Source of the DNA: a virus | Taxonomy: Duplodnaviria; Caudoviricetes | Length of the DNA: 64,000 nt | Virus record (IMG/VR): IMGVR_UViG_3300033067_001299 | Span: 7,769 to 71,768 of that record | Strand: one strand, 5' to 3' | Part shown: one piece after another, positions 1-64,000 of the stretch | How the letters are laid out: each line of letters begins with the position of its first letter | Position numbering within the stretch: position 1 is the stretch's first letter | Notes under the pieces: generated by a model | The model's database searches: none | Seen by the model: the letters and a program-made list of their open reading frames with translations, nothing else | Told to the model about the DNA's origin: nothing | Position numbers and translations under genes: made by a program

Positions 1-8594: not shown

Positions 8595-9062
8595 TCAGTC
8601 TCCCATCTGAAGCTTAATGACGAACGTCTCGATCTGTTTCGCGGTCGTCGATGTGATCGAGCGGCTCGACAGGCGTAGCGCTGACGAGCTGTCGGTCAGC
8701 CCGATGTCGCCGTCCACTCTCGGATACAGGCTGCTGTCTCCGAGATCGTCCTCCCACTTCCAGTGCCAGCGGAACCACGAAGCGGTCCCGCTCGCGATCC
8801 CTTTCAGAACCCACGATCCGAAGTTCATCAGGCCGCCCGGCTCGATGAACTGCAACATCAGCCCTGCGCCGTTCGGGTCGTCGAACGGCACGAACACCTT
8901 TCCGTCCGTCGTGATGTTGCCGATATGTGTCGAGCTGGGAGCGAGATCGGGAGACGCCGGAGGTATGCCGCCGTACACACGTATGACGCCTCCGTTCATC
9001 ATCGCGCCGAGACCGTACTCTGCGGCGAGCGCGTTGCGAAGCCCGGTGCTGAACCTGAGCAT
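8595..9062 (-). CDS. virion structural protein, paralog of 9068..9511
   Basis: MLRFSTGLRNAL...GGVIRVYGGIPPASPD parallels MSLSVSTGLRAG...GGLIKVFSGTPPASAD. Confidence 0.6.
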   Translation of the reverse strand: MLRFSTGLRNALAAEYGLGAMMNGGVIRVYGGIPPASPDLAPSSTHIGNITTDGKVFVPFDDPNGAGLMLQFIEPGGLMNFGSWVLKGIASGTASWFRWHWKWEDDLGDSSLYPRVDGDIGLTDSSSALRLSSRSITSTTAKQIETFVIKLQMGD

Positions 9063-9067
9063 GTCGG

Positions 9068-9511
9068 TTACAGCGTCGGAAGCACGAAGCTGGCGGCACC
9101 GAGAACGCGCGCGTTCGTGGCGGCATCGGTCACGAACGTGGTGCTGCTCAACACCATGTCGCTCGTCGCCGACACCCCTACCGAACCCTGGATTCTCGGC
9201 TCGGTGGTGGAGAGCGCGCCGGTGTCGGCCGATCCGATGACTCGGAAGTAGGTGGCCGTTCCGGCGGTGGTCGCGCCCTGCCAGACCGCGCCGCCAGCTT
9301 TGCTGATCTCGCCGCTCGCCGATGTCCAGGTCAGGCCGGTGCCAGCGCCGTTGGCCGATATAGTCCACAGCACGGTTCCGGTCTGCGCCGCGTCTGCGCT
9401 CGCTGGTGGTGTGCCTGAAAAAACCTTGATCAGACCGCCGTCGAGCAACTCCTTCGCGCCGGACGAGTTCATCATGCCGGCTCGAAGGCCGGTGGAAACG
9501 CTCAGAGACAT
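9068..9511 (-). CDS. virion structural protein
   Basis: 147 aa, S/T/G/A-rich; paralogous to the neighbouring gene. Confidence 0.6.
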   Translation of the reverse strand: MSLSVSTGLRAGMMNSSGAKELLDGGLIKVFSGTPPASADAAQTGTVLWTISANGAGTGLTWTSASGEISKAGGAVWQGATTAGTATYFRVIGSADTGALSTTEPRIQGSVGVSATSDMVLSSTTFVTDAATNARVLGAASFVLPTL

Positions 9512-9515
9512 GCTA

Positions 9516-9719
9516 TCACCATTTGCCCAAAGGGCATGAACCGAACAGAACTTTCGTGGCTATCGGGCAACCGCACGCGCCACACCTGAGATAACCCATC
9601 TTGAAAAGATCGGAGTAGAGAAGCTCTTTCATCTCGCAGCCGTCGCACGCCTTTTTCCTGTACGATAAAGACTTGATATCGTCTACATGTTCCGATCTGC
9701 CGTTGTATTTCAAACGCAT
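9516..9719 (-). CDS. small Cys-rich (zinc-binding) protein
   Basis: CxxC...CxxCxC...CP pattern. Confidence 0.5.
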   Translation of the reverse strand: MRLKYNGRSEHVDDIKSLSYRKKACDGCEMKELLYSDLFKMGYLRCGACGCPIATKVLFGSCPLGKW

Positions 9720-10192
9720 TCTTCAATGCAGTCAACGTACTGCATCCAGCAAGAGCAATCGATTGAATCGAAAAACTCTATTTTTGTTATCGTGTACGAC
9801 ATTGTGCTCCTTCCGCTGAATCTTATAAACCACAAGTCTCCCAAATGAGAGTTTCCACCATCTATAAATATTCCATCCTGTATCTCGTTGTTTCCGCTTG
9901 ACAGTGCAAAATTAAGAACGCTGACGTTTATATCCCAATTATAAGAATAAGAACTGTCTGCAACATACGCAGCAAGATCATCGGTGTTTCCTTGTGCTCC
10001 ACTCGAAACGCTTACGGTAAATCTCCAGTAATCCGGCCTCTGTCCGTCCATCCATCCATCCTTGAAGAACTGCCTTATCGCGTTCGTAGAATAAACACTA
10101 TCTGGAACCCACGATGTTCCGCTCCAAGAGCCTTGCCTGCCAGAGTTTGTTTGATCCCAGTAAGAAACGTCTGTCGCATCTATCCACGGCAT
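9710..10192 (-). CDS. hypothetical protein (low GC)
   Basis: 160-aa ORF with an AT-rich codon pattern. Confidence 0.55.
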   Translation of the reverse strand: MPWIDATDVSYWDQTNSGRQGSWSGTSWVPDSVYSTNAIRQFFKDGWMDGQRPDYWRFTVSVSSGAQGNTDDLAAYVADSSYSYNWDINVSVLNFALSSGNNEIQDGIFIDGGNSHLGDLWFIRFSGRSTMSYTITKIEFFDSIDCSCWMQYVDCIEECV

Positions 10193-10204
10193 CTTCCGGT
10201 TCCT

Positions 10205-12754
10205 CTATGGGTAAAACAGCGATTCGAATCTCGGAGTCGGGAACGCGAGATAGATCGGTGTTCCTAATCCGCCGTCCGTCAGGTTCAAGAACGTGTTGTC
10301 GAAGCACGAGTAAAATAACGGGAACATTCCGACGATATCTTCGCCTGACAGCGCGACGCCTATAGGAAAACCCGTCGTGAACTGCCACCCGACAGGAGAC
10401 GGATGGCTTAACATCATCTCGAACTCTGGAATGACGTCGACCTTCCTGAACTTGAAATAAAAGTCTTCTTCGGAAAGAGTTTTGCCGAACGCCTCGTTCA
10501 TCAGCGCGACGTGCGTCGTGGACTTGCTCTCGGAGTCGTCTAACCGGACGACGTCTATCACGCACTGCTCGAAGTTGTCCGGTATTTCTTCCGAGTAGTT
10601 TACGACCGAACGCTGGCAGGCGAAAGGACCGCTGAAGATCGACCACGACCCGCTCGGATGCGCGTGGATAGCCCGGCCTGGAGCGGTCGATAGCGTAGCA
10701 CACGTCTGTCCGAAGATGCGGCTCGCCATCACGATGCCATACGGGTATCCCGAGAACGATTGGCTTCCTGGCTCCCACTCACCGAACCCGGTCTTGGTCC
10801 ACCGCATCCCGGGCCTCACGTTCGGATACCCGTCGAAGAACGAGTATATGGCCGGGTAGTAGACTCTGGCGTGACCGGAGAACAGCGGGCAGTTCGCGTA
10901 TACCGAATACGACACCGAGAGAGGAAACTCGGCCACTCCGCTCGCGATGCTGCCGTTGAAGTACGCTCTCGCGAGCGTTGACGAGAGCGTCCTCTCATCG
11001 GTCGGATGACCGTCGCGCACCGTTAGCGTCGCGGCGTCGCACGTCTTGCCTCCTACCGACGCGGTGCCGTAATACAGGTAGTCGAGCGTCGCGTTCGGGT
11101 AAATCCTGTCCGCGCTATCGATGTCCGGGTGATCGGAGGTCATGTCTAGATAGCTGGCGACGATGGGCTTCAGGAACGGGTATCCGATGGTCTTCTCGGT
11201 CTTGATCTCGTTCCACACGATCACTCGGTTGAGATTGACCTCGCAACCATAGACGTATCCTCCAGATTTTGGAGTGGCTCCTAGAGTCGCGATGACAGCG
11301 CTCAGAGATACGGCGCACGCCGACAGATCGACGGAGTTGATGTGCGCGATGAACGAGAAGTTGTTGTCGTACCACGTCTCGTCGAACGGCACGTCCGGTA
11401 TTTCTTCGAGCAGCGGGTAGAACGGCCTCGGCTCCTGATAGTATCCGACGGTGCGCTCTGTCGGAAACACTGCGTAGTACGCGAGCCATCGGCGCACCTC
11501 GGAGAACGAACCGCCGACGACGGACTGTTTGGTGATTTTGGCGATGGCAGAGAACGACGGTCGCTGCGGTATCTTCCATCCTCCATCGGGATCGATTGGA
11601 GGGCTTAACGCGCTTATGCCGATCTCGTGATCGACCGAGCATCTAATGTTGCTGGTGTAGAACTCGTATTCGAGCATCAGCAGATCGTTCGTCGAGATGC
11701 CGTCCATGTCTCTGACCGCGTAGCCGACCGCTATCGGATACCGGCCCGAATCGACGCAGTAGATCGACTGCGCGATGCCGACCGAGAAGTCGAAATCCTC
11801 TGGGTCTGGTCCTGTGATCTCTATCGAGAATGACACCTCGACCATTCCGGGGTAGTCCTCTCGAACCTCGTGCAGAAACGATCCAGACGATAGGTAAGCA
11901 GACGACGTGTATGTCTCGTCTCCCCACGCGATCTCTCGTCTCGCCACGATACACGCCGCTCGCGTACCGTCGCCGCAGAACTCCCATCGCGGCCTGATCC
12001 TGGAGAGCTGGCCGCGCAGATTGACGTCCGAGACGTCAGACCCGAGCGGCTCCAGGTTGACCCAAGAAGGCCACGGACACTCGTCGCTCTTGATGATTTC
12101 TGCCGGTATGTTGTTCTCGTTATAACCAGTTCCGGTTTCTGAGCCGAGCGGGAAGCAGTGGAACGCGCTGTCTACGTCTGCGACGATGACGAACAGACGA
12201 TTTTCCACCTTCCGCAGACAGCCTCGCTGCCACCAGTCTGACTCGAACCGCTTGTACTCGCCTTTCTTTTTCTCGAACACGACGGGAGGATAGTCGAAAC
12301 CGATATCAGCGCTAGCCCATCTCGGCGCTGGAGTCGAGCTTCCGCTAAATCGTGTCAGCGCGTGGCACGGCCACGATTGAGACCACTGCGATATCATCCA
12401 CGGATAGGTCTTTCGCTTCTTGCCGGCCGAGATCATGTGAAACTGGCTAACTCCTTGACCGTCAGGCTGATGCGCTGGATTGACTGTCAGGTAGTCGTTC
12501 GTGTTTCTCGGATCAGGGTCGTACAACCACTCGTCTGACGGTGGAATCTCGGCGCTCGACACGAGCGGAACGGCCTTGAACTTTTTGTTGAACGTCGCCT
12601 TGACCGCGTAGACGAGCGGCATGTAGCGTAACTCTGGGAGATAATCGTCCTCGTAAGTCTGATATCGGTACGGCCCGGTTCCGATGAACTGGTAGCCGGT
12701 CTCTCCGAGCGACCACCTGATGCCGCTAATATCTCGAAAGCCGTGTCCGCTCAA
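10205..12754 (-). CDS. large tail-associated protein
   Basis: 849-aa ORF coupled to tail genes; no recognisable family. Confidence 0.5.
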   Translation of the reverse strand: MSGHGFRDISGIRWSLGETGYQFIGTGPYRYQTYEDDYLPELRYMPLVYAVKATFNKKFKAVPLVSSAEIPPSDEWLYDPDPRNTNDYLTVNPAHQPDGQGVSQFHMISAGKKRKTYPWMISQWSQSWPCHALTRFSGSSTPAPRWASADIGFDYPPVVFEKKKGEYKRFESDWWQRGCLRKVENRLFVIVADVDSAFHCFPLGSETGTGYNENNIPAEIIKSDECPWPSWVNLEPLGSDVSDVNLRGQLSRIRPRWEFCGDGTRAACIVARREIAWGDETYTSSAYLSSGSFLHEVREDYPGMVEVSFSIEITGPDPEDFDFSVGIAQSIYCVDSGRYPIAVGYAVRDMDGISTNDLLMLEYEFYTSNIRCSVDHEIGISALSPPIDPDGGWKIPQRPSFSAIAKITKQSVVGGSFSEVRRWLAYYAVFPTERTVGYYQEPRPFYPLLEEIPDVPFDETWYDNNFSFIAHINSVDLSACAVSLSAVIATLGATPKSGGYVYGCEVNLNRVIVWNEIKTEKTIGYPFLKPIVASYLDMTSDHPDIDSADRIYPNATLDYLYYGTASVGGKTCDAATLTVRDGHPTDERTLSSTLARAYFNGSIASGVAEFPLSVSYSVYANCPLFSGHARVYYPAIYSFFDGYPNVRPGMRWTKTGFGEWEPGSQSFSGYPYGIVMASRIFGQTCATLSTAPGRAIHAHPSGSWSIFSGPFACQRSVVNYSEEIPDNFEQCVIDVVRLDDSESKSTTHVALMNEAFGKTLSEEDFYFKFRKVDVIPEFEMMLSHPSPVGWQFTTGFPIGVALSGEDIVGMFPLFYSCFDNTFLNLTDGGLGTPIYLAFPTPRFESLFYP

Positions 12755-13851
12755 CTCTCGGTCGCTCCAGGATACTCGCGCTTGATCTTATCGATCAGAG
12801 CCGACTTGTCGACTTCCACGAAGGCGTTGCGCCACGTCCTGTTGTACTTGCTCCTGGAGAAGTCTTCCGCGCTGGTGGCCCTCGCTCCGCCAGGAGGATC
12901 GGCGAACTGGATCTCGTATTTCGGCTGGTACGTCCGGCTGCCGAAATAGGGCTGCTCCCAGTCGAAGTGGCCGGAGCCGCCGTTGTTGAAGTCCCGGTAG
13001 CGCAACGTGCCGGTGCTGTTCACCTCGACGATCAGGTGGACGCGCTCGTCGACGAAGCTGTTTCCTCCATCGACGGTGTCGGACACGCTCGGAAACTCTC
13101 CGTCGTCAGGGTAGTCGTCGCGCTGGTCGCCGATCTTGTGCTTGTTGCCCTGGTAGGTGGACTCCCAGTTCGGCGGGAACTCCCAAACGCCCTTCGGGTC
13201 CAGCACGATCTTGCTCGACACGCGGGCGTACTCGATCCACTCCGGCGAAGATCCGATGTCCAGCTCCATGTCGAGCGTCGCGAACCCGATCTCGTTGTAG
13301 GCGAACAGCGTGCCGAGCGAGAACGATACTCCCGATCCAGCGCTGAAGATCCTGCGGTCCAGCACTTCCGGCTTGTAGTATACGAGCTGGTAGATCGCCT
13401 CGTAGCTCACGGAAGCCGCCCCGTATACCGGCATCCCGTCGTCCGTCACCACCGATCCGGTCTCCTGATCGTAGACAAGTCCGACTGTCACGCGCTCGAA
13501 GAAGCGTCTGCCGTTCAGCGTCGTCTCGCGCATGAACAGCGACCTTCCGGCGTCGATGGTCACGCCAGTCGCGTTCGGGTACTTCAGTTGCGCGCTCGCG
13601 CTTCCGGTGAAGGTGACGCCCTCTCCGTAGACGATCTGCGGCAGGTACTCGCCGGCATTGGCGGTGCCTACCGACGAGATGTACTCCATCGGGAAGTTTA
13701 GGTAGCTTTCCGGGACGGTGAAGAAGCATCTCGCGACCAGCTCGCCGCGAAAGTTGAAGCGCTTCACCATCTGTTCGAGCACGATGCGACCGCCGTCCGA
13801 CCTCTCCGATCCGAAGTTTACGGACAGCGAAGCGAGAGCGGCCTCGGCCAC
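12751..13851 (-). CDS. tail-associated protein
   Basis: 366-aa ORF in the tail operon. Confidence 0.5.
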   Translation of the reverse strand: MAEAALASLSVNFGSERSDGGRIVLEQMVKRFNFRGELVARCFFTVPESYLNFPMEYISSVGTANAGEYLPQIVYGEGVTFTGSASAQLKYPNATGVTIDAGRSLFMRETTLNGRRFFERVTVGLVYDQETGSVVTDDGMPVYGAASVSYEAIYQLVYYKPEVLDRRIFSAGSGVSFSLGTLFAYNEIGFATLDMELDIGSSPEWIEYARVSSKIVLDPKGVWEFPPNWESTYQGNKHKIGDQRDDYPDDGEFPSVSDTVDGGNSFVDERVHLIVEVNSTGTLRYRDFNNGGSGHFDWEQPYFGSRTYQPKYEIQFADPPGGARATSAEDFSRSKYNRTWRNAFVEVDKSALIDKIKREYPGATES

Positions 13852-13852
13852 G

Positions 13853-14836
13853 TCACGACTCCACGAAGAACATCAGCGAGCGCGCCTGCGACGAGAACGC
13901 GGAAGCTCCAGCCGGAACCACGCGCTTCTCCAGGATCGGCAAAGCTGGAGGAACGGTGGTGATCACCACCGTGTCGTTCGCGGCAAACGTGCCGCCCCAG
14001 CAGGTAGGAGCGACCGAGAAATAGCTCGCGCCCTTGCTCACGTTGGTCGGCGCGTAGGTGGCGTCGGTGGTGCCTCCAGCCAGCGAGATGCCGGCGTCCG
14101 AGGCCACGGTGAACGCCGTCGCGCTCGTGAAGGTGAAGGTCAGCACCTGATAGATCGAGCCGATGTTGCCGACGGTCATGTAGCCTTCTGCGAAGGTGCC
14201 CGACAGGCTGGTGACGACCTTGCCGGCCGTGGTTCCGGCCAGCCCGGTGGTCCCGATCAGCGAGGCCACGTAGGTGTTCGCGCTGCTGTAGTCGTTCGCC
14301 AGATAGCCGGAGATGGTGATCGTAACCACGTCGCCAGACACCGACGGCGTTCCGGTGATGGTGTGGATCTCGGCCGTGCCGCCAGTTCCGAGCGCGGTCT
14401 CGTTGCTGATGCGGATGGTGTCGCCGGCGCGGAAGATGATGACGGTCCCGTCCTCGACCAGAACCTCGAACTGGTTCGATCCGGCAGTCTCGCTCGTGTT
14501 GAGCTTGCCGCACCCGTACAGGTTCGGGCTGCCGAACGCAGACTGGATGTTGGTCTGGGTGCCGAGCGCGAGATACAGCTCGTCGTCTCCGGTCGTAGGA
14601 CGCCACAGACCGACGCGGAGAACGGACGCGGTCTCGTTGGCCGCGTTGTCCACTCGGACGAATCCCTTGCGCCACTGGATCGCGCCGGTCGTCAGGTCGG
14701 CTTCCGGCACGTTGGGCCAGAACGAGTTGCTGGAGCCGGACACCACCTCGTTCGCCGAGATGCGCCCGCCGTTGCTGCCGGTGTCGTTCACCACCGCCGA
14801 TGCGTAATAGACCAGTTCGCTGCCGACAATCGCCAT
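13853..14836 (-). CDS. virion structural protein (distal tail region)
   Basis: 327 aa, T/S/G-rich; second gene after the tape measure. Confidence 0.55.
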   Translation of the reverse strand: MAIVGSELVYYASAVVNDTGSNGGRISANEVVSGSSNSFWPNVPEADLTTGAIQWRKGFVRVDNAANETASVLRVGLWRPTTGDDELYLALGTQTNIQSAFGSPNLYGCGKLNTSETAGSNQFEVLVEDGTVIIFRAGDTIRISNETALGTGGTAEIHTITGTPSVSGDVVTITISGYLANDYSSANTYVASLIGTTGLAGTTAGKVVTSLSGTFAEGYMTVGNIGSIYQVLTFTFTSATAFTVASDAGISLAGGTTDATYAPTNVSKGASYFSVAPTCWGGTFAANDTVVITTVPPALPILEKRVVPAGASAFSSQARSLMFFVES

Positions 14837-14837
14837 A

Positions 14838-15209
14838 TCATGCCACCTGAATGAGAAAAATGGAGCCGGTGTAGTGGGTTCGGCGCGGATCGACCGGAGA
14901 GAGCCGGAGCGGTCCCGCGTCGCGCCTGAAGCGCACCGTCGCCGTGAAGGAATCGTAAATCATGGCCATGTCCTGCCGGGTCTCGGCGAGAGCGACCAGC
15001 GCGTCCACCGTGCTCGCGGACAGCCAGCACCACGGCAGCTCGGCCTCCAGCGTGATCGGGCGACCGCCGCGCTCGTTCTCCATGACGACCGGGTTGCCGG
15101 CCAGAGCGTAGCGGATGGACTGGCCGACGGGCTGCCAGTCGAGACGGTCCACCCACTCGATCTGCGACTCGTCGCGAGACGAGAACTGAACGGAACCGAG
15201 ACTTCTCAT
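14838..15209 (-). CDS. distal tail (Dit-like) protein
   Basis: MRSLGSVQF...QSIRYALAGNPVV...GRPITLE; directly after the tape measure gene. Confidence 0.55.
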   Translation of the reverse strand: MRSLGSVQFSSRDESQIEWVDRLDWQPVGQSIRYALAGNPVVMENERGGRPITLEAELPWCWLSASTVDALVALAETRQDMAMIYDSFTATVRFRRDAGPLRLSPVDPRRTHYTGSIFLIQVA

Positions 15210-17725
15210 AATGCCCTCCCGACGCCGGTCAGCAGGTTCGCCAGCGCTTCGGCCTGATCGCGGCTGCCGGACAGCCTGATCGGCGCTCGCCCGGCCACGT
15301 TTATCACGATGGGCTGAGACTCGACCAGACCGCCGCTCGCGAATCTCGGAACGCCAATCGATCCCGCGTCGAAGCGCGACATGCCTGCCGCCACGATGCC
15401 GGATCGGTTGAGCGACGACAGAAAGCCGAGTCCGAGCGAGCGCACGGCCTCCTTTCTCAGAACGAACTCCCCTGGTTCGAGCAGCGCACGTATCCGGTCG
15501 CCGCCACCGTATCCGGGTATCGGCCCGCCCCACCTGAAACCGCTGGACGGATCTCCGAGCGTCGAGCTGGTAGAAGAGCCGTCCTTGTACACGCGATTGA
15601 CGTACTGGATCGCGTCTGGCAGTTTGGTGATCGGTTCCTCGTAATCTCTGAACACGCTCTGCTTTGCCGGATCGACTTTCGTCGGAACAGTTGCAGGCGT
15701 GATCGCGTCGAACTGCTTCTGCACGTCGCTGACGACGCTCTTCACCTCGTCGCCAGGCACGTTCTGGATGCCGGCCCTGACCTCGGCTCTGTCGAGAGCG
15801 GATCGGATGTCTTCTACCGCTTTCTTATGCTTCTCGATGATGCCGACTTGGGCCTCGTAAATCTGCTTGAGCTTGTTGGCGTCGCCAGCCTCTTTGGCCT
15901 TCGCGGCAGCGTAATCGAGCTGCGCTTTCGCCTGGTCCTTCAGCGCGTCGAGCGTGCCCTGGTCTGCCTTGCCGCCGCGATCAGCCTCTTTGTTGTACCG
16001 CTCGACCGCCTCGATGGCGGAATTCCACGAGGTTCGCAGCGACTCGCTCTTGGCCGACTGCTCGAAGAACTTGCCGGCCTCTTCGGTGATGAGTCCCTGC
16101 TGGACCCATCGCTTGTACTGCTCGCTGTTGACTCCGACGAGCGAGTCTTTGTACGACTGAGCCAGCCGTATCAGGTCGGTCTCTGCGCTCGCCTGCTGCT
16201 TCGCGATCTTAAGCGTGCCGGTCTTGGCTCTCGTTTCCGATTCGAGATTGTTGATGTACTCTTTGTGGAACAGCGCTCGCGTCTGCTCTCTTTTCGTCGC
16301 TTCGTCGATCAGCAACACCTGCCTTTCGAGCGCCTTGTTCGAATCGAGTTTGTTGAAAGATTCGACAAACCTTTGAAGGGCCTGATCGATTCCGCTCGCA
16401 AAGTTCAGGTTCGCGTCTTTCCTTCCAGAAATCTTCTTGTTTATGTTTTCCTGTAGCTTCGAGTATTCTTCGTTTAAGCCTTCTATTATATTAAATAGTC
16501 TGTTTAGATTGCTTTCTGCATCAGCACCACCGGAAAGCTGAAAAGCTCTTACGGTAAACTTATTACTAACAAGCCTTTTCTGAAACTCGATCCACTTTAG
16601 ATTTAACTTGTCAATAGATAGTGATACTTCTTCGATGACTCTCCCGACCGTGTTGCCGATCACTTCTGCAAAGAACCTAATCGACGCGACAAACCCGACA
16701 ACAATCTTCGAGAAATCAATGCTCGATATCGCGTCTTCTATTGGCTGAAGCGCTTTTCTCACTTCTTCCGGTATGACCTGAAACGCGAACCTAAGATTGC
16801 GAATCAGACCAGCAGGATTGAACTCGACATTTTCAAACGATAAAGCAAATAAATCTCTCGATTTCAGGTCTTCGCTTATAGCCCTGATCTCGTCTCTGAT
16901 CGTCTTGAACGTCGCCTTGACGTCGACGACGACATCGTTCAGGTTGTTTCTGATATATAGGAGCGCGGCTCCGGCCCTGTCTATCGAGTCTCCGAACTGA
17001 TCCCATACGCCGGTATCGCCGATCTCCTTTGACAGAAGCAAAAACTCGTTCCTGACGAGCGCGAGCTTCTGATCGATGGTGAACTCTTTCTTGTCGATTA
17101 GCGGATACGCCCTGTTCCACTCCTTCGTGACCAGAACGATGGTCCTGCGCAACTCGTCGCCCGAGATGACGCCCTGCTCCATGAACTTGAACAGTTGCAG
17201 AGGCGCGATGTCGAGCGCGCGCGCGAAGTCCTGCACGGCGGTCGGCAGCGCCTCGCCCAACTGCTGGCGCAACTCTTCGGCGAAGAGCTGGTCCTTCGAC
17301 ATGATCTGCGTGAGCGCCCTGAACCCGCGCTGGAACCGGACGGCGTCGGCTCCGGTCACGCTCAGCGCGTTGCCGAGCGCCTCGAACGCTGCCTGTGTCT
17401 TCTGGCCCTCGAAATTGGTGTCGCGCGTCGCGGCGTTCAGCTCCAGGAACGCGAGCGACACCTCTTTGATCGGGATGCCGAGCTTGTTCGCAGATCCTGC
17501 CAGACGGTCGAAATAGGCGCTAGCGTTACCGGCGCTGATGGCGTTCAGGCCGCGAACCAGCTTGTCGATTTCGCGGTTCGCCTCGATGAACTGATCGACG
17601 ATGTTGAGTCCGGCGACCGCTCCGGCGAGTTGCGTCAGCGCGTTTTTGAGAGTGTTGACGCTCGCGGCCGAGTTTCCGGTGCTGACGAGCAACCGGATGA
17701 TCATGTTCAGCGAGCCAGCGGCCAT
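15206..17725 (-). CDS. tape measure protein
   Basis: 839 aa, helical; N-terminal tape-measure domain (ALTQIMSKDQLFAEELRQQLGEALP); C-terminal GG...GDRIRALLEPGEFVL motif. Confidence 0.9.
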   Translation of the reverse strand: MAAGSLNMIIRLLVSTGNSAASVNTLKNALTQLAGAVAGLNIVDQFIEANREIDKLVRGLNAISAGNASAYFDRLAGSANKLGIPIKEVSLAFLELNAATRDTNFEGQKTQAAFEALGNALSVTGADAVRFQRGFRALTQIMSKDQLFAEELRQQLGEALPTAVQDFARALDIAPLQLFKFMEQGVISGDELRRTIVLVTKEWNRAYPLIDKKEFTIDQKLALVRNEFLLLSKEIGDTGVWDQFGDSIDRAGAALLYIRNNLNDVVVDVKATFKTIRDEIRAISEDLKSRDLFALSFENVEFNPAGLIRNLRFAFQVIPEEVRKALQPIEDAISSIDFSKIVVGFVASIRFFAEVIGNTVGRVIEEVSLSIDKLNLKWIEFQKRLVSNKFTVRAFQLSGGADAESNLNRLFNIIEGLNEEYSKLQENINKKISGRKDANLNFASGIDQALQRFVESFNKLDSNKALERQVLLIDEATKREQTRALFHKEYINNLESETRAKTGTLKIAKQQASAETDLIRLAQSYKDSLVGVNSEQYKRWVQQGLITEEAGKFFEQSAKSESLRTSWNSAIEAVERYNKEADRGGKADQGTLDALKDQAKAQLDYAAAKAKEAGDANKLKQIYEAQVGIIEKHKKAVEDIRSALDRAEVRAGIQNVPGDEVKSVVSDVQKQFDAITPATVPTKVDPAKQSVFRDYEEPITKLPDAIQYVNRVYKDGSSTSSTLGDPSSGFRWGGPIPGYGGGDRIRALLEPGEFVLRKEAVRSLGLGFLSSLNRSGIVAAGMSRFDAGSIGVPRFASGGLVESQPIVINVAGRAPIRLSGSRDQAEALANLLTGVGRAL

Positions 17726-17852
17726 CGTCGTTACCTCGTCGCTCTAGATGCGGCTTTACGGTAGGCGTCAACCTCTTCCAAAGACGAGAGGAAGATGGCC
17801 CAAGGATACGTCCAGGCGGACGAGTGCCCGGCCCGGACGAGTTCTGACACGC

Positions 17853-18200
17853 TCAGTTCGAGGCTTTTTGCGGTGAGTTTTGCTCGATTTGCTTCTGTAC
17901 CTCTTTGAGCCTTTGGAGGTACTCGCCGAAAAAAACCGAGTTCAGTTCCTTCACGACGGCGGCGATCTTCTTGAGCGCTGACGGCGTCAGCCCCTCGACA
18001 TCGCCAGGTTTAAGATCTGTGAAGCGATAGATGTCGTTCACTCCGATCTCGTCGAACGACATCAGGCCGGTCAGCACGTCGAACTCTTGCTGATCGATGG
18101 CGGACGGCTCGCTGAGCCACTTTCTCACTTCGGCGACGGTCAGCTCCCTGACCGTGATTTTCTTGTCGCCGAACTCCAGCTCTCGTGTAATGGACAGCAT
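17853..18200 (-). CDS. tail assembly chaperone (G-like)
   Basis: 115 aa between tail tube and tape measure; a -1 frame continues to 17731. Confidence 0.7.
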   Translation of the reverse strand: MLSITRELEFGDKKITVRELTVAEVRKWLSEPSAIDQQEFDVLTGLMSFDEIGVNDIYRFTDLKPGDVEGLTPSALKKIAAVVKELNSVFFGEYLQRLKEVQKQIEQNSPQKASN

Positions 18201-18201
18201 C

Positions 18202-19140
18202 TCAGGAGATGACCTCTAGGAAGAACGGGTAGGTCTCGCCGTCGGGAACCTTCAAGGTGCCGGACAGGGTGAACTCCAGGAACTCGCCGTCGGCCGAGAT
18301 CAGGCTGAAATCGCCTTCAGGAGACAGCTCGACAGCGTCTGCGGTCAGCCGGATCAGGTCTCCGTTGTCCAGGTTCTCGCCGACGAACAGCATCTTGCAG
18401 TTCAGCGAGGACTGCGCGCGAGCGCTGATGGTGTAGCCCGAGTAGGAGGCGTAGGTGTAATCGACGTTCAGCGCGCGACCAACTTCGACTGAGGTCGCGC
18501 CGCTTCGGATCTCGATCAGACCGTTGTCGGCGTCCACGTCGTAGTCTGTGGTGGACGACTTGGTGATCAGGCCCATGTTGGTCCACGTCACGGTGCCGTC
18601 GGTGGTGGTGCCGCCGATGGTGGTGCCCCACGTCGGCTGAGAGCCAGAGGTGGTTCCCGCCGTGGTGCATTTGTAGTAGTACGTGTTCGCGACCGTCGGC
18701 TTGATGTACGCGTTCAGAGAGGTGACGGTGGACCCGACCCAGGTTCCAGTGTCGTCGGCATCCTTCGACGTGATCGAGACCGCCGAGACGTGCCGCTTGG
18801 TCAGCGGCAGGAAGCTTCCGAGCGACAGAGGGATGATCTCCTCGTTGGTCGCCGTGCTGCCGGTGACGGACACGCCGGTGTCGGTGCCGAGCAGCATCGC
18901 CGTCAGGTTCTTGCGGTTCGGCACGTTCAGCGCGATGGAGATGGTGTCGTCGCCAGGCGTTGTGGCCGATCCGATCACCGCGCCGTAGTTCGCCGGAGCC
19001 GTCGATTTTAGGGTTGTCGTGTCGGCACCAGAGCTGCCGATGGTGAACGAGGCGATGTTCGCCATGTCCAGGTAGCCGCCATACGAGCCACCGCTGAGAG
19101 TAGAGAGATAAACCTTTCCTGCACCGCGCAAACCGGCCAT
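18202..19140 (-). CDS. major tail tube protein
   Basis: GAGKVYL...GNxxxF-like start and ELSPEGDFSLIS...EFTLSGT end typical of tube proteins; synteny. Confidence 0.75.
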   Translation of the reverse strand: MAGLRGAGKVYLSTLSGGSYGGYLDMANIASFTIGSSGADTTTLKSTAPANYGAVIGSATTPGDDTISIALNVPNRKNLTAMLLGTDTGVSVTGSTATNEEIIPLSLGSFLPLTKRHVSAVSITSKDADDTGTWVGSTVTSLNAYIKPTVANTYYYKCTTAGTTSGSQPTWGTTIGGTTTDGTVTWTNMGLITKSSTTDYDVDADNGLIEIRSGATSVEVGRALNVDYTYASYSGYTISARAQSSLNCKMLFVGENLDNGDLIRLTADAVELSPEGDFSLISADGEFLEFTLSGTLKVPDGETYPFFLEVIS

Positions 19141-19146
19141 AAGCGA

Positions 19147-19584
19147 TTACTCCGAATTGAAGACGAATTGAATCCCGAGCTTGATGCGACCGGCGATAGC
19201 GCCGCCCGCGATGGCCTCTGGTTCAAGTATTTCGATGAGACTGATGGGTCCGCCGACGCCGATCACGTCTCGCATCAAGATATTCAGCACTCTCGCCTGC
19301 CACGTGCCGAGTTCGGCGAGCAGCGGAGAAGTCACGCGCTGGTCGCTCGAATCGCGAAGGATCACGGCGACCGTCCACTCCTGGACCATGCTCCAGCTCT
19401 GGATCACCCGGCCCTGGCCGATGGTCTGCTTGACCGACGTTTCTCCGGCCACAAGGCTCACCTGCGGGCTGCCCTGGATGTTGACCGACGCGAGGCTCGC
19501 GAACGCCTCCACCGGCGTCGCCAGATCGAGCGTTTCGAGCGCCAGCACCAACTTGTCGAGGTACGGGTAAAGCGTGTCGCTCAC
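19147..19584 (-). CDS. tail terminator-like protein
   Basis: 145 aa upstream of the tail tube gene; synteny. Confidence 0.55.
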   Translation of the reverse strand: MSDTLYPYLDKLVLALETLDLATPVEAFASLASVNIQGSPQVSLVAGETSVKQTIGQGRVIQSWSMVQEWTVAVILRDSSDQRVTSPLLAELGTWQARVLNILMRDVIGVGGPISLIEILEPEAIAGGAIAGRIKLGIQFVFNSE

Positions 19585-19982
19585 CAGACGAGCCTCGTGA
19601 ACACGGCGGCCGGAGTCGAGTGGGCGAGCGGCTGCTGCACGATCTCGTCCGATGGCGGCAGCACGTCGATCAGCCCTCGCGAGACGTCGCGAAGCCAGTC
19701 GATGGCCTGCTCGTACCGAGACACCACCAGATCGGTCGGCTGGTCCTGGTAGTAGCGATACCGAGCGATGTCGCAGGCGATTCCGACGATGTTGCGCGGA
19801 GCGCTCGACAGCGGCAGATCGTACCGTCCGCGAAGATAGCCGTCGATCATGTCGTCGGCGAACGAGAGACCGTCTTCGATCACGCCGTAGTCGGCGACAC
19901 CGTCGCGGTCTCTGTCCGTCACCGTCTCGATTTCCCGCTCGCCGAAGTTGGCGAGCAGGTCATCGTAGGTCGCGTAGCTCAT
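19581..19982 (-). CDS. head-tail adaptor, Mu gp36/DUF1320-like
   Basis: MSYATYDDL...ADDMIDGYLRGRYDLPL...IACDIARYRYY...YEQAIDWL. Confidence 0.85.
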   Translation of the reverse strand: MSYATYDDLLANFGEREIETVTDRDRDGVADYGVIEDGLSFADDMIDGYLRGRYDLPLSSAPRNIVGIACDIARYRYYQDQPTDLVVSRYEQAIDWLRDVSRGLIDVLPPSDEIVQQPLAHSTPAAVFTRLVW

Positions 19983-20932
19983 CAGTCGGTCGTGATAGAG
20001 ATCACGGCGGTCGGTCGAGTGCAGACCATCACGCAGTTGGTCTGGATTTCCAGATACCAGCGGCGGTTGTCGGAACTCGGGATGGCTTGCGGCCAGTACG
20101 GGGTTCCCAGAGCGCCAGCACCGACGGTGTCCAGCGTGTCTGCCGGAGCGAACGCCTGAATCCACATCTGAGGGACGCCGACCGGGAACGCCCGGATGGT
20201 GCCGGACGTCAGGTTGACGGTGCCGGTGCCTCGATAGCGCTCGAAGGTCACGCCGCCGAAGTTCACCATCTCGCGCGGGTCGCCGCGCAAGTTGTTGGCG
20301 TTCTGCCAGTTCAGCCAGGTGGCCTTGATCGCGGCGTTCTCGATCAGCTTCGCCCAGATGGCGTCCTCGCACAGCGCCCAGATGCCGGAGTACGGCACGC
20401 CGTCGAGAGCGGCCTCGATGGGCTTGACGATCTTGGTGAAGATCTCGCCGCGAGTCTTGGTCGCGTCGGTGTTGAACGCGATCTGCTGCGATGCGGGCAT
20501 GGTGCCGAAGGCGTTGGTCGGCGTGACCACCTGCGTCATGCGCAGCGACTCGTGGGTCAGATCGATGTCGCGACGCATCCGAGCCATCAGCATGTCGCGG
20601 CGCTGCTGGATGATCTCGGCACCGCCGTTGGCCCCGTAGGCGCGGGCGTTCAAGACCTCGTCGGCGTATACGTTGCCGTCGGCGCGATAGTGCGAGGTGT
20701 TGAAGGTGAACACGTTGCGCCGCTCCAGCGTCTCGACCTTCGACGGGGTGCCGCGCGGGACGCCGGCCAGGATCGACGCGCCGTTGGTCGGCTGGTCTTC
20801 GAGGGCCAGAGTGGTGCTGGTCAGCGGCATCGACTCGAAGTACTCGGAGAGGCGACCAGGGACGTAGGGAGCCTTGGCGATACTCGCCATCAGTTGCTCG
20901 CGGGTGAAGTAATCGCGATAGATGTCTAACAT
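19982..20932 (-). CDS. major capsid protein (lambda E-like)
   Basis: 316 aa; follows the decoration gene; VNFGGVTFERYRG...FAPAD...QTNCVMVCTRP matches the phage cap E family. Confidence 0.85.
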   Translation of the reverse strand: MLDIYRDYFTREQLMASIAKAPYVPGRLSEYFESMPLTSTTLALEDQPTNGASILAGVPRGTPSKVETLERRNVFTFNTSHYRADGNVYADEVLNARAYGANGGAEIIQQRRDMLMARMRRDIDLTHESLRMTQVVTPTNAFGTMPASQQIAFNTDATKTRGEIFTKIVKPIEAALDGVPYSGIWALCEDAIWAKLIENAAIKATWLNWQNANNLRGDPREMVNFGGVTFERYRGTGTVNLTSGTIRAFPVGVPQMWIQAFAPADTLDTVGAGALGTPYWPQAIPSSDNRRWYLEIQTNCVMVCTRPTAVISITTD

Positions 20933-20935
20933 GAC

Positions 20936-21847
20936 TTAACTCCGCACCAGAATCATGGAATTGGCTGCCAACTGTTTCGCGGCGGCGATCTTCTGCGCGG
21001 CAGAGACGTTCGCTTTCCAGGTCAGAGCATCGAGCTTCACTTCGGCCAAACGGGCGACGGCGGTCGCGGTGACGGCCGTGGAAGCGGCGGCTGCGGGCTG
21101 CACCAGCACGGCCACCGGCTCCTGAGTGCCGTCGACGGCGGTCGGGTCGTAGGCGTAATACCGGCCGGTCACGCTCGCCTGGTTCGCGACGACGATGTTG
21201 AAGTAGTCGCCGAGGGTCATGGTGCCGCCGTTCGCCAGCGTGAAGTTGACGTGGTCTGACGCGAACGCGGTGGCGACGTTGCCGGTGCCGACCAGACCGC
21301 TCGGACCCTGCACCTCGAACAGCGCTGTGGCAGAAGTAGCGGTCAGCTTGACGCGATAGGTGCCCAGCTTGGCGTACTTGCCGAGCGAGACGGCTGACAC
21401 GACGCCGGTGCCGGTGCCGACCAGGACCGGAGTGCCGGCCGCAGAAACCACCACGGTGTAAGAGTCGCCCAGCGTCATGGTGCCGCCGTTCGAGATCAGG
21501 AAGCTCAGGTGCGTCGACTTGTAGGCGGTGCCCACAGCGCCAGCAGGCAGTGCGGTGCCGTCAGGAGCCACAACCGAGAACGCGGCGGTCGCCGACGTGG
21601 CGGTCAGCGTGATCACGTAGCTTCCGACCTGAGCGTCCGGCCCGAAGGTCAGCAGGGTCATCAGGCCGGTGCCGGTGCCGACGATGGTCGGGATCGGCGC
21701 GGCGGCCTGCACGAACTTCTTAAGGCCGACTACGGCCCCCGAGACGAGATCGGCCCCGGAGCCGACGGTCACGTCCTCGTAGCTGATGTTGCCGCTGTCG
21801 CTCAGGACAGCCTCGTAACTGCGAATCGGCTCCGCGTAAGACGCCAT
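20936..21847 (-). CDS. head decoration protein (lambda D-like) with inserted tandem domains
   Basis: N-terminal EDVTVGSGADLVSGAVVG and C-terminal YDPTAVDGTQEPVAVL...RLAEV; ~170-aa internal duplication. Confidence 0.8.
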   Translation of the reverse strand: MASYAEPIRSYEAVLSDSGNISYEDVTVGSGADLVSGAVVGLKKFVQAAAPIPTIVGTGTGLMTLLTFGPDAQVGSYVITLTATSATAAFSVVAPDGTALPAGAVGTAYKSTHLSFLISNGGTMTLGDSYTVVVSAAGTPVLVGTGTGVVSAVSLGKYAKLGTYRVKLTATSATALFEVQGPSGLVGTGNVATAFASDHVNFTLANGGTMTLGDYFNIVVANQASVTGRYYAYDPTAVDGTQEPVAVLVQPAAAASTAVTATAVARLAEVKLDALTWKANVSAAQKIAAAKQLAANSMILVRS

Positions 21848-21848
21848 A

Positions 21849-23180
21849 TCACTTCACTCCCGCTACTTGCTTGAACAGTTGCGCGCCGAGATCGATCACG
21901 TTCGAGTCTCGCGACGCGCCGGAGACTGCGGTCTCGACGAACAGTTTCGGATCGACGACAGGAGCGGACATCGCTCTGAGGTCGGCGCTGATGGCCGCGA
22001 ACGACTCGTCGCTCATCGCCAGATAGGGCATGGCGCGCTCGGCGCTCAGCTCTTGGTGCAAATCGGAGAACAGCTTCTCTACGGCGCTCTGGCGAGCGGC
22101 TTCGCGCTGCGCCTGAATCTGGGCTTCTGCGGCCTTCGCGCGGTCGGACTCGACGGACAACTGCTGGCGGACGGCCTCCAGTTGCGCGGCGAGATCGGCG
22201 ACCATCGACTCGGACGCGATCAGCTTCGACTTGAGATCGACGTTCGACGCCTCCAGCGCGATCCACTTCTCGCGATCTTCGGACATATTTAAAACCTCTG
22301 AGTGTGATACGAAACGATTGGACTCGCGTAGAGCCAACAGGCGTTCAAACAGCGCATCCGGTGAATCGACATGATCGATCAGCCCGATTTCGAGCGCTCG
22401 ATCCGCCACGAACACGGCGGCTTCTGTCTCTCTGATGGCGCGCTGATTCAGGCCGACACCACCGCGATGACGCGCCACCGCATCGACGAACAGGCCGTAG
22501 TAGTAATCGACGCTCGCCTGCATGTCGCGCTTGACCTCTGCTGTCAGCGGCTCATACGGATTTCCGTCGACCTTGCGCGCTCCGGCGTGGATGTGCGTGA
22601 CCTTGACTCCTTCGTTGGCGAGCGCTTTCGAGTAGTCGGCGTGACGCATCACGACGCCAATCGAGCCGGTGATGGACGTGTTCGTCGCCGTGATCGAAGT
22701 CGCCGCGCTGGCCAGCAGGTATCCAGCGCTCGCCGCCATGTCCGTCACCATCGCGTGAATCGGCTTGATCGAGCGTCCGCGATAGATCTCGTCGGCCAAC
22801 TGGAACGCGCCGGACACCTCTCCTCCTGGAGAGTCGAACTCCATCACGATGTCTTTGACGTTCGGGTCTTCGAGAGCGGCTCTCAGCTCCGACGAAATCG
22901 ACTCGTATCCGCGAAAGTACGTCGAAGGAGAAGAGAACGACGAGCGATGGGTCAGCGCACCGTGAACCGATATGATCCCGATGCCGTTTTCGAGACGGTA
23001 CGGGCCAGACTCGGCGTAAGGAAAGCCAGCGACATACGCTTCAGGATCGACATCGACGCCGAGACGCGGCCCGATACCGTGGATGATCGCGTCCAGCTTC
23101 GCCGGATGCACCATAAGCGGCACGTTGAAGAGCCGAGATGCGATGTGGGTATAGCTGCGTTTGGCGGTATTCGCGTTCAT
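21849..23180 (-). CDS. S49 prohead protease with C-terminal scaffold-like coiled coil
   Basis: DSPGGEV, AASAGYLLASA, TGSIGV and GxRKVDGNPYEPL motifs. Confidence 0.9.
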   Translation of the reverse strand: MNANTAKRSYTHIASRLFNVPLMVHPAKLDAIIHGIGPRLGVDVDPEAYVAGFPYAESGPYRLENGIGIISVHGALTHRSSFSSPSTYFRGYESISSELRAALEDPNVKDIVMEFDSPGGEVSGAFQLADEIYRGRSIKPIHAMVTDMAASAGYLLASAATSITATNTSITGSIGVVMRHADYSKALANEGVKVTHIHAGARKVDGNPYEPLTAEVKRDMQASVDYYYGLFVDAVARHRGGVGLNQRAIRETEAAVFVADRALEIGLIDHVDSPDALFERLLALRESNRFVSHSEVLNMSEDREKWIALEASNVDLKSKLIASESMVADLAAQLEAVRQQLSVESDRAKAAEAQIQAQREAARQSAVEKLFSDLHQELSAERAMPYLAMSDESFAAISADLRAMSAPVVDPKLFVETAVSGASRDSNVIDLGAQLFKQVAGVK

Positions 23181-23272
23181 GACCGAAGTTTAATCGGTCA
23201 CAAACTGAATTTGTCAAGCGAGGATGTGACAGGTGGGAATTGGAGAATACAAGAAACAGGACACTTCTTTTA

Positions 23273-23617
23273 TCAATCGTACTCTTCGAGACGATCCGCC
23301 ATCAGCGTGAGCGACTCGCTGAGCGCTCTCAGAAACGGCACGACTTCTCCTGGAACAGGGACCGACGGCATCTCTCCTGTTTTCACGCGAGTCTCGCCCA
23401 GCGCGTTTCTTCCCTTCGCGGTGATCCTGAACAGGCTCTTGCTTTCCTGCTTTCTCTCGTCCACGAACGCCATCGAGTAATGGCGTTGCAGTATTTTTCG
23501 AGCCGTGCTCCTGTCGATGGACAGATGCTCGGCAACTTCGACAACTGGATGCGTTTTGCCGTCGCTCAAAAAAGAGAGAACGGCTCTCGCGTTGTCTTTT
23601 AACTCGAACGGTTTCAT
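23273..23617 (-). CDS. winged-helix transcription regulator
   Basis: VVEVAEHLSIDRSTARKIL...FRITAKGR, MarR/IclR-like HTH. Confidence 0.65.
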   Translation of the reverse strand: MKPFELKDNARAVLSFLSDGKTHPVVEVAEHLSIDRSTARKILQRHYSMAFVDERKQESKSLFRITAKGRNALGETRVKTGEMPSVPVPGEVVPFLRALSESLTLMADRLEEYD

Positions 23618-23624
23618 TCGTAGA

Positions 23625-24215
23625 TTATCCGCATTTGCTGTGGAGGCAGTCCGTGTTTGTGCAGGTGAGACAGCCATCCATCAGTATCGCCGATTTCTGG
23701 TTGCATTTCGGGCAAAGCATCATCTTGTCTTCCACCGATGAATCCATCTTCTCCTCGATCATCGCCTTCGCCGCCACAGCGAGACTCTCGTCCTTCGCGT
23801 ACAGGCCGAGATCGGTGAAGTGCTGCTCCAGAACCTCTCCGATCTCCGCCACCAGAGACGGCATGAACTTGTTTTTCTTGAAATAACCGCCCACAGGATC
23901 GAAGACGCTGCGCAATTCCTCGATCAGGAACGTGCAGTCGCCACCCTTGCGAAAGATCGCGCTCATAACTCGCGTGAGCACCGTCACCCACTGAAAGTGT
24001 CGCGTGTCCTTCGAGTTGATGAAGATCTCGAACGGCCGACCGTCGTGATCGTTGATGGTGACGTAAATCGCGCTCTCGGCCGACGGCGACTTGATCTTGT
24101 AAGTCTTGCCGGATAGCACTGTCTCTCGCTGCTGCAGCGGTGCCGGAGGTTTGGGTTTCTTGTCTTCTTCGGTCAGCACGGAGCACACGACGATGGGTTG
24201 GTTGATCGTGATCAC
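23625..24215 (-). CDS. nrdJb: class II ribonucleotide reductase C-terminal subunit (NrdJb/TSCPD-like)
   Basis: TYKIKSP...IYVTIND...PFEIFINSK...LTRVMSAIFRKGG...ELRSVFDP; C-terminal CPKC...GCLTC...SKCG. Confidence 0.85.
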   Translation of the reverse strand: MITINQPIVVCSVLTEEDKKPKPPAPLQQRETVLSGKTYKIKSPSAESAIYVTINDHDGRPFEIFINSKDTRHFQWVTVLTRVMSAIFRKGGDCTFLIEELRSVFDPVGGYFKKNKFMPSLVAEIGEVLEQHFTDLGLYAKDESLAVAAKAMIEEKMDSSVEDKMMLCPKCNQKSAILMDGCLTCTNTDCLHSKCG

Positions 24216-24418
24216 TTGTTCAAAAACTCTTGATAGCCAACATCACCACGGTTCATCAGATCGCACAGCAATTTGGCATCTTCAATCGAATAACACTCGA
24301 ACGATTTACCGTTATCACCGACCACCCACCACTTGGTTATTACGGCATCAAACGATCCGGTATCGTTGCCGTACTTGATCTTCCAGTTCACTTTCTCTTT
24401 ATCTGAATTATATATCAT
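24212..24418 (-). CDS. hypothetical protein (low GC)
   Basis: CAGGAG RBS before ATG 24418. Confidence 0.5.
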   Translation of the reverse strand: MIYNSDKEKVNWKIKYGNDTGSFDAVITKWWVVGDNGKSFECYSIEDAKLLCDLMNRGDVGYQEFLNK

Positions 24419-24446
24419 ATTGCTGCTCCTGATTATTGGTGTCGAT

Positions 24447-24755
24447 TCATCGAATAAAAAGAAATTCGTCAGGGTCTCTAAAATCAGAGACATGAATGAA
24501 AGAATAATCTATTTCTAGCACCAATCCTTTGCTCAACAGAAAAGCGACAAACTTGTACTCGTCAAGATCGACTTTAAACCTGTCGCTATAATCGAATCCG
24601 ATCTCGATCAAGAACTCGTCTCTCATGGCAACCGGATCAAAATCTGCCAATACCGAGAATATTCCGATGATGTTCTTGTCGCTGTAGCACGCGCATTCGA
24701 TCAACAGGATGCTTCCGGCTCTTGCGATTCGTCTATCACCGTTGTTTGCTGTCAT
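24447..24755 (-). CDS. hypothetical protein
   Basis: 102-aa ORF. Confidence 0.5.
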   Translation of the reverse strand: MTANNGDRRIARAGSILLIECACYSDKNIIGIFSVLADFDPVAMRDEFLIEIGFDYSDRFKVDLDEYKFVAFLLSKGLVLEIDYSFIHVSDFRDPDEFLFIR

Positions 24756-24790
24756 GATAGCCCATCCGATCTAACATTTCAAAATCACCG

Positions 24791-25060
24791 TTAATCGCTC
24801 AACAAATCCCAAAAATTGTCGTCCAGAACTTTCTGGAATTCCGGTTCTAGCGGCTTCTGGTTTTCAGCTATATTACGGAAGTACGATATCAACTCTATCA
24901 GATCTGCTTCATGCTCTTTAGCTGGCTTTCCGAAGTCGATCCAGTTGTATGACCGTTCAGGCTTTGCGAACAGATCAACAAACTCAACAAAGTTCTCTGT
25001 CGCTTCAGAGCTACCGAGAGCTTCTATTATCTTGTCGCATATATCGAGAGTGTATTCCAT
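24791..25060 (-). CDS. hypothetical protein (low GC)
   Basis: CAGGAG RBS before ATG 25060. Confidence 0.55.
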   Translation of the reverse strand: MEYTLDICDKIIEALGSSEATENFVEFVDLFAKPERSYNWIDFGKPAKEHEADLIELISYFRNIAENQKPLEPEFQKVLDDNFWDLLSD

Positions 25061-25086
25061 CTTGCTGCTCCTGTTTCTTGGTGTAA

Positions 25087-25575
25087 ATCACCCTAGATTC
25101 TGAGGATCGGGGGAAGTCCGGTCAAAGCTCTCCTAAAGCCACACACGATAAGATGTGCAGCTTTAGTGAGAGCAAGCATCACCCTGAGTTCTTCGTCACG
25201 GTGTCGCCAGCCTGATCGCGTTACGCCTCGAAAGGCCCCATGATGGTCACGATCACCCGCTCCGATCCGGTGAGTTTTCCTGCGAGGGCTTTCACCCAAC
25301 GTGCATCCAGAACCTCACAAAACCGTACCACGGTCACTCTTGTCATTTGCGCTTTTCATGGTTCCCCCCGCAGCGCTCTCGAACAGGTTACGGGCGTCAT
25401 ACTTGCGGTTCTCGCCTGTTCCAGTCGGATCGAGCCGGTCTTCCCTCCGTCGCGGGACGGACAAAGAAAAACCCCGGTACTTTGGTGGGCTTGGTCTCGG
25501 CAGACAAGCGAGTGATTACACACACAAAATCATCGCTTACTTCAAGCCCCCGAAATATCGGGGTTTGTGTGTGAA
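25087..25575 (-). ncRNA. candidate structured non-coding RNA or cis element
   Basis: At least six stems in an intergenic gap, with GAAA and UUCG tetraloops on the minus strand; no credible ORF. Confidence 0.5.
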
Positions 25576-25627
25576 ACTTCGCCGGTGCCGACCGACGAAG
25601 CGATACTACAAGACATCGCGCTCGGAG

Positions 25628-25828
25628 TCAACCGATTTGCGCTTTGGACTCGAACACCTGTTCTCCGCAAACAGGGCATGAGACGAATGCCTCGTAATCG
25701 CCCGTATCGCCGTTCCACGCCGCCTTGCTGCGGTCGATGGACAGGTCTTCCGAGCGCGTGTCGGTCGGGAACTTCAGCTTGTTAGCGTCGAGAACGATCC
25801 CGCATCTATCGCAACTGATCAGTTTCAT
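25628..25828 (-). CDS. zinc-ribbon protein
   Basis: CDRC...CPVC. Confidence 0.55.
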   Translation of the reverse strand: MKLISCDRCGIVLDANKLKFPTDTRSEDLSIDRSKAAWNGDTGDYEAFVSCPVCGEQVFESKAQIG

Positions 25829-26229
25829 GTTTTGTTAGACCAGATTTTACGATCAAGCAAAATTTTGTTCGCCACTCTCTTCGGTGAAATACCGCAATCG
25901 ACGGCGATCCTAGCCACCGCTATAAAATCTTTCGAGTCGGTATCTTTCGTGGCGATCCCGCTGAATTCAGCGATCCACCGATCAACCGAGTCGGTCTTGT
26001 TTTCTATCATATCACTAACTCCAAACCTATAAAGCCCAGGATCGCGCTTCAGCACATTCTCCAGAAACACACGCCACGCGATCCAGATCGGTAACGCCAC
26101 GAAGAACAGCAGCGAGAAGATTGAGGCCGCGATGCCGATGATCGGAGACAGCGCCAGCAGGGCCAGGATCGTCATGATGTCTCGCCACATCACAGCAGCG
26201 ACCACCAGAGCACCGACACGATGACGCAA
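25825..26229 (-). CDS. membrane hypothetical protein
   Basis: N-terminal hydrophobic segments; start uncertain. Confidence 0.45.
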   Translation of the reverse strand: MRHRVGALVVAAVMWRDIMTILALLALSPIIGIAASIFSLLFFVALPIWIAWRVFLENVLKRDPGLYRFGVSDMIENKTDSVDRWIAEFSGIATKDTDSKDFIAVARIAVDCGISPKRVANKILLDRKIWSNKT

Positions 26230-26384
26230 ACCAATCCGGCAAAGAAGCCGATTCCCATCACCATATCGCCATCGCTGACCTGTCCGAGCGCTTTTTGTGC
26301 TGGCGTTCTAGGAAAGATATCGAATCTCATCGCGCAAAAACACGGAACAATCAGAATTATTCCTAGAACGAGAAGAAATTTCAT
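26190..26384 (-). CDS. small membrane protein
   Basis: Two hydrophobic segments; GGAG RBS. Confidence 0.5.
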   Translation of the reverse strand: MKFLLVLGIILIVPCFCAMRFDIFPRTPAQKALGQVSDGDMVMGIGFFAGLVCVIVSVLWWSLL

Positions 26385-26413
26385 GCCGTTTAACTCCTAT
26401 GTCTGATTTGTTT

Positions 26414-26442
26414 ATCATACTACAAACCGACAGAAAGATCAA
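26414..26442 (-). promoter_or_regulatory. sigma70-type promoter
   Basis: Minus strand TTGATC, 17 bp, TATGAT. Confidence 0.5.
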
Positions 26443-26697
26443 TCAATCCTCTGCGATGATGCGCCAGATCATTCTCTCCGACATTCCGTACTGTCTGGCC
26501 AGTTTCACCACCGTTTTCTCTCTGCCGTCATAGGCGGATTTGATCTCCGCGTTGCGCCACTTGCGGTCGCTCTTCGGTATTCTGATCAGCTCGGCTCCGA
26601 ACTCTTTCACCAGACTGCGCTCGTAGCGGTCGGCGACGGTGTCGTCGATGCCGAGCGTGCGCTGAGTGAAGTCTATCAGGTCTTCGATACTCGCCAT
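26443..26697 (-). CDS. Mor/C-family transcription activator
   Basis: FGAELIRIPK...RNAEIKSAYDG...LARQYGMSERMIWRII. Confidence 0.85.
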   Translation of the reverse strand: MASIEDLIDFTQRTLGIDDTVADRYERSLVKEFGAELIRIPKSDRKWRNAEIKSAYDGREKTVVKLARQYGMSERMIWRIIAED

Positions 26698-26724
26698 TTA
26701 TCTGCCCTCTTGAGTATCGTGCAA

Positions 26725-27213
26725 CTATTTGAAGATGTTCGTGCTGAAGAACCGGTTCATGATCTTCAGTATGCGCTTGTCGGCGCGCTCGCTGACGCCG
26801 AGAAACGGGCGTGCCGGGATGTCGCCCCAAGGGCCGCCTCCTCCAGAGCCTTTCTTGACGAAGAAATGGAAGTGCGGAGCGTAATGGAGATCGCTTCCGA
26901 TCAGCACGGAATCCCCGACCACGCGAAACTTGAGCGATCTGACGAGATCGCCTGTCCACGTCCCGACGAACTCCGCGCCTCTCGTGTTGCCGGACCATCG
27001 CTTGATCTTTACCGTCGACTCTTTCAGCTTCGCCCACTTCTTGCGCTGCGGCGAGCGCTGCTTGTCGAACACCTCGGTCTTGACGAAATCGACGTAGTCG
27101 GCTCCGATCTCGCCCATCAGCCGCTCTTTCATCTGCGGGTTGATGGTTTCCGCAAGCTCGCGCAACGCTCTCTGAATCCGCTCGTTGCCAGACACGTCGG
27201 AATCGATTCTCAT
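26725..27213 (-). CDS. virion morphogenesis protein (Mu gpG/tail-S-like)
   Basis: F..QRSP..KKWAKL...TGDLVRSL...IGSDLHYA...IPARPFLGVS. Confidence 0.85.
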   Translation of the reverse strand: MRIDSDVSGNERIQRALRELAETINPQMKERLMGEIGADYVDFVKTEVFDKQRSPQRKKWAKLKESTVKIKRWSGNTRGAEFVGTWTGDLVRSLKFRVVGDSVLIGSDLHYAPHFHFFVKKGSGGGGPWGDIPARPFLGVSERADKRILKIMNRFFSTNIFK

Positions 27214-27224
27214 ATCTCGTCACC

Positions 27225-27425
27225 TCACAGCATCAGCACGAGCACGTCGTCGTCGTCGTTTCGCCTGGTTGGAACTCTGAGTCGATCCGGGTGGCGTCTG
27301 CCTCCAGAGCTTCTCAGCACCGAACCTTCTCTCGGTCTCGTGGCGGGTAGCTCGACATCTCCAAATATAAATGACAGCAAGGAGAACGAGATCGTCGCGA
27401 ACGACCGCTCGTCAAACACCGGCAC
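27225..27425 (-). CDS. hypothetical virion-associated protein
   Basis: VFDERSFATISF...GG...DDDVLVLML pattern; coupled to neighbours. Confidence 0.45.
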   Translation of the reverse strand: MPVFDERSFATISFSLLSFIFGDVELPATRPREGSVLRSSGGRRHPDRLRVPTRRNDDDDVLVLML

Positions 27426-27921
27426 CTCTCCACTTGTCGCTCTCTGTTCCGGCTCCGAGCAGCGTCGATCCGTTCATCTTTTGAACGTCCACCGGGATGG
27501 CGGTCGCGTTCAGCGCGGCCACGACCGCTTCTGCGATCTCTGAAGCGGACGGCCCGGAGCTTCCAGATGTCGCGATGCCCTGCGCCTGCACCGGCACCGT
27601 GTACTGCACGCTGACGTTGTAGTTGCCGAGCGTCTGCACGACCGGCACGCCTCCTCCTTCGACGAACAGGTTGCCCGTGATGATCAGCGTGTGGCTCGCC
27701 TCCATCGGGCGGACACGCCAACCGTTCAGCAAAAACAAGTAGTTCGGAATGAACAGCCCGCCTCCGAGATCGTCGCCGCCAGCGTGCCGAAACGCCGGGA
27801 GATACTTTGCGTTGTCCGACAGCAGCATCCAATCTTCCCAGCGCGAGAATACTTCCTCAGCCGTGACGCTCGCGGAGTCCAGGATGATCCGCTTGGCTGC
27901 CGGATCGAAGGAGATCGCCAT
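27412..27921 (-). CDS. virion structural protein
   Basis: 169-aa ORF in the structural block. Confidence 0.55.
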   Translation of the reverse strand: MAISFDPAAKRIILDSASVTAEEVFSRWEDWMLLSDNAKYLPAFRHAGGDDLGGGLFIPNYLFLLNGWRVRPMEASHTLIITGNLFVEGGGVPVVQTLGNYNVSVQYTVPVQAQGIATSGSSGPSASEIAEAVVAALNATAIPVDVQKMNGSTLLGAGTESDKWRGAGV

Positions 27922-29272
27922 CAGGCATATGCCCGATCTGTCTCTCCGACCAGAGACAGGCCGATGGTCTTGCTGCGCGTCAGCGTTCCGGTCGCGACCG
28001 CGAACTTTCCGTAACCGGGACGGATGCCGATCAGCGTCACCGCTTTGTCGGTTCCAGCCGTGCCCCCATAGGCGTCATTGTCGTAATCGAAATCGAACAA
28101 AATCGACCCGCTGCTGATCGTGCCGGCGATGTCCGTTCCAGCCGCATTCTTGACGGTAATCGCTCCGGCCTCACCGTAGTCGTTGCCGTCCCCAGAAGGC
28201 GAGGTGTACATCATCCGATAGCTTGACCCCGCCCCCACCAGCGCGGCGTTAAAGGTGAGCGTTCCCGCAGCCGTGTAAGGGTTCTCTCGGAACGTGCCGC
28301 CGTCGTCTTTGAACTTGATGCGGTTTGAGTCGGCGGACTGGATGTTGTCGATATAGACCGACTGCGCGGTTTCCAGCGTATCGCCCACAAACGCCAATAG
28401 CGCCGCCTGAATCTTGCCTGTCTTGGTGCCATCCGTCCCGCTGGCGTTGATGTCGCTGTTCTGGCGGAGCAGGTATTGAATCTTCGTGTAAATCTGCTCT
28501 AGCGTGGCGCTGTTGCCGTCGATGATGATCTTGAAGTTGCGCGACACGCCGCCGATAGTGCGCGTCTGGTTCGCCGTATAGTAACTGACGGTAATACCGC
28601 TGTACGGAGCGCCGGTCATTGCACCATCCGCCGCCTGAATTTTCAGATCATCCTCGTTCGAGAGCAGCAGGTGACGAGATAGGCTCCGGTCGCCGTCTTG
28701 CCGGTATCGGCCAGCACGGAATCCTTGTACTTCTTGCCGTACTCGCGGCAGTATCCCTTGAAGTAGGTTCTGCTGTCGAAGTTGCCGTTGGCGGCATCTC
28801 CATAAACCTGAATGCCCTCGTTGCACTGGTCGGTAAAGGTGAAGTTCGCCGCAGCGCCGCCGCTGGTCTTCTGGTAGTAAAGCTGCGCGCCGCTCGACAC
28901 GGAACCGAGACCCACGATACCCACATATTCGCGGTTCAGTACCCCGGCACTGGAATACTCGCGCCATCCGCCGTCGCGCATCATCTGCCGCGTGGCATCA
29001 TTGGCCGGTTTCCAGCCGCTATAGTTGCCGCCCGCATCGACACCGAAATAATACTGACCAGAGAGCGCATCCAGCGCGTTCATCGGGAAGGGGCTGTCCT
29101 GATACGTCGAGGTCGCCCAAAGATCGCAGAACTTGGAGTAAAGCGCCTGGATCGTCACGCCGTCCTTCGCCACGAGATTTCCCGCGACGTTGAGCGTGAA
29201 AGTGCGGCCCGGCTCGTCAATCGTGAGTTCCGTGCCGACGCTGATCTGTGCTTTGCTCGTGATCTTTGCCAT
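27921..29272 (-). pseudogene. ~450-aa virion structural protein split by a 1-nt frameshift near 28671
   Basis: ORF 28643..29272 reads ...KTATGAYLV and ORF 27921..28967 continues LLLSNEDDLKIQ...; the junction reads GTC AC CTG CTG, one base short. Confidence 0.7.
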
Positions 29273-29281
29273 TGTGGTTCC

Positions 29282-31864
29282 TTACTGATAATTGCGGTCT
29301 GCCTGTTGCGCGCACGGCAGCGAAGCGTTTGACGATGGGAGCGTGTAGTTCCGCACGAGCGGAAGAACGACGTAGCCCGGCTTGATCACATCGATGTCCA
29401 CCGATACCGGCGTTTCGTAGGTGTAGGCCCACGTCGCCTCAGCGTTTGCATCCACCGAACCGAGGATGGTGCTCGAACCGGCAGAGCGCACCACCACGTC
29501 TGACCCAGACACCAGCCCGGTTAGTGTCAGCGTGATCGTGTCCAGCGGATACTGGTAGTCTTGCGCCGTCGTGCTGCTGTTTGTGAGCAGGTAGACCGAT
29601 GTGATCGCGGTTGTGTTGGTCGTTCCGGTCGTGATCTTGAGTTTGAGCTTGAAGCCCTTGGAGGCGTCAATGCCGGTCAGGCCGTTCAGCGCCGTACCGA
29701 GTTGCGCGGCGGTGTAACTGCTACTCGTCATCGCGCTATAGCCGTTGCCGTCGTTCTTGTCGATACTGTACTCGAACCGATAGTTGCCGACCGTACCGCC
29801 CGCCATCACGAGCGCGGAGTTCTGGAAGCCGGTGTGTCCGAGCGTGTAATACTCCATCTCGAATGTCGCTGTCATGCCGATAGTTGGCATGTAAAGCCCG
29901 CCTGCCGCCGTGAAACCGGCACCACCTGTGAGCGTGACATAGCTCGCCGTCAGCGTCGTCGGCTCGTTCATCAGAATTGCGATGAGACCTGCTGTAGTCG
30001 AGGTATAGAGGTCTTTCCAGTGCGTTCCGTAAACGGCGGTCTGCGCGGTCAACGCGCCCGTCCCGCCCATGCCTTTGACCTTCATATTCAGGCAAGCCAT
30101 CACATCCGCAGCGTCGGCATAGTCGCCGAAAACCTGCTCTTGCAGAATGCGGTTGCACGAATTGTCGCCGGTCATGATGCCGGTTCGCGTGTTTGAGCAA
30201 TACACCCGCTGCACCTTTACGTCTTGCGCGGCGGTCGTCAGTGCGTAAATCAGGCCGCAGGCATTCGCGCTACCCAACGTAACCGGCGAGGCGCGTGTGC
30301 CGATGCTCCGCAACTTGATGTTGGCTGATGCGCCGGTGACCGAGAGTAAAGCCGTATAGGGATGCGTGTTCGTCACCGGCATCGAGAGACCAGAGAACGT
30401 GGCATTGAGCGTGTTCGATGCAGCCGTCCACACATACCCCGCATAGGTCGTGACCGTCGTACCTGAGACCGCCTCGCAATAGACCGTACCCGTCACCGTG
30501 ATGTTGGTGCAGGTCGTGAAAGTCATCGCTCCCTGAATAATGACCGGATCGGTCCATGTGCAATTCTGGCAGCGTGTAGCATTGAGCGAGTACGTCGTGG
30601 CGTGGCCGCGAATCGTGTTCGCGCGGGTCGTGTCTCGCGTGAAGGTAAAACCGGAGATGTCGGTCAGCGTGTTAGTGTGTGCCCCGGATGCCGCCATCGA
30701 GACTCGCGCCCACACGCAGTCGGTGAAGGTTCCACCCGCAAAGCAGTAACTCATCGTTAGTGGAGACACCAGCAAAGCTGTCGTCGGTTTGTTGCCCACA
30801 CCAACCTTGCCGAAAGTCATCGGAGAAGCGACTTCGGAGATGCTGATCGCATCGACAAAACCGCTGTTCGAGATATTGACCGAATACGCCTGCGACACCG
30901 AGAGATACCAGGCGAAGTTGCCCTTGTCGATCTCCAGAACACCGCCGCCCGTCGTGGTGAAGTCGTAGCGCGTGCCGACCGTCGCGTTCGGGATGACGTT
31001 CGCCGTGCGCGCTGCCGTGGTGTTGTTCTCAAAGAAGATATTGGGCACCACCACCTTGCGCCCGGATGTCGGGGTGTGGCCGTTGGTTGCCGCACCGGAG
31101 TTGCCGATTCGCACCAGTCCGGCGTTGTCGATCCAGACCACCTTACCGAGTGTCGCGTCCGTGCCGGTCGTGGTCGTGGTGCCAGCGTTCGGCCAGAACT
31201 CGTAGTCGCCAGCACCGCTTGTTGCCTCGATGAACACCCCGGCCAGATAGCGCAGCGTGCCGTTGTTCGGGCATTGCATCGTCTGGTTGCTGCTGCCGGA
31301 TGTCGTTCCAAGCTCAAACCACTCGCCAGTCACGCGGAAGGTGCCGAGCCGGTTGGCGTTGATCGTGCCTGCCTCGTCGCCGTTCACCTCGATGAACCCG
31401 CGAATCGCGGCCCCGTTGGCGGTGAGCGTGAAGCCAGCGTAGGTGCCGCTGCTGATCGTTCCCGGCGTTCCTGACGCGTTTGTGACCTTGAGCCAGCCTG
31501 ACGCTCCTGTGGTGGCGGGAGCCGCCGTCAGAGAGGTGTAGATGCCGACGGTGTTGCATGTGATCCCGCCGACGGTGATCTGTGTTCCGAGCGTGAGCGT
31601 CCCGGAGCCGCCAGTGAACGGAATCATCCACACCTTCGTCCCGTCGATGTGGATTTCACCGCCCTTGGAGGCGTTGATCGTCAGGTTTCCCCAAGTCGTG
31701 CTGGTCGTTCCGCTCAGCCCGTAGCGAGAATCCTGATCGATGGTCAGCTTGAACCCGTTTGTGTCAACCGTGTCGCCGCCCGAGCGAGCCGTCGCAACGC
31801 CCCAGATTCCGGCGTTGCCCACATCGCGCAGCGTGGCGTTGGCGGCGAGAGTGTATGCGGTCAA
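29282..31864 (-). CDS. large T/G/A-rich virion protein (fibre/spike-like, beta-helix)
   Basis: 860 aa, very T/S/G/A-rich. Confidence 0.6.
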   Translation of the reverse strand: MTAYTLAANATLRDVGNAGIWGVATARSGGDTVDTNGFKLTIDQDSRYGLSGTTSTTWGNLTINASKGGEIHIDGTKVWMIPFTGGSGTLTLGTQITVGGITCNTVGIYTSLTAAPATTGASGWLKVTNASGTPGTISSGTYAGFTLTANGAAIRGFIEVNGDEAGTINANRLGTFRVTGEWFELGTTSGSSNQTMQCPNNGTLRYLAGVFIEATSGAGDYEFWPNAGTTTTTGTDATLGKVVWIDNAGLVRIGNSGAATNGHTPTSGRKVVVPNIFFENNTTAARTANVIPNATVGTRYDFTTTGGGVLEIDKGNFAWYLSVSQAYSVNISNSGFVDAISISEVASPMTFGKVGVGNKPTTALLVSPLTMSYCFAGGTFTDCVWARVSMAASGAHTNTLTDISGFTFTRDTTRANTIRGHATTYSLNATRCQNCTWTDPVIIQGAMTFTTCTNITVTGTVYCEAVSGTTVTTYAGYVWTAASNTLNATFSGLSMPVTNTHPYTALLSVTGASANIKLRSIGTRASPVTLGSANACGLIYALTTAAQDVKVQRVYCSNTRTGIMTGDNSCNRILQEQVFGDYADAADVMACLNMKVKGMGGTGALTAQTAVYGTHWKDLYTSTTAGLIAILMNEPTTLTASYVTLTGGAGFTAAGGLYMPTIGMTATFEMEYYTLGHTGFQNSALVMAGGTVGNYRFEYSIDKNDGNGYSAMTSSSYTAAQLGTALNGLTGIDASKGFKLKLKITTGTTNTTAITSVYLLTNSSTTAQDYQYPLDTITLTLTGLVSGSDVVVRSAGSSTILGSVDANAEATWAYTYETPVSVDIDVIKPGYVVLPLVRNYTLPSSNASLPCAQQADRNYQ

Positions 31865-31867
31865 TGA

Positions 31868-32101
31868 TTACCCCAAACGAACGATAAAAACCTGATCGTT
31901 GAACAGTTTGGCTTCGATCAGGTAGGCTTCCTGCGAGATCGCTCCGGCCAGTTTCAACTGATCGGAAAGCCCGAGCAAGTCGCCGCCCGCGATGTAATTC
32001 GTGACGGCCGCATAACCCAAATTCACGCCATCCATGTTCGCTAGCGTTTGCCAGTCAAGCTGCGTCCATTCTGGCGGGATAATGAAAATGAAGTCGCTCA
32101 T
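31868..32101 (-). CDS. hypothetical protein
   Basis: 77-aa ORF. Confidence 0.5.
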   Translation of the reverse strand: MSDFIFIIPPEWTQLDWQTLANMDGVNLGYAAVTNYIAGGDLLGLSDQLKLAGAISQEAYLIEAKLFNDQVFIVRLG

Positions 32102-32102
32102 G

Positions 32103-32294
32103 CTAAACCCTCACGATTTTGATGCCGGCTTCCATCATCTCTGAGAGCGCGCTGTCTTCTTGCAGCGTGAGCGTGACGATGCCGCCAAGCACCTTGAGTC
32201 CGGCGACGTTCGGAACCTGCTGCCCTTTCCAGTAGATCGATGGCGTCGGAGTGTGCGCTCCAACGATGGTCAGATCGGTTTGCACGGTGTTCAT
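32103..32294 (-). CDS. hypothetical protein
   Basis: 63-aa ORF. Confidence 0.5.
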   Translation of the reverse strand: MNTVQTDLTIVGAHTPTPSIYWKGQQVPNVAGLKVLGGIVTLTLQEDSALSEMMEAGIKIVRV

Positions 32295-32345
32295 GGCTTC
32301 AATCCTTCAGAGAAAAGTTCGTGAAAGCGTTCGATATCGCCGGGT

Positions 32346-34148
32346 CTACTCTCCGATCTGATCGGGTTCGACATCGGTTTCGATCTGCGTGGTCTTGACG
32401 ATCTGGCCGCCACTGTCGCGCTCGACGTCCGTCACGGTCTGTCTCGTCCCGAGCTTGACACTGACTTCTGGAGTGACGCTGACGTTCGGCGCTTCGACGT
32501 TCACGGTGACGACCGGCTCTGGCGAGACGAAGTTCACCACTGGAGCGGGCTGCTCCGGAACGTGGACGACGATCTCGCTAACGTGATCGGGAGCGGTGAA
32601 GTTCACGACGGGCGCTCGCTGTTCAGGCACGTTGACCGTCACGCTCGGAGCGGATTGCTCGGGCATCGTCACGCTGACGTGGATCGGTTGCGCGTCCTGG
32701 TTCAAGCTGATAGATATAGGCTCGGACTGGCTTACCTTTCCTTCCGGCAAGTGAATCTCGTTGGTCAGGTGCACGACCGAGCGGTCTCCGGACGAGAACT
32801 CTCTCTTTTGGATCGGCGTGTTTCCGAAACGGAGATTCGACATCATTTCAGAATCGGTCACGCTTCTGTCTGACACGGAGTCGTCCTGTCCGATTCGTCC
32901 GTCGTCGATCCGTCCGGTCGCCTCGTCCTCGGAATCGACGATGTCCTCTTCCTCGGTCTCCATCTTGACGAGATCGTTGGCGCGAAGGTCGTAGCGGTCG
33001 AGGAAGTAGCCTTCCGAGAGCTTGAAGCCGCTGCTGGTCAGCACGCCGGACAGCAGGTTGTCTCGCTGCGCGCGGGCCAGTTCGAGGCCGGAGTCGTCGG
33101 CCTGCAAGAACTTCGGGGCCGGCCAGCGGTTGACGGCGCACAGCATGTTCACAATGGCCTGACCGGCGCGAGAGGTCATGCGGATGTCGGCGCGGCGCTT
33201 GTCGTTGCGCACCTCGTTGTGGATGGCCGCCACAGCGTAGCTGCCGGATGTGCCCACGTCGGATGTCATGGTCTGGCCGAGAATGAGCTTCTGGATGCGG
33301 CGGATCAGCGCTTTCTCCAGCCGCTCGAACTCGCCAGGGGCCGAGGCGTTGATGGTGTCCACTTTGTCGGTGTCCGTCACGCTCTTCCACGCGATGGTGG
33401 AGCGCACGCCCTGAGCGCTCATCGCCTCGACGAAGTCCTCGTAGTTCGTCACCTGGCCGAGCACGATGGGTTCGCCGAAGGTCTCCATGAACTGGAGCCA
33501 CATGCCCCATCCCTCGCGCCGCCACGTCACAGGGAAGTACAGCGGCGAGAGCAGCGCCTTTCCATACGGGTTCTGGTAGGTCGCGTTGCAGCGGGTCAGC
33601 AGGAACTTGAGCGGAGAGACCTCGATGCCTTCGGTGCCACCAGTGCCGTCGTCAGGGAAGTAGCGCAGCGTGCCGTCCTGCTGCGGCGCGAACCACTGCA
33701 TCGGCTTCTGCGAGAGCCGGTCGATGCCGATGCCCTTGTCGGTCTGCTTGTAGATCACCTCGACGACCGAGTATCCGTAGAATCTCGCGTCCATCGCGGC
33801 GCGCAACAGCTCTTCGACGTGCGGATCGATCATGGCGCGCAGCCACTTCGAGACGCGCTGGTTCTGCGGCTCGACGCGCCACGGAGTCGAGATCACGGCT
33901 TCGACCCGTGTGTCCACGCACTGTGCGACCTCGTCGTCCAGCTCCAGCGTCTGAAGCTGGTGGCGCTTGATGCCGGCCTTTCTCAGCAGCTCGTCAGGGT
34001 CCGGCACGCTGCCGAGGAAGGAAAGCAGCTTCGAGATCGCAACCTCGCTTTCGAGCAGGCGTTTGGCAGTCCTGAAGGACGTGGTCTGTGCGGCGGCGGT
34101 GAAGGGTCGCCCGAAAGCGTCGACGAGAGCGCTCATTCTGTTCTCCAA
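32346..34148 (-). CDS. portal protein (DUF935/Mu gp29-like) with C-terminal extension
   Basis: AMDARFYGYSVVEV...NPYGKALLSPLY...FMETFGEP...ILGQTMTS...A.IHNEVR.. Confidence 0.9.
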   Translation of the reverse strand: MENRMSALVDAFGRPFTAAAQTTSFRTAKRLLESEVAISKLLSFLGSVPDPDELLRKAGIKRHQLQTLELDDEVAQCVDTRVEAVISTPWRVEPQNQRVSKWLRAMIDPHVEELLRAAMDARFYGYSVVEVIYKQTDKGIGIDRLSQKPMQWFAPQQDGTLRYFPDDGTGGTEGIEVSPLKFLLTRCNATYQNPYGKALLSPLYFPVTWRREGWGMWLQFMETFGEPIVLGQVTNYEDFVEAMSAQGVRSTIAWKSVTDTDKVDTINASAPGEFERLEKALIRRIQKLILGQTMTSDVGTSGSYAVAAIHNEVRNDKRRADIRMTSRAGQAIVNMLCAVNRWPAPKFLQADDSGLELARAQRDNLLSGVLTSSGFKLSEGYFLDRYDLRANDLVKMETEEEDIVDSEDEATGRIDDGRIGQDDSVSDRSVTDSEMMSNLRFGNTPIQKREFSSGDRSVVHLTNEIHLPEGKVSQSEPISISLNQDAQPIHVSVTMPEQSAPSVTVNVPEQRAPVVNFTAPDHVSEIVVHVPEQPAPVVNFVSPEPVVTVNVEAPNVSVTPEVSVKLGTRQTVTDVERDSGGQIVKTTQIETDVEPDQIGE

Positions 34149-34213
34149 AGTTTTCTTTCTGAGCTACCTTTCCGGCAGTGAAGGAGCTTGTCGAGGTTTC
34201 GGGCAACGCGATG

Positions 34214-34241
34214 ATTATGACAGAGAATCTGCTACATTCAA
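34214..34241 (-). promoter_or_regulatory. possible promoter upstream of the portal gene
   Basis: Minus strand TTGAAT, 16 bp, CATAAT with extended TG. Confidence 0.35.
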
Positions 34242-34315
34242 GCGTTCTTTGCAACCGTTTCGCGACAGGCGATCACGAGTGATCGACGTTCGCTCCCAGC
34301 GCGTCGAGAACAATG

Positions 34316-34714
34316 CTAAACCCTTCCTGTCGATCTGTATTTCCTGTCTTCCATCAATGCTCGCTCGATAAACTGATCTATCTTTCCGTTAATAGCCTCC
34401 ATAACAGGAACGGATAATTCTCCATCTGTGGCAACATTTCTCTCGAAATGATAGGTCCTCACGACATTGCTCATCGCTCTTCGAGGATCAGGGCCAGCCT
34501 CGTAAAGACCTATGATCTTTTTTGACAAACCGTTGAACGCCTCTCTCTGGTTTGACGGTCTATCCCTGTTCGACTGTCCTGTAGCAACAAGACCCGTTTC
34601 GATATGCGTTATCCTGCAACAGTTTTGATGCTTGTTGCGATACTGGCCTCCTGCTCCGGTTCCAGAGAACCAGTCAACCCTGAAATCTTTCTTTGTAAGA
34701 TGAAGCTCTTTCAT
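34316..34714 (-). CDS. RF-1-domain peptidyl-tRNA hydrolase (release factor homolog, PrfH/ArfB-like)
   Basis: FSGTGAGGQYRNK...RITHIETG...RDRPSNQREAF; intact GGQ motif. Confidence 0.9.
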   Translation of the reverse strand: MKELHLTKKDFRVDWFSGTGAGGQYRNKHQNCCRITHIETGLVATGQSNRDRPSNQREAFNGLSKKIIGLYEAGPDPRRAMSNVVRTYHFERNVATDGELSVPVMEAINGKIDQFIERALMEDRKYRSTGRV

Positions 34715-34722
34715 CGTTCGAC

Positions 34723-35571
34723 CTATAGCAGTTTGGGCCGGATCGTCACCAGCGGCTCTGGCACCGTACCGACCATCGTGAAATCGGACGCTTTGAACTC
34801 AGGTATGGATCCCGTCCAACTAACGGAAGGATTATAGCACAATTTGTGCGATACGTCAAGAGTCTGACAGGCTATCGACAGGATGTGTTTGGCGCACGCC
34901 AAGTGCGATTCTTCTTGATAGAGATGAACATCTCCGAATATCCATCGTAGACTTCCTACTTCGAGTTCGCTCCATCGAGCGAGATAAAGAAGAAGCGCCC
35001 AGTACTGGATCCAGTTGTGCGGGACGCCCAAAAGAATGTCGGCGCTTCGCTGATACTGAGTCATGTGCAGTTTTCCGCCTCGAGCGTGGCACTGGATCAG
35101 CGATCCGTGACAGTTCGTGGGCGTTTTCGGATTGTCGTTGTAGCTCGTGATCTCGGACATCTCCTTCGCGTTCCACGTCGAGATGACGAGCCGACGAGAG
35201 TTCTGGTGATCTAGTAAACCTTCGAGCAAATATCTGACCTGATCGAATCCGCTGTCGATCATGTGATCTTCCGAGTAGTTGCGAAGCTGATCGCCGTAAC
35301 CGCAAATGTAGCGGCCTTCTTTGTTCAGTTGGCCGTCCCACCAGTCTCGAAGCTCGGCAGGACACAGCGAGTCACCGGACATGAACCACTCCATCTCGCG
35401 GATGGCCTTCTTCCGCGCCGTCTTGCGCCACGTCACCAGCGGAGTCTCGCGAAACACGATCTGCCGGTAGTCGATCAGCGACTTGCACGGCGCGTTTCTC
35501 GAATCGACGAAGTATCCGTTGTTCGTGATCTCGCGGATGATCTCTCGGTATTCGATGTCGCACAGCGTCAT
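34723..35571 (-). CDS. thyA: thymidylate synthase
   Basis: REMEWFM, YGDQLR, SRRLVISTWN, NCH catalytic Cys, YQRSADILLGVPHN, GDVHLY. Confidence 0.92.
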   Translation of the reverse strand: MTLCDIEYREIIREITNNGYFVDSRNAPCKSLIDYRQIVFRETPLVTWRKTARKKAIREMEWFMSGDSLCPAELRDWWDGQLNKEGRYICGYGDQLRNYSEDHMIDSGFDQVRYLLEGLLDHQNSRRLVISTWNAKEMSEITSYNDNPKTPTNCHGSLIQCHARGGKLHMTQYQRSADILLGVPHNWIQYWALLLYLARWSELEVGSLRWIFGDVHLYQEESHLACAKHILSIACQTLDVSHKLCYNPSVSWTGSIPEFKASDFTMVGTVPEPLVTIRPKLL

Positions 35572-35599
35572 TGTTTTTCCTTTACCGTTTAACTTTGCG

Positions 35600-35674
35600 T
35601 GGAGCCGCACGAAGGACTCGAACCCTCAACCCATCGGATACAAGCCGATTGCTCTACCGTTGAGCTAGTGCGGC
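35600..35674 (-). tRNA. trnT: tRNA-Thr(UGU) with encoded CCA
   Basis: Cloverleaf: GCCGCAC/GTGCGGC acceptor stem, GCTC/GAGC D arm, ATCGG-CTTGTAT-CCGAT anticodon arm, TTCGA T loop, 3' TCCA. Confidence 0.93.
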
Positions 35675-35686
35675 GAACGAGATCGA

Positions 35687-38158
35687 TCAGTATTTCCTCT
35701 TCTTCGACAGGTGGCGCTCTCGCTGGATCAGCGGACGGTACGTTCCGCTCAATCCGCTCTGCGAGTAATCCGGCTTCGAGTGGCCCGGCAACTGTCGAAC
35801 ACAGGTGCAGAAGCTGTCCGGCACATCGTCGTGTACTCCTTTCGTCGGGAAGGCGTCCATCTCGTCGATGAAGTCCTTGTTCCACGGCGCTCGTACGATC
35901 TCGACCTGTCCCTGTTGCCACAGCGATGCCGGCGAGTTCGCTCCTCCAGACGCGATTGCGACCTTGTTCTTCGTGATAGTGCGAGACAGCACGGTGAAGT
36001 CGTAGAGCGCTCCGACGAACGACTCCTTCTGCGACTTGCCGGACTGGCCCGGGTCTTGCGGCAGCAGAATCCAGGTGTCCTTGCCGTCTCGAACCGCGAT
36101 GGTCTTGACGAGACTCTCGATCACGGCCGCTTTCCGGCGAACTCGGATCATGTCGGCCACCACGATCTTGCCGTTGCTACGGCGCCCGATCAGCAGCCCG
36201 ACCGTGTAATCCGGGTCTCGTCCGTCGCCCTCTTCTGTCGCGGCCAAGTCCCAACTGCGAATCCACTTGACCACGTCGGTCGGACGCCAGTCGATGACCG
36301 TGATCGCGTCGCGAGGGAAGTAGTCTCCGGCCTGCGGGCGAACCTTCCAGTTGCCGTCGAGCAATCGCGCGCGCTCGACTCGCGTCAGAGCCTTCAGGTT
36401 GCTGAGATAGGCCGGGTCTTTCTTGAGCAGGATCGGGTTGTCGGTTATCTTCGCAGGGATGAATGTGAAACTCTTCGGGTCGAGCGGCTCGCATCCGTGT
36501 CTCGACACCAGCTCCTCTATCGAGTCGCCCCAGTGCATCTCGTTGTTGGATCTGACGAAGTATCGGATGACTCCACTTCTTTCCTGTATCGGCAACCCGT
36601 AATTCGGGCTGCTGTTGTCCTGCTCGATCCACCACTCAAGAAGCTCTGCCACCCAACTTTCAGCGTCAGGATTCGTAGTGGCTCTGATGTAGGGCCGAAC
36701 CCCGCTGGTGCTGCGGTTTCGAGAGAACATATAGGTCCACTGAAAGTTGCTATTTCCTGTCCATAAATACCTTCCGTTTCTTCTCATTAAAAAGTTTTCG
36801 TTCTTTTTAACAGTCAAACAATAAATATTTCCTTCATATTTGCTTGTTTTAATATTCTTTGAATTTACCTGATAATGACTTCTTTTCTTCGTACTAACAA
36901 TCAGTCTCCATACATCATACTTTCCAGCTACAAAACCATATCCTTTTGTCGATATTCTACCGCACAAAAAGTAAAGTTCCTGAAGGTCGTCAATTAAGCC
37001 TTCGTTTGCAAGACCAAAACTAATTGCTCCATTTGGCCTTACATGACCATCACCATTCGTAAAAGCATCAAGAAATAAATTGATTTGTCTTGGAGACAGA
37101 CCAAAAACCCATCGAGGAACCCTCTTTTCGTAAGTATTACCAAAACCAACCAACTCTTCATAAAGTTGACGGCTAAATATTTTATATTGACCATCCTTTG
37201 ATTTTGAATACCTCCAAGGAATTCGATCAAGAACATCTTCAAGCAACTTCTGTCCTTCTGGTTTCGTTTGCCTAATAGAAACCACTCTGCTTTTTGTTCT
37301 ATTTTTAAACTGAAAACAACAACCTTCAGAAAGATACCATCCAAAGAAACTCAACCAATCATCCATTGGCATATATTCAACATTGGAGTTTGTGTTATTA
37401 TCTCCATAACCCCTTCCAGTTATTATATCAAAAAACTTATACTCTTCTTCAGATCCAATCCAACCACCAGTTCTAGGAATATAACTTGTTGCTAAGTCTT
37501 TCGCCTCAACAAACTTCCATGAATTAAAACTCCATTTTTTGTCTCTATAGGACGGACTATCAACCATCATCTTATGATTTGGAGTTACTTTAAAATTCAA
37601 ACTACCTTCTTCATAACAAACCATATCACCAGAATAATAGTCTTTATATACATAAGAAACTTCTTGATATTGGATCTCTCTGTTTTTTGAGAGAGACGCA
37701 ACCTTTTCACCAACACTAATATCCTTGATTAATTTCCAACCATCACCAGTTAGAGCTTCTGTTTCTTCGTCAACACAGAAATGAGTCAATTCGTCGTAAC
37801 CGATAAAAGGAATCTGACTCCCTTGCCAGCTCAGCACGTCGCTCTCTTGGTTGAGGTGGCGAAACGAAATGCGCGCACCGCTCGGAAAGATGAAATGCGG
37901 ATAAGGCTGCGAGCGATACTCTCCGCCGAGATGCGGATAGAGTTGCAACGCCGTGTCTCTCAGTCCGCCCTCGTTGGTGATCATCGTCTGCTCGCGACGG
38001 AAGATCACCCCACCGTAATCCGGGTTGCCGATATTGCGAGACGCTTCCAAAAGAAGACCAAACGATTTCGAAGACCCTGCCGACCCTCCGAATACAGCAA
38101 CGTCGGCAGAGCACGACAGGAACGCCGTTTGCGGCCCAGGATTAGGTCTTATTTCCAC
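35687..38158 (-). CDS. terL: terminase large subunit interrupted by an intein
   Basis: Walker A GGSAGSSKS, Walker B IGYDE, C-terminal RuvC-like domain (RSWDLAA, DPDYT, HDDVPD). Confidence 0.92.
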   Translation of the reverse strand: MEIRPNPGPQTAFLSCSADVAVFGGSAGSSKSFGLLLEASRNIGNPDYGGVIFRREQTMITNEGGLRDTALQLYPHLGGEYRSQPYPHFIFPSGARISFRHLNQESDVLSWQGSQIPFIGYDELTHFCVDEETEALTGDGWKLIKDISVGEKVASLSKNREIQYQEVSYVYKDYYSGDMVCYEEGSLNFKVTPNHKMMVDSPSYRDKKWSFNSWKFVEAKDLATSYIPRTGGWIGSEEEYKFFDIITGRGYGDNNTNSNVEYMPMDDWLSFFGWYLSEGCCFQFKNRTKSRVVSIRQTKPEGQKLLEDVLDRIPWRYSKSKDGQYKIFSRQLYEELVGFGNTYEKRVPRWVFGLSPRQINLFLDAFTNGDGHVRPNGAISFGLANEGLIDDLQELYFLCGRISTKGYGFVAGKYDVWRLIVSTKKRSHYQVNSKNIKTSKYEGNIYCLTVKKNENFLMRRNGRYLWTGNSNFQWTYMFSRNRSTSGVRPYIRATTNPDAESWVAELLEWWIEQDNSSPNYGLPIQERSGVIRYFVRSNNEMHWGDSIEELVSRHGCEPLDPKSFTFIPAKITDNPILLKKDPAYLSNLKALTRVERARLLDGNWKVRPQAGDYFPRDAITVIDWRPTDVVKWIRSWDLAATEEGDGRDPDYTVGLLIGRRSNGKIVVADMIRVRRKAAVIESLVKTIAVRDGKDTWILLPQDPGQSGKSQKESFVGALYDFTVLSRTITKNKVAIASGGANSPASLWQQGQVEIVRAPWNKDFIDEMDAFPTKGVHDDVPDSFCTCVRQLPGHSKPDYSQSGLSGTYRPLIQRERHLSKKRKY
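36752..37777 (-). mobile_element. 342-aa intein with LAGLIDADG homing endonuclease
   Basis: Starts CVDEETEALT and ends LWTGN before Ser. Contains FFGWYLSEG and FLDAFTNGDG motifs. Sharp AT-rich island. Confidence 0.92.
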
Positions 38159-38426
38159 TGTTAAACTCGCGTAGCGCTTTGTCTCGCTTCTCGACGCAAC
38201 TCGGACAGTAGCGCATCTTGCGTTTGCCGCCGACGATCCTGACGGTCAGACGCTCGACCGGGAAGTATTTCCAGCAACTCGAACAGTTACTCGTCGGAAG
38301 GTTGTTCGGTTTTGGCATGTGCGTTATCGAATAGAGTGAAATACATCTCGTTTAGCGTCACCTGATCCCAGTACGCTTCCTCGTATCTGACATGAGCTAG
38401 CGCGAGGATCAGGCGAATGTAGAACA

Positions 38427-39518
38427 TCAGAGCCGTCGGCCCATGACGACGAACGTCGCGTTAAGACCTTCTTGTTTGATCGAAACGAGATCGTTCGTGA
38501 ACAGGAGCGTGACGCTATCTCCGTCGAGCGCTTCGAGCGCGTCGATCAGGTAGCGCGGAGAGAACCCTTTCGTGAGAGGATCGCCGGAGAAGCGATGGAT
38601 CTCGATCTCTTCTCTGACCTCCTCGCCATCGCGTGCTCCGCTGATGACCAGCCCGCTCTCCGAGATGTCGAGCGAGACGCCATCCGTTTCAGGCACGAGA
38701 ATCGTCGTGCGATTCAACGCTCCGATCAGCTTCGAGAGATCGACGTCGATCTCGGTGCAGAACGATACAGGAATTACCCTGCGCATATCCGGGTATCTTC
38801 CGTCGATCAAACGAACATCGACGACGGTATCGCCGAAATCGGCGCGCATACCGTTCTTGCCGTCGAGCGCTTCGAGTTTGACTGTGCCTGACGCTCCGAT
38901 GTGCCTCTTGAGTTCGAGAACCGACTTCGACGGCACGATCAGCTCTTTCGGATCGTCGATCCCTATCACGGTCTGTCCTTCTATGGCGGCGAGCCGGTGT
39001 CCGTTCGTGGCGACGGCGGTAAGGTGCGCTCCGAACTGCAAGCAGATACCGTTCAGGTGGTGGCGCACGTCCTTGACGGCCATCGCGTGCTCGACGAGAC
39101 GCAACTGGTAGCCGAACTCGTCTTGCGGAACCTCTACCGATAGCGAGACGGTTCTGTTTTTGTCGGACAGCGGGAAGTCTTGCGTATCTCCGCACGCCAG
39201 CTTGAACCGGCTACGTCCGGCGGTGATGTGAAAGTCCTTGTCCTTCTGAGCGATTCCGACCACGCTAGAATCGGACAGCGACCGAAGGATGTCGTGCAGC
39301 CGCTTGGCCGGCCACAGCGCCTCGAACGGCTCGTGCGGGTCAGACGAGAACCCGTGCTGGACCTGGATTTCCATGTTGTTCGCCGTCGCTGTGATCGTCT
39401 CGCCGTCGCCGCGAAACAGGATGTGCGACAGCGCTGGCAACACGGATTTGTGATCGACGGCTCCGATCACGGTCTTCACGGCGTCCAGCAAATTCTTTCT
39501 GTCGATAACGAGTTTCAT
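38427..39518 (-). CDS. dnaN: DNA polymerase III beta sliding clamp
   Basis: 363 aa; ATANNMEI, DFPL, VATNGHRLA, IVPSKSVLEL, RLIDGRYPD, F..RYLIDAL. Confidence 0.93.
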   Translation of the reverse strand: MKLVIDRKNLLDAVKTVIGAVDHKSVLPALSHILFRGDGETITATANNMEIQVQHGFSSDPHEPFEALWPAKRLHDILRSLSDSSVVGIAQKDKDFHITAGRSRFKLACGDTQDFPLSDKNRTVSLSVEVPQDEFGYQLRLVEHAMAVKDVRHHLNGICLQFGAHLTAVATNGHRLAAIEGQTVIGIDDPKELIVPSKSVLELKRHIGASGTVKLEALDGKNGMRADFGDTVVDVRLIDGRYPDMRRVIPVSFCTEIDVDLSKLIGALNRTTILVPETDGVSLDISESGLVISGARDGEEVREEIEIHRFSGDPLTKGFSPRYLIDALEALDGDSVTLLFTNDLVSIKQEGLNATFVVMGRRL

Positions 39519-39553
39519 GCGCTCTCCGTTTAACGGTTTAACCGTATTTGTTT

Positions 39554-39769
39554 CTACAATAGATTCGAGTCAAGACATCCGTAGAACTCGAGCAAGTCGC
39601 AGTGAGCGATGCTTGCGATAATCTCTGTTCTGAACGCTCCTTCAGTCAGCGATCTCCTCGATTCTGGAAATTCAAGAACATCAGACGATATGAATCCAGA
39701 AGATTTCATCTCGCACATCACAGACGAGACTATTTTTATAAACATCATCCAAGAATAATCGTGCATCAT
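39554..39769 (-). CDS. hypothetical protein
   Basis: GAGGA RBS before ATG 39769. Confidence 0.4.
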   Translation of the reverse strand: MMHDYSWMMFIKIVSSVMCEMKSSGFISSDVLEFPESRRSLTEGAFRTEIIASIAHCDLLEFYGCLDSNLL

Positions 39770-39797
39770 AATACTATCCTCGTTTAACGATACATCC

Positions 39798-39826
39798 ATT
39801 ATATCACATCAGTCTGGATACTGCAA
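39798..39826 (-). promoter_or_regulatory. sigma70-type promoter upstream of the dnaN-terL block
   Basis: Minus strand TTGCAG, 17 bp, TATAAT with extended TG. Confidence 0.6.
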
Positions 39827-39994
39827 AAGCTCTGCCCACGCGACGACATCTCCGTACTTTTCCTCGTTCGGGTTGTTCCATTCGAAGCCGTTCCAGAATC
39901 TCGTGAAGCGATACTTGCGATTGTCTTCGGTGCGCTGGTAGACGAGATAGTGTCCAGACTTCGGAGGATCGCAGTGAAACACCCACTCGTTCAT
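39809..39994 (-). CDS. small phage protein (DUF551-like)
   Basis: W..C.DPP.SG.YLV...W.G..W...V.AWA pattern. Confidence 0.5.
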   Translation of the reverse strand: MNEWVFHCDPPKSGHYLVYQRTEDNRKYRFTRFWNGFEWNNPNEEKYGDVVAWAELLQYPD

Positions 39995-40209
39995 CAGGTT
40001 TGCTCTGATTTATTAGAATACTTTTTTCTCATACGATCACGAAAACAAGAAATATCTTCAATCCTATCAACTTTTCTTAGATAATCAATCAAATCACACA
40101 TTTGATCAAATTCAGCACACCATCGATAAGCGCGAGCCATATCGGCCTTCAATCCACCTAATTCATTGATTTCTTTTTTTGCTAAACAATACTTTATCCA
40201 TTCTAACAT
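39994..40209 (-). CDS. hypothetical protein (low GC)
   Basis: 71-aa ORF. Confidence 0.45.
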   Translation of the reverse strand: MLEWIKYCLAKKEINELGGLKADMARAYRWCAEFDQMCDLIDYLRKVDRIEDISCFRDRMRKKYSNKSEQT

Positions 40210-40213
40210 ATTA

Positions 40214-40699
40214 TCACCGATTATTGTCAGGGAGGTATATCTGCACTTTCTCTATATTGTCGTCCGCTTCCTTACCGGTGTCTTTCTTCTCGGTCCAGCC
40301 CGCCGTCTTCAGCCGGAACATGGCGGCGATTGAGGCCACCGAGTCTGGCGCGGTCTGGATGATGTTGTCGAATCGCTTCGCGGTCGAGATCACGCCGACG
40401 GTGAATCCCTGCACGTAGACCTCTCCGACCTCCGGGAACTCGTCGCACAGCTTGTTGAACTTGGCTCGTGACATTCCGTAATAGCCGGCGATCTGGTCGC
40501 GAGTCAAACCGTACCGAGCGAGGTTATAAATGACTTCGAGATCGACGTGGATGGTGCGCTGGCCGCTGTGCTCGCGGATGGCGTCGATCTGTGCGTTGCG
40601 CGAGGTCGGCCTGTAGACCTTGAACGTGTCGTCCTTGTGCTGGCGCGGCTTCAGGAACGAGCGCTTCTTGCGGGTCTCGATGCTCTTCGGCTCAGCCAT
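40214..40699 (-). CDS. terS: terminase small subunit (probable)
   Basis: HTH (GLTRDQIAGYYG), AAMFRLKT.AGW and C-terminal VQIYLPDNNR typical of TerS. Confidence 0.75.
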   Translation of the reverse strand: MAEPKSIETRKKRSFLKPRQHKDDTFKVYRPTSRNAQIDAIREHSGQRTIHVDLEVIYNLARYGLTRDQIAGYYGMSRAKFNKLCDEFPEVGEVYVQGFTVGVISTAKRFDNIIQTAPDSVASIAAMFRLKTAGWTEKKDTGKEADDNIEKVQIYLPDNNR

Positions 40700-41852
40700 C
40701 GTGTCGCTCCGGGGTTTCGCCGGACAGCACGCTCCAGCGCTCCAGCATGGTCGCGACGTACTTCGGCTCGCGGTCGATCATCCGCGCGATCCGGCCGGAC
40801 TGCTCGGCTGCGATCAGCGTGGTGCCGCTGCCGCCGTAGGGATCGAGCACGACGGCACCGACATCGGTGTAGTCGTCGATGATCTGCGCGAACAGCTTGA
40901 CAGGTTTCTGCGTCGGGTGAAATCTCTCCTTCTCTCTTCCGATCAGACCGTTGAACTCGAAGTCGTACTTGACGACCGACTTGCGAGACACGTTTGTCCA
41001 CGCCAGCTCGCAGTCGCCGAACGTCGGCATGGTCTGGTGCTTGTCCCAAACGATCCAGTGAGTGCTCATCGGTAGCAGGTCGGCGAAGAAGTTGCCGCCG
41101 AACACGATGGCGATCTCCGCTCGAGAGACGAGATAAATCAGAGTTTCCTTATCTGGCCTGCTATCGTCCCACGAATCGTCGTAGTTCCTTCTATTGATTG
41201 CCTTACCTTTTCCAGAGAATCCACATGATCCAGAAAACCCTTTGTCTCTCTTGACACCATACGGCGGATCGGTCAGCAGCAGATCGACTTTGACGCCTTT
41301 CAGCAGCTCGTCCATCGCCATCGTGTCCGAGCAGTCTCCGCAGTACAGCAGGTGCTCGCCGCAGCGCCAGAACTGGCCCACCTCGACCTGCCACTTGTCC
41401 TGGCAGTCTTCGGACTTGTCGGCGAGCGACTCGGTCTTGTCCTCTCCGATCTCGATGGGCTGTTTGAGCAGCTCGTCGATCTCGGAGCTATCGAACCCGG
41501 TCAGCTCCAGATCGAACTCGGACTCAAGCAGGTCTTGCAGCTCTATGGCGAGCAGCTCGTCGTCGAACTCGGACTCCATAGCGGTGCGGTTGTCCGCGAT
41601 TCTGTAGCCCTTGATCTGGGCTGGCGTCAGGTTCGCGGCGACGTGGACCGGCACCTCTGTCATGCCGAGGTCCTTCGCGGCCATCCATCGCGTGTGGCCG
41701 ACCACGATCACGTTGTCTGCGTCCACCACGATGGGCTGACGAAAGCCGTACTCCTTGAGAGACGATTTGACTTTCGGAATCGCTTTCTGGTTGCGTCTGG
41801 GATTCCTGGCGTACCCTACAATCGAGTCGATTGGGACGAGATCAACCTTCAT
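40692..41852 (-). CDS. ParB-like domain fused to N4/N6 DNA methyltransferase (beta order)
   Basis: YARNPR...YGFRQPIVVD...VVGHTR, then DPPY, HPTQKP and VLDPYGGSGTT. Confidence 0.88.
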   Translation of the reverse strand: MKVDLVPIDSIVGYARNPRRNQKAIPKVKSSLKEYGFRQPIVVDADNVIVVGHTRWMAAKDLGMTEVPVHVAANLTPAQIKGYRIADNRTAMESEFDDELLAIELQDLLESEFDLELTGFDSSEIDELLKQPIEIGEDKTESLADKSEDCQDKWQVEVGQFWRCGEHLLYCGDCSDTMAMDELLKGVKVDLLLTDPPYGVKRDKGFSGSCGFSGKGKAINRRNYDDSWDDSRPDKETLIYLVSRAEIAIVFGGNFFADLLPMSTHWIVWDKHQTMPTFGDCELAWTNVSRKSVVKYDFEFNGLIGREKERFHPTQKPVKLFAQIIDDYTDVGAVVLDPYGGSGTTLIAAEQSGRIARMIDREPKYVATMLERWSVLSGETPERHDG

Positions 41853-42225
41853 CGATCATCTCGATCAGCAGGTTCAGGTAGTCGCGCATCTTGAGCAAGT
41901 CTATCTTGCCGCCCTTGCCTTGCGCCTTCATCTGGTAGCGCCCTAGATACTTGATGATCTGGAACAGGTACGCGCCTTCGAGCTGCTCGTTCCCGAGCCA
42001 GTGCTGCGCGACATCGAGAGGTTCGAGCGTCATCTCGCCATAGTGCTCGTTGTGCGATCCATCCTCTACTTTGCGCCTGATTGGTTCAGGGCAATCGACG
42101 TTTTCTCCGAAGCGCTCGATGTGCTCGTCAATGGCTTTATCGAATTCTTCGCGCTCGATGCGCTCGCCGACTGACTCTCTGTAGCTTCCTCTGTTGACCA
42201 TGCTCGCAACAATGGAGTCAATCAT
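41842..42225 (-). CDS. DUF3310-like protein
   Basis: HY...EPLDV...IKYLGRY..K...DLLK..YL. Confidence 0.65.
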   Translation of the reverse strand: MIDSIVASMVNRGSYRESVGERIEREEFDKAIDEHIERFGENVDCPEPIRRKVEDGSHNEHYGEMTLEPLDVAQHWLGNEQLEGAYLFQIIKYLGRYQMKAQGKGGKIDLLKMRDYLNLLIEMIDEG

Positions 42226-42761
42226 ACGCCTTTGCTCGCGGTGACTGTCGTGGTGTCGTTATAGCGTCCGCGAACCTTGTACGAGCGGTCTTCAGGCACC
42301 GGATTCGAGCGATAGAAAATCATCTGGCCGACCTTCATGTTCGGCTTGATCAGGATGGCGTTGTGCTGCAACTCGTTCTTCAGCTCCAGCGTCATCTTCG
42401 AGTTGCTCCACCACGGATCGCCCCACGTCGCCAGCATGTTTTCGAGAAACACGCGCGCCATCGAAGATTTCAGCTTGAACTCGCACGACAGGTTTGGCGG
42501 AAGATTGAAAGTCTCGACCGTGCTGGCGAGCACGCACTGGCCGGGCAGCATCAGGTATCCTGAGTCCGGCATCTCGATCTGGATCGTGTCGTGCGACTGC
42601 TTGAGGCTCGGATCGACGATGCCGATCTCTTTCTTCTCCAGCTCGACGAGAATGGTGCGATCAAGTCGAACGTCGATGGAGGTTCCGTTGACGTTCTCCG
42701 GGTCGGCGTCGATCACGCCCATCTCGATCAGCTCGTGCAACTCGTAATAGCTAAGAAGCAT
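42222..42761 (-). CDS. dcd: dCTP deaminase
   Basis: SIDVRL, LASTVETF.LP, KSSMAR, TLEL, VGQMIF, Y.GRY. Confidence 0.88.
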   Translation of the reverse strand: MLLSYYELHELIEMGVIDADPENVNGTSIDVRLDRTILVELEKKEIGIVDPSLKQSHDTIQIEMPDSGYLMLPGQCVLASTVETFNLPPNLSCEFKLKSSMARVFLENMLATWGDPWWSNSKMTLELKNELQHNAILIKPNMKVGQMIFYRSNPVPEDRSYKVRGRYNDTTTVTASKGV

Positions 42762-42787
42762 CCGTTTAACCTCGTTTGAAAAGATGA

Positions 42788-42817
42788 ATTATATCACGAT
42801 GGACGACAACACTTCAA
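42788..42817 (-). promoter_or_regulatory. sigma70-type promoter upstream of dcd
   Basis: Minus strand TTGAAG, 18 bp, TATAAT with extended TG. Confidence 0.5.
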
Positions 42818-43027
42818 TCAGCGCTTTTTCTCTTGTGTGAACATGCAGTCTCCGCCGACTGTTCCCTGTATCGATTCGAGTCTCAGCACTCTCGCGCACA
42901 GCGAGTGACCGTCTTCGAGAGTGAAGCGCGCCCCGCTATTTATGAAAGCGTAGATGGAGTAGAGCTGATAGGCGGTCGACATAACGACAAACGCCACGAC
43001 ACAGAATATCGCTATTTTACGAACCAT
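42818..43027 (-). CDS. small membrane protein
   Basis: N-terminal transmembrane segment. Confidence 0.5.
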   Translation of the reverse strand: MVRKIAIFCVVAFVVMSTAYQLYSIYAFINSGARFTLEDGHSLCARVLRLESIQGTVGGDCMFTQEKKR

Positions 43028-43311
43028 TTATTGAACGCCTCCAAAGCGGTAATAACGGCGGCGAACCCGGCACATAGAACGACGACGGTCGAAACCGACC
43101 ACTTCAACATGCCGCCCGCTTCGAGAACCGACTTGATCGCGTCGATGGACGGCTTGTTTCCGTCGTAATACTCGGAAATCTTGTCGAGCTTCCTGGATAT
43201 TTCGAGGAACTCCCTTCTCATGTCTTCGACGGCATACTCCATCTTTTCCAGTCGGTTCATCAGATAGTCGTCGAGCTGGCGCGTGTAGTCGGAGTTCTTG
43301 TTGAGCGTCAT
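43012..43311 (-). CDS. coiled-coil protein with C-terminal transmembrane segment (holin/hemolysin-like)
   Basis: Coiled coil followed by a hydrophobic tail. Confidence 0.5.
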   Translation of the reverse strand: MTLNKNSDYTRQLDDYLMNRLEKMEYAVEDMRREFLEISRKLDKISEYYDGNKPSIDAIKSVLEAGGMLKWSVSTVVVLCAGFAAVITALEAFNKWFVK

Positions 43312-43547
43312 GACGAGGTTTCCTGGTAGTCGCTCCACTCTTCCCTGAGCTTGTCCAGCAGAGATAGTCTCTCGAAGAGTTCGTTGCAGTCTTCGCGAAA
43401 AGCGGCGTGCTCGTTCCTGACGTTCGATTCGAGATCGACGAGTCGCTTCTGCATCTCGCATACCGCACGATGCTGTCGGTCGAACAGCTCGTACAGTTGC
43501 GATACTTTAGCGTCGATATGCTCGAACGAAAGGTTGTCTGCCGTCAT
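43308..43547 (-). CDS. coiled-coil hypothetical protein
   Basis: GGAG RBS; 79 aa. Confidence 0.5.
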   Translation of the reverse strand: MTADNLSFEHIDAKVSQLYELFDRQHRAVCEMQKRLVDLESNVRNEHAAFREDCNELFERLSLLDKLREEWSDYQETSS

Positions 43548-43843
43548 CGTTTAACTCCAAGCAGGGCGCGCAACTCGTCTACGTGCTGTTTGCACGAGAT
43601 GAAATTGCGAGCGATTTTCTCGTAGGTAGAATCCGATAGGCACATCAGCTCGTCAGACTTCACGCTCTCGTATCGAGGCATTGAAGGAACGAGCATTTCC
43701 GGTATCGGCCTATATTCTACGCTCTGTTTCGCGCATCCTGCAATCGCGAGAACCAGCATCACTACAACCGAGATCGCGGCGATGATGAAAGCCGCTTGCT
43801 TGAGTCTCGGTTTCGGTCCAAAAACAGGTCCGCCGACCATCAC
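43544..43843 (-). CDS. outer-membrane spanin (Rz1-like lipoprotein)
   Basis: Lipobox LAIAGC and Pro-rich periplasmic part; follows the i-spanin candidate. Confidence 0.65.
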   Translation of the reverse strand: MMVGGPVFGPKPRLKQAAFIIAAISVVVMLVLAIAGCAKQSVEYRPIPEMLVPSMPRYESVKSDELMCLSDSTYEKIARNFISCKQHVDELRALLGVKR

Positions 43844-44067
43844 TCGAAATCCTTTCTGGTCTTAGGATCGACTGGCGCTCGCTCCTCGAATCTCTTCTTG
43901 GTCGCTTCGAGATCGCGATACGCTTTGTCGATCATGCTTTTCATCGACTCTTCGCGCTCGCGTTTCTCTCGCTCCATGCGATTGCGAGTGCGCGCCGCGT
44001 CGAACCCGAACCAGAGAGCCACGATGCCTGACAATCCTGCGATACCCTTCCATAGCCAGTCAAACAT
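43840..44067 (-). CDS. inner-membrane spanin (Rz-like)
   Basis: N-terminal transmembrane segment plus a charged coiled coil. Confidence 0.6.
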   Translation of the reverse strand: MFDWLWKGIAGLSGIVALWFGFDAARTRNRMEREKREREESMKSMIDKAYRDLEATKKRFEERAPVDPKTRKDFE

Positions 44068-44068
44068 A

Positions 44069-44326
44069 TCAGTTCTCCTTGTCGCTGAAGACGACGCCGA
44101 TCAGACCGGAAATGGTGCTACCAGTCAGCCCTATGGCCGCGCCGATGGTCGTCGATTTCAGGGCGAGAAACTGGAGATGCTCGGTCGTGGTAGCGCCGTA
44201 CATGTAGTAGATGATCGGCAAAATGAATCCGAGCGCCGACAGTCCTGTCACTGACATCACGATCCCTCGCCACGTCGAACGCTCTGACAAATTGATGGAG
44301 AACACGGGAAACGCTCCTTTCGTCAC
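44069..44326 (-). CDS. probable holin
   Basis: 85 aa with two transmembrane segments; adjacent to the spanins. Confidence 0.55.
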   Translation of the reverse strand: MTKGAFPVFSINLSERSTWRGIVMSVTGLSALGFILPIIYYMYGATTTEHLQFLALKSTTIGAAIGLTGSTISGLIGVVFSDKEN

Positions 44327-44634
44327 CTCTCGGCGACGTTGATCAGCAATGTTCGGTCATCGACTCGATTGACGGGAGAGCTGTCGGTCGTGATGCGGTA
44401 TCTCAGCGAGATCACGCCTCCGACCGATCCCCCGGAAATCCATGCCGTGACCATGCGGTTCGTCAACTGAGTCTGCACCAGCGTCGCGCCGGAGATGTCG
44501 ACGTCGACGCCGGTCAGACTCTCGTTCTCGGTCAGCCAATCGCTCCAGTCGAGCGTGTAATCGAGCGTTGCATCCGGGTCTTTCGGGACGGATACGGTAT
44601 ACGGCCAGCGCCTTTCGGCAACGCTGATCGACAT
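44323..44634 (-). CDS. conserved phage virion protein
   Basis: PKDPDATLDYTLDWSDWL...RVDDRTL motif. Confidence 0.6.
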   Translation of the reverse strand: MSISVAERRWPYTVSVPKDPDATLDYTLDWSDWLTENESLTGVDVDISGATLVQTQLTNRMVTAWISGGSVGGVISLRYRITTDSSPVNRVDDRTLLINVAER

Positions 44635-44645
44635 GTCGGCTCTCC

Positions 44646-45029
44646 TTAAACGGGATCGGCGATTTCGATGTCCCACGCCGGGACGGTCACGGTGCCGCCG
44701 GCGGTCAGCGCCTGGCTGGTGCAGGTCGTGACGTAGACCAGCGTGCTCGAACCCGAGATGCTCAGCGCGACGTGGGTCGCTGTGCCGCTGGAGTCGATGT
44801 CCATGTTGGTCTGCTGGAGGACGGTCAGCTTGCGACCGCTCGTGTCGCCGTTCGCGATGGTGTAGTCGCCGTTGCCGGAACCGGCGGTCATCACCACGTC
44901 CGCGAGCTTGTAGGTTGACGACGCTTCCGCGTAGGTCGTCGGCTGGGCCGAGCAGACTGTCAGAAGGGTCGAGTCGTCGATGCCTTGCAGGAAGACATCA
45001 AGATACGTGTCAGAGCACCACTTCGCCAT
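44646..45029 (-). CDS. virion structural protein
   Basis: MAKWCSD...VCSAQPTTYAEA...GTATHVAL...VPAWDIEIADP. Confidence 0.6.
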   Translation of the reverse strand: MAKWCSDTYLDVFLQGIDDSTLLTVCSAQPTTYAEASSTYKLADVVMTAGSGNGDYTIANGDTSGRKLTVLQQTNMDIDSSGTATHVALSISGSSTLVYVTTCTSQALTAGGTVTVPAWDIEIADPV

Positions 45030-45040
45030 GATCTTTCTCC

Positions 45041-45256
45041 TTACAGCGCGGTCGTAGCGTTTTTGTGGCCGACGGCATCGACGTTGACGTCGACCCTGAC
45101 CACCTTGCGCTCGCCGGTTTGAACGGAGCCGGACAGGTCTTTCGCCCAGCCGGCCGCACACCACCTCGACCCGATCTCGTCGGGAACATTCTTCACGTCC
45201 TCGGCATCGAGGACGTACCCATCGGACTTGATGGACTCCAACGCTTCAATCTTCAT
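45041..45256 (-). CDS. hypothetical protein
   Basis: 71-aa ORF. Confidence 0.5.
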   Translation of the reverse strand: MKIEALESIKSDGYVLDAEDVKNVPDEIGSRWCAAGWAKDLSGSVQTGERKVVRVDVNVDAVGHKNATTAL

Positions 45257-45262
45257 AGAACC

Positions 45263-47425
45263 TCACACGACAAAAGCCCGGTCTCCCGGATGAACGACAA
45301 AAACTCGATCCGAAGCTCGGATCAAGAAAATCCGATCACCGCTCGGAGCGAACACGATCTGTCCGCCAAAAGCGATCTGATCGAAAGACAGCGGATGCAA
45401 AGACCCGTCCGCGTAAATCGTGTAATAAGGGCTGAGCGCGACGGCGTCGGACACATGCTCGCTCATCGCGTCGCGCACGATCAGCGAGTAGCTGTCTCCG
45501 AGATCGAACGCATCCGCGATATGGACGTGCATCTGGTGATCGACGATCAGGCCGACTCCGAGCAATCCGAGCGCGTCAGAAACGTGACCGTGCAGCGTGT
45601 CGGACAATGAAATCAGGTTTCTCTGCGTCAGCGTCAACCGGAGCACACCATGAGCGTGCAGAGACTCGGCCACGAGCAGCGTGTTACTCTGCGGCATGAC
45701 CGCGATATGATCGCCGTAGAGCGCGTGAGCGCCGTCGGATACCGCCAGAAAACCGGGCAGCAACAGCGTCGGAGTTTCGACGAGATGCGCGTGAAGTGAG
45801 TCGGCCAACACCAGACGGTTCGCTTGCATCAGGCCGACTGAATCGACGAGATGGACGTGATCCGAATGGTTCACCGGAAGCGCGTTGGCGACGAGCAGGA
45901 TTACCGAGTCCGAAATGTGCGCGTGCGATCCGTCCGCCAATCCCAGCGCGCTTTGCTGGATCAGACCGAGCGCGTCGACGGCGTGCGCGTGAAGCGACTC
46001 GGCCAGCGCGATCAGGTTCGCTTGCAGCAACACAATCGCGTCGGAAAGGTGCGCGTGAGCGGATCGCGTCGGAGACAGGATGCCCGTCGTCGACAGTCCG
46101 AGCACATCGACGAGATTGACGTGCGACGCATCGCTGGTTTCCAGACGGTTGGCTTGCGTCAAGAACGTCAAATCGGACAGATGGTTGTGACGAGACTCGC
46201 CGATGCCGAGAACCGAAAGAGACGACGGGTTGGCGTTTTCGGAGGTGTGCGCGTGAAGCGCGTCGAACGGCCCGATCCGGTTCGCTTGCGCGAGATCGAC
46301 GTTGTCGGCCGTGTGCGGGAAGTGACGGCATCGGTCGGCGGACAAAATGCCAGAGCTGTTGATGGTGATGCTGGCGCTGTGGTGAAGGTGCAAAGCGTCC
46401 AACAAAACGAGCCGATTCGCCTGCGAGAACGCCATGCTGTCCGACGACAAAACGTGGCGCGCTTCCGCAATCGATAGCTGCGCGATCAGTCCCAGGTTCG
46501 TCGCATCGGAAAGGTGTGCGTGCGAGCCGTCAGACGACGAAAGCAGATTCGCCTGCGTCAGAGAAACGGAGTCTGAAAGGTGGGCGTGCGGCGCGTCGGC
46601 CAGCGTCAGCAGGTTCGCCTGAGTCGGAGAGAGCGCGTCGGCCGAATGGCCGTGCAGAGAATCCGACAGCGAGATGCGGTTCGCCTGCCAGAGCGCGAAC
46701 GAGCCGTCTCCAACGTGCTGGTGAAGGGTGTCGCTCGGCTCCAAAATGCTCGTGGAACCGAGAACGACGATCTGCCAGTTCGTCCATAGCGTGCTCAGCC
46801 CGTCGTTGACGGTTCTGACCGACGCTTCGAGCGTCTGATCGGAGCGAAGGTTGACGGTGAAGTCGGCGAACGTGCTCGGCAGCTCGCCGATGACGTGTAT
46901 GTAGGAATCGTCTTCGTCGATCCGATAGCGCAACTCGTATATCGGATGGTCGTCCGGCCCCCAAGTAGTGGGATCGGTCCAGTTGATCAAAAAACGGTAT
47001 TCGGTCGTCTGGCCATACAGTGCGAGCAGGTTGTTGGACGAGTGATCGTGATAGCCGCCGACCAAGACCATCGAGACGCCTGGACTCGCGCGAAACGGCA
47101 AGGTGCGCAGACGGCTCGTCGCGTCGGACGGATAAAGATAGGCGTAGGTTCCGATGGTCGCCACGTCGGATGACGGAGCGCTCGTGGCGTCCTGCACGGT
47201 CAGTCGAGGGTTGTGCGGAAGGTATCCGATCAGCTCGCCAGAATGGCCGTGCGACGAGTCGGAGACCGACAGCGTCCATCCCTGAGAGAGCGCTTTCGTT
47301 TCTGCGCCATGACCGTGCGCGGCGTCGTGCGCTGTGATCGCGTTGTAAATCTGGACATGATCGAGATCGTCCGACCAGACGAGAGCGCCGCCCGCTTCTC
47401 CGAGAGAACCGTAGCGCAGCGACAT
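45263..47425 (-). CDS. His-rich ~25-aa-repeat virion protein with an FN3-like insert
   Basis: About 20 repeats of D/ES-x-HAH-x-SD...L-x-Q-x-N-x-L; the true start MSLRYG lies inside ORF 45263..47701. Confidence 0.7.
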   Translation of the reverse strand: MSLRYGSLGEAGGALVWSDDLDHVQIYNAITAHDAAHGHGAETKALSQGWTLSVSDSSHGHSGELIGYLPHNPRLTVQDATSAPSSDVATIGTYAYLYPSDATSRLRTLPFRASPGVSMVLVGGYHDHSSNNLLALYGQTTEYRFLINWTDPTTWGPDDHPIYELRYRIDEDDSYIHVIGELPSTFADFTVNLRSDQTLEASVRTVNDGLSTLWTNWQIVVLGSTSILEPSDTLHQHVGDGSFALWQANRISLSDSLHGHSADALSPTQANLLTLADAPHAHLSDSVSLTQANLLSSSDGSHAHLSDATNLGLIAQLSIAEARHVLSSDSMAFSQANRLVLLDALHLHHSASITINSSGILSADRCRHFPHTADNVDLAQANRIGPFDALHAHTSENANPSSLSVLGIGESRHNHLSDLTFLTQANRLETSDASHVNLVDVLGLSTTGILSPTRSAHAHLSDAIVLLQANLIALAESLHAHAVDALGLIQQSALGLADGSHAHISDSVILLVANALPVNHSDHVHLVDSVGLMQANRLVLADSLHAHLVETPTLLLPGFLAVSDGAHALYGDHIAVMPQSNTLLVAESLHAHGVLRLTLTQRNLISLSDTLHGHVSDALGLLGVGLIVDHQMHVHIADAFDLGDSYSLIVRDAMSEHVSDAVALSPYYTIYADGSLHPLSFDQIAFGGQIVFAPSGDRIFLIRASDRVFVVHPGDRAFVV

Positions 47426-47772
47426 TACTGCTCGTTCCCGAATCCGGTGATGCCGGTCGGAGCCATCGGTAGGGTCCTGGTGATCGTGATCCAGTCTGAA
47501 TGGCATCCGTCGACCGGAGGATCGCCGCACGAATAGCCGGTAGGCGCTTTCGCTCGCGCTGTTCCGACGACCTGCTGTCCTTGATTCACGGACAGATCGA
47601 GCGTGACCTTTCCGGCGGCAAGCAGCCCGGTCTGGCAGACGCCGCCGTTGCCGCACACCTCGACGGTCGTCCCGATGGGCCAGTCGATTCCCGGCCCCCA
47701 CGAGAAGGTGACGGATCTCGCCAAAGCGGTGGATGAGACCAGCAGCAGCAGCAGCAGCGCGAGTTCACGCAT
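47425..47772 (-). CDS. signal-peptide protein with Ig/FN3-like fold
   Basis: MRELALLLLLLVSSTALA signal peptide; ends APTGITGF. Confidence 0.55.
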   Translation of the reverse strand: MRELALLLLLLVSSTALARSVTFSWGPGIDWPIGTTVEVCGNGGVCQTGLLAAGKVTLDLSVNQGQQVVGTARAKAPTGYSCGDPPVDGCHSDWITITRTLPMAPTGITGFGNEQ

Positions 47773-48358
47773 TGGCGTCCACCATCGTTGCCGGGAATGG
47801 TCCGCCGCCGACTCGCGGAGAACCGGGCTTGTAGAGAATCACCAGATAGTAGCTCCCGATATCCTCGAAGTGGAACCCGGAATACTGGATCGCGATCTGA
47901 CCGTCCAAGACGGACACGGAACTCGATTGCAGCACTGGCGCTTGCGCGTATAGATTCGTCCCCGGTATCACGGCGCACTGCACTCCTGACATCGTCACCG
48001 CTCCGCTCCCGCCGAACAGAGTGCCGTTCAGTCGCAGCTCCGGTATCGAGAAAAGCCCGAGCGCATCGGAGAGATGACCGTGCGACGCTTCGCTGGAGGC
48101 GAGCGGACTCGACTGCGCCAAGACCGGCACGTCAGACAGATTGACGTGCGCGGATTCCGATACCGACAGTGTGCTCGCGACGAGCGTAGAAACCTGATCG
48201 GAAGAGACGGAAGACCTCGCGTCCGACACCAGAAGACCGATGTTCGCAAGAGCGAGCGCGTCAGATGGCGTCGAGTGGATCGCATCGGACACCGATAGAG
48301 CGACGGTGTCGTCGAACGATCCGCCCCAACTGTTTCTCCACGCGGTTCCCCAACTCAC
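47765..48358 (-). CDS. virion-associated protein, paralog of 48371..48835
   Basis: Shared MSW..AW...F, IPELRL and GGGP.PAT.VDANA. Confidence 0.6.
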   Translation of the reverse strand: MSWGTAWRNSWGGSFDDTVALSVSDAIHSTPSDALALANIGLLVSDARSSVSSDQVSTLVASTLSVSESAHVNLSDVPVLAQSSPLASSEASHGHLSDALGLFSIPELRLNGTLFGGSGAVTMSGVQCAVIPGTNLYAQAPVLQSSSVSVLDGQIAIQYSGFHFEDIGSYYLVILYKPGSPRVGGGPFPATMVDANA

Positions 48359-48370
48359 GATGAGCCTCGA

Positions 48371-48835
48371 TCACGCATTGGCGTCGACGACCGTAGCAGG
48401 ATGTGGGCCGCCACCGTTCGCTGGTGGACCCGGATCGTAGAACACCACCAGATAGTCGCTCCCGATATCATCGTACAGAAACGCCGAGTTTCGGATCGCG
48501 ATCTGGCCGCCAGAAACCGAAACCGAAGGAGATCGAAGCACTGGAGCCGACGAGTAGAGGTCCGCTCCAGGAAACACGATCAGCTCCAGTCCGGTCTCCG
48601 TCACCAGACCGTTCGCGTCGTTCATCGTTCCGACCAACCGCAGCTCCGGTATTGCGAAATAACCGATCTGATCGCATGAAGTTCCGTGCGACCCTTCTCC
48701 TACAACCAACGAGAACTCCAGCGAGACGACGACGCCTTCCGTAGAGTGCGCGTGTCCAACTTCTCCGACGGAAAGCTGGACCGGATCTCCAAACGAGTTT
48801 CCGAGAGCGTTGCCCCACGCGGCGTCCCAGCTCAT
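48371..48835 (-). CDS. virion-associated protein
   Basis: Tandem paralog of the neighbouring gene. Confidence 0.6.
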   Translation of the reverse strand: MSWDAAWGNALGNSFGDPVQLSVGEVGHAHSTEGVVVSLEFSLVVGEGSHGTSCDQIGYFAIPELRLVGTMNDANGLVTETGLELIVFPGADLYSSAPVLRSPSVSVSGGQIAIRNSAFLYDDIGSDYLVVFYDPGPPANGGGPHPATVVDANA

Positions 48836-49630
48836 TTACACTGGACCCCATGGCGACACACCTGTTCCAGCACCCGTCACCTGGACTCCGTTCACGTAGG
48901 TGATGTTGGCGCTCACCCGGCCGGAGGTCAGCGAGACTTGGCCTGTTCCGGTGCCCGAACTCAGTAGCACGCTCGTCCCGATATCTCGACCAGTTTGCGC
49001 GGTCGCCCCGAGCCATCTCGCGTTGGCCGGCGAGAAGATCGCGATGTTGTCGGTCGCCGCTGCGGTGAAGGTCGTGCCGGCGGTCAGCGTGACCGTTTTG
49101 GTGCTGCCGGTGTACGCGGAGATGACCGCAAAACCGCCCTGCACGGCGCTCGCCACGTCGTGGATGTAGCAGACGCATCCGACCAGAGCGCTGTCTTCGG
49201 CCGGTCCTGCGGTCAGCGTGAAGCTGGTCTGGCTCGACAGGGTCGCGATGGTGGTGTTGAGCACGGCGTCCGGGATGCCGATCCTGAACGTCGCGGCGAT
49301 GAAGCTGACCGCTCCCGCGTCAACCGTGATCGACGACACCACGATCCAGTATTGCGATCCGGCCGAGTAGAATCCGGCGGTCGTGTTGTCGGCGAGATTG
49401 ACGCTGAACCCGTGGATACCCGTTATCGCGTCGAAATCTGTCCCGTCCGTGTCGAGCAGCGCGACCCCGCTGTCGCTGGCGCGCTGCGTCGTGCCGCCGT
49501 CCTTGTAAATCTCGATGTCCGTCACAGCGAACCCGGTCATCGTGACCGATGCGGTCGGATCGTTCGAGTCGTATGTGGCGAACGGCACGTACAACGTCGT
49601 GCCTGGCCGTACCGTGCCGAAATCAATCAT
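48836..49630 (-). CDS. virion structural protein
   Basis: 264 aa, T/G/A-rich. Confidence 0.55.
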   Translation of the reverse strand: MIDFGTVRPGTTLYVPFATYDSNDPTASVTMTGFAVTDIEIYKDGGTTQRASDSGVALLDTDGTDFDAITGIHGFSVNLADNTTAGFYSAGSQYWIVVSSITVDAGAVSFIAATFRIGIPDAVLNTTIATLSSQTSFTLTAGPAEDSALVGCVCYIHDVASAVQGGFAVISAYTGSTKTVTLTAGTTFTAAATDNIAIFSPANARWLGATAQTGRDIGTSVLLSSGTGTGQVSLTSGRVSANITYVNGVQVTGAGTGVSPWGPV

Positions 49631-49641
49631 TGTTTAACCCT

Positions 49642-52600
49642 TTACTGAGCAAAAATTCTGAGGTTTGTTGGAGCCGACAAAAACCTGATGTAGTTGACAG
49701 CTATCGAGTCCGATCCGTAATTTCCAGCCGCATCATAACATCCGACGTAAAGCGTGTTCGCGCCAAACGTGTACGTGCTGGTATTGCACGAAAATGAAGT
49801 CGTGCCAGAGCAGGCCGTTCCGTTGATCGCGTTCGGTGCGGAGCCAATCCGCCACTTACATCCGGTGACACCGATATTATCCGATGAAGACCCAGCCACG
49901 ATGAGGCTATTGACCATGATTTTCGATGGGTCGCTCGTATTGATCGTTGTTACTGGAGGAACACTGTCTGTTGCGAGAAACGAGATTTCGGATGACTGAT
50001 AACTGTTACAGGCCGACGCTATCGAAGATTCTGCGGCCACACGCGCATAATACATAATATCAGGTTGTGTCGGTCCAACCGATATTGAGCTAAATACCGA
50101 GGACGCCGTACTGTACGGTCCACCTTGTACCGTACTCCAATATAACCGATAATTAGCTAAATCACCTGTTAGGGCAGAACCATCTGTATGAGTGGTAATG
50201 TCGCCCCAATCAAACGATATCATGATATTATTCGGCGGATTTGCCACCAATCCAACCATCGCGAGCGATGATGGAATAGAAAGTTTTTTACAAAATGCTG
50301 CCGATACAGTGCAGTTGGCCGTAATCGCGTTCGTGGTATACGTGTTACCAACCAGAGAGCCACCGCATGTACCATCTACGCTCGCAGTATATCCGATGTT
50401 TGGTGTAACGGTCAGAATGGCAGTTGCACCGTTGTTTACAACCTGGCTGATCGGGCTGATGCTGCCATTCGCTCCGGCCGTACCGGTAACAGTGTACGTC
50501 AGTCCAGACAAGTACATTTCGAGATTCGTGTACCCGCTCGCGTGAACGCCGTTTCCATCAGCGCTCGACGATGGGTTCAGGCCGTTCGCGGTCTCCCAGA
50601 CGTTTGGCATCCCGTCGCCGTCCGTGTCGGTGCAGGCGGTTCCTGCCACAAGAGATGGGAATCCTCCAACGTCGGCTTCGGTTGTGGGGACGATACCCTG
50701 GTTCGCGCCGTACTCCGATATGACTCGCGCATCGGTGGAATCGCGATTGTCGGACAGAGCGCCGTCGCAACCTAGCTTTTTAGATGCTCCGACCGTTGGC
50801 AAGACGACGGTTTCGAGGTTGGTTGCAAGACTCGTCGTGATGGGATACGTCAGCGCCGTTTGCTCGGAGAATCTGCGATATATCGTCTCTAGAGGACCTG
50901 TCACTGCGGTTGTCAGCCCGTTCATTCTTCCGCACATCGCCCAATCGTCTGACGGCAACGTGGGAGCCGAGTTGCCAATATTGCCGTCGATATAGATGCT
51001 CGGGTCTCCGTTCGGAGAATTTGCGTTTCCTGAAGGGAAAACGCGCACCTCCCACTTGGCCGACGTAGACTCGCCACCTGGGTATAGAGGACCACGCTTG
51101 AACAAGTTGCCGATCACGTCAGCCACGATTCCGCCGCCGAGCTGTAGAGCGTCGTTCCTCCAATTGTACGTGATGTTATTGATGTGACGATAGGACTTGA
51201 CCAGCATAGCCGGGTTTCGCTCGGATGTGTTCGCGAACAAAGAGTGGTGCGTATCGAGGTTACGCATATTATCAGCCGACTCTCTGGTAGAACCTCCAGA
51301 AAAGAAATTCATCGGATGGGCGTTTAGCGGCTCGGCGAAGATACTCCACGATGTCGTGACATTTCGCAGTTGTTTTGTCGGTCCAGATGAAAGACCCATA
51401 TTCTCGTCTTTTGTCCAGAAAACAGACAGATGATCTAGAATAACACGGTTGCCGTGCCCGAGCACTTTCAGCGTATCACCGTACTGAGATGTGACCGTGG
51501 AATTTCCAGCTCTAAATCTGACATGCCGGATCACGATATCGTTGGCATCCACGATGAACAGATCGTTGGTTCCGGTGAGCTGTTTTCCCGATATCTGAAT
51601 ACCGCCACCTGGCGCGGTGTGCCCCGCTATCGTTAGGTACGGGTTGGAGACGGTGAGTTGCGATAAAAGCTCTATCGTACCTCCAGTGTCGAACACTACC
51701 GTCCTGGGTCCGGCAAGCAGCACGCACGCTCGGAAACTGCCAGTACCAGAATCGTTAAGGTTCGTTACCCGACATATCGTCCCACCGCGACCTCCCATCG
51801 CAGTAGCTCCTGCACCTTCCGCACCGGGAAAAGCTGGGATCGTCGGCCTCGCGTTGTAGTGGATGGTCGTGGAGTTGACAGAAGGGTTGCTTGCGGCGTC
51901 TACCGCTCTGACCCTGTAGCGGTAGATCGTCGGCTGAGGCGCTGCGGTGAGGCCGGAATGGGTGTAGCTGTTGGTCGCCGATACTCCGATCTGCGCGTAG
52001 TTCGTGCAGTTGTACCCGGCGCACGCATCGATCTGATAGCCAGTCACGCCGACGTTGTCGGTGCTCGCGTTCCAATCCAGCGTCAGGCTGGTATTCGAAG
52101 CGCTGTCGGCGTTCAGGCCGGTCGGCGCGGTCGGCGCTTGCGAGTCGGCGAAGGTGGCCGACACCGTGCAGTTCGCGGTGATGGCGTTGGTCGTATACGT
52201 GGTTCCGACAAGCGAGCCGCCGCAGGTGCCTCCGACGCTCGCGGTGTATCCGCTGTTTGGGGTGACGGTGAACGCGGTTGTCGATCCACTATTGACGGTC
52301 TGCGGTGTGTTCGGGCTGATCGTCCCGTTCGAACCAGCAGATGGTGTCACGGTATAGGTAGTTGTACCAGAAGCGTACTCGTGCGCGCCTATATCTGGCG
52401 CTGCTCCAGAATAGGTGAGTTGAGGCCATCCTCCGACCGCAGCGTTGGGATCATTGACGACAACACCAGCGTCAATCGCCGGACTGCCTGGCGATAAGTG
52501 CCACCAATTTTGCGTGGCAGTATTCGTCGATACCAACATTGGATCGCTCGTGACGTTTCCAGAATGCGATGCTCCCATGGTGTTTATCTGACTAACGGTC

Positions 52601-53793
52601 CACCTTAGACAGAGACCAGAACTACATGGGCCGCCGACGTATGCGATGGCGCTCGGCTCACTCGGTCGGTAAGCGCCGGAGTTATATGGCCTAATAATGT
52701 TATTTTTGAGCGTGTTCCCGCAAAAATCGCTCGCGATGAGTTCAGACACATTGTTTCCGCAGTTTGGTGAGCCGCCCAGATACCAAAAAAGCACCCCAAC
52801 GTACCAGTCATTTATATTCGGGTTTGGAAGTTTCGATGTCGGGTCTACAATATTGTTGTAGAATTTATTATTTCTGGTTATGTTGCCAGTCAAGCCGGCG
52901 CTAATTCCTATCGCCATGAACGGAGCTGACGCATTAGAGGCTGGGGTATTATAAAATGTGTTGTTGTAAAACCAGTTATTCTCGATAGTGGAATTGCCGT
53001 GATATTCGTTAATCTCAAAAGCGCGCGCTCTGAAATTGTATGCGACGTTATTGCGAAATGTGTTGTGTGCGGTATCTAGTATCTGAAGTACATTCTTGCC
53101 ATCGCAGGACGATCCTCCAGTACAGGAGACTCCGCAATCTTTTAAAAAGTTGCCTTCTATAAGATTGTATTCAGACCACGCTATTTCTATGCAGTGTCCA
53201 TATGGGCTAGAAATGATGTTGTTGGTGATCCGATTATGCGTGGCGTGAGGCGCAGGAGGCGCTGGACCGACCCAAACCGCGCCATGATCTCCAGGACCGA
53301 TATAGTTGTTATCGAGTGTGTTGTAATTCCCATCTATGTGAACGGACTCGTAGTTGTCTCCTGTCGGAAAGTTGTTAGTTGAGATTTGATCGATATAAGA
53401 GTTGCGGTAAATATTGTGGTCTCCGGCAATAAATATACCATTAGAGACCGGGTGATCATAGAGATCGATATTGTCTATGATATGATAATTACCGGAAATA
53501 GTAATAGCATTGCCGTCGGCAGTAGCGTTATTTGGATTTACCCTAGGATTGAAACCGTCTCCAGATTTGATCGTCAAAGTAGCGCCAGCCGAGCAATTTT
53601 TCCCTAAGTCAAGCTGCTCAGCGTAATCCGAATTGCTCCGCACTTCGATAATATCGCCGCACGACGATCCGTTATAAACGCCTTGGATGGTTGTCCCATT
53701 GCAACCAGATGAACATACAGTTCGAGTTGCGGATAAAGCAGCAGACTGTGCAGCCACGAGTAAAATGAACAGGATCGCTCTAAAGTAATTCAT
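49642..53793 (-). CDS. 1383-aa multidomain secreted-type protein: beta-helix, B-repeats, FN3, pectate-lyase-like domain
   Basis: Signal peptide; parallel beta-helix repeats; SPAIDAG; two InlB-B-like repeats; FN3 (APTAPTGL); AFPGAEGAG...GGRGG...VTNLNDSG.GSFR lyase start; DTDGDGMPNVWE. Confidence 0.75.
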   Translation of the reverse strand: MNYFRAILFILLVAAQSAALSATRTVCSSGCNGTTIQGVYNGSSCGDIIEVRSNSDYAEQLDLGKNCSAGATLTIKSGDGFNPRVNPNNATADGNAITISGNYHIIDNIDLYDHPVSNGIFIAGDHNIYRNSYIDQISTNNFPTGDNYESVHIDGNYNTLDNNYIGPGDHGAVWVGPAPPAPHATHNRITNNIISSPYGHCIEIAWSEYNLIEGNFLKDCGVSCTGGSSCDGKNVLQILDTAHNTFRNNVAYNFRARAFEINEYHGNSTIENNWFYNNTFYNTPASNASAPFMAIGISAGLTGNITRNNKFYNNIVDPTSKLPNPNINDWYVGVLFWYLGGSPNCGNNVSELIASDFCGNTLKNNIIRPYNSGAYRPSEPSAIAYVGGPCSSGLCLRWTVSQINTMGASHSGNVTSDPMLVSTNTATQNWWHLSPGSPAIDAGVVVNDPNAAVGGWPQLTYSGAAPDIGAHEYASGTTTYTVTPSAGSNGTISPNTPQTVNSGSTTAFTVTPNSGYTASVGGTCGGSLVGTTYTTNAITANCTVSATFADSQAPTAPTGLNADSASNTSLTLDWNASTDNVGVTGYQIDACAGYNCTNYAQIGVSATNSYTHSGLTAAPQPTIYRYRVRAVDAASNPSVNSTTIHYNARPTIPAFPGAEGAGATAMGGRGGTICRVTNLNDSGTGSFRACVLLAGPRTVVFDTGGTIELLSQLTVSNPYLTIAGHTAPGGGIQISGKQLTGTNDLFIVDANDIVIRHVRFRAGNSTVTSQYGDTLKVLGHGNRVILDHLSVFWTKDENMGLSSGPTKQLRNVTTSWSIFAEPLNAHPMNFFSGGSTRESADNMRNLDTHHSLFANTSERNPAMLVKSYRHINNITYNWRNDALQLGGGIVADVIGNLFKRGPLYPGGESTSAKWEVRVFPSGNANSPNGDPSIYIDGNIGNSAPTLPSDDWAMCGRMNGLTTAVTGPLETIYRRFSEQTALTYPITTSLATNLETVVLPTVGASKKLGCDGALSDNRDSTDARVISEYGANQGIVPTTEADVGGFPSLVAGTACTDTDGDGMPNVWETANGLNPSSSADGNGVHASGYTNLEMYLSGLTYTVTGTAGANGSISPISQVVNNGATAILTVTPNIGYTASVDGTCGGSLVGNTYTTNAITANCTVSAAFCKKLSIPSSLAMVGLVANPPNNIMISFDWGDITTHTDGSALTGDLANYRLYWSTVQGGPYSTASSVFSSISVGPTQPDIMYYARVAAESSIASACNSYQSSEISFLATDSVPPVTTINTSDPSKIMVNSLIVAGSSSDNIGVTGCKWRIGSAPNAINGTACSGTTSFSCNTSTYTFGANTLYVGCYDAAGNYGSDSIAVNYIRFLSAPTNLRIFAQ

Positions 53794-53805
53794 TCGCTAT
53801 CCTTT

Positions 53806-54546
53806 TCACGCTGGCTTGACCGCGATGCCGATCACTCCCCAATCGATCAAATTTTCTGCTGCTCCAGATATCGTGAAGTCCATGCTAGTCGATGTCGAAG
53901 TCGCAACTTTGGTCTGGATAATAAAAAATTCATTTACAGATACCACGGCGTCGTAAACGGTCGTTCCGCCGTCAGAGGTTATCGTCCTAGATGTTCCTGT
54001 TTGATCGACGTGCCAGCAAACGGCGATGACTAAATCGTCTACAGCCGACGAGACCGAAACGGAAGGTGTCATGTCGGATAACCCATGCCCTGTAGCCGTT
54101 GCAACCGTTCCGAGCGGCGTCGATTGGTTGACGCCGGCGAGCAAGATAGTCCCGCCTACTGTCTCATCGTTGGCCGAAGGCCACAAATAATAGCTCGTGC
54201 TGGTTTGCTCGGTCGGGGCGACTAGCGTGTAAAGGCTCAATTTCCCGTATAGGCCAATATCGACAGTGCTGCCCTGTTTGGTGAATGCCGTCCCGCCAGA
54301 TCCACCCCATCGCACAGCGCTCGGGTCTACAGGAGTCGTGGCTCCGCTCGCGATTCCGGCGAGCAGCAATCGGTTGCTGCCACTTACGCTCCAGCTCCCG
54401 CTTGTGAGCGATGCGACATTGCTCGCAGAAAACAGATCGGCGTGCGTGCCGACAAACACCGGAGACCCGCCGCCGGACGCAGGTCGAGTCCCACCGACCA
54501 TAAAGCCGCCCATCGGGCCTCTCATCGGACCTTGCAAGACGCTCAT
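53806..54546 (-). CDS. virion-associated protein
   Basis: 246 aa, S/T/G-rich beta protein. Confidence 0.5.
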   Translation of the reverse strand: MSVLQGPMRGPMGGFMVGGTRPASGGGSPVFVGTHADLFSASNVASLTSGSWSVSGSNRLLLAGIASGATTPVDPSAVRWGGSGGTAFTKQGSTVDIGLYGKLSLYTLVAPTEQTSTSYYLWPSANDETVGGTILLAGVNQSTPLGTVATATGHGLSDMTPSVSVSSAVDDLVIAVCWHVDQTGTSRTITSDGGTTVYDAVVSVNEFFIIQTKVATSTSTSMDFTISGAAENLIDWGVIGIAVKPA

Positions 54547-55103
54547 TTAAAACTCTCTTGGCTACGAATCTTATTTAAAACTTGCAATACTTCTTCTCGT
54601 GAGACCAGCGAGCGATTACCATGTGCGTCATTTTCGTAATACGATCTACCAGAATGATATGGTAAGCTCGCCCACTCGCGAGAGAGCGCGTCGGCAAATT
54701 GGTTGTCGGCATCGACGGAGTTACCAGAAGCCCACTTGGACCAGCCGCGCCGCCTGAGCAACTGCATGGCGAGCAAGTCTTGAGTCTCCGAGTCGAACAG
54801 GTCCGACATTTTCCAGTCAGGATCGAGCAATCCGATCAGAGTTGAACGGATTATCTGGTATCGTCCGACCGCGCTGTATCCCTGTCTCGAAGAGAATTTT
54901 GACTGATAGCGGCGGATCGCATCGGACTGCCAGCCGAGAACCTCGTCGATGGTCATCGACGTGATCGGCTTGATCGGAGGGAAGACTTTGAACGCCTGGC
55001 TGACGACCACGTCGTAGCCGCTCGACACGCCCTGAGACTGGGCGGAGCTTTCAGACTCGTGGCGCGCGATGAGATCGAGCAGAGGATTTGGGTTCAAATA
55101 CAT
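54543..55103 (-). CDS. endolysin (lysozyme-like muramidase)
   Basis: LLDLIARHES...AVGRYQII..TL...F....QD.LA..LL...EWASLP. Confidence 0.85.
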   Translation of the reverse strand: MYLNPNPLLDLIARHESESSAQSQGVSSGYDVVVSQAFKVFPPIKPITSMTIDEVLGWQSDAIRRYQSKFSSRQGYSAVGRYQIIRSTLIGLLDPDWKMSDLFDSETQDLLAMQLLRRRGWSKWASGNSVDADNQFADALSREWASLPYHSGRSYYENDAHGNRSLVSREEVLQVLNKIRSQESFK

Positions 55104-55240
55104 CGCAGCATCTCTCGGAGTTGAACTCGATACGGTGGAGGTCGCACCAGCGGTAGTTGAAGTCGCTGGCCCTTCGGAAGTTGATGCAGCACCGACAGAG
55201 CAGAAACGCCGGAAGATACGCTCGATCTTCCAGAGCAAAC

Positions 55241-55450
55241 TCACTTTCCATCGTCCGATTCCGGGTTGTTCCACCCGGCGCTCTCGGCCAGCTCGATCAA
55301 AAACGCGCCGAGCCGAGCGGCGTCGCTCGGGGTAAAGTCAATTTTGACGTTCTGGCACTCCAGGACGACGATCCCATGAACTCGCCTGGCGCAGACAGAG
55401 TCAATCACCTCGTTTTCGGTCGCGCAAGAGACGCGATAGCGTTCGCTCAT
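55241..55450 (-). CDS. hypothetical protein
   Basis: GGAGG RBS before ATG 55450. Confidence 0.5.
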   Translation of the reverse strand: MSERYRVSCATENEVIDSVCARRVHGIVVLECQNVKIDFTPSDAARLGAFLIELAESAGWNNPESDDGK

Positions 55451-55507
55451 GGTTCCTCCACCGATGATTGATAACACAATTTCGCTGACATGCGCCACGC
55501 CGATGTT

Positions 55508-55822
55508 TCAGGCCCAGCGCTCGACTGTCATCTCGTACAGCGTCTCGAACAGGTGGACCTTCATCTGGATCGCCTTCGAGAGACTCGCTCCGACCAGCAC
55601 GACCCGCCACTCTTTCTTGCGTGCGTCGTGGAACTTGAAAGTCGCCTCGAACACGTCCACGCGCGATCCGCGCACGACGAGCGGGAACTTCGGATAGATC
55701 TCCAGTCCGGTCAGGCGACCGTCGGAAACGAGCTGCCTGACGCCGAGATACTTGCGGTAGTCTGTCTCGTTTTTGAACGTGTGACCGTCCACAGAAATGC
55801 GTCGCCCTCTACCGGTCGCCAC
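55508..55822 (-). CDS. DUF1064-like endonuclease-fold protein
   Basis: VDGHTF...LEIYPKFPL...F.ATF.F; catalytic Asp appears substituted. Confidence 0.55.
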   Translation of the reverse strand: MATGRGRRISVDGHTFKNETDYRKYLGVRQLVSDGRLTGLEIYPKFPLVVRGSRVDVFEATFKFHDARKKEWRVVLVGASLSKAIQMKVHLFETLYEMTVERWA

Positions 55823-56367
55823 GTTTTCTCGCTCCAGGTGTGTTCGTGTTCTGCGGGTTCCGGTTCGACGAGCACCTTGCCAGAGCATCCGGTGACTCTC
55901 GGCACCATCGCTCTGCCTCTGGCGTTGCGCGGCCACGGATCGATCTCGGAGTGCAGCTTCAGCAGGTCGAGCGTCGCCAGCTCGTTCAGCTCGACAGGAG
56001 GATGCCAGCGCCACTCGCGCGGCTCTTTCCAGCGGTTTGCGATCACGAAATCTGGAACGAGAGACCGATACTCGCCGCAGCGGTGGATGGTGGCCGGGTG
56101 GCGTCCGTACTCGTCGAAGCGCCAGTTGTCGTAGCGGGAAACCGAGACCGGAATATACGGCCCTCGGTAGAAGAACGTGTCGGCCTCGTACCGAGCGAAC
56201 GACAGCGGCCTGAAATCTGTCCTGATCCACAGCGCGCCGATCTCGATTACAAAGCCGAGTTTAGGACGGATGATCTGGTGGTACGAGATACCGCGTCGAT
56301 CAATCCATCGCAAGAACTCGACTCTCGCGTCGGACTGCTTCTTCAGGTAGATGCGCCGGTCGCGCAT
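55711..56367 (-). CDS. hypothetical protein
   Basis: 218-aa ORF; 3' end overlaps the next gene. Confidence 0.45.
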   Translation of the reverse strand: MRDRRIYLKKQSDARVEFLRWIDRRGISYHQIIRPKLGFVIEIGALWIRTDFRPLSFARYEADTFFYRGPYIPVSVSRYDNWRFDEYGRHPATIHRCGEYRSLVPDFVIANRWKEPREWRWHPPVELNELATLDLLKLHSEIDPWPRNARGRAMVPRVTGCSGKVLVEPEPAEHEHTWSEKTWRPVEGDAFLWTVTRSKTRQTTASISASGSSFPTVA

Positions 56368-56376
56368 TGCCGGTCG

Positions 56377-56646
56377 CTAGATCTCTCTTCCTTGCTTGTC
56401 TTTCGGCCACGGCATAAAACAAACAGGAAATCCGAATACAATAGAAAAAAACCATATAACAATTCCGTAAACTGCGACTTCTTTGTCGATAACACCAAAC
56501 ACATCGAGCCACGGAAGAGCGGGCAACGCGATTGCAAACAACAGCAAAACGCAAGAATGAAAAGCTTTGTACATAAATGTTTGCTCCATCATCTCGTCGC
56601 AATACAGACGAATATCGCTAACAGCGCGACAACAACGATACAACAC
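56377..56646 (-). CDS. membrane protein
   Basis: Two hydrophobic segments. Confidence 0.45.
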   Translation of the reverse strand: MLYRCCRAVSDIRLYCDEMMEQTFMYKAFHSCVLLLFAIALPALPWLDVFGVIDKEVAVYGIVIWFFSIVFGFPVCFMPWPKDKQGREI

Positions 56647-56709
56647 AACAGCAATATGACGAGCGCAGCGATCACGCGATCATCTCGATTAAATTAAATT
56701 CGATACAGA

Positions 56710-56925
56710 TCACAGATCGGCTCTCCTAGCACAAAAGCTGCACGTTTTGTCTCCTTCTCGCGGAATCGAGATTTGACCGACGTGGTGCTTGCGTCCGCAG
56801 ATCGTGGTGCGGTGCTGCTCGCTCAGCAGCGCGTACTCGTAGAAGTGCTTGGTGCGAGAATTGTGGCTGCCGGAGTTCGACCACCAGCCGATCTTGTCTT
56901 CAAGCGTAAGGTCATCCACGGTCAC
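56710..56925 (-). CDS. small zinc-binding protein
   Basis: H...ICG...CSFC. Confidence 0.45.
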   Translation of the reverse strand: MTVDDLTLEDKIGWWSNSGSHNSRTKHFYEYALLSEQHRTTICGRKHHVGQISIPREGDKTCSFCARRADL

Positions 56926-57379
56926 GCTCCAGAACGAACAGCAGCACGGCGACCGCGTCGGACTCGTCGAACGACTCGACCGCGTGACCTCTGCGGTTGA
57001 TTTCCTCCATCACGGTCTCCTTGTTGGCGTTTCCCTTGCCGCACAGCGCCTTCTTCCAGGTGCCGACCGGGATGCCCTCGTAGGGGATCGAGCGTTCCTC
57101 GCACCACGATGTCAGCGTCGCCAGAAGACCGCCGTAGATGTGGGCCGCGTCTGTCCCCTTGTGGCCGCGAACCTCCTCGTAGCAGACGACCAGCGGCGGC
57201 ATCATGTTATCGAGCTGCCGGTCGAGCCACTGGCGGAATTTCAGGTAGCGCATCCCGCCGCCCTCGTATCGCGAGTTGGCGAAACTCGCCGTGCCGTGGA
57301 AGATTTCGGAGCCGGCCTTCGTGGCCCAGCCGGTGGTGGTTCCGAGGTCGAGAGATAGAATGGTCATGCGTTTATCCAA
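56912..57379 (-). CDS. ruvC: RuvC-like Holliday junction resolvase
   Basis: ILSLDLGTTTGW, YEEV, WKKALCGKGNA.K, DESDAVA. Confidence 0.85.
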   Translation of the reverse strand: MDKRMTILSLDLGTTTGWATKAGSEIFHGTASFANSRYEGGGMRYLKFRQWLDRQLDNMMPPLVVCYEEVRGHKGTDAAHIYGGLLATLTSWCEERSIPYEGIPVGTWKKALCGKGNANKETVMEEINRRGHAVESFDESDAVAVLLFVLERDRG

Positions 57380-57608
57380 GCTGCATTTCTACGTCATCAA
57401 GATCGAGCGCGTCCAGCACCTCGCGGGTAGCGTCGTCGCCGTCGAAGTCGAGCGGCGTCCGGCCCTGGAGCGAGCGGTTCGGTCGCACCTCCCACAGCGG
57501 GCAGCTCTCGCGCGCGCAGTTGCCGACCGCGAACGGGTCGTGTCCACGGCACTGCATGCAGAACTCGTCCACCGCCTGCCGGATCGAGATCACGAAACCT
57601 CCAGACAA
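57372..57608 (-). CDS. small Cys-rich protein
   Basis: FCMQC...C...CPLW..RP. Confidence 0.55.
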   Translation of the reverse strand: MSGGFVISIRQAVDEFCMQCRGHDPFAVGNCARESCPLWEVRPNRSLQGRTPLDFDGDDATREVLDALDLDDVEMQLG

Positions 57609-57720
57609 AAAAATGCCCCGACGGTGAGAGCACGCCAGGGCAAAATATCAACCACCATAGGAGGAGCGCCGGTTGGCCCAAATGGGGAAAGAAAGGTCGG
57701 GACCGACGGAACGGAGTCTC

Positions 57721-58062
57721 TCACGGATGTATGCTCGCTGTCAAATTGTTCTTTATGAACGCCGCGAAGCGCTTTCCCCTTCGCAGCTTCTCCGCCGGGC
57801 TGAATCGGTGCTGCACGCTCAGCTCGTACTCGTGATCGGACTTCTCGATCAGTCCGGCGTCCAGCATCCGTTTGACAACGTTCCGATAGCGCTCGTCGAT
57901 GTCTGGAGGAACCTTGATCAGTCGCTCTTTCCACTTCGCGACCGTGTCGTCCGACGAGACCAGCAAGTCGGCGCACTCGCTCCTGGTGACGCCGTCGCCG
58001 TTCCATCCGCCGTCGAGTCGCTCCCAGTGCGAGAGAACGTCTTCGATCTCTTCTAGAGTCAT
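57721..58062 (-). CDS. hypothetical protein
   Basis: 113 aa coupled to the primase-helicase. Confidence 0.5.
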   Translation of the reverse strand: MTLEEIEDVLSHWERLDGGWNGDGVTRSECADLLVSSDDTVAKWKERLIKVPPDIDERYRNVVKRMLDAGLIEKSDHEYELSVQHRFSPAEKLRRGKRFAAFIKNNLTASIHP

Positions 58063-59907
58063 TTAGAACTCCTCGCAGATTGTTTTATTGTTTTCACTGT
58101 CGAGATACCGCACGATCTTTCTTTGTTGTTCGTGAAACTGCAAAGCGTTGTGCTCGAAGTAAAGCGGTAGCCGGATCGGCAACTTTCCGCCCAACTCTCT
58201 ATTCTTTATCAGAGATAATATAGTATCACACTCATGATGGACGTTCAACGACTTTGTTCTTCTGGGTCTCGGCTCGTCGCTCACCTCTTCGTTCGGTGTC
58301 GCCCACACCGAGAGAATGATGTCGGCCTCGTCCGTTATCGCGGATGCGCCTCTCACGCCGAACTTTCCGGGCTTGCTCCACTCGTCGTCCGGCTTTCTCT
58401 GATGTGCCACCAGATGCACGATGGCGTCGTACTCCAACTTGAAATCGCACAGCAGATCGATGAATCCCTTCTGCCCGTCGTTGTCGTCCTCTCGCAAACC
58501 GCACCTCAACAGCGAATCGATCACCACGTTTCGGATGTCGTATCGCCTGGCCGCGTATCGGAACAGCTCGAACAGTCGCTTGCCGTCGATGTTTCTCACC
58601 ACGTCCACGATCCACAGCTTGTCTCTCAGCCACATCATGGTGTCGCGAATCTTCTTCGGGTTCGGCTCTCGCTCGCCGAGAAGTTGCGTCACGAGCCACG
58701 CCAGCGTCATCCGCGCCGGCATCTCGCCTGAGAACCACACGTAGCGCTCTCCTTTCAGCAGTCCGTGGACGATGGTCTGCGAGAGCAGCGTGCTCTTGCC
58801 GGAGCCGCTGAAACCGGTCCACAGCACGTACTGGCCGCGCTGGAAGGTGGTCAGCGCGTTCAGCGAGGCCCATGGAGTGTCCAGCCCGCGAAAGGCGCTC
58901 TTGCTGGGATGGAAGCGCTCGACCACCGATTCTGTGAACGAGTCGGCCGGTTTGAGTTCGGCCGGATCGAACGCCCGCGCCGACAGCAGATACTTGCGGA
59001 AATCGGTGATGCCACGCTTGAAGCACTCGTTGGCGTCCTTGTGTGGCAGCGTCACAGTGCGGCAGCGCTCGGGTCCGAGCCTACGAGCGATCTCGGCCGT
59101 CGCCTGCTGTCCAGGATCGTCTCCGTCGAGACATAGATAGATCGTGTCGAAGCGGCTCATCCGGTCGTAGTCGTTATTGACCCACTCTTGCTTGTTGCCG
59201 CCGCCGCCACCGTTCGGAACCGAGAGCGCGGGTATCCCGCACTGGTGTAGCGTGACGCTATCTATTTCTCCTTCGGTGAGACACACGAAGCGCGTGGTCG
59301 GAAACCTCTTCTCGAGAGCGTGCCAACCAAAAAGACACGGTTCCGCTCCTTTCTCTTGGCGGACCTGCTTTTTTCCTTCGATCCGCTCGACGTGCAGGTA
59401 TTTGGTGTTGACGTGCGCGCCGTCGCGCAGGTACGGGAACACGATCCACTCGCCGTCCTGCTCGGCCACGCGGAAGTCGTCGAGCGCCTGCTCGGTCAGC
59501 CCGCGACTCTTGAGGTAGGCCAGCACCTTTCCGTCCGGGTCGATACGCTTGACAGCCACCGGGCGCTGCGGTCGCTGGTACGCCTTCTCTGGACGGCTCT
59601 TCGAGCTGTCCATCGCGATCCCGAGAAACGAGCTGGCCTCGGCCATCGCCTGCCCCAGCCCGACGCCGCGACACAGGCACCACACGTCAAGCAGGTCGCC
59701 GAATGTCTCGCCAGTCGCGAAGTCCGCACCGACGCCCGCCTTGTCGCCCTCCAGAACCACCTTGAGCGAGTGGCCGCTCCCTCCGCCAGAGTCCGCCGCG
59801 TGATACTCCCTCCCGACGATCCTCCCTCCTGGCAGCAGGTGCTCGCACACGGTTGCGGCACGTTCGGTCAACAGCGCGGCCAACTGGGACGGATTGGAAG
59901 GAAGCAT
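58063..59907 (-). CDS. T7/Twinkle-type primase-helicase
   Basis: Toprim (TEGEIDSVTL, LCLDGDDPG, PHKDANE) plus SF4 helicase (GFSGSGKST, VVIDSL, HLVAHQRK, RGASAITDEAD, KNR). Confidence 0.92.
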   Translation of the reverse strand: MLPSNPSQLAALLTERAATVCEHLLPGGRIVGREYHAADSGGGSGHSLKVVLEGDKAGVGADFATGETFGDLLDVWCLCRGVGLGQAMAEASSFLGIAMDSSKSRPEKAYQRPQRPVAVKRIDPDGKVLAYLKSRGLTEQALDDFRVAEQDGEWIVFPYLRDGAHVNTKYLHVERIEGKKQVRQEKGAEPCLFGWHALEKRFPTTRFVCLTEGEIDSVTLHQCGIPALSVPNGGGGGNKQEWVNNDYDRMSRFDTIYLCLDGDDPGQQATAEIARRLGPERCRTVTLPHKDANECFKRGITDFRKYLLSARAFDPAELKPADSFTESVVERFHPSKSAFRGLDTPWASLNALTTFQRGQYVLWTGFSGSGKSTLLSQTIVHGLLKGERYVWFSGEMPARMTLAWLVTQLLGEREPNPKKIRDTMMWLRDKLWIVDVVRNIDGKRLFELFRYAARRYDIRNVVIDSLLRCGLREDDNDGQKGFIDLLCDFKLEYDAIVHLVAHQRKPDDEWSKPGKFGVRGASAITDEADIILSVWATPNEEVSDEPRPRRTKSLNVHHECDTILSLIKNRELGGKLPIRLPLYFEHNALQFHEQQRKIVRYLDSENNKTICEEF

Positions 59908-60030
59908 CTGATCTCTCTCGTTTTTTGGAGTGATGAGCGCCGGACGGAGCGCCAGGCGAGACCGTGGAAGGAACCTCCAGATTAGCGCAACGCCATGCCG
60001 CCATCAACAGTCACACCGCCGAACATCATG

Positions 60031-60222
60031 TCACTCCAGATGAACGGTACCAACCTTCGCCTCGGAAGGCTCATGCGGAAAGTGTCTGTCGAGATAAGAC
60101 AGAAGATCGAAGAACTTCTCGAACACGATCCCGTCTTCGAGATCGAAGTGATCATCTTTCATCGAGTGCAGAAAAAATCCGTTCTTGACTTTGAAGATCG
60201 CCACCGGCTCGTTGATATCCAT
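60031..60222 (-). CDS. hypothetical protein
   Basis: 63 aa with GAG RBS. Confidence 0.45.
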   Translation of the reverse strand: MDINEPVAIFKVKNGFFLHSMKDDHFDLEDGIVFEKFFDLLSYLDRHFPHEPSEAKVGTVHLE

Positions 60223-60441
60223 AATTCACTCTCTCGTTTGTGATCTATTGAATGGTTAAATGTTTTGTTTAAATATCGTGAAGACTCGAATATCTCCAGA
60301 ACAGATGACCGCATTATCGAGAACGACGTGTCTCGATCTGCGCTCTACGAATTTGCCGACGTATCTGGTTCCATCTTTTGTTTTTACCAGCACGCGCTTT
60401 CCTCGCTCGCACGACGTGTGTGGAGTTCTCATGGTAGAGAA

Positions 60442-60936
60442 TCACTTCTTGTGCAGATCCGAGTGGATGTAGATGCTCTTCGCGCCACGCTTGATCAGGT
60501 CCTCCACCAGATAATCGATGTTCCAGCCGTCGGTGTAGTGGTCTTTAAACATGTTGGCGTGCTTTTCGAGCACGTACTCGTTGCAGCGCACGCCCATCTT
60601 TCTCAGGTGATCGATCCAATCCATCCACGAGCCTCGCTCCATGATCTCGCACCCGTCGCTGGCGGTGATGTCCATCATGTACAGCTCCTCGAACCGATCT
60701 TTCTTCGAGACCGTCTCTTTCTTCTCCTTCGGCTTCAGCATCGTCTTGATCACGTCGAGCTGGTCCATCACGTCTGCCAGACAGAAATCCTTTTCCTCGA
60801 TCCTTTTCAGCAGGCACTCCATGTAGTTGCCGACCGTCCGGTGGTCTCGCTCGGCGAGACGCTTCCACAGCTCCTTGCTCTCGACGGATAGCCTGACCGT
60901 CATCGTCGTGCTGCTCGGGTCTTCGATCTTTTTCAT
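60442..60936 (-). CDS. ribbon-helix-helix DNA-binding protein
   Basis: MTVRLSVESKELWKRLAERDHRTVGNYMECLL is Arc/CopG-like. Confidence 0.6.
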   Translation of the reverse strand: MKKIEDPSSTTMTVRLSVESKELWKRLAERDHRTVGNYMECLLKRIEEKDFCLADVMDQLDVIKTMLKPKEKKETVSKKDRFEELYMMDITASDGCEIMERGSWMDWIDHLRKMGVRCNEYVLEKHANMFKDHYTDGWNIDYLVEDLIKRGAKSIYIHSDLHKK

Positions 60937-61160
60937 TTCGCTTTCTCATTTGAGATAATAATCGCCGCCGCCGCAGAGATCGCGTCATGCACGTCAAGCT
61001 TTTCCTGCTCGTCAGTGCGCTCGACATCGTAGCGATCTCGCGTCAACAGTCGAATCGCGCAAAGCGTATCGAAGTTGTCGAGATCGAGCAGTCCGCCTCC
61101 GTGCGCGATATCCGCGATGCGCTTCAATGTCGTGCTGCTCGGGTCTTCGATCTTTTTCAT
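60905..61160. repeat. perfect 32-bp direct repeat pair (60905-60936 and 61129-61160)
   Basis: GTCGTGCTGCTCGGGTCTTCGATCTTTTTCAT occurs twice, 224 bp apart; both copies encode MKKIEDPSSTT. Confidence 0.95.
60933..61160 (-). CDS. hypothetical protein sharing its first 11 aa with the downstream gene
   Basis: MKKIEDPSSTTLKR... Confidence 0.55.
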   Translation of the reverse strand: MKKIEDPSSTTLKRIADIAHGGGLLDLDNFDTLCAIRLLTRDRYDVERTDEQEKLDVHDAISAAAAIIISNEKAK

Positions 61161-61353
61161 GTCGTCTCCTCGATGTCGTCGTACCGGCACAGCGACTCTG
61201 TTCCGAAGTCTATGTACGCGATGGGCCGTCCGCCGTCCGTCATCGCCAGCAGGTTGCCGACCCAGTTAACAGCCACCCTGCTTTCTGTAGGTAGCAGCGA
61301 CAGCAACTCTATCAGCCTCTCAGACGTCATACATCTCGTTCCGTCGTCGTCTC

Positions 61354-61695
61354 TCATACATCTCGATCCTCGCGATAGTCGTCCGACGGACAGAACCAGT
61401 CTTCCTCGATGATGTGTCCGATGGCCGACACCGACTCGTCGTCCGCCTTCACGCGGATCGTCTTGCCTTTCATCTCCGACCACTCTCTCGCTCCGGCGAC
61501 CTCCATCGAGCGCCAGACGAAGTGTCCGGCCACGCTCGCGTTAGAGATGTCGCGAGGCGGGAAATAAAGCGCTCGACCGCCGAAGACTTGCTCGCACCCA
61601 CCGCCGTATCTCAGTTGCAGCACCACGGTCAGGAACCCGTCATAAGAACTGATCACCGCCGAATCGATCACCGCGTTCTTGATTTCCACGCTCAT
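61354..61695 (-). CDS. conserved phage hypothetical protein
   Basis: 113 aa; ...W.EMKGK.IRV...AIGHIIEEDWFCP. Confidence 0.55.
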   Translation of the reverse strand: MSVEIKNAVIDSAVISSYDGFLTVVLQLRYGGGCEQVFGGRALYFPPRDISNASVAGHFVWRSMEVAGAREWSEMKGKTIRVKADDESVSAIGHIIEEDWFCPSDDYREDRDV

Positions 61696-61751
61696 TCATC
61701 CAAGGTAATTGATATGTAAGGGTCCGTCATCAAAGTCGCAAGAATCGCGCT

Positions 61752-62228
61752 CTATGGAGCATCTTTCGCAGCGATCTGGAACCGTTCGTTAACGGGCTTT
61801 CCTCCTATCTTCGACATGCGGTCGTACAGGATCACGTTCGCCGTCGCGGCGAGGTTCATGCAGAACCGGGTCGGCACGTACACCGCGTCGCGACACCACG
61901 ACAGCACGGACTCGTCGAGCGTCGCGTCCTCGGCACCGAAAACGTAGAACGCCCGCTCCGGATGGGTGTATCCGACCAAGCTCCGAGCGCCAGGAACCAG
62001 ATCGACAGCCACGGCAACGCATCCATAAGGGATCGCGCACCTCAAGTCTTCCGTTTCGATGACCGGCATCGACCGCCACATCTTTCCGGTGTCCGTCGCC
62101 GAATGTCGCATCCGGCCACCCGATATCGCCACCATCGCCGCCCCATAGCATCCGGCCGCGCGAATCACTCCTCCGACGTTCTCATAGCATTTCGGGTTGT
62201 CGAGACCGATGGCCGAAAAACCTCTCAT
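61752..62228 (-). CDS. SpoU/TrmH-family RNA 2'-O-methyltransferase
   Basis: NPK..ENVGGVIRAAGCYG...VFGAED...VYVP...MNLAATANVILYDR (SPOUT motifs). Confidence 0.88.
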   Translation of the reverse strand: MRGFSAIGLDNPKCYENVGGVIRAAGCYGAAMVAISGGRMRHSATDTGKMWRSMPVIETEDLRCAIPYGCVAVAVDLVPGARSLVGYTHPERAFYVFGAEDATLDESVLSWCRDAVYVPTRFCMNLAATANVILYDRMSKIGGKPVNERFQIAAKDAP

Positions 62229-62425
62229 GCCTTCGCCTCCTCGTCTACCTCGACTCTCGCGTTCCACCTCATCTCGGTATGTTCGCGGTCGTGTCCGAAC
62301 ATCGTGAGGCTGCAACACGCGCAACACACGTAGCCGTCTTCTTCAGCGAACGAGTCGTCGTCCAGAGGCGCGTACTCCAACTCGGCCGATCCACCGCAAA
62401 ACTGGCATCGCTTCAGATCTATCAT
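62225..62425 (-). CDS. Lar-like restriction-alleviation zinc protein
   Basis: LKRCQFCGG.A...C..C...WN.R. Confidence 0.7.
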   Translation of the reverse strand: MIDLKRCQFCGGSAELEYAPLDDDSFAEEDGYVCCACCSLTMFGHDREHTEMRWNARVEVDEEAKA

Positions 62426-62456
62426 CGCTCTTTCTCCAACCATTCAATATGGACCC

Positions 62457-62485
62457 ATTATAACAAACATTTGTCTGACATGCAA
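62457..62485 (-). promoter_or_regulatory. leftward sigma70-type promoter
   Basis: Minus strand TTGCAT, 17 bp, TATAAT with extended TG. Confidence 0.65.
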
Positions 62486-62558
62486 CTACAATTGTTTGTG
62501 ATGCTATTCTAAACTCTTTCATGAAAAGATCAGCAGAAACATCAGGATACAAAAATCG

Positions 62559-62587
62559 TTGACAACCGCTTTTTATAGGTTTAAGCT
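62559..62587 (+). promoter_or_regulatory. rightward sigma70-type promoter, divergent from 62457-62485
   Basis: TTGACA, 17 bp, TAAGCT. Confidence 0.5.
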
Positions 62588-62614
62588 ACAACCACCCCGG
62601 AAGGGGGGTTTGTC

Positions 62615-62730
62615 TTAAATCTATGTATAGTAAGTAAGTATTATAAAGTAGTACTCTATAAACTAAGATACACTCTATTAGTCTAAGATACTCTATATTA
62701 CTGGTAGAGTATCTTAGAGAAGAGTATTAA
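62615..62730. repeat. AT-rich iteron-like repeats (candidate origin)
   Basis: CTAAGATAC(A)CTCTA twice in direct orientation and TAGAGTATCTTAG inverted, in very AT-rich non-coding DNA. Confidence 0.55.
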
Positions 62731-62779
62731 AGATAAGGTACGCGAATCAATTTTTCGAGATCGCGACCCGTTTCGCTCG

Positions 62780-63148
62780 TCACTCGCCGGATAACCCGTG
62801 AGGTACCACGTGTTGATACAGCTCGTCCAGCGTGACGGCGATGCATCTTTGCCTGGCCTCTTCCTGCATCCGCTTGGCCAGAGACACCGTCGGGATCACC
62901 TTGCCGGACTCGGCGTGAGTGATGGTCCCGATGGAGACCTGGTTCACGATGGACCACTCGGTCTGGTTCATCGAGGTCATCATCCTGAGAGCCTGGAACG
63001 GCGTCCTCGGAACCGCTCCTTCCCTCATGCCCATCGGCTTCACGCCCCTCGGCTTCAGGTCGTGGTTGCGAGGGATGATGTTCGATCCTTCAGGGTCCCA
63101 TCTCACCGTGATCGCACGCTTCGTGTTCGGAATCTCGTTGCTTCCCAT
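62780..63148 (-). CDS. XRE/Cro-like HTH regulator
   Basis: FQALRMMTSMNQTEWSIVNQVSIGTITHAESGKVIPTVSLAKRM. Confidence 0.7.
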   Translation of the reverse strand: MGSNEIPNTKRAITVRWDPEGSNIIPRNHDLKPRGVKPMGMREGAVPRTPFQALRMMTSMNQTEWSIVNQVSIGTITHAESGKVIPTVSLAKRMQEEARQRCIAVTLDELYQHVVPHGLSGE

Positions 63149-63180
63149 GTCAGATACCTGTGTTTTTTGTGGTGGTATAT

Positions 63181-63209
63181 ATTATACTAGTACTATTTGC
63201 GATGGTAAA
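63181..63209 (-). promoter_or_regulatory. promoter for the Cro-like gene
   Basis: Minus strand TTTACC, 17 bp, TATAAT. Confidence 0.55.
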
Positions 63210-63249
63210 ACCCTTTTTTGATGTTTTTTATTATTCGGAAGGATTGATC

Positions 63250-63380
63250 GAGACTTTTTCTAAATAAAGAAGTCCTTTTTTGTATTTCTAGAATACGTGG
63301 CGAATGCATTGTTCGATGAGACTTGTAAATAACTCTTTTTTGTATTTCTAGAATGGGGTGGTAAATAACTCCATGAGACA
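63250..63380. repeat. imperfect 60-bp-period repeat with an identical 20-bp core
   Basis: CTTTTTTGTATTTCTAGAAT at 63275-63294 and 63335-63354; GAGAC and TAAATAA also recur. Confidence 0.8.
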
Positions 63381-64000
63381 CTCTCTCCAATAATCTGCCA
63401 TCTCGAAGGAAAGAGAGAAAAGCATCGCCGTCATATCTTCTCGGTGTGCGACCGGAAGCGAAGCGACGGTCAAGCTACACAAGAGAAGATATGACCTCAT
63501 ATACCTATAGATATAAAGAGAGAGGTTGCGATTCGCGACTATCCGCTCGAAGGTGCGGATGCGGGTATGCTGGCCGTGCTGTGGTCAGCAAGGCGAAGAC
63601 TTGCTTGTTGGCTTGTGATGGCAAACCGTGGTGGTGGTGCCTGCATGGTTGTGGCCGATACGGTGGTTGCCACGATCTTGCAGCACCTATGCCGCAACGG
63701 AGCTTTGCCGGCGGGGGAGAAGGGTTGTTTGGTGGAGGTGAGGTCCGATACGGTGGAGGTGTCCGATACGCTGGCTATGCAGCCATCATATACGCAAAAC
63801 CATATATAGCGTATAAGCCACCTAGGAGGCGATTCTAGCCGCTCTGGCTCGTGGGGGCTATGCGGGTATTGGTTGCCGTTTAAAACGCCTTTAAGGTGGC
63901 AATGCGGGGCAGGATTGAGCACCCTTCATTCATCCGATAATCACTGTCATAAACCATCCCATACATCCGCATATCGTCATAACCAAAAGTTATAACGGAC

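Follow-up and report, generated by a model that had tools for sequence, protein, structure and literature searches.

The closest described relatives of the locus treated here are the dual-repeat TIGR-TasA systems, represented by FpTasA of Flavonifractor plautii, in which a nuclease-free Nop protein is followed by an array of edge and loop repeats (Faure et al. 2025, PMC12045711). In TIGR targeting, spacer A addresses one strand and spacer B the adjoining part of the other; cleavage occurs at spacer base 5 and leaves 8-nt 3' overhangs, and gaps of 0-2 bp are tolerated (Faure et al. 2025, PMC12045711). The published TIGR nucleases accept single mismatches near the spacer ends only: two edge mismatches that are otherwise tolerated abolish editing by ParTasR when they are combined, and adjacent double mismatches abolish cleavage by SpTasH. 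The seed of TaTasR has been placed at positions 4-5, and this nuclease, when over-expressed, nicked an accidental site in the E. coli gene wcaD that was matched at 9/9 and 6/9 (Faure et al. 2025, PMC12045711). When TasA or dead TasR was guided into a gene, transcription was reported to be repressed (Xu et al. 2026, bioRxiv 10.64898/2026.09.09.750476). A self-target of a nuclease-free TasA would thus not be lethal. The natural targets of TIGR systems are not yet assignable, and their short spacers yield many false matches, as stated both in the discovery paper (Faure et al. 2025, PMC12045711) and in a 2026 survey. If a target in the virion gene of a phage were verified, it would reveal the purpose of the phage TasA systems, and also how self is discriminated from foreign DNA without a PAM. 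Guides that are carried by a mobile element and nearly match one of its own genes or a gene of a competitor, without cleavage, are likewise found in the CRISPR arrays of phages and plasmids (type IV, V-M). However, these belong to an unrelated protein family and use a single spacer of 30-plus nt and a PAM, and their matches are statistically far more secure than one of 18 nt.

The stretch examined here, referred to below as the window, consists of the last 64 kb of one 71,768-bp virus record; the whole genome was used for the guide scans. The window carries a tas gene and an array that share with the FpTasA-type systems the order of nuclease-free Nop protein and edge/loop array, the two 9-nt spacers, the 36-nt period, the truncated first edge repeat, the CCA (box C) ends and the location on a phage. 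The box D reads AG in this phage, whereas it is UG in TaTasR. The features of the system are, in window coordinates:

2115-2143, plus strand: sigma-70-like promoter upstream of tas, agreeing with 11/12 consensus positions and having an extended -10 TG
2205-3071, plus strand: tasA-like gene, 288 aa, with a C-terminal Nop domain homologous to those of TaTasR and SpTasH
3066-3434, plus strand: dual-repeat TIGR array, beginning at the tas stop codon
3174-3209, plus strand: array unit 3, in which a 9-nt edge repeat precedes spacer A and a 9-nt loop repeat separates spacer A from spacer B
3183-3191, plus strand: spacer A of unit 3; mismatched at bases 1-3, with bases 4-9 reading the same as 28139-28144 of the plus strand
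3201-3209, plus strand: spacer B of unit 3; 9/9 complementary to the plus strand at 28145-28153

In phmmer searches against PDB sequences, the Nop domain of TaTasR (PDB 9mty, E=2.1e-13) is matched by residues 105-275 of the Tas protein, and SpTasH is matched as well (E=7.4e-5). The other matches of the protein are to phrog_4285 and, weakly, to Pfam Transposase_20. The N-terminal ~104 aa gave no nuclease match, and no RuvC or HNH domain and no Pfam nuclease hit were found at the sequence level. The predicted architecture of the 288-aa protein is that of a TasA, nuclease-free and with a Nop domain only. Near its C-terminus, Y275 and H284 are invariant in 117 relatives and are candidates for the Tyr/His dyad which, at the C-terminus of dual-repeat Tas proteins, is reported to process their guide RNAs.

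The array comprises nine regular units, each made of a 9-nt edge repeat, a 9-nt spacer A, a 9-nt loop repeat and a 9-nt spacer B. Its first edge repeat is truncated and overlaps the tas stop codon, one of the nine units measures 35 nt where the period is otherwise 36 nt, and a last, extra unit is degenerate. In nearly all units, AG stands at the start and CCA at the end of both the edge and the loop repeat, a symmetric box D/box C arrangement that is explained by the TasR structure. The repeats and the 9+9+9+9 register recur in the arrays of 30 of the 34 IMG/VR loci that encode Tas relatives (51-63% identity). The sequence-only reading of this DNA had taken a match in a virion gene as support for a 9+9 register. 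That register is correct and, since it is fixed by the array itself and by the 30 related loci, it stands without the match. An assignment of the semi-conserved final bases of spacer A to the loop repeat was rejected, as this position is variable in relatives. Judged by sequence, the array at 3066-3434 and the 288-aa protein preceding it can be firmly identified as a genuine dual-repeat TIGR-TasA system.

Neighbouring guides of the array are paralogous. Units 3 and 4 (3174-3245) have 12/18 spacer positions in common, the first two B spacers (3093-3101 and 3129-3137) share 7/9, and the last B spacer (3380-3388) recurs after the final unit (3426-3434). These likenesses suggest that arrays expand through the duplication of units and their later divergence by point changes, and so have a bearing on the origin of the spacers.

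We searched both strands of the whole 71,768-bp genome with each of the nine guides in either order. Only one match of at least 15/18 was found for any guide in either order, that of guide 3 (unit 3) in a gene related to gene 53 of Synechococcus phage Syn5:

28136-28153, plus strand: 18-bp site nearly cognate to guide 3, matched over 15 contiguous bases (28139-28153)
27921-29272, minus strand: Syn5 gene 53 homologue that holds the site; structural protein, ~450 aa in relatives

Spacer A followed by the reverse complement of spacer B agrees with the plus strand of the site at 15/18, contiguously across the A/B junction; both the coordinates and the extent of this match, as first reported from the sequence, proved exact in our rescan of the nine guides. 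The mismatches, at 28136-28138, correspond to spacer A bases 1-3 and are box-C-proximal, at one outer end of the site. Spacer B is predicted to pair at 9/9 with the plus strand, the template strand of the gene, at 28145-28153. Spacer A, because its bases 4-9 are identical to the plus strand, would pair with the minus strand at 28139-28144, that is at 6/9. The order of the two spacers was derived here by working both orders through the published text of the cleavage rules: A followed by the reverse complement of B on one strand leads to 3' overhangs, the opposite order to 5' overhangs. As the published overhangs are 3', the former arrangement is the a priori correct one. The guide-3 match thus fits the geometry of a TIGR target, with opposite strands, adjacent 9-bp halves and a gap of 0.

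The rarity of such a match was estimated by shuffling the nine guides 6000 times and scanning the whole genome on both strands in the published geometry, with the array masked. A run of at least 15 occurred in 18 of the 6000 shuffled guide sets (p=0.003), and Markov models (order 0-4) fitted to the genome predict 0.0023-0.0026 sites with such a run. The longest runs were 13 for mismatched A/B pairings (n=72) and 12 for six wrong geometries, and 385 real guides from related arrays gave no run above 14 in this genome. A different picture emerges from the plain Hamming count, since at least 15/18 is reached by 26% of the shuffled sets (p=0.26) and by 6 of the 72 mismatched pairings. By mismatch count, the guide-3 match is ordinary; its rarity rests on contiguity, a criterion that was picked post hoc though it is biologically sensible. 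When two orders and gaps of 0-2 are allowed, p rises to about 0.02; separately, Bonferroni correction over 16 TIGR phage records (this genome and 15 related ones) gives a value near 0.05. The match, its geometry and its local rarity are established by these observations. The sequence-only reading had rated the match as suggestive and not proven, with a chance of 1e-4 per 15-mer and of ~1e-2 overall, and our shuffles show that these estimates were of the right size. The search that it had proposed, of nine guides in two orders against shuffled controls, singles out guide 3 as the sole case of at least 15/18, with runs of 15 or more in only 18 of the shuffled sets.

The match had been assigned to a virion gene, and this assignment holds: the gene shows full-length homology to Syn5 gene 53, annotated as a structural protein (36% identity, E=1e-62), and it is located in the head module. 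In Syn5 itself, gp53 is one of two proteins that make up the 'horn'. The gene order in this module is terminase, portal, an 860-aa gene, the target gene, a 169-aa gene, protease and decoration, and the genes from terminase to decoration form a long co-directional late operon. The open reading frame at 27921-28967 is the distal part of the Syn5-gene-53-like gene, which is present in two overlapping frames (region 28643-28967) through a 1-nt deletion near 28672. This deletion was called against a homologue with 94% protein and 86% DNA identity, and the relatives have a single open reading frame of ~450 aa. The split of the frame near 28672 may be an assembly error, the mark of a pseudogene or a programmed frameshift. 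The predicted fold of the target protein is all-beta and multi-domain. Its fold matches are at low TM only, some to structural proteins of phages and others to proteins of Ig-like or pilin-like type, and the sequence homology to Syn5 gene 53 is more informative. Read on the minus strand, the 18-bp site falls in the codons for V-K-N-A-A-G-T, about codons 375-381 of the full-length protein. Among 116 relatives, this patch ranks 8 of 444 seven-residue windows by variability, with invariant flanks in a protein that is otherwise highly conserved. Such a variable patch would fit an exposed loop and, equally, escape from targeting, and is without power to discriminate between the two.

The target gene belongs to a block of three genes (860-1091 aa, ~450 aa and ~167 aa) that stands just before the capsid genes, at 27412-31864 of the window as compared with 6716-11856 of locus L115 and 6715-11856 of locus L118. 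The head modules in which this block is found differ, being either lambda-like (GpA terminase, Phage_portal_2) or provided with a P22-type portal and SU10 adaptors. In both types, the middle protein of ~450 aa is ~90% identical to the copy of this phage. The block thus appears to move between phage lineages.

We then looked for corroboration in related phages. Of the 15 related TIGR-carrying records, five are larger (27-143 kb, with 83 guides in total) and ten are shorter (8.5-24 kb, with 182 guides), and none of their 265 guides has a self-match with a run above 13. The longest self-runs in these records are 10-13, with set-wise p values from 0.04 to 1.0, which corresponds to chance scatter. 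The lowest of these values belongs to L198 (record G010, 18.8 kb), whose 13-nt self-run (set-wise p about 0.04) is within expectation among 15 records. Self-matching is not a trait of this TIGR clade. Moreover, in the closest relative of the Tas protein (86% identity, on a syntenic 79-kb contig), the spacers of the array are entirely different.

The target gene has relatives in the thousands, and its DNA homologues were compared at 79 IMG/VR loci and in 5 closer metagenomic sequences. At the homologous position in these 84 DNA homologues, nothing exceeds 15/18 to guide 3 and the mismatches are scattered; the 120 nearest protein relatives all lack the peptide that a perfect guide-3 site would specify. 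A search of IMG/VR for perfect guide targets, as proposed earlier, returned no gapless 18-mer for guide 3 and one match with a 1-nt gap, in an unrelated ORF. Five other guides gave 0-3 gapless matches each in the same database, all unrelated, and no contig was matched by two guides. Perfect guide-3 18-mers do exist elsewhere: metagenome contigs contain 13 of them and species genomes 22. None of these 35 is located in a target-gene homologue or in a similar phage, and they are found in unrelated genes from scattered taxa; the 22 found in the genome collection compare with a chance expectation estimated at about 17. When 394 guides of the clade were run against 819 kb of related DNA, no excess of matches to 85 homologue loci over five wrong geometries was detected. 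Guide 4, the 12/18 paralogue of guide 3, was considered as a guide for another allele of the site and rejected, its best match being 12/18 with a first base that clashes with an invariant position.

With three consecutive mismatches, pairing at the guide-3 site falls short of the complementarity needed by the published TIGR nucleases, although the mismatched bases 1-3 are clear of the positions that form the TaTasR seed. A present-day function at 28136-28153 is unlikely, given mismatch limits that come from the nucleases TasR and TasH. The nearest precedent is the wcaD off-target, of the same 15/18 grade, with spacer B at 9/9 and spacer A at 6/9 on the adjacent opposite strand (Faure et al. 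2025). In that case, however, the site was in 4.6 Mb of foreign DNA, the nuclease was over-expressed and the readout was nicking, whereas here the site is in the phage's own 72-kb genome and the protein is nuclease-free. Similarly, a nuclease-free Tas protein and its guide could block transcription inside a gene, as TasA and dead TasR do, but the cases reported by Xu et al. (2026, bioRxiv 10.64898/2026.09.09.750476) are engineered and fully matched, and natural targets are stated there to be undetermined.

On balance, we lean towards considering the guide-3 match as a coincidental near-match and neither a working nor an evolved target. Chance is favoured because the independent tests all gave chance-level results, the statistic is post hoc and subject to a look-elsewhere correction, three mismatches are present and the field itself warns of false targets; we likewise infer that the site lacks a function. 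It is of the same grade as the accidental 9/9 plus 6/9 off-target of TaTasR in wcaD. Several points were counted against chance. The 15-nt run spans the junction and is rare in a geometry that was set a priori, the mismatched pairs, the wrong geometries and the real guides all remaining below 15. Its mismatches are clustered at one end, away from the seed, as they would be in a tolerated or deliberately spared site, and one can add the highly variable patch, the repression exerted by TasA and the action of TaTasR on a 9/9 plus 6/9 site in vivo. That the three mismatches serve self-avoidance had been proposed from the sequence, and the proposal has gained no support; with these data it is indistinguishable from chance. 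A rival explanation is that guide 3 is aimed at another allele of the gene-53-like gene in a competitor, the phage's own copy escaping through the three unpaired bases. We consider this a tentative possibility, well short of probable. The geometry is the correct one and the run is locally rare, and the high mismatch sensitivity of TIGR systems would turn three mismatches into a clean discrimination between self and non-self. The site lies in the variable patch, and alleles with Ala for Gly at a mismatched codon exist. Since the gene-53-like block is common to lambda-like and P22-portal-like head modules, competitors sharing the target gene are plausible, and the gene and its two flanking genes indeed appear to move between very different phages at ~90% protein identity. 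Competition between elements is also the TasA role favoured by the discoverers, and if this explanation were true, guide 3 would be the first case of a dual-repeat phage TIGR-TasA system with a natural target and with a rule that separates self from non-self. The comparison of relatives speaks against it, as no homologue with a perfect or better site, that is above 15/18, was found among the 84 DNA and 120 protein relatives, so that the aim at a related competitor suggested by the sequence-only reading finds no support. The perfect 18-mer is absent from IMG/VR and elsewhere occurs in unrelated contexts only, no further guide from this or related arrays is directed at the target gene family, and the reach of any one guide against a hypervariable patch would be narrow.

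It is tempting to suggest that the phage regulates itself, the nuclease-free Tas protein and guide 3 binding weakly within its own head-module operon, between portal and protease, and forming a leaky roadblock to transcription. Repression by TasA and dead TasR, the position of the site in a long co-directional late operon and the engagement of a 9/9 plus 6/9 site by TaTasR in vivo are all consistent with this. We nevertheless find it unlikely, because a full match would be expected of a regulatory site under selection and the tolerance published for TIGR-Tas does not extend to three mismatches, because the site is mid-gene and no promoter-like element was found near 28136-28153, and because guide 3 is not retained in the closest relative. 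The related phages have no self-targets either, and regulation of the phage's own gene, which had also been put forward, is left without support when self-matching is not a habit of the clade. Less probable still is that the site is a relic, guide 3 or its ancestor having once been perfect for this locus, either derived from it or selected on it, before the guide or the gene drifted. The 12/18 identity of units 3 and 4 points to duplication followed by point divergence, and the positions common to both units match the site at 11/12. This last figure, however, is not independent of the 15/18 match, and TIGR systems are not known to take up spacers by any mechanism. In addition, the mismatched codons carry the commonest residues of the family, so that the gene side does not look recently changed. 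The guide-3 match stands as a candidate rather than a finding, and it illustrates how much weight an 18-nt match can bear, with a local p of 0.003 and no corroboration. Comparison of the native with the perfect 18-mer offers a cheap and well-defined test case.

The head module that holds the site has a further peculiarity. Its large terminase (823 aa, 35687-38158, minus strand) is matched by terminase families at residues 5-130 and 470-792 only. The intervening insert of ~340 aa partly matches a PHROG family named thymidylate synthase, and could represent either an intein or a domain insertion.
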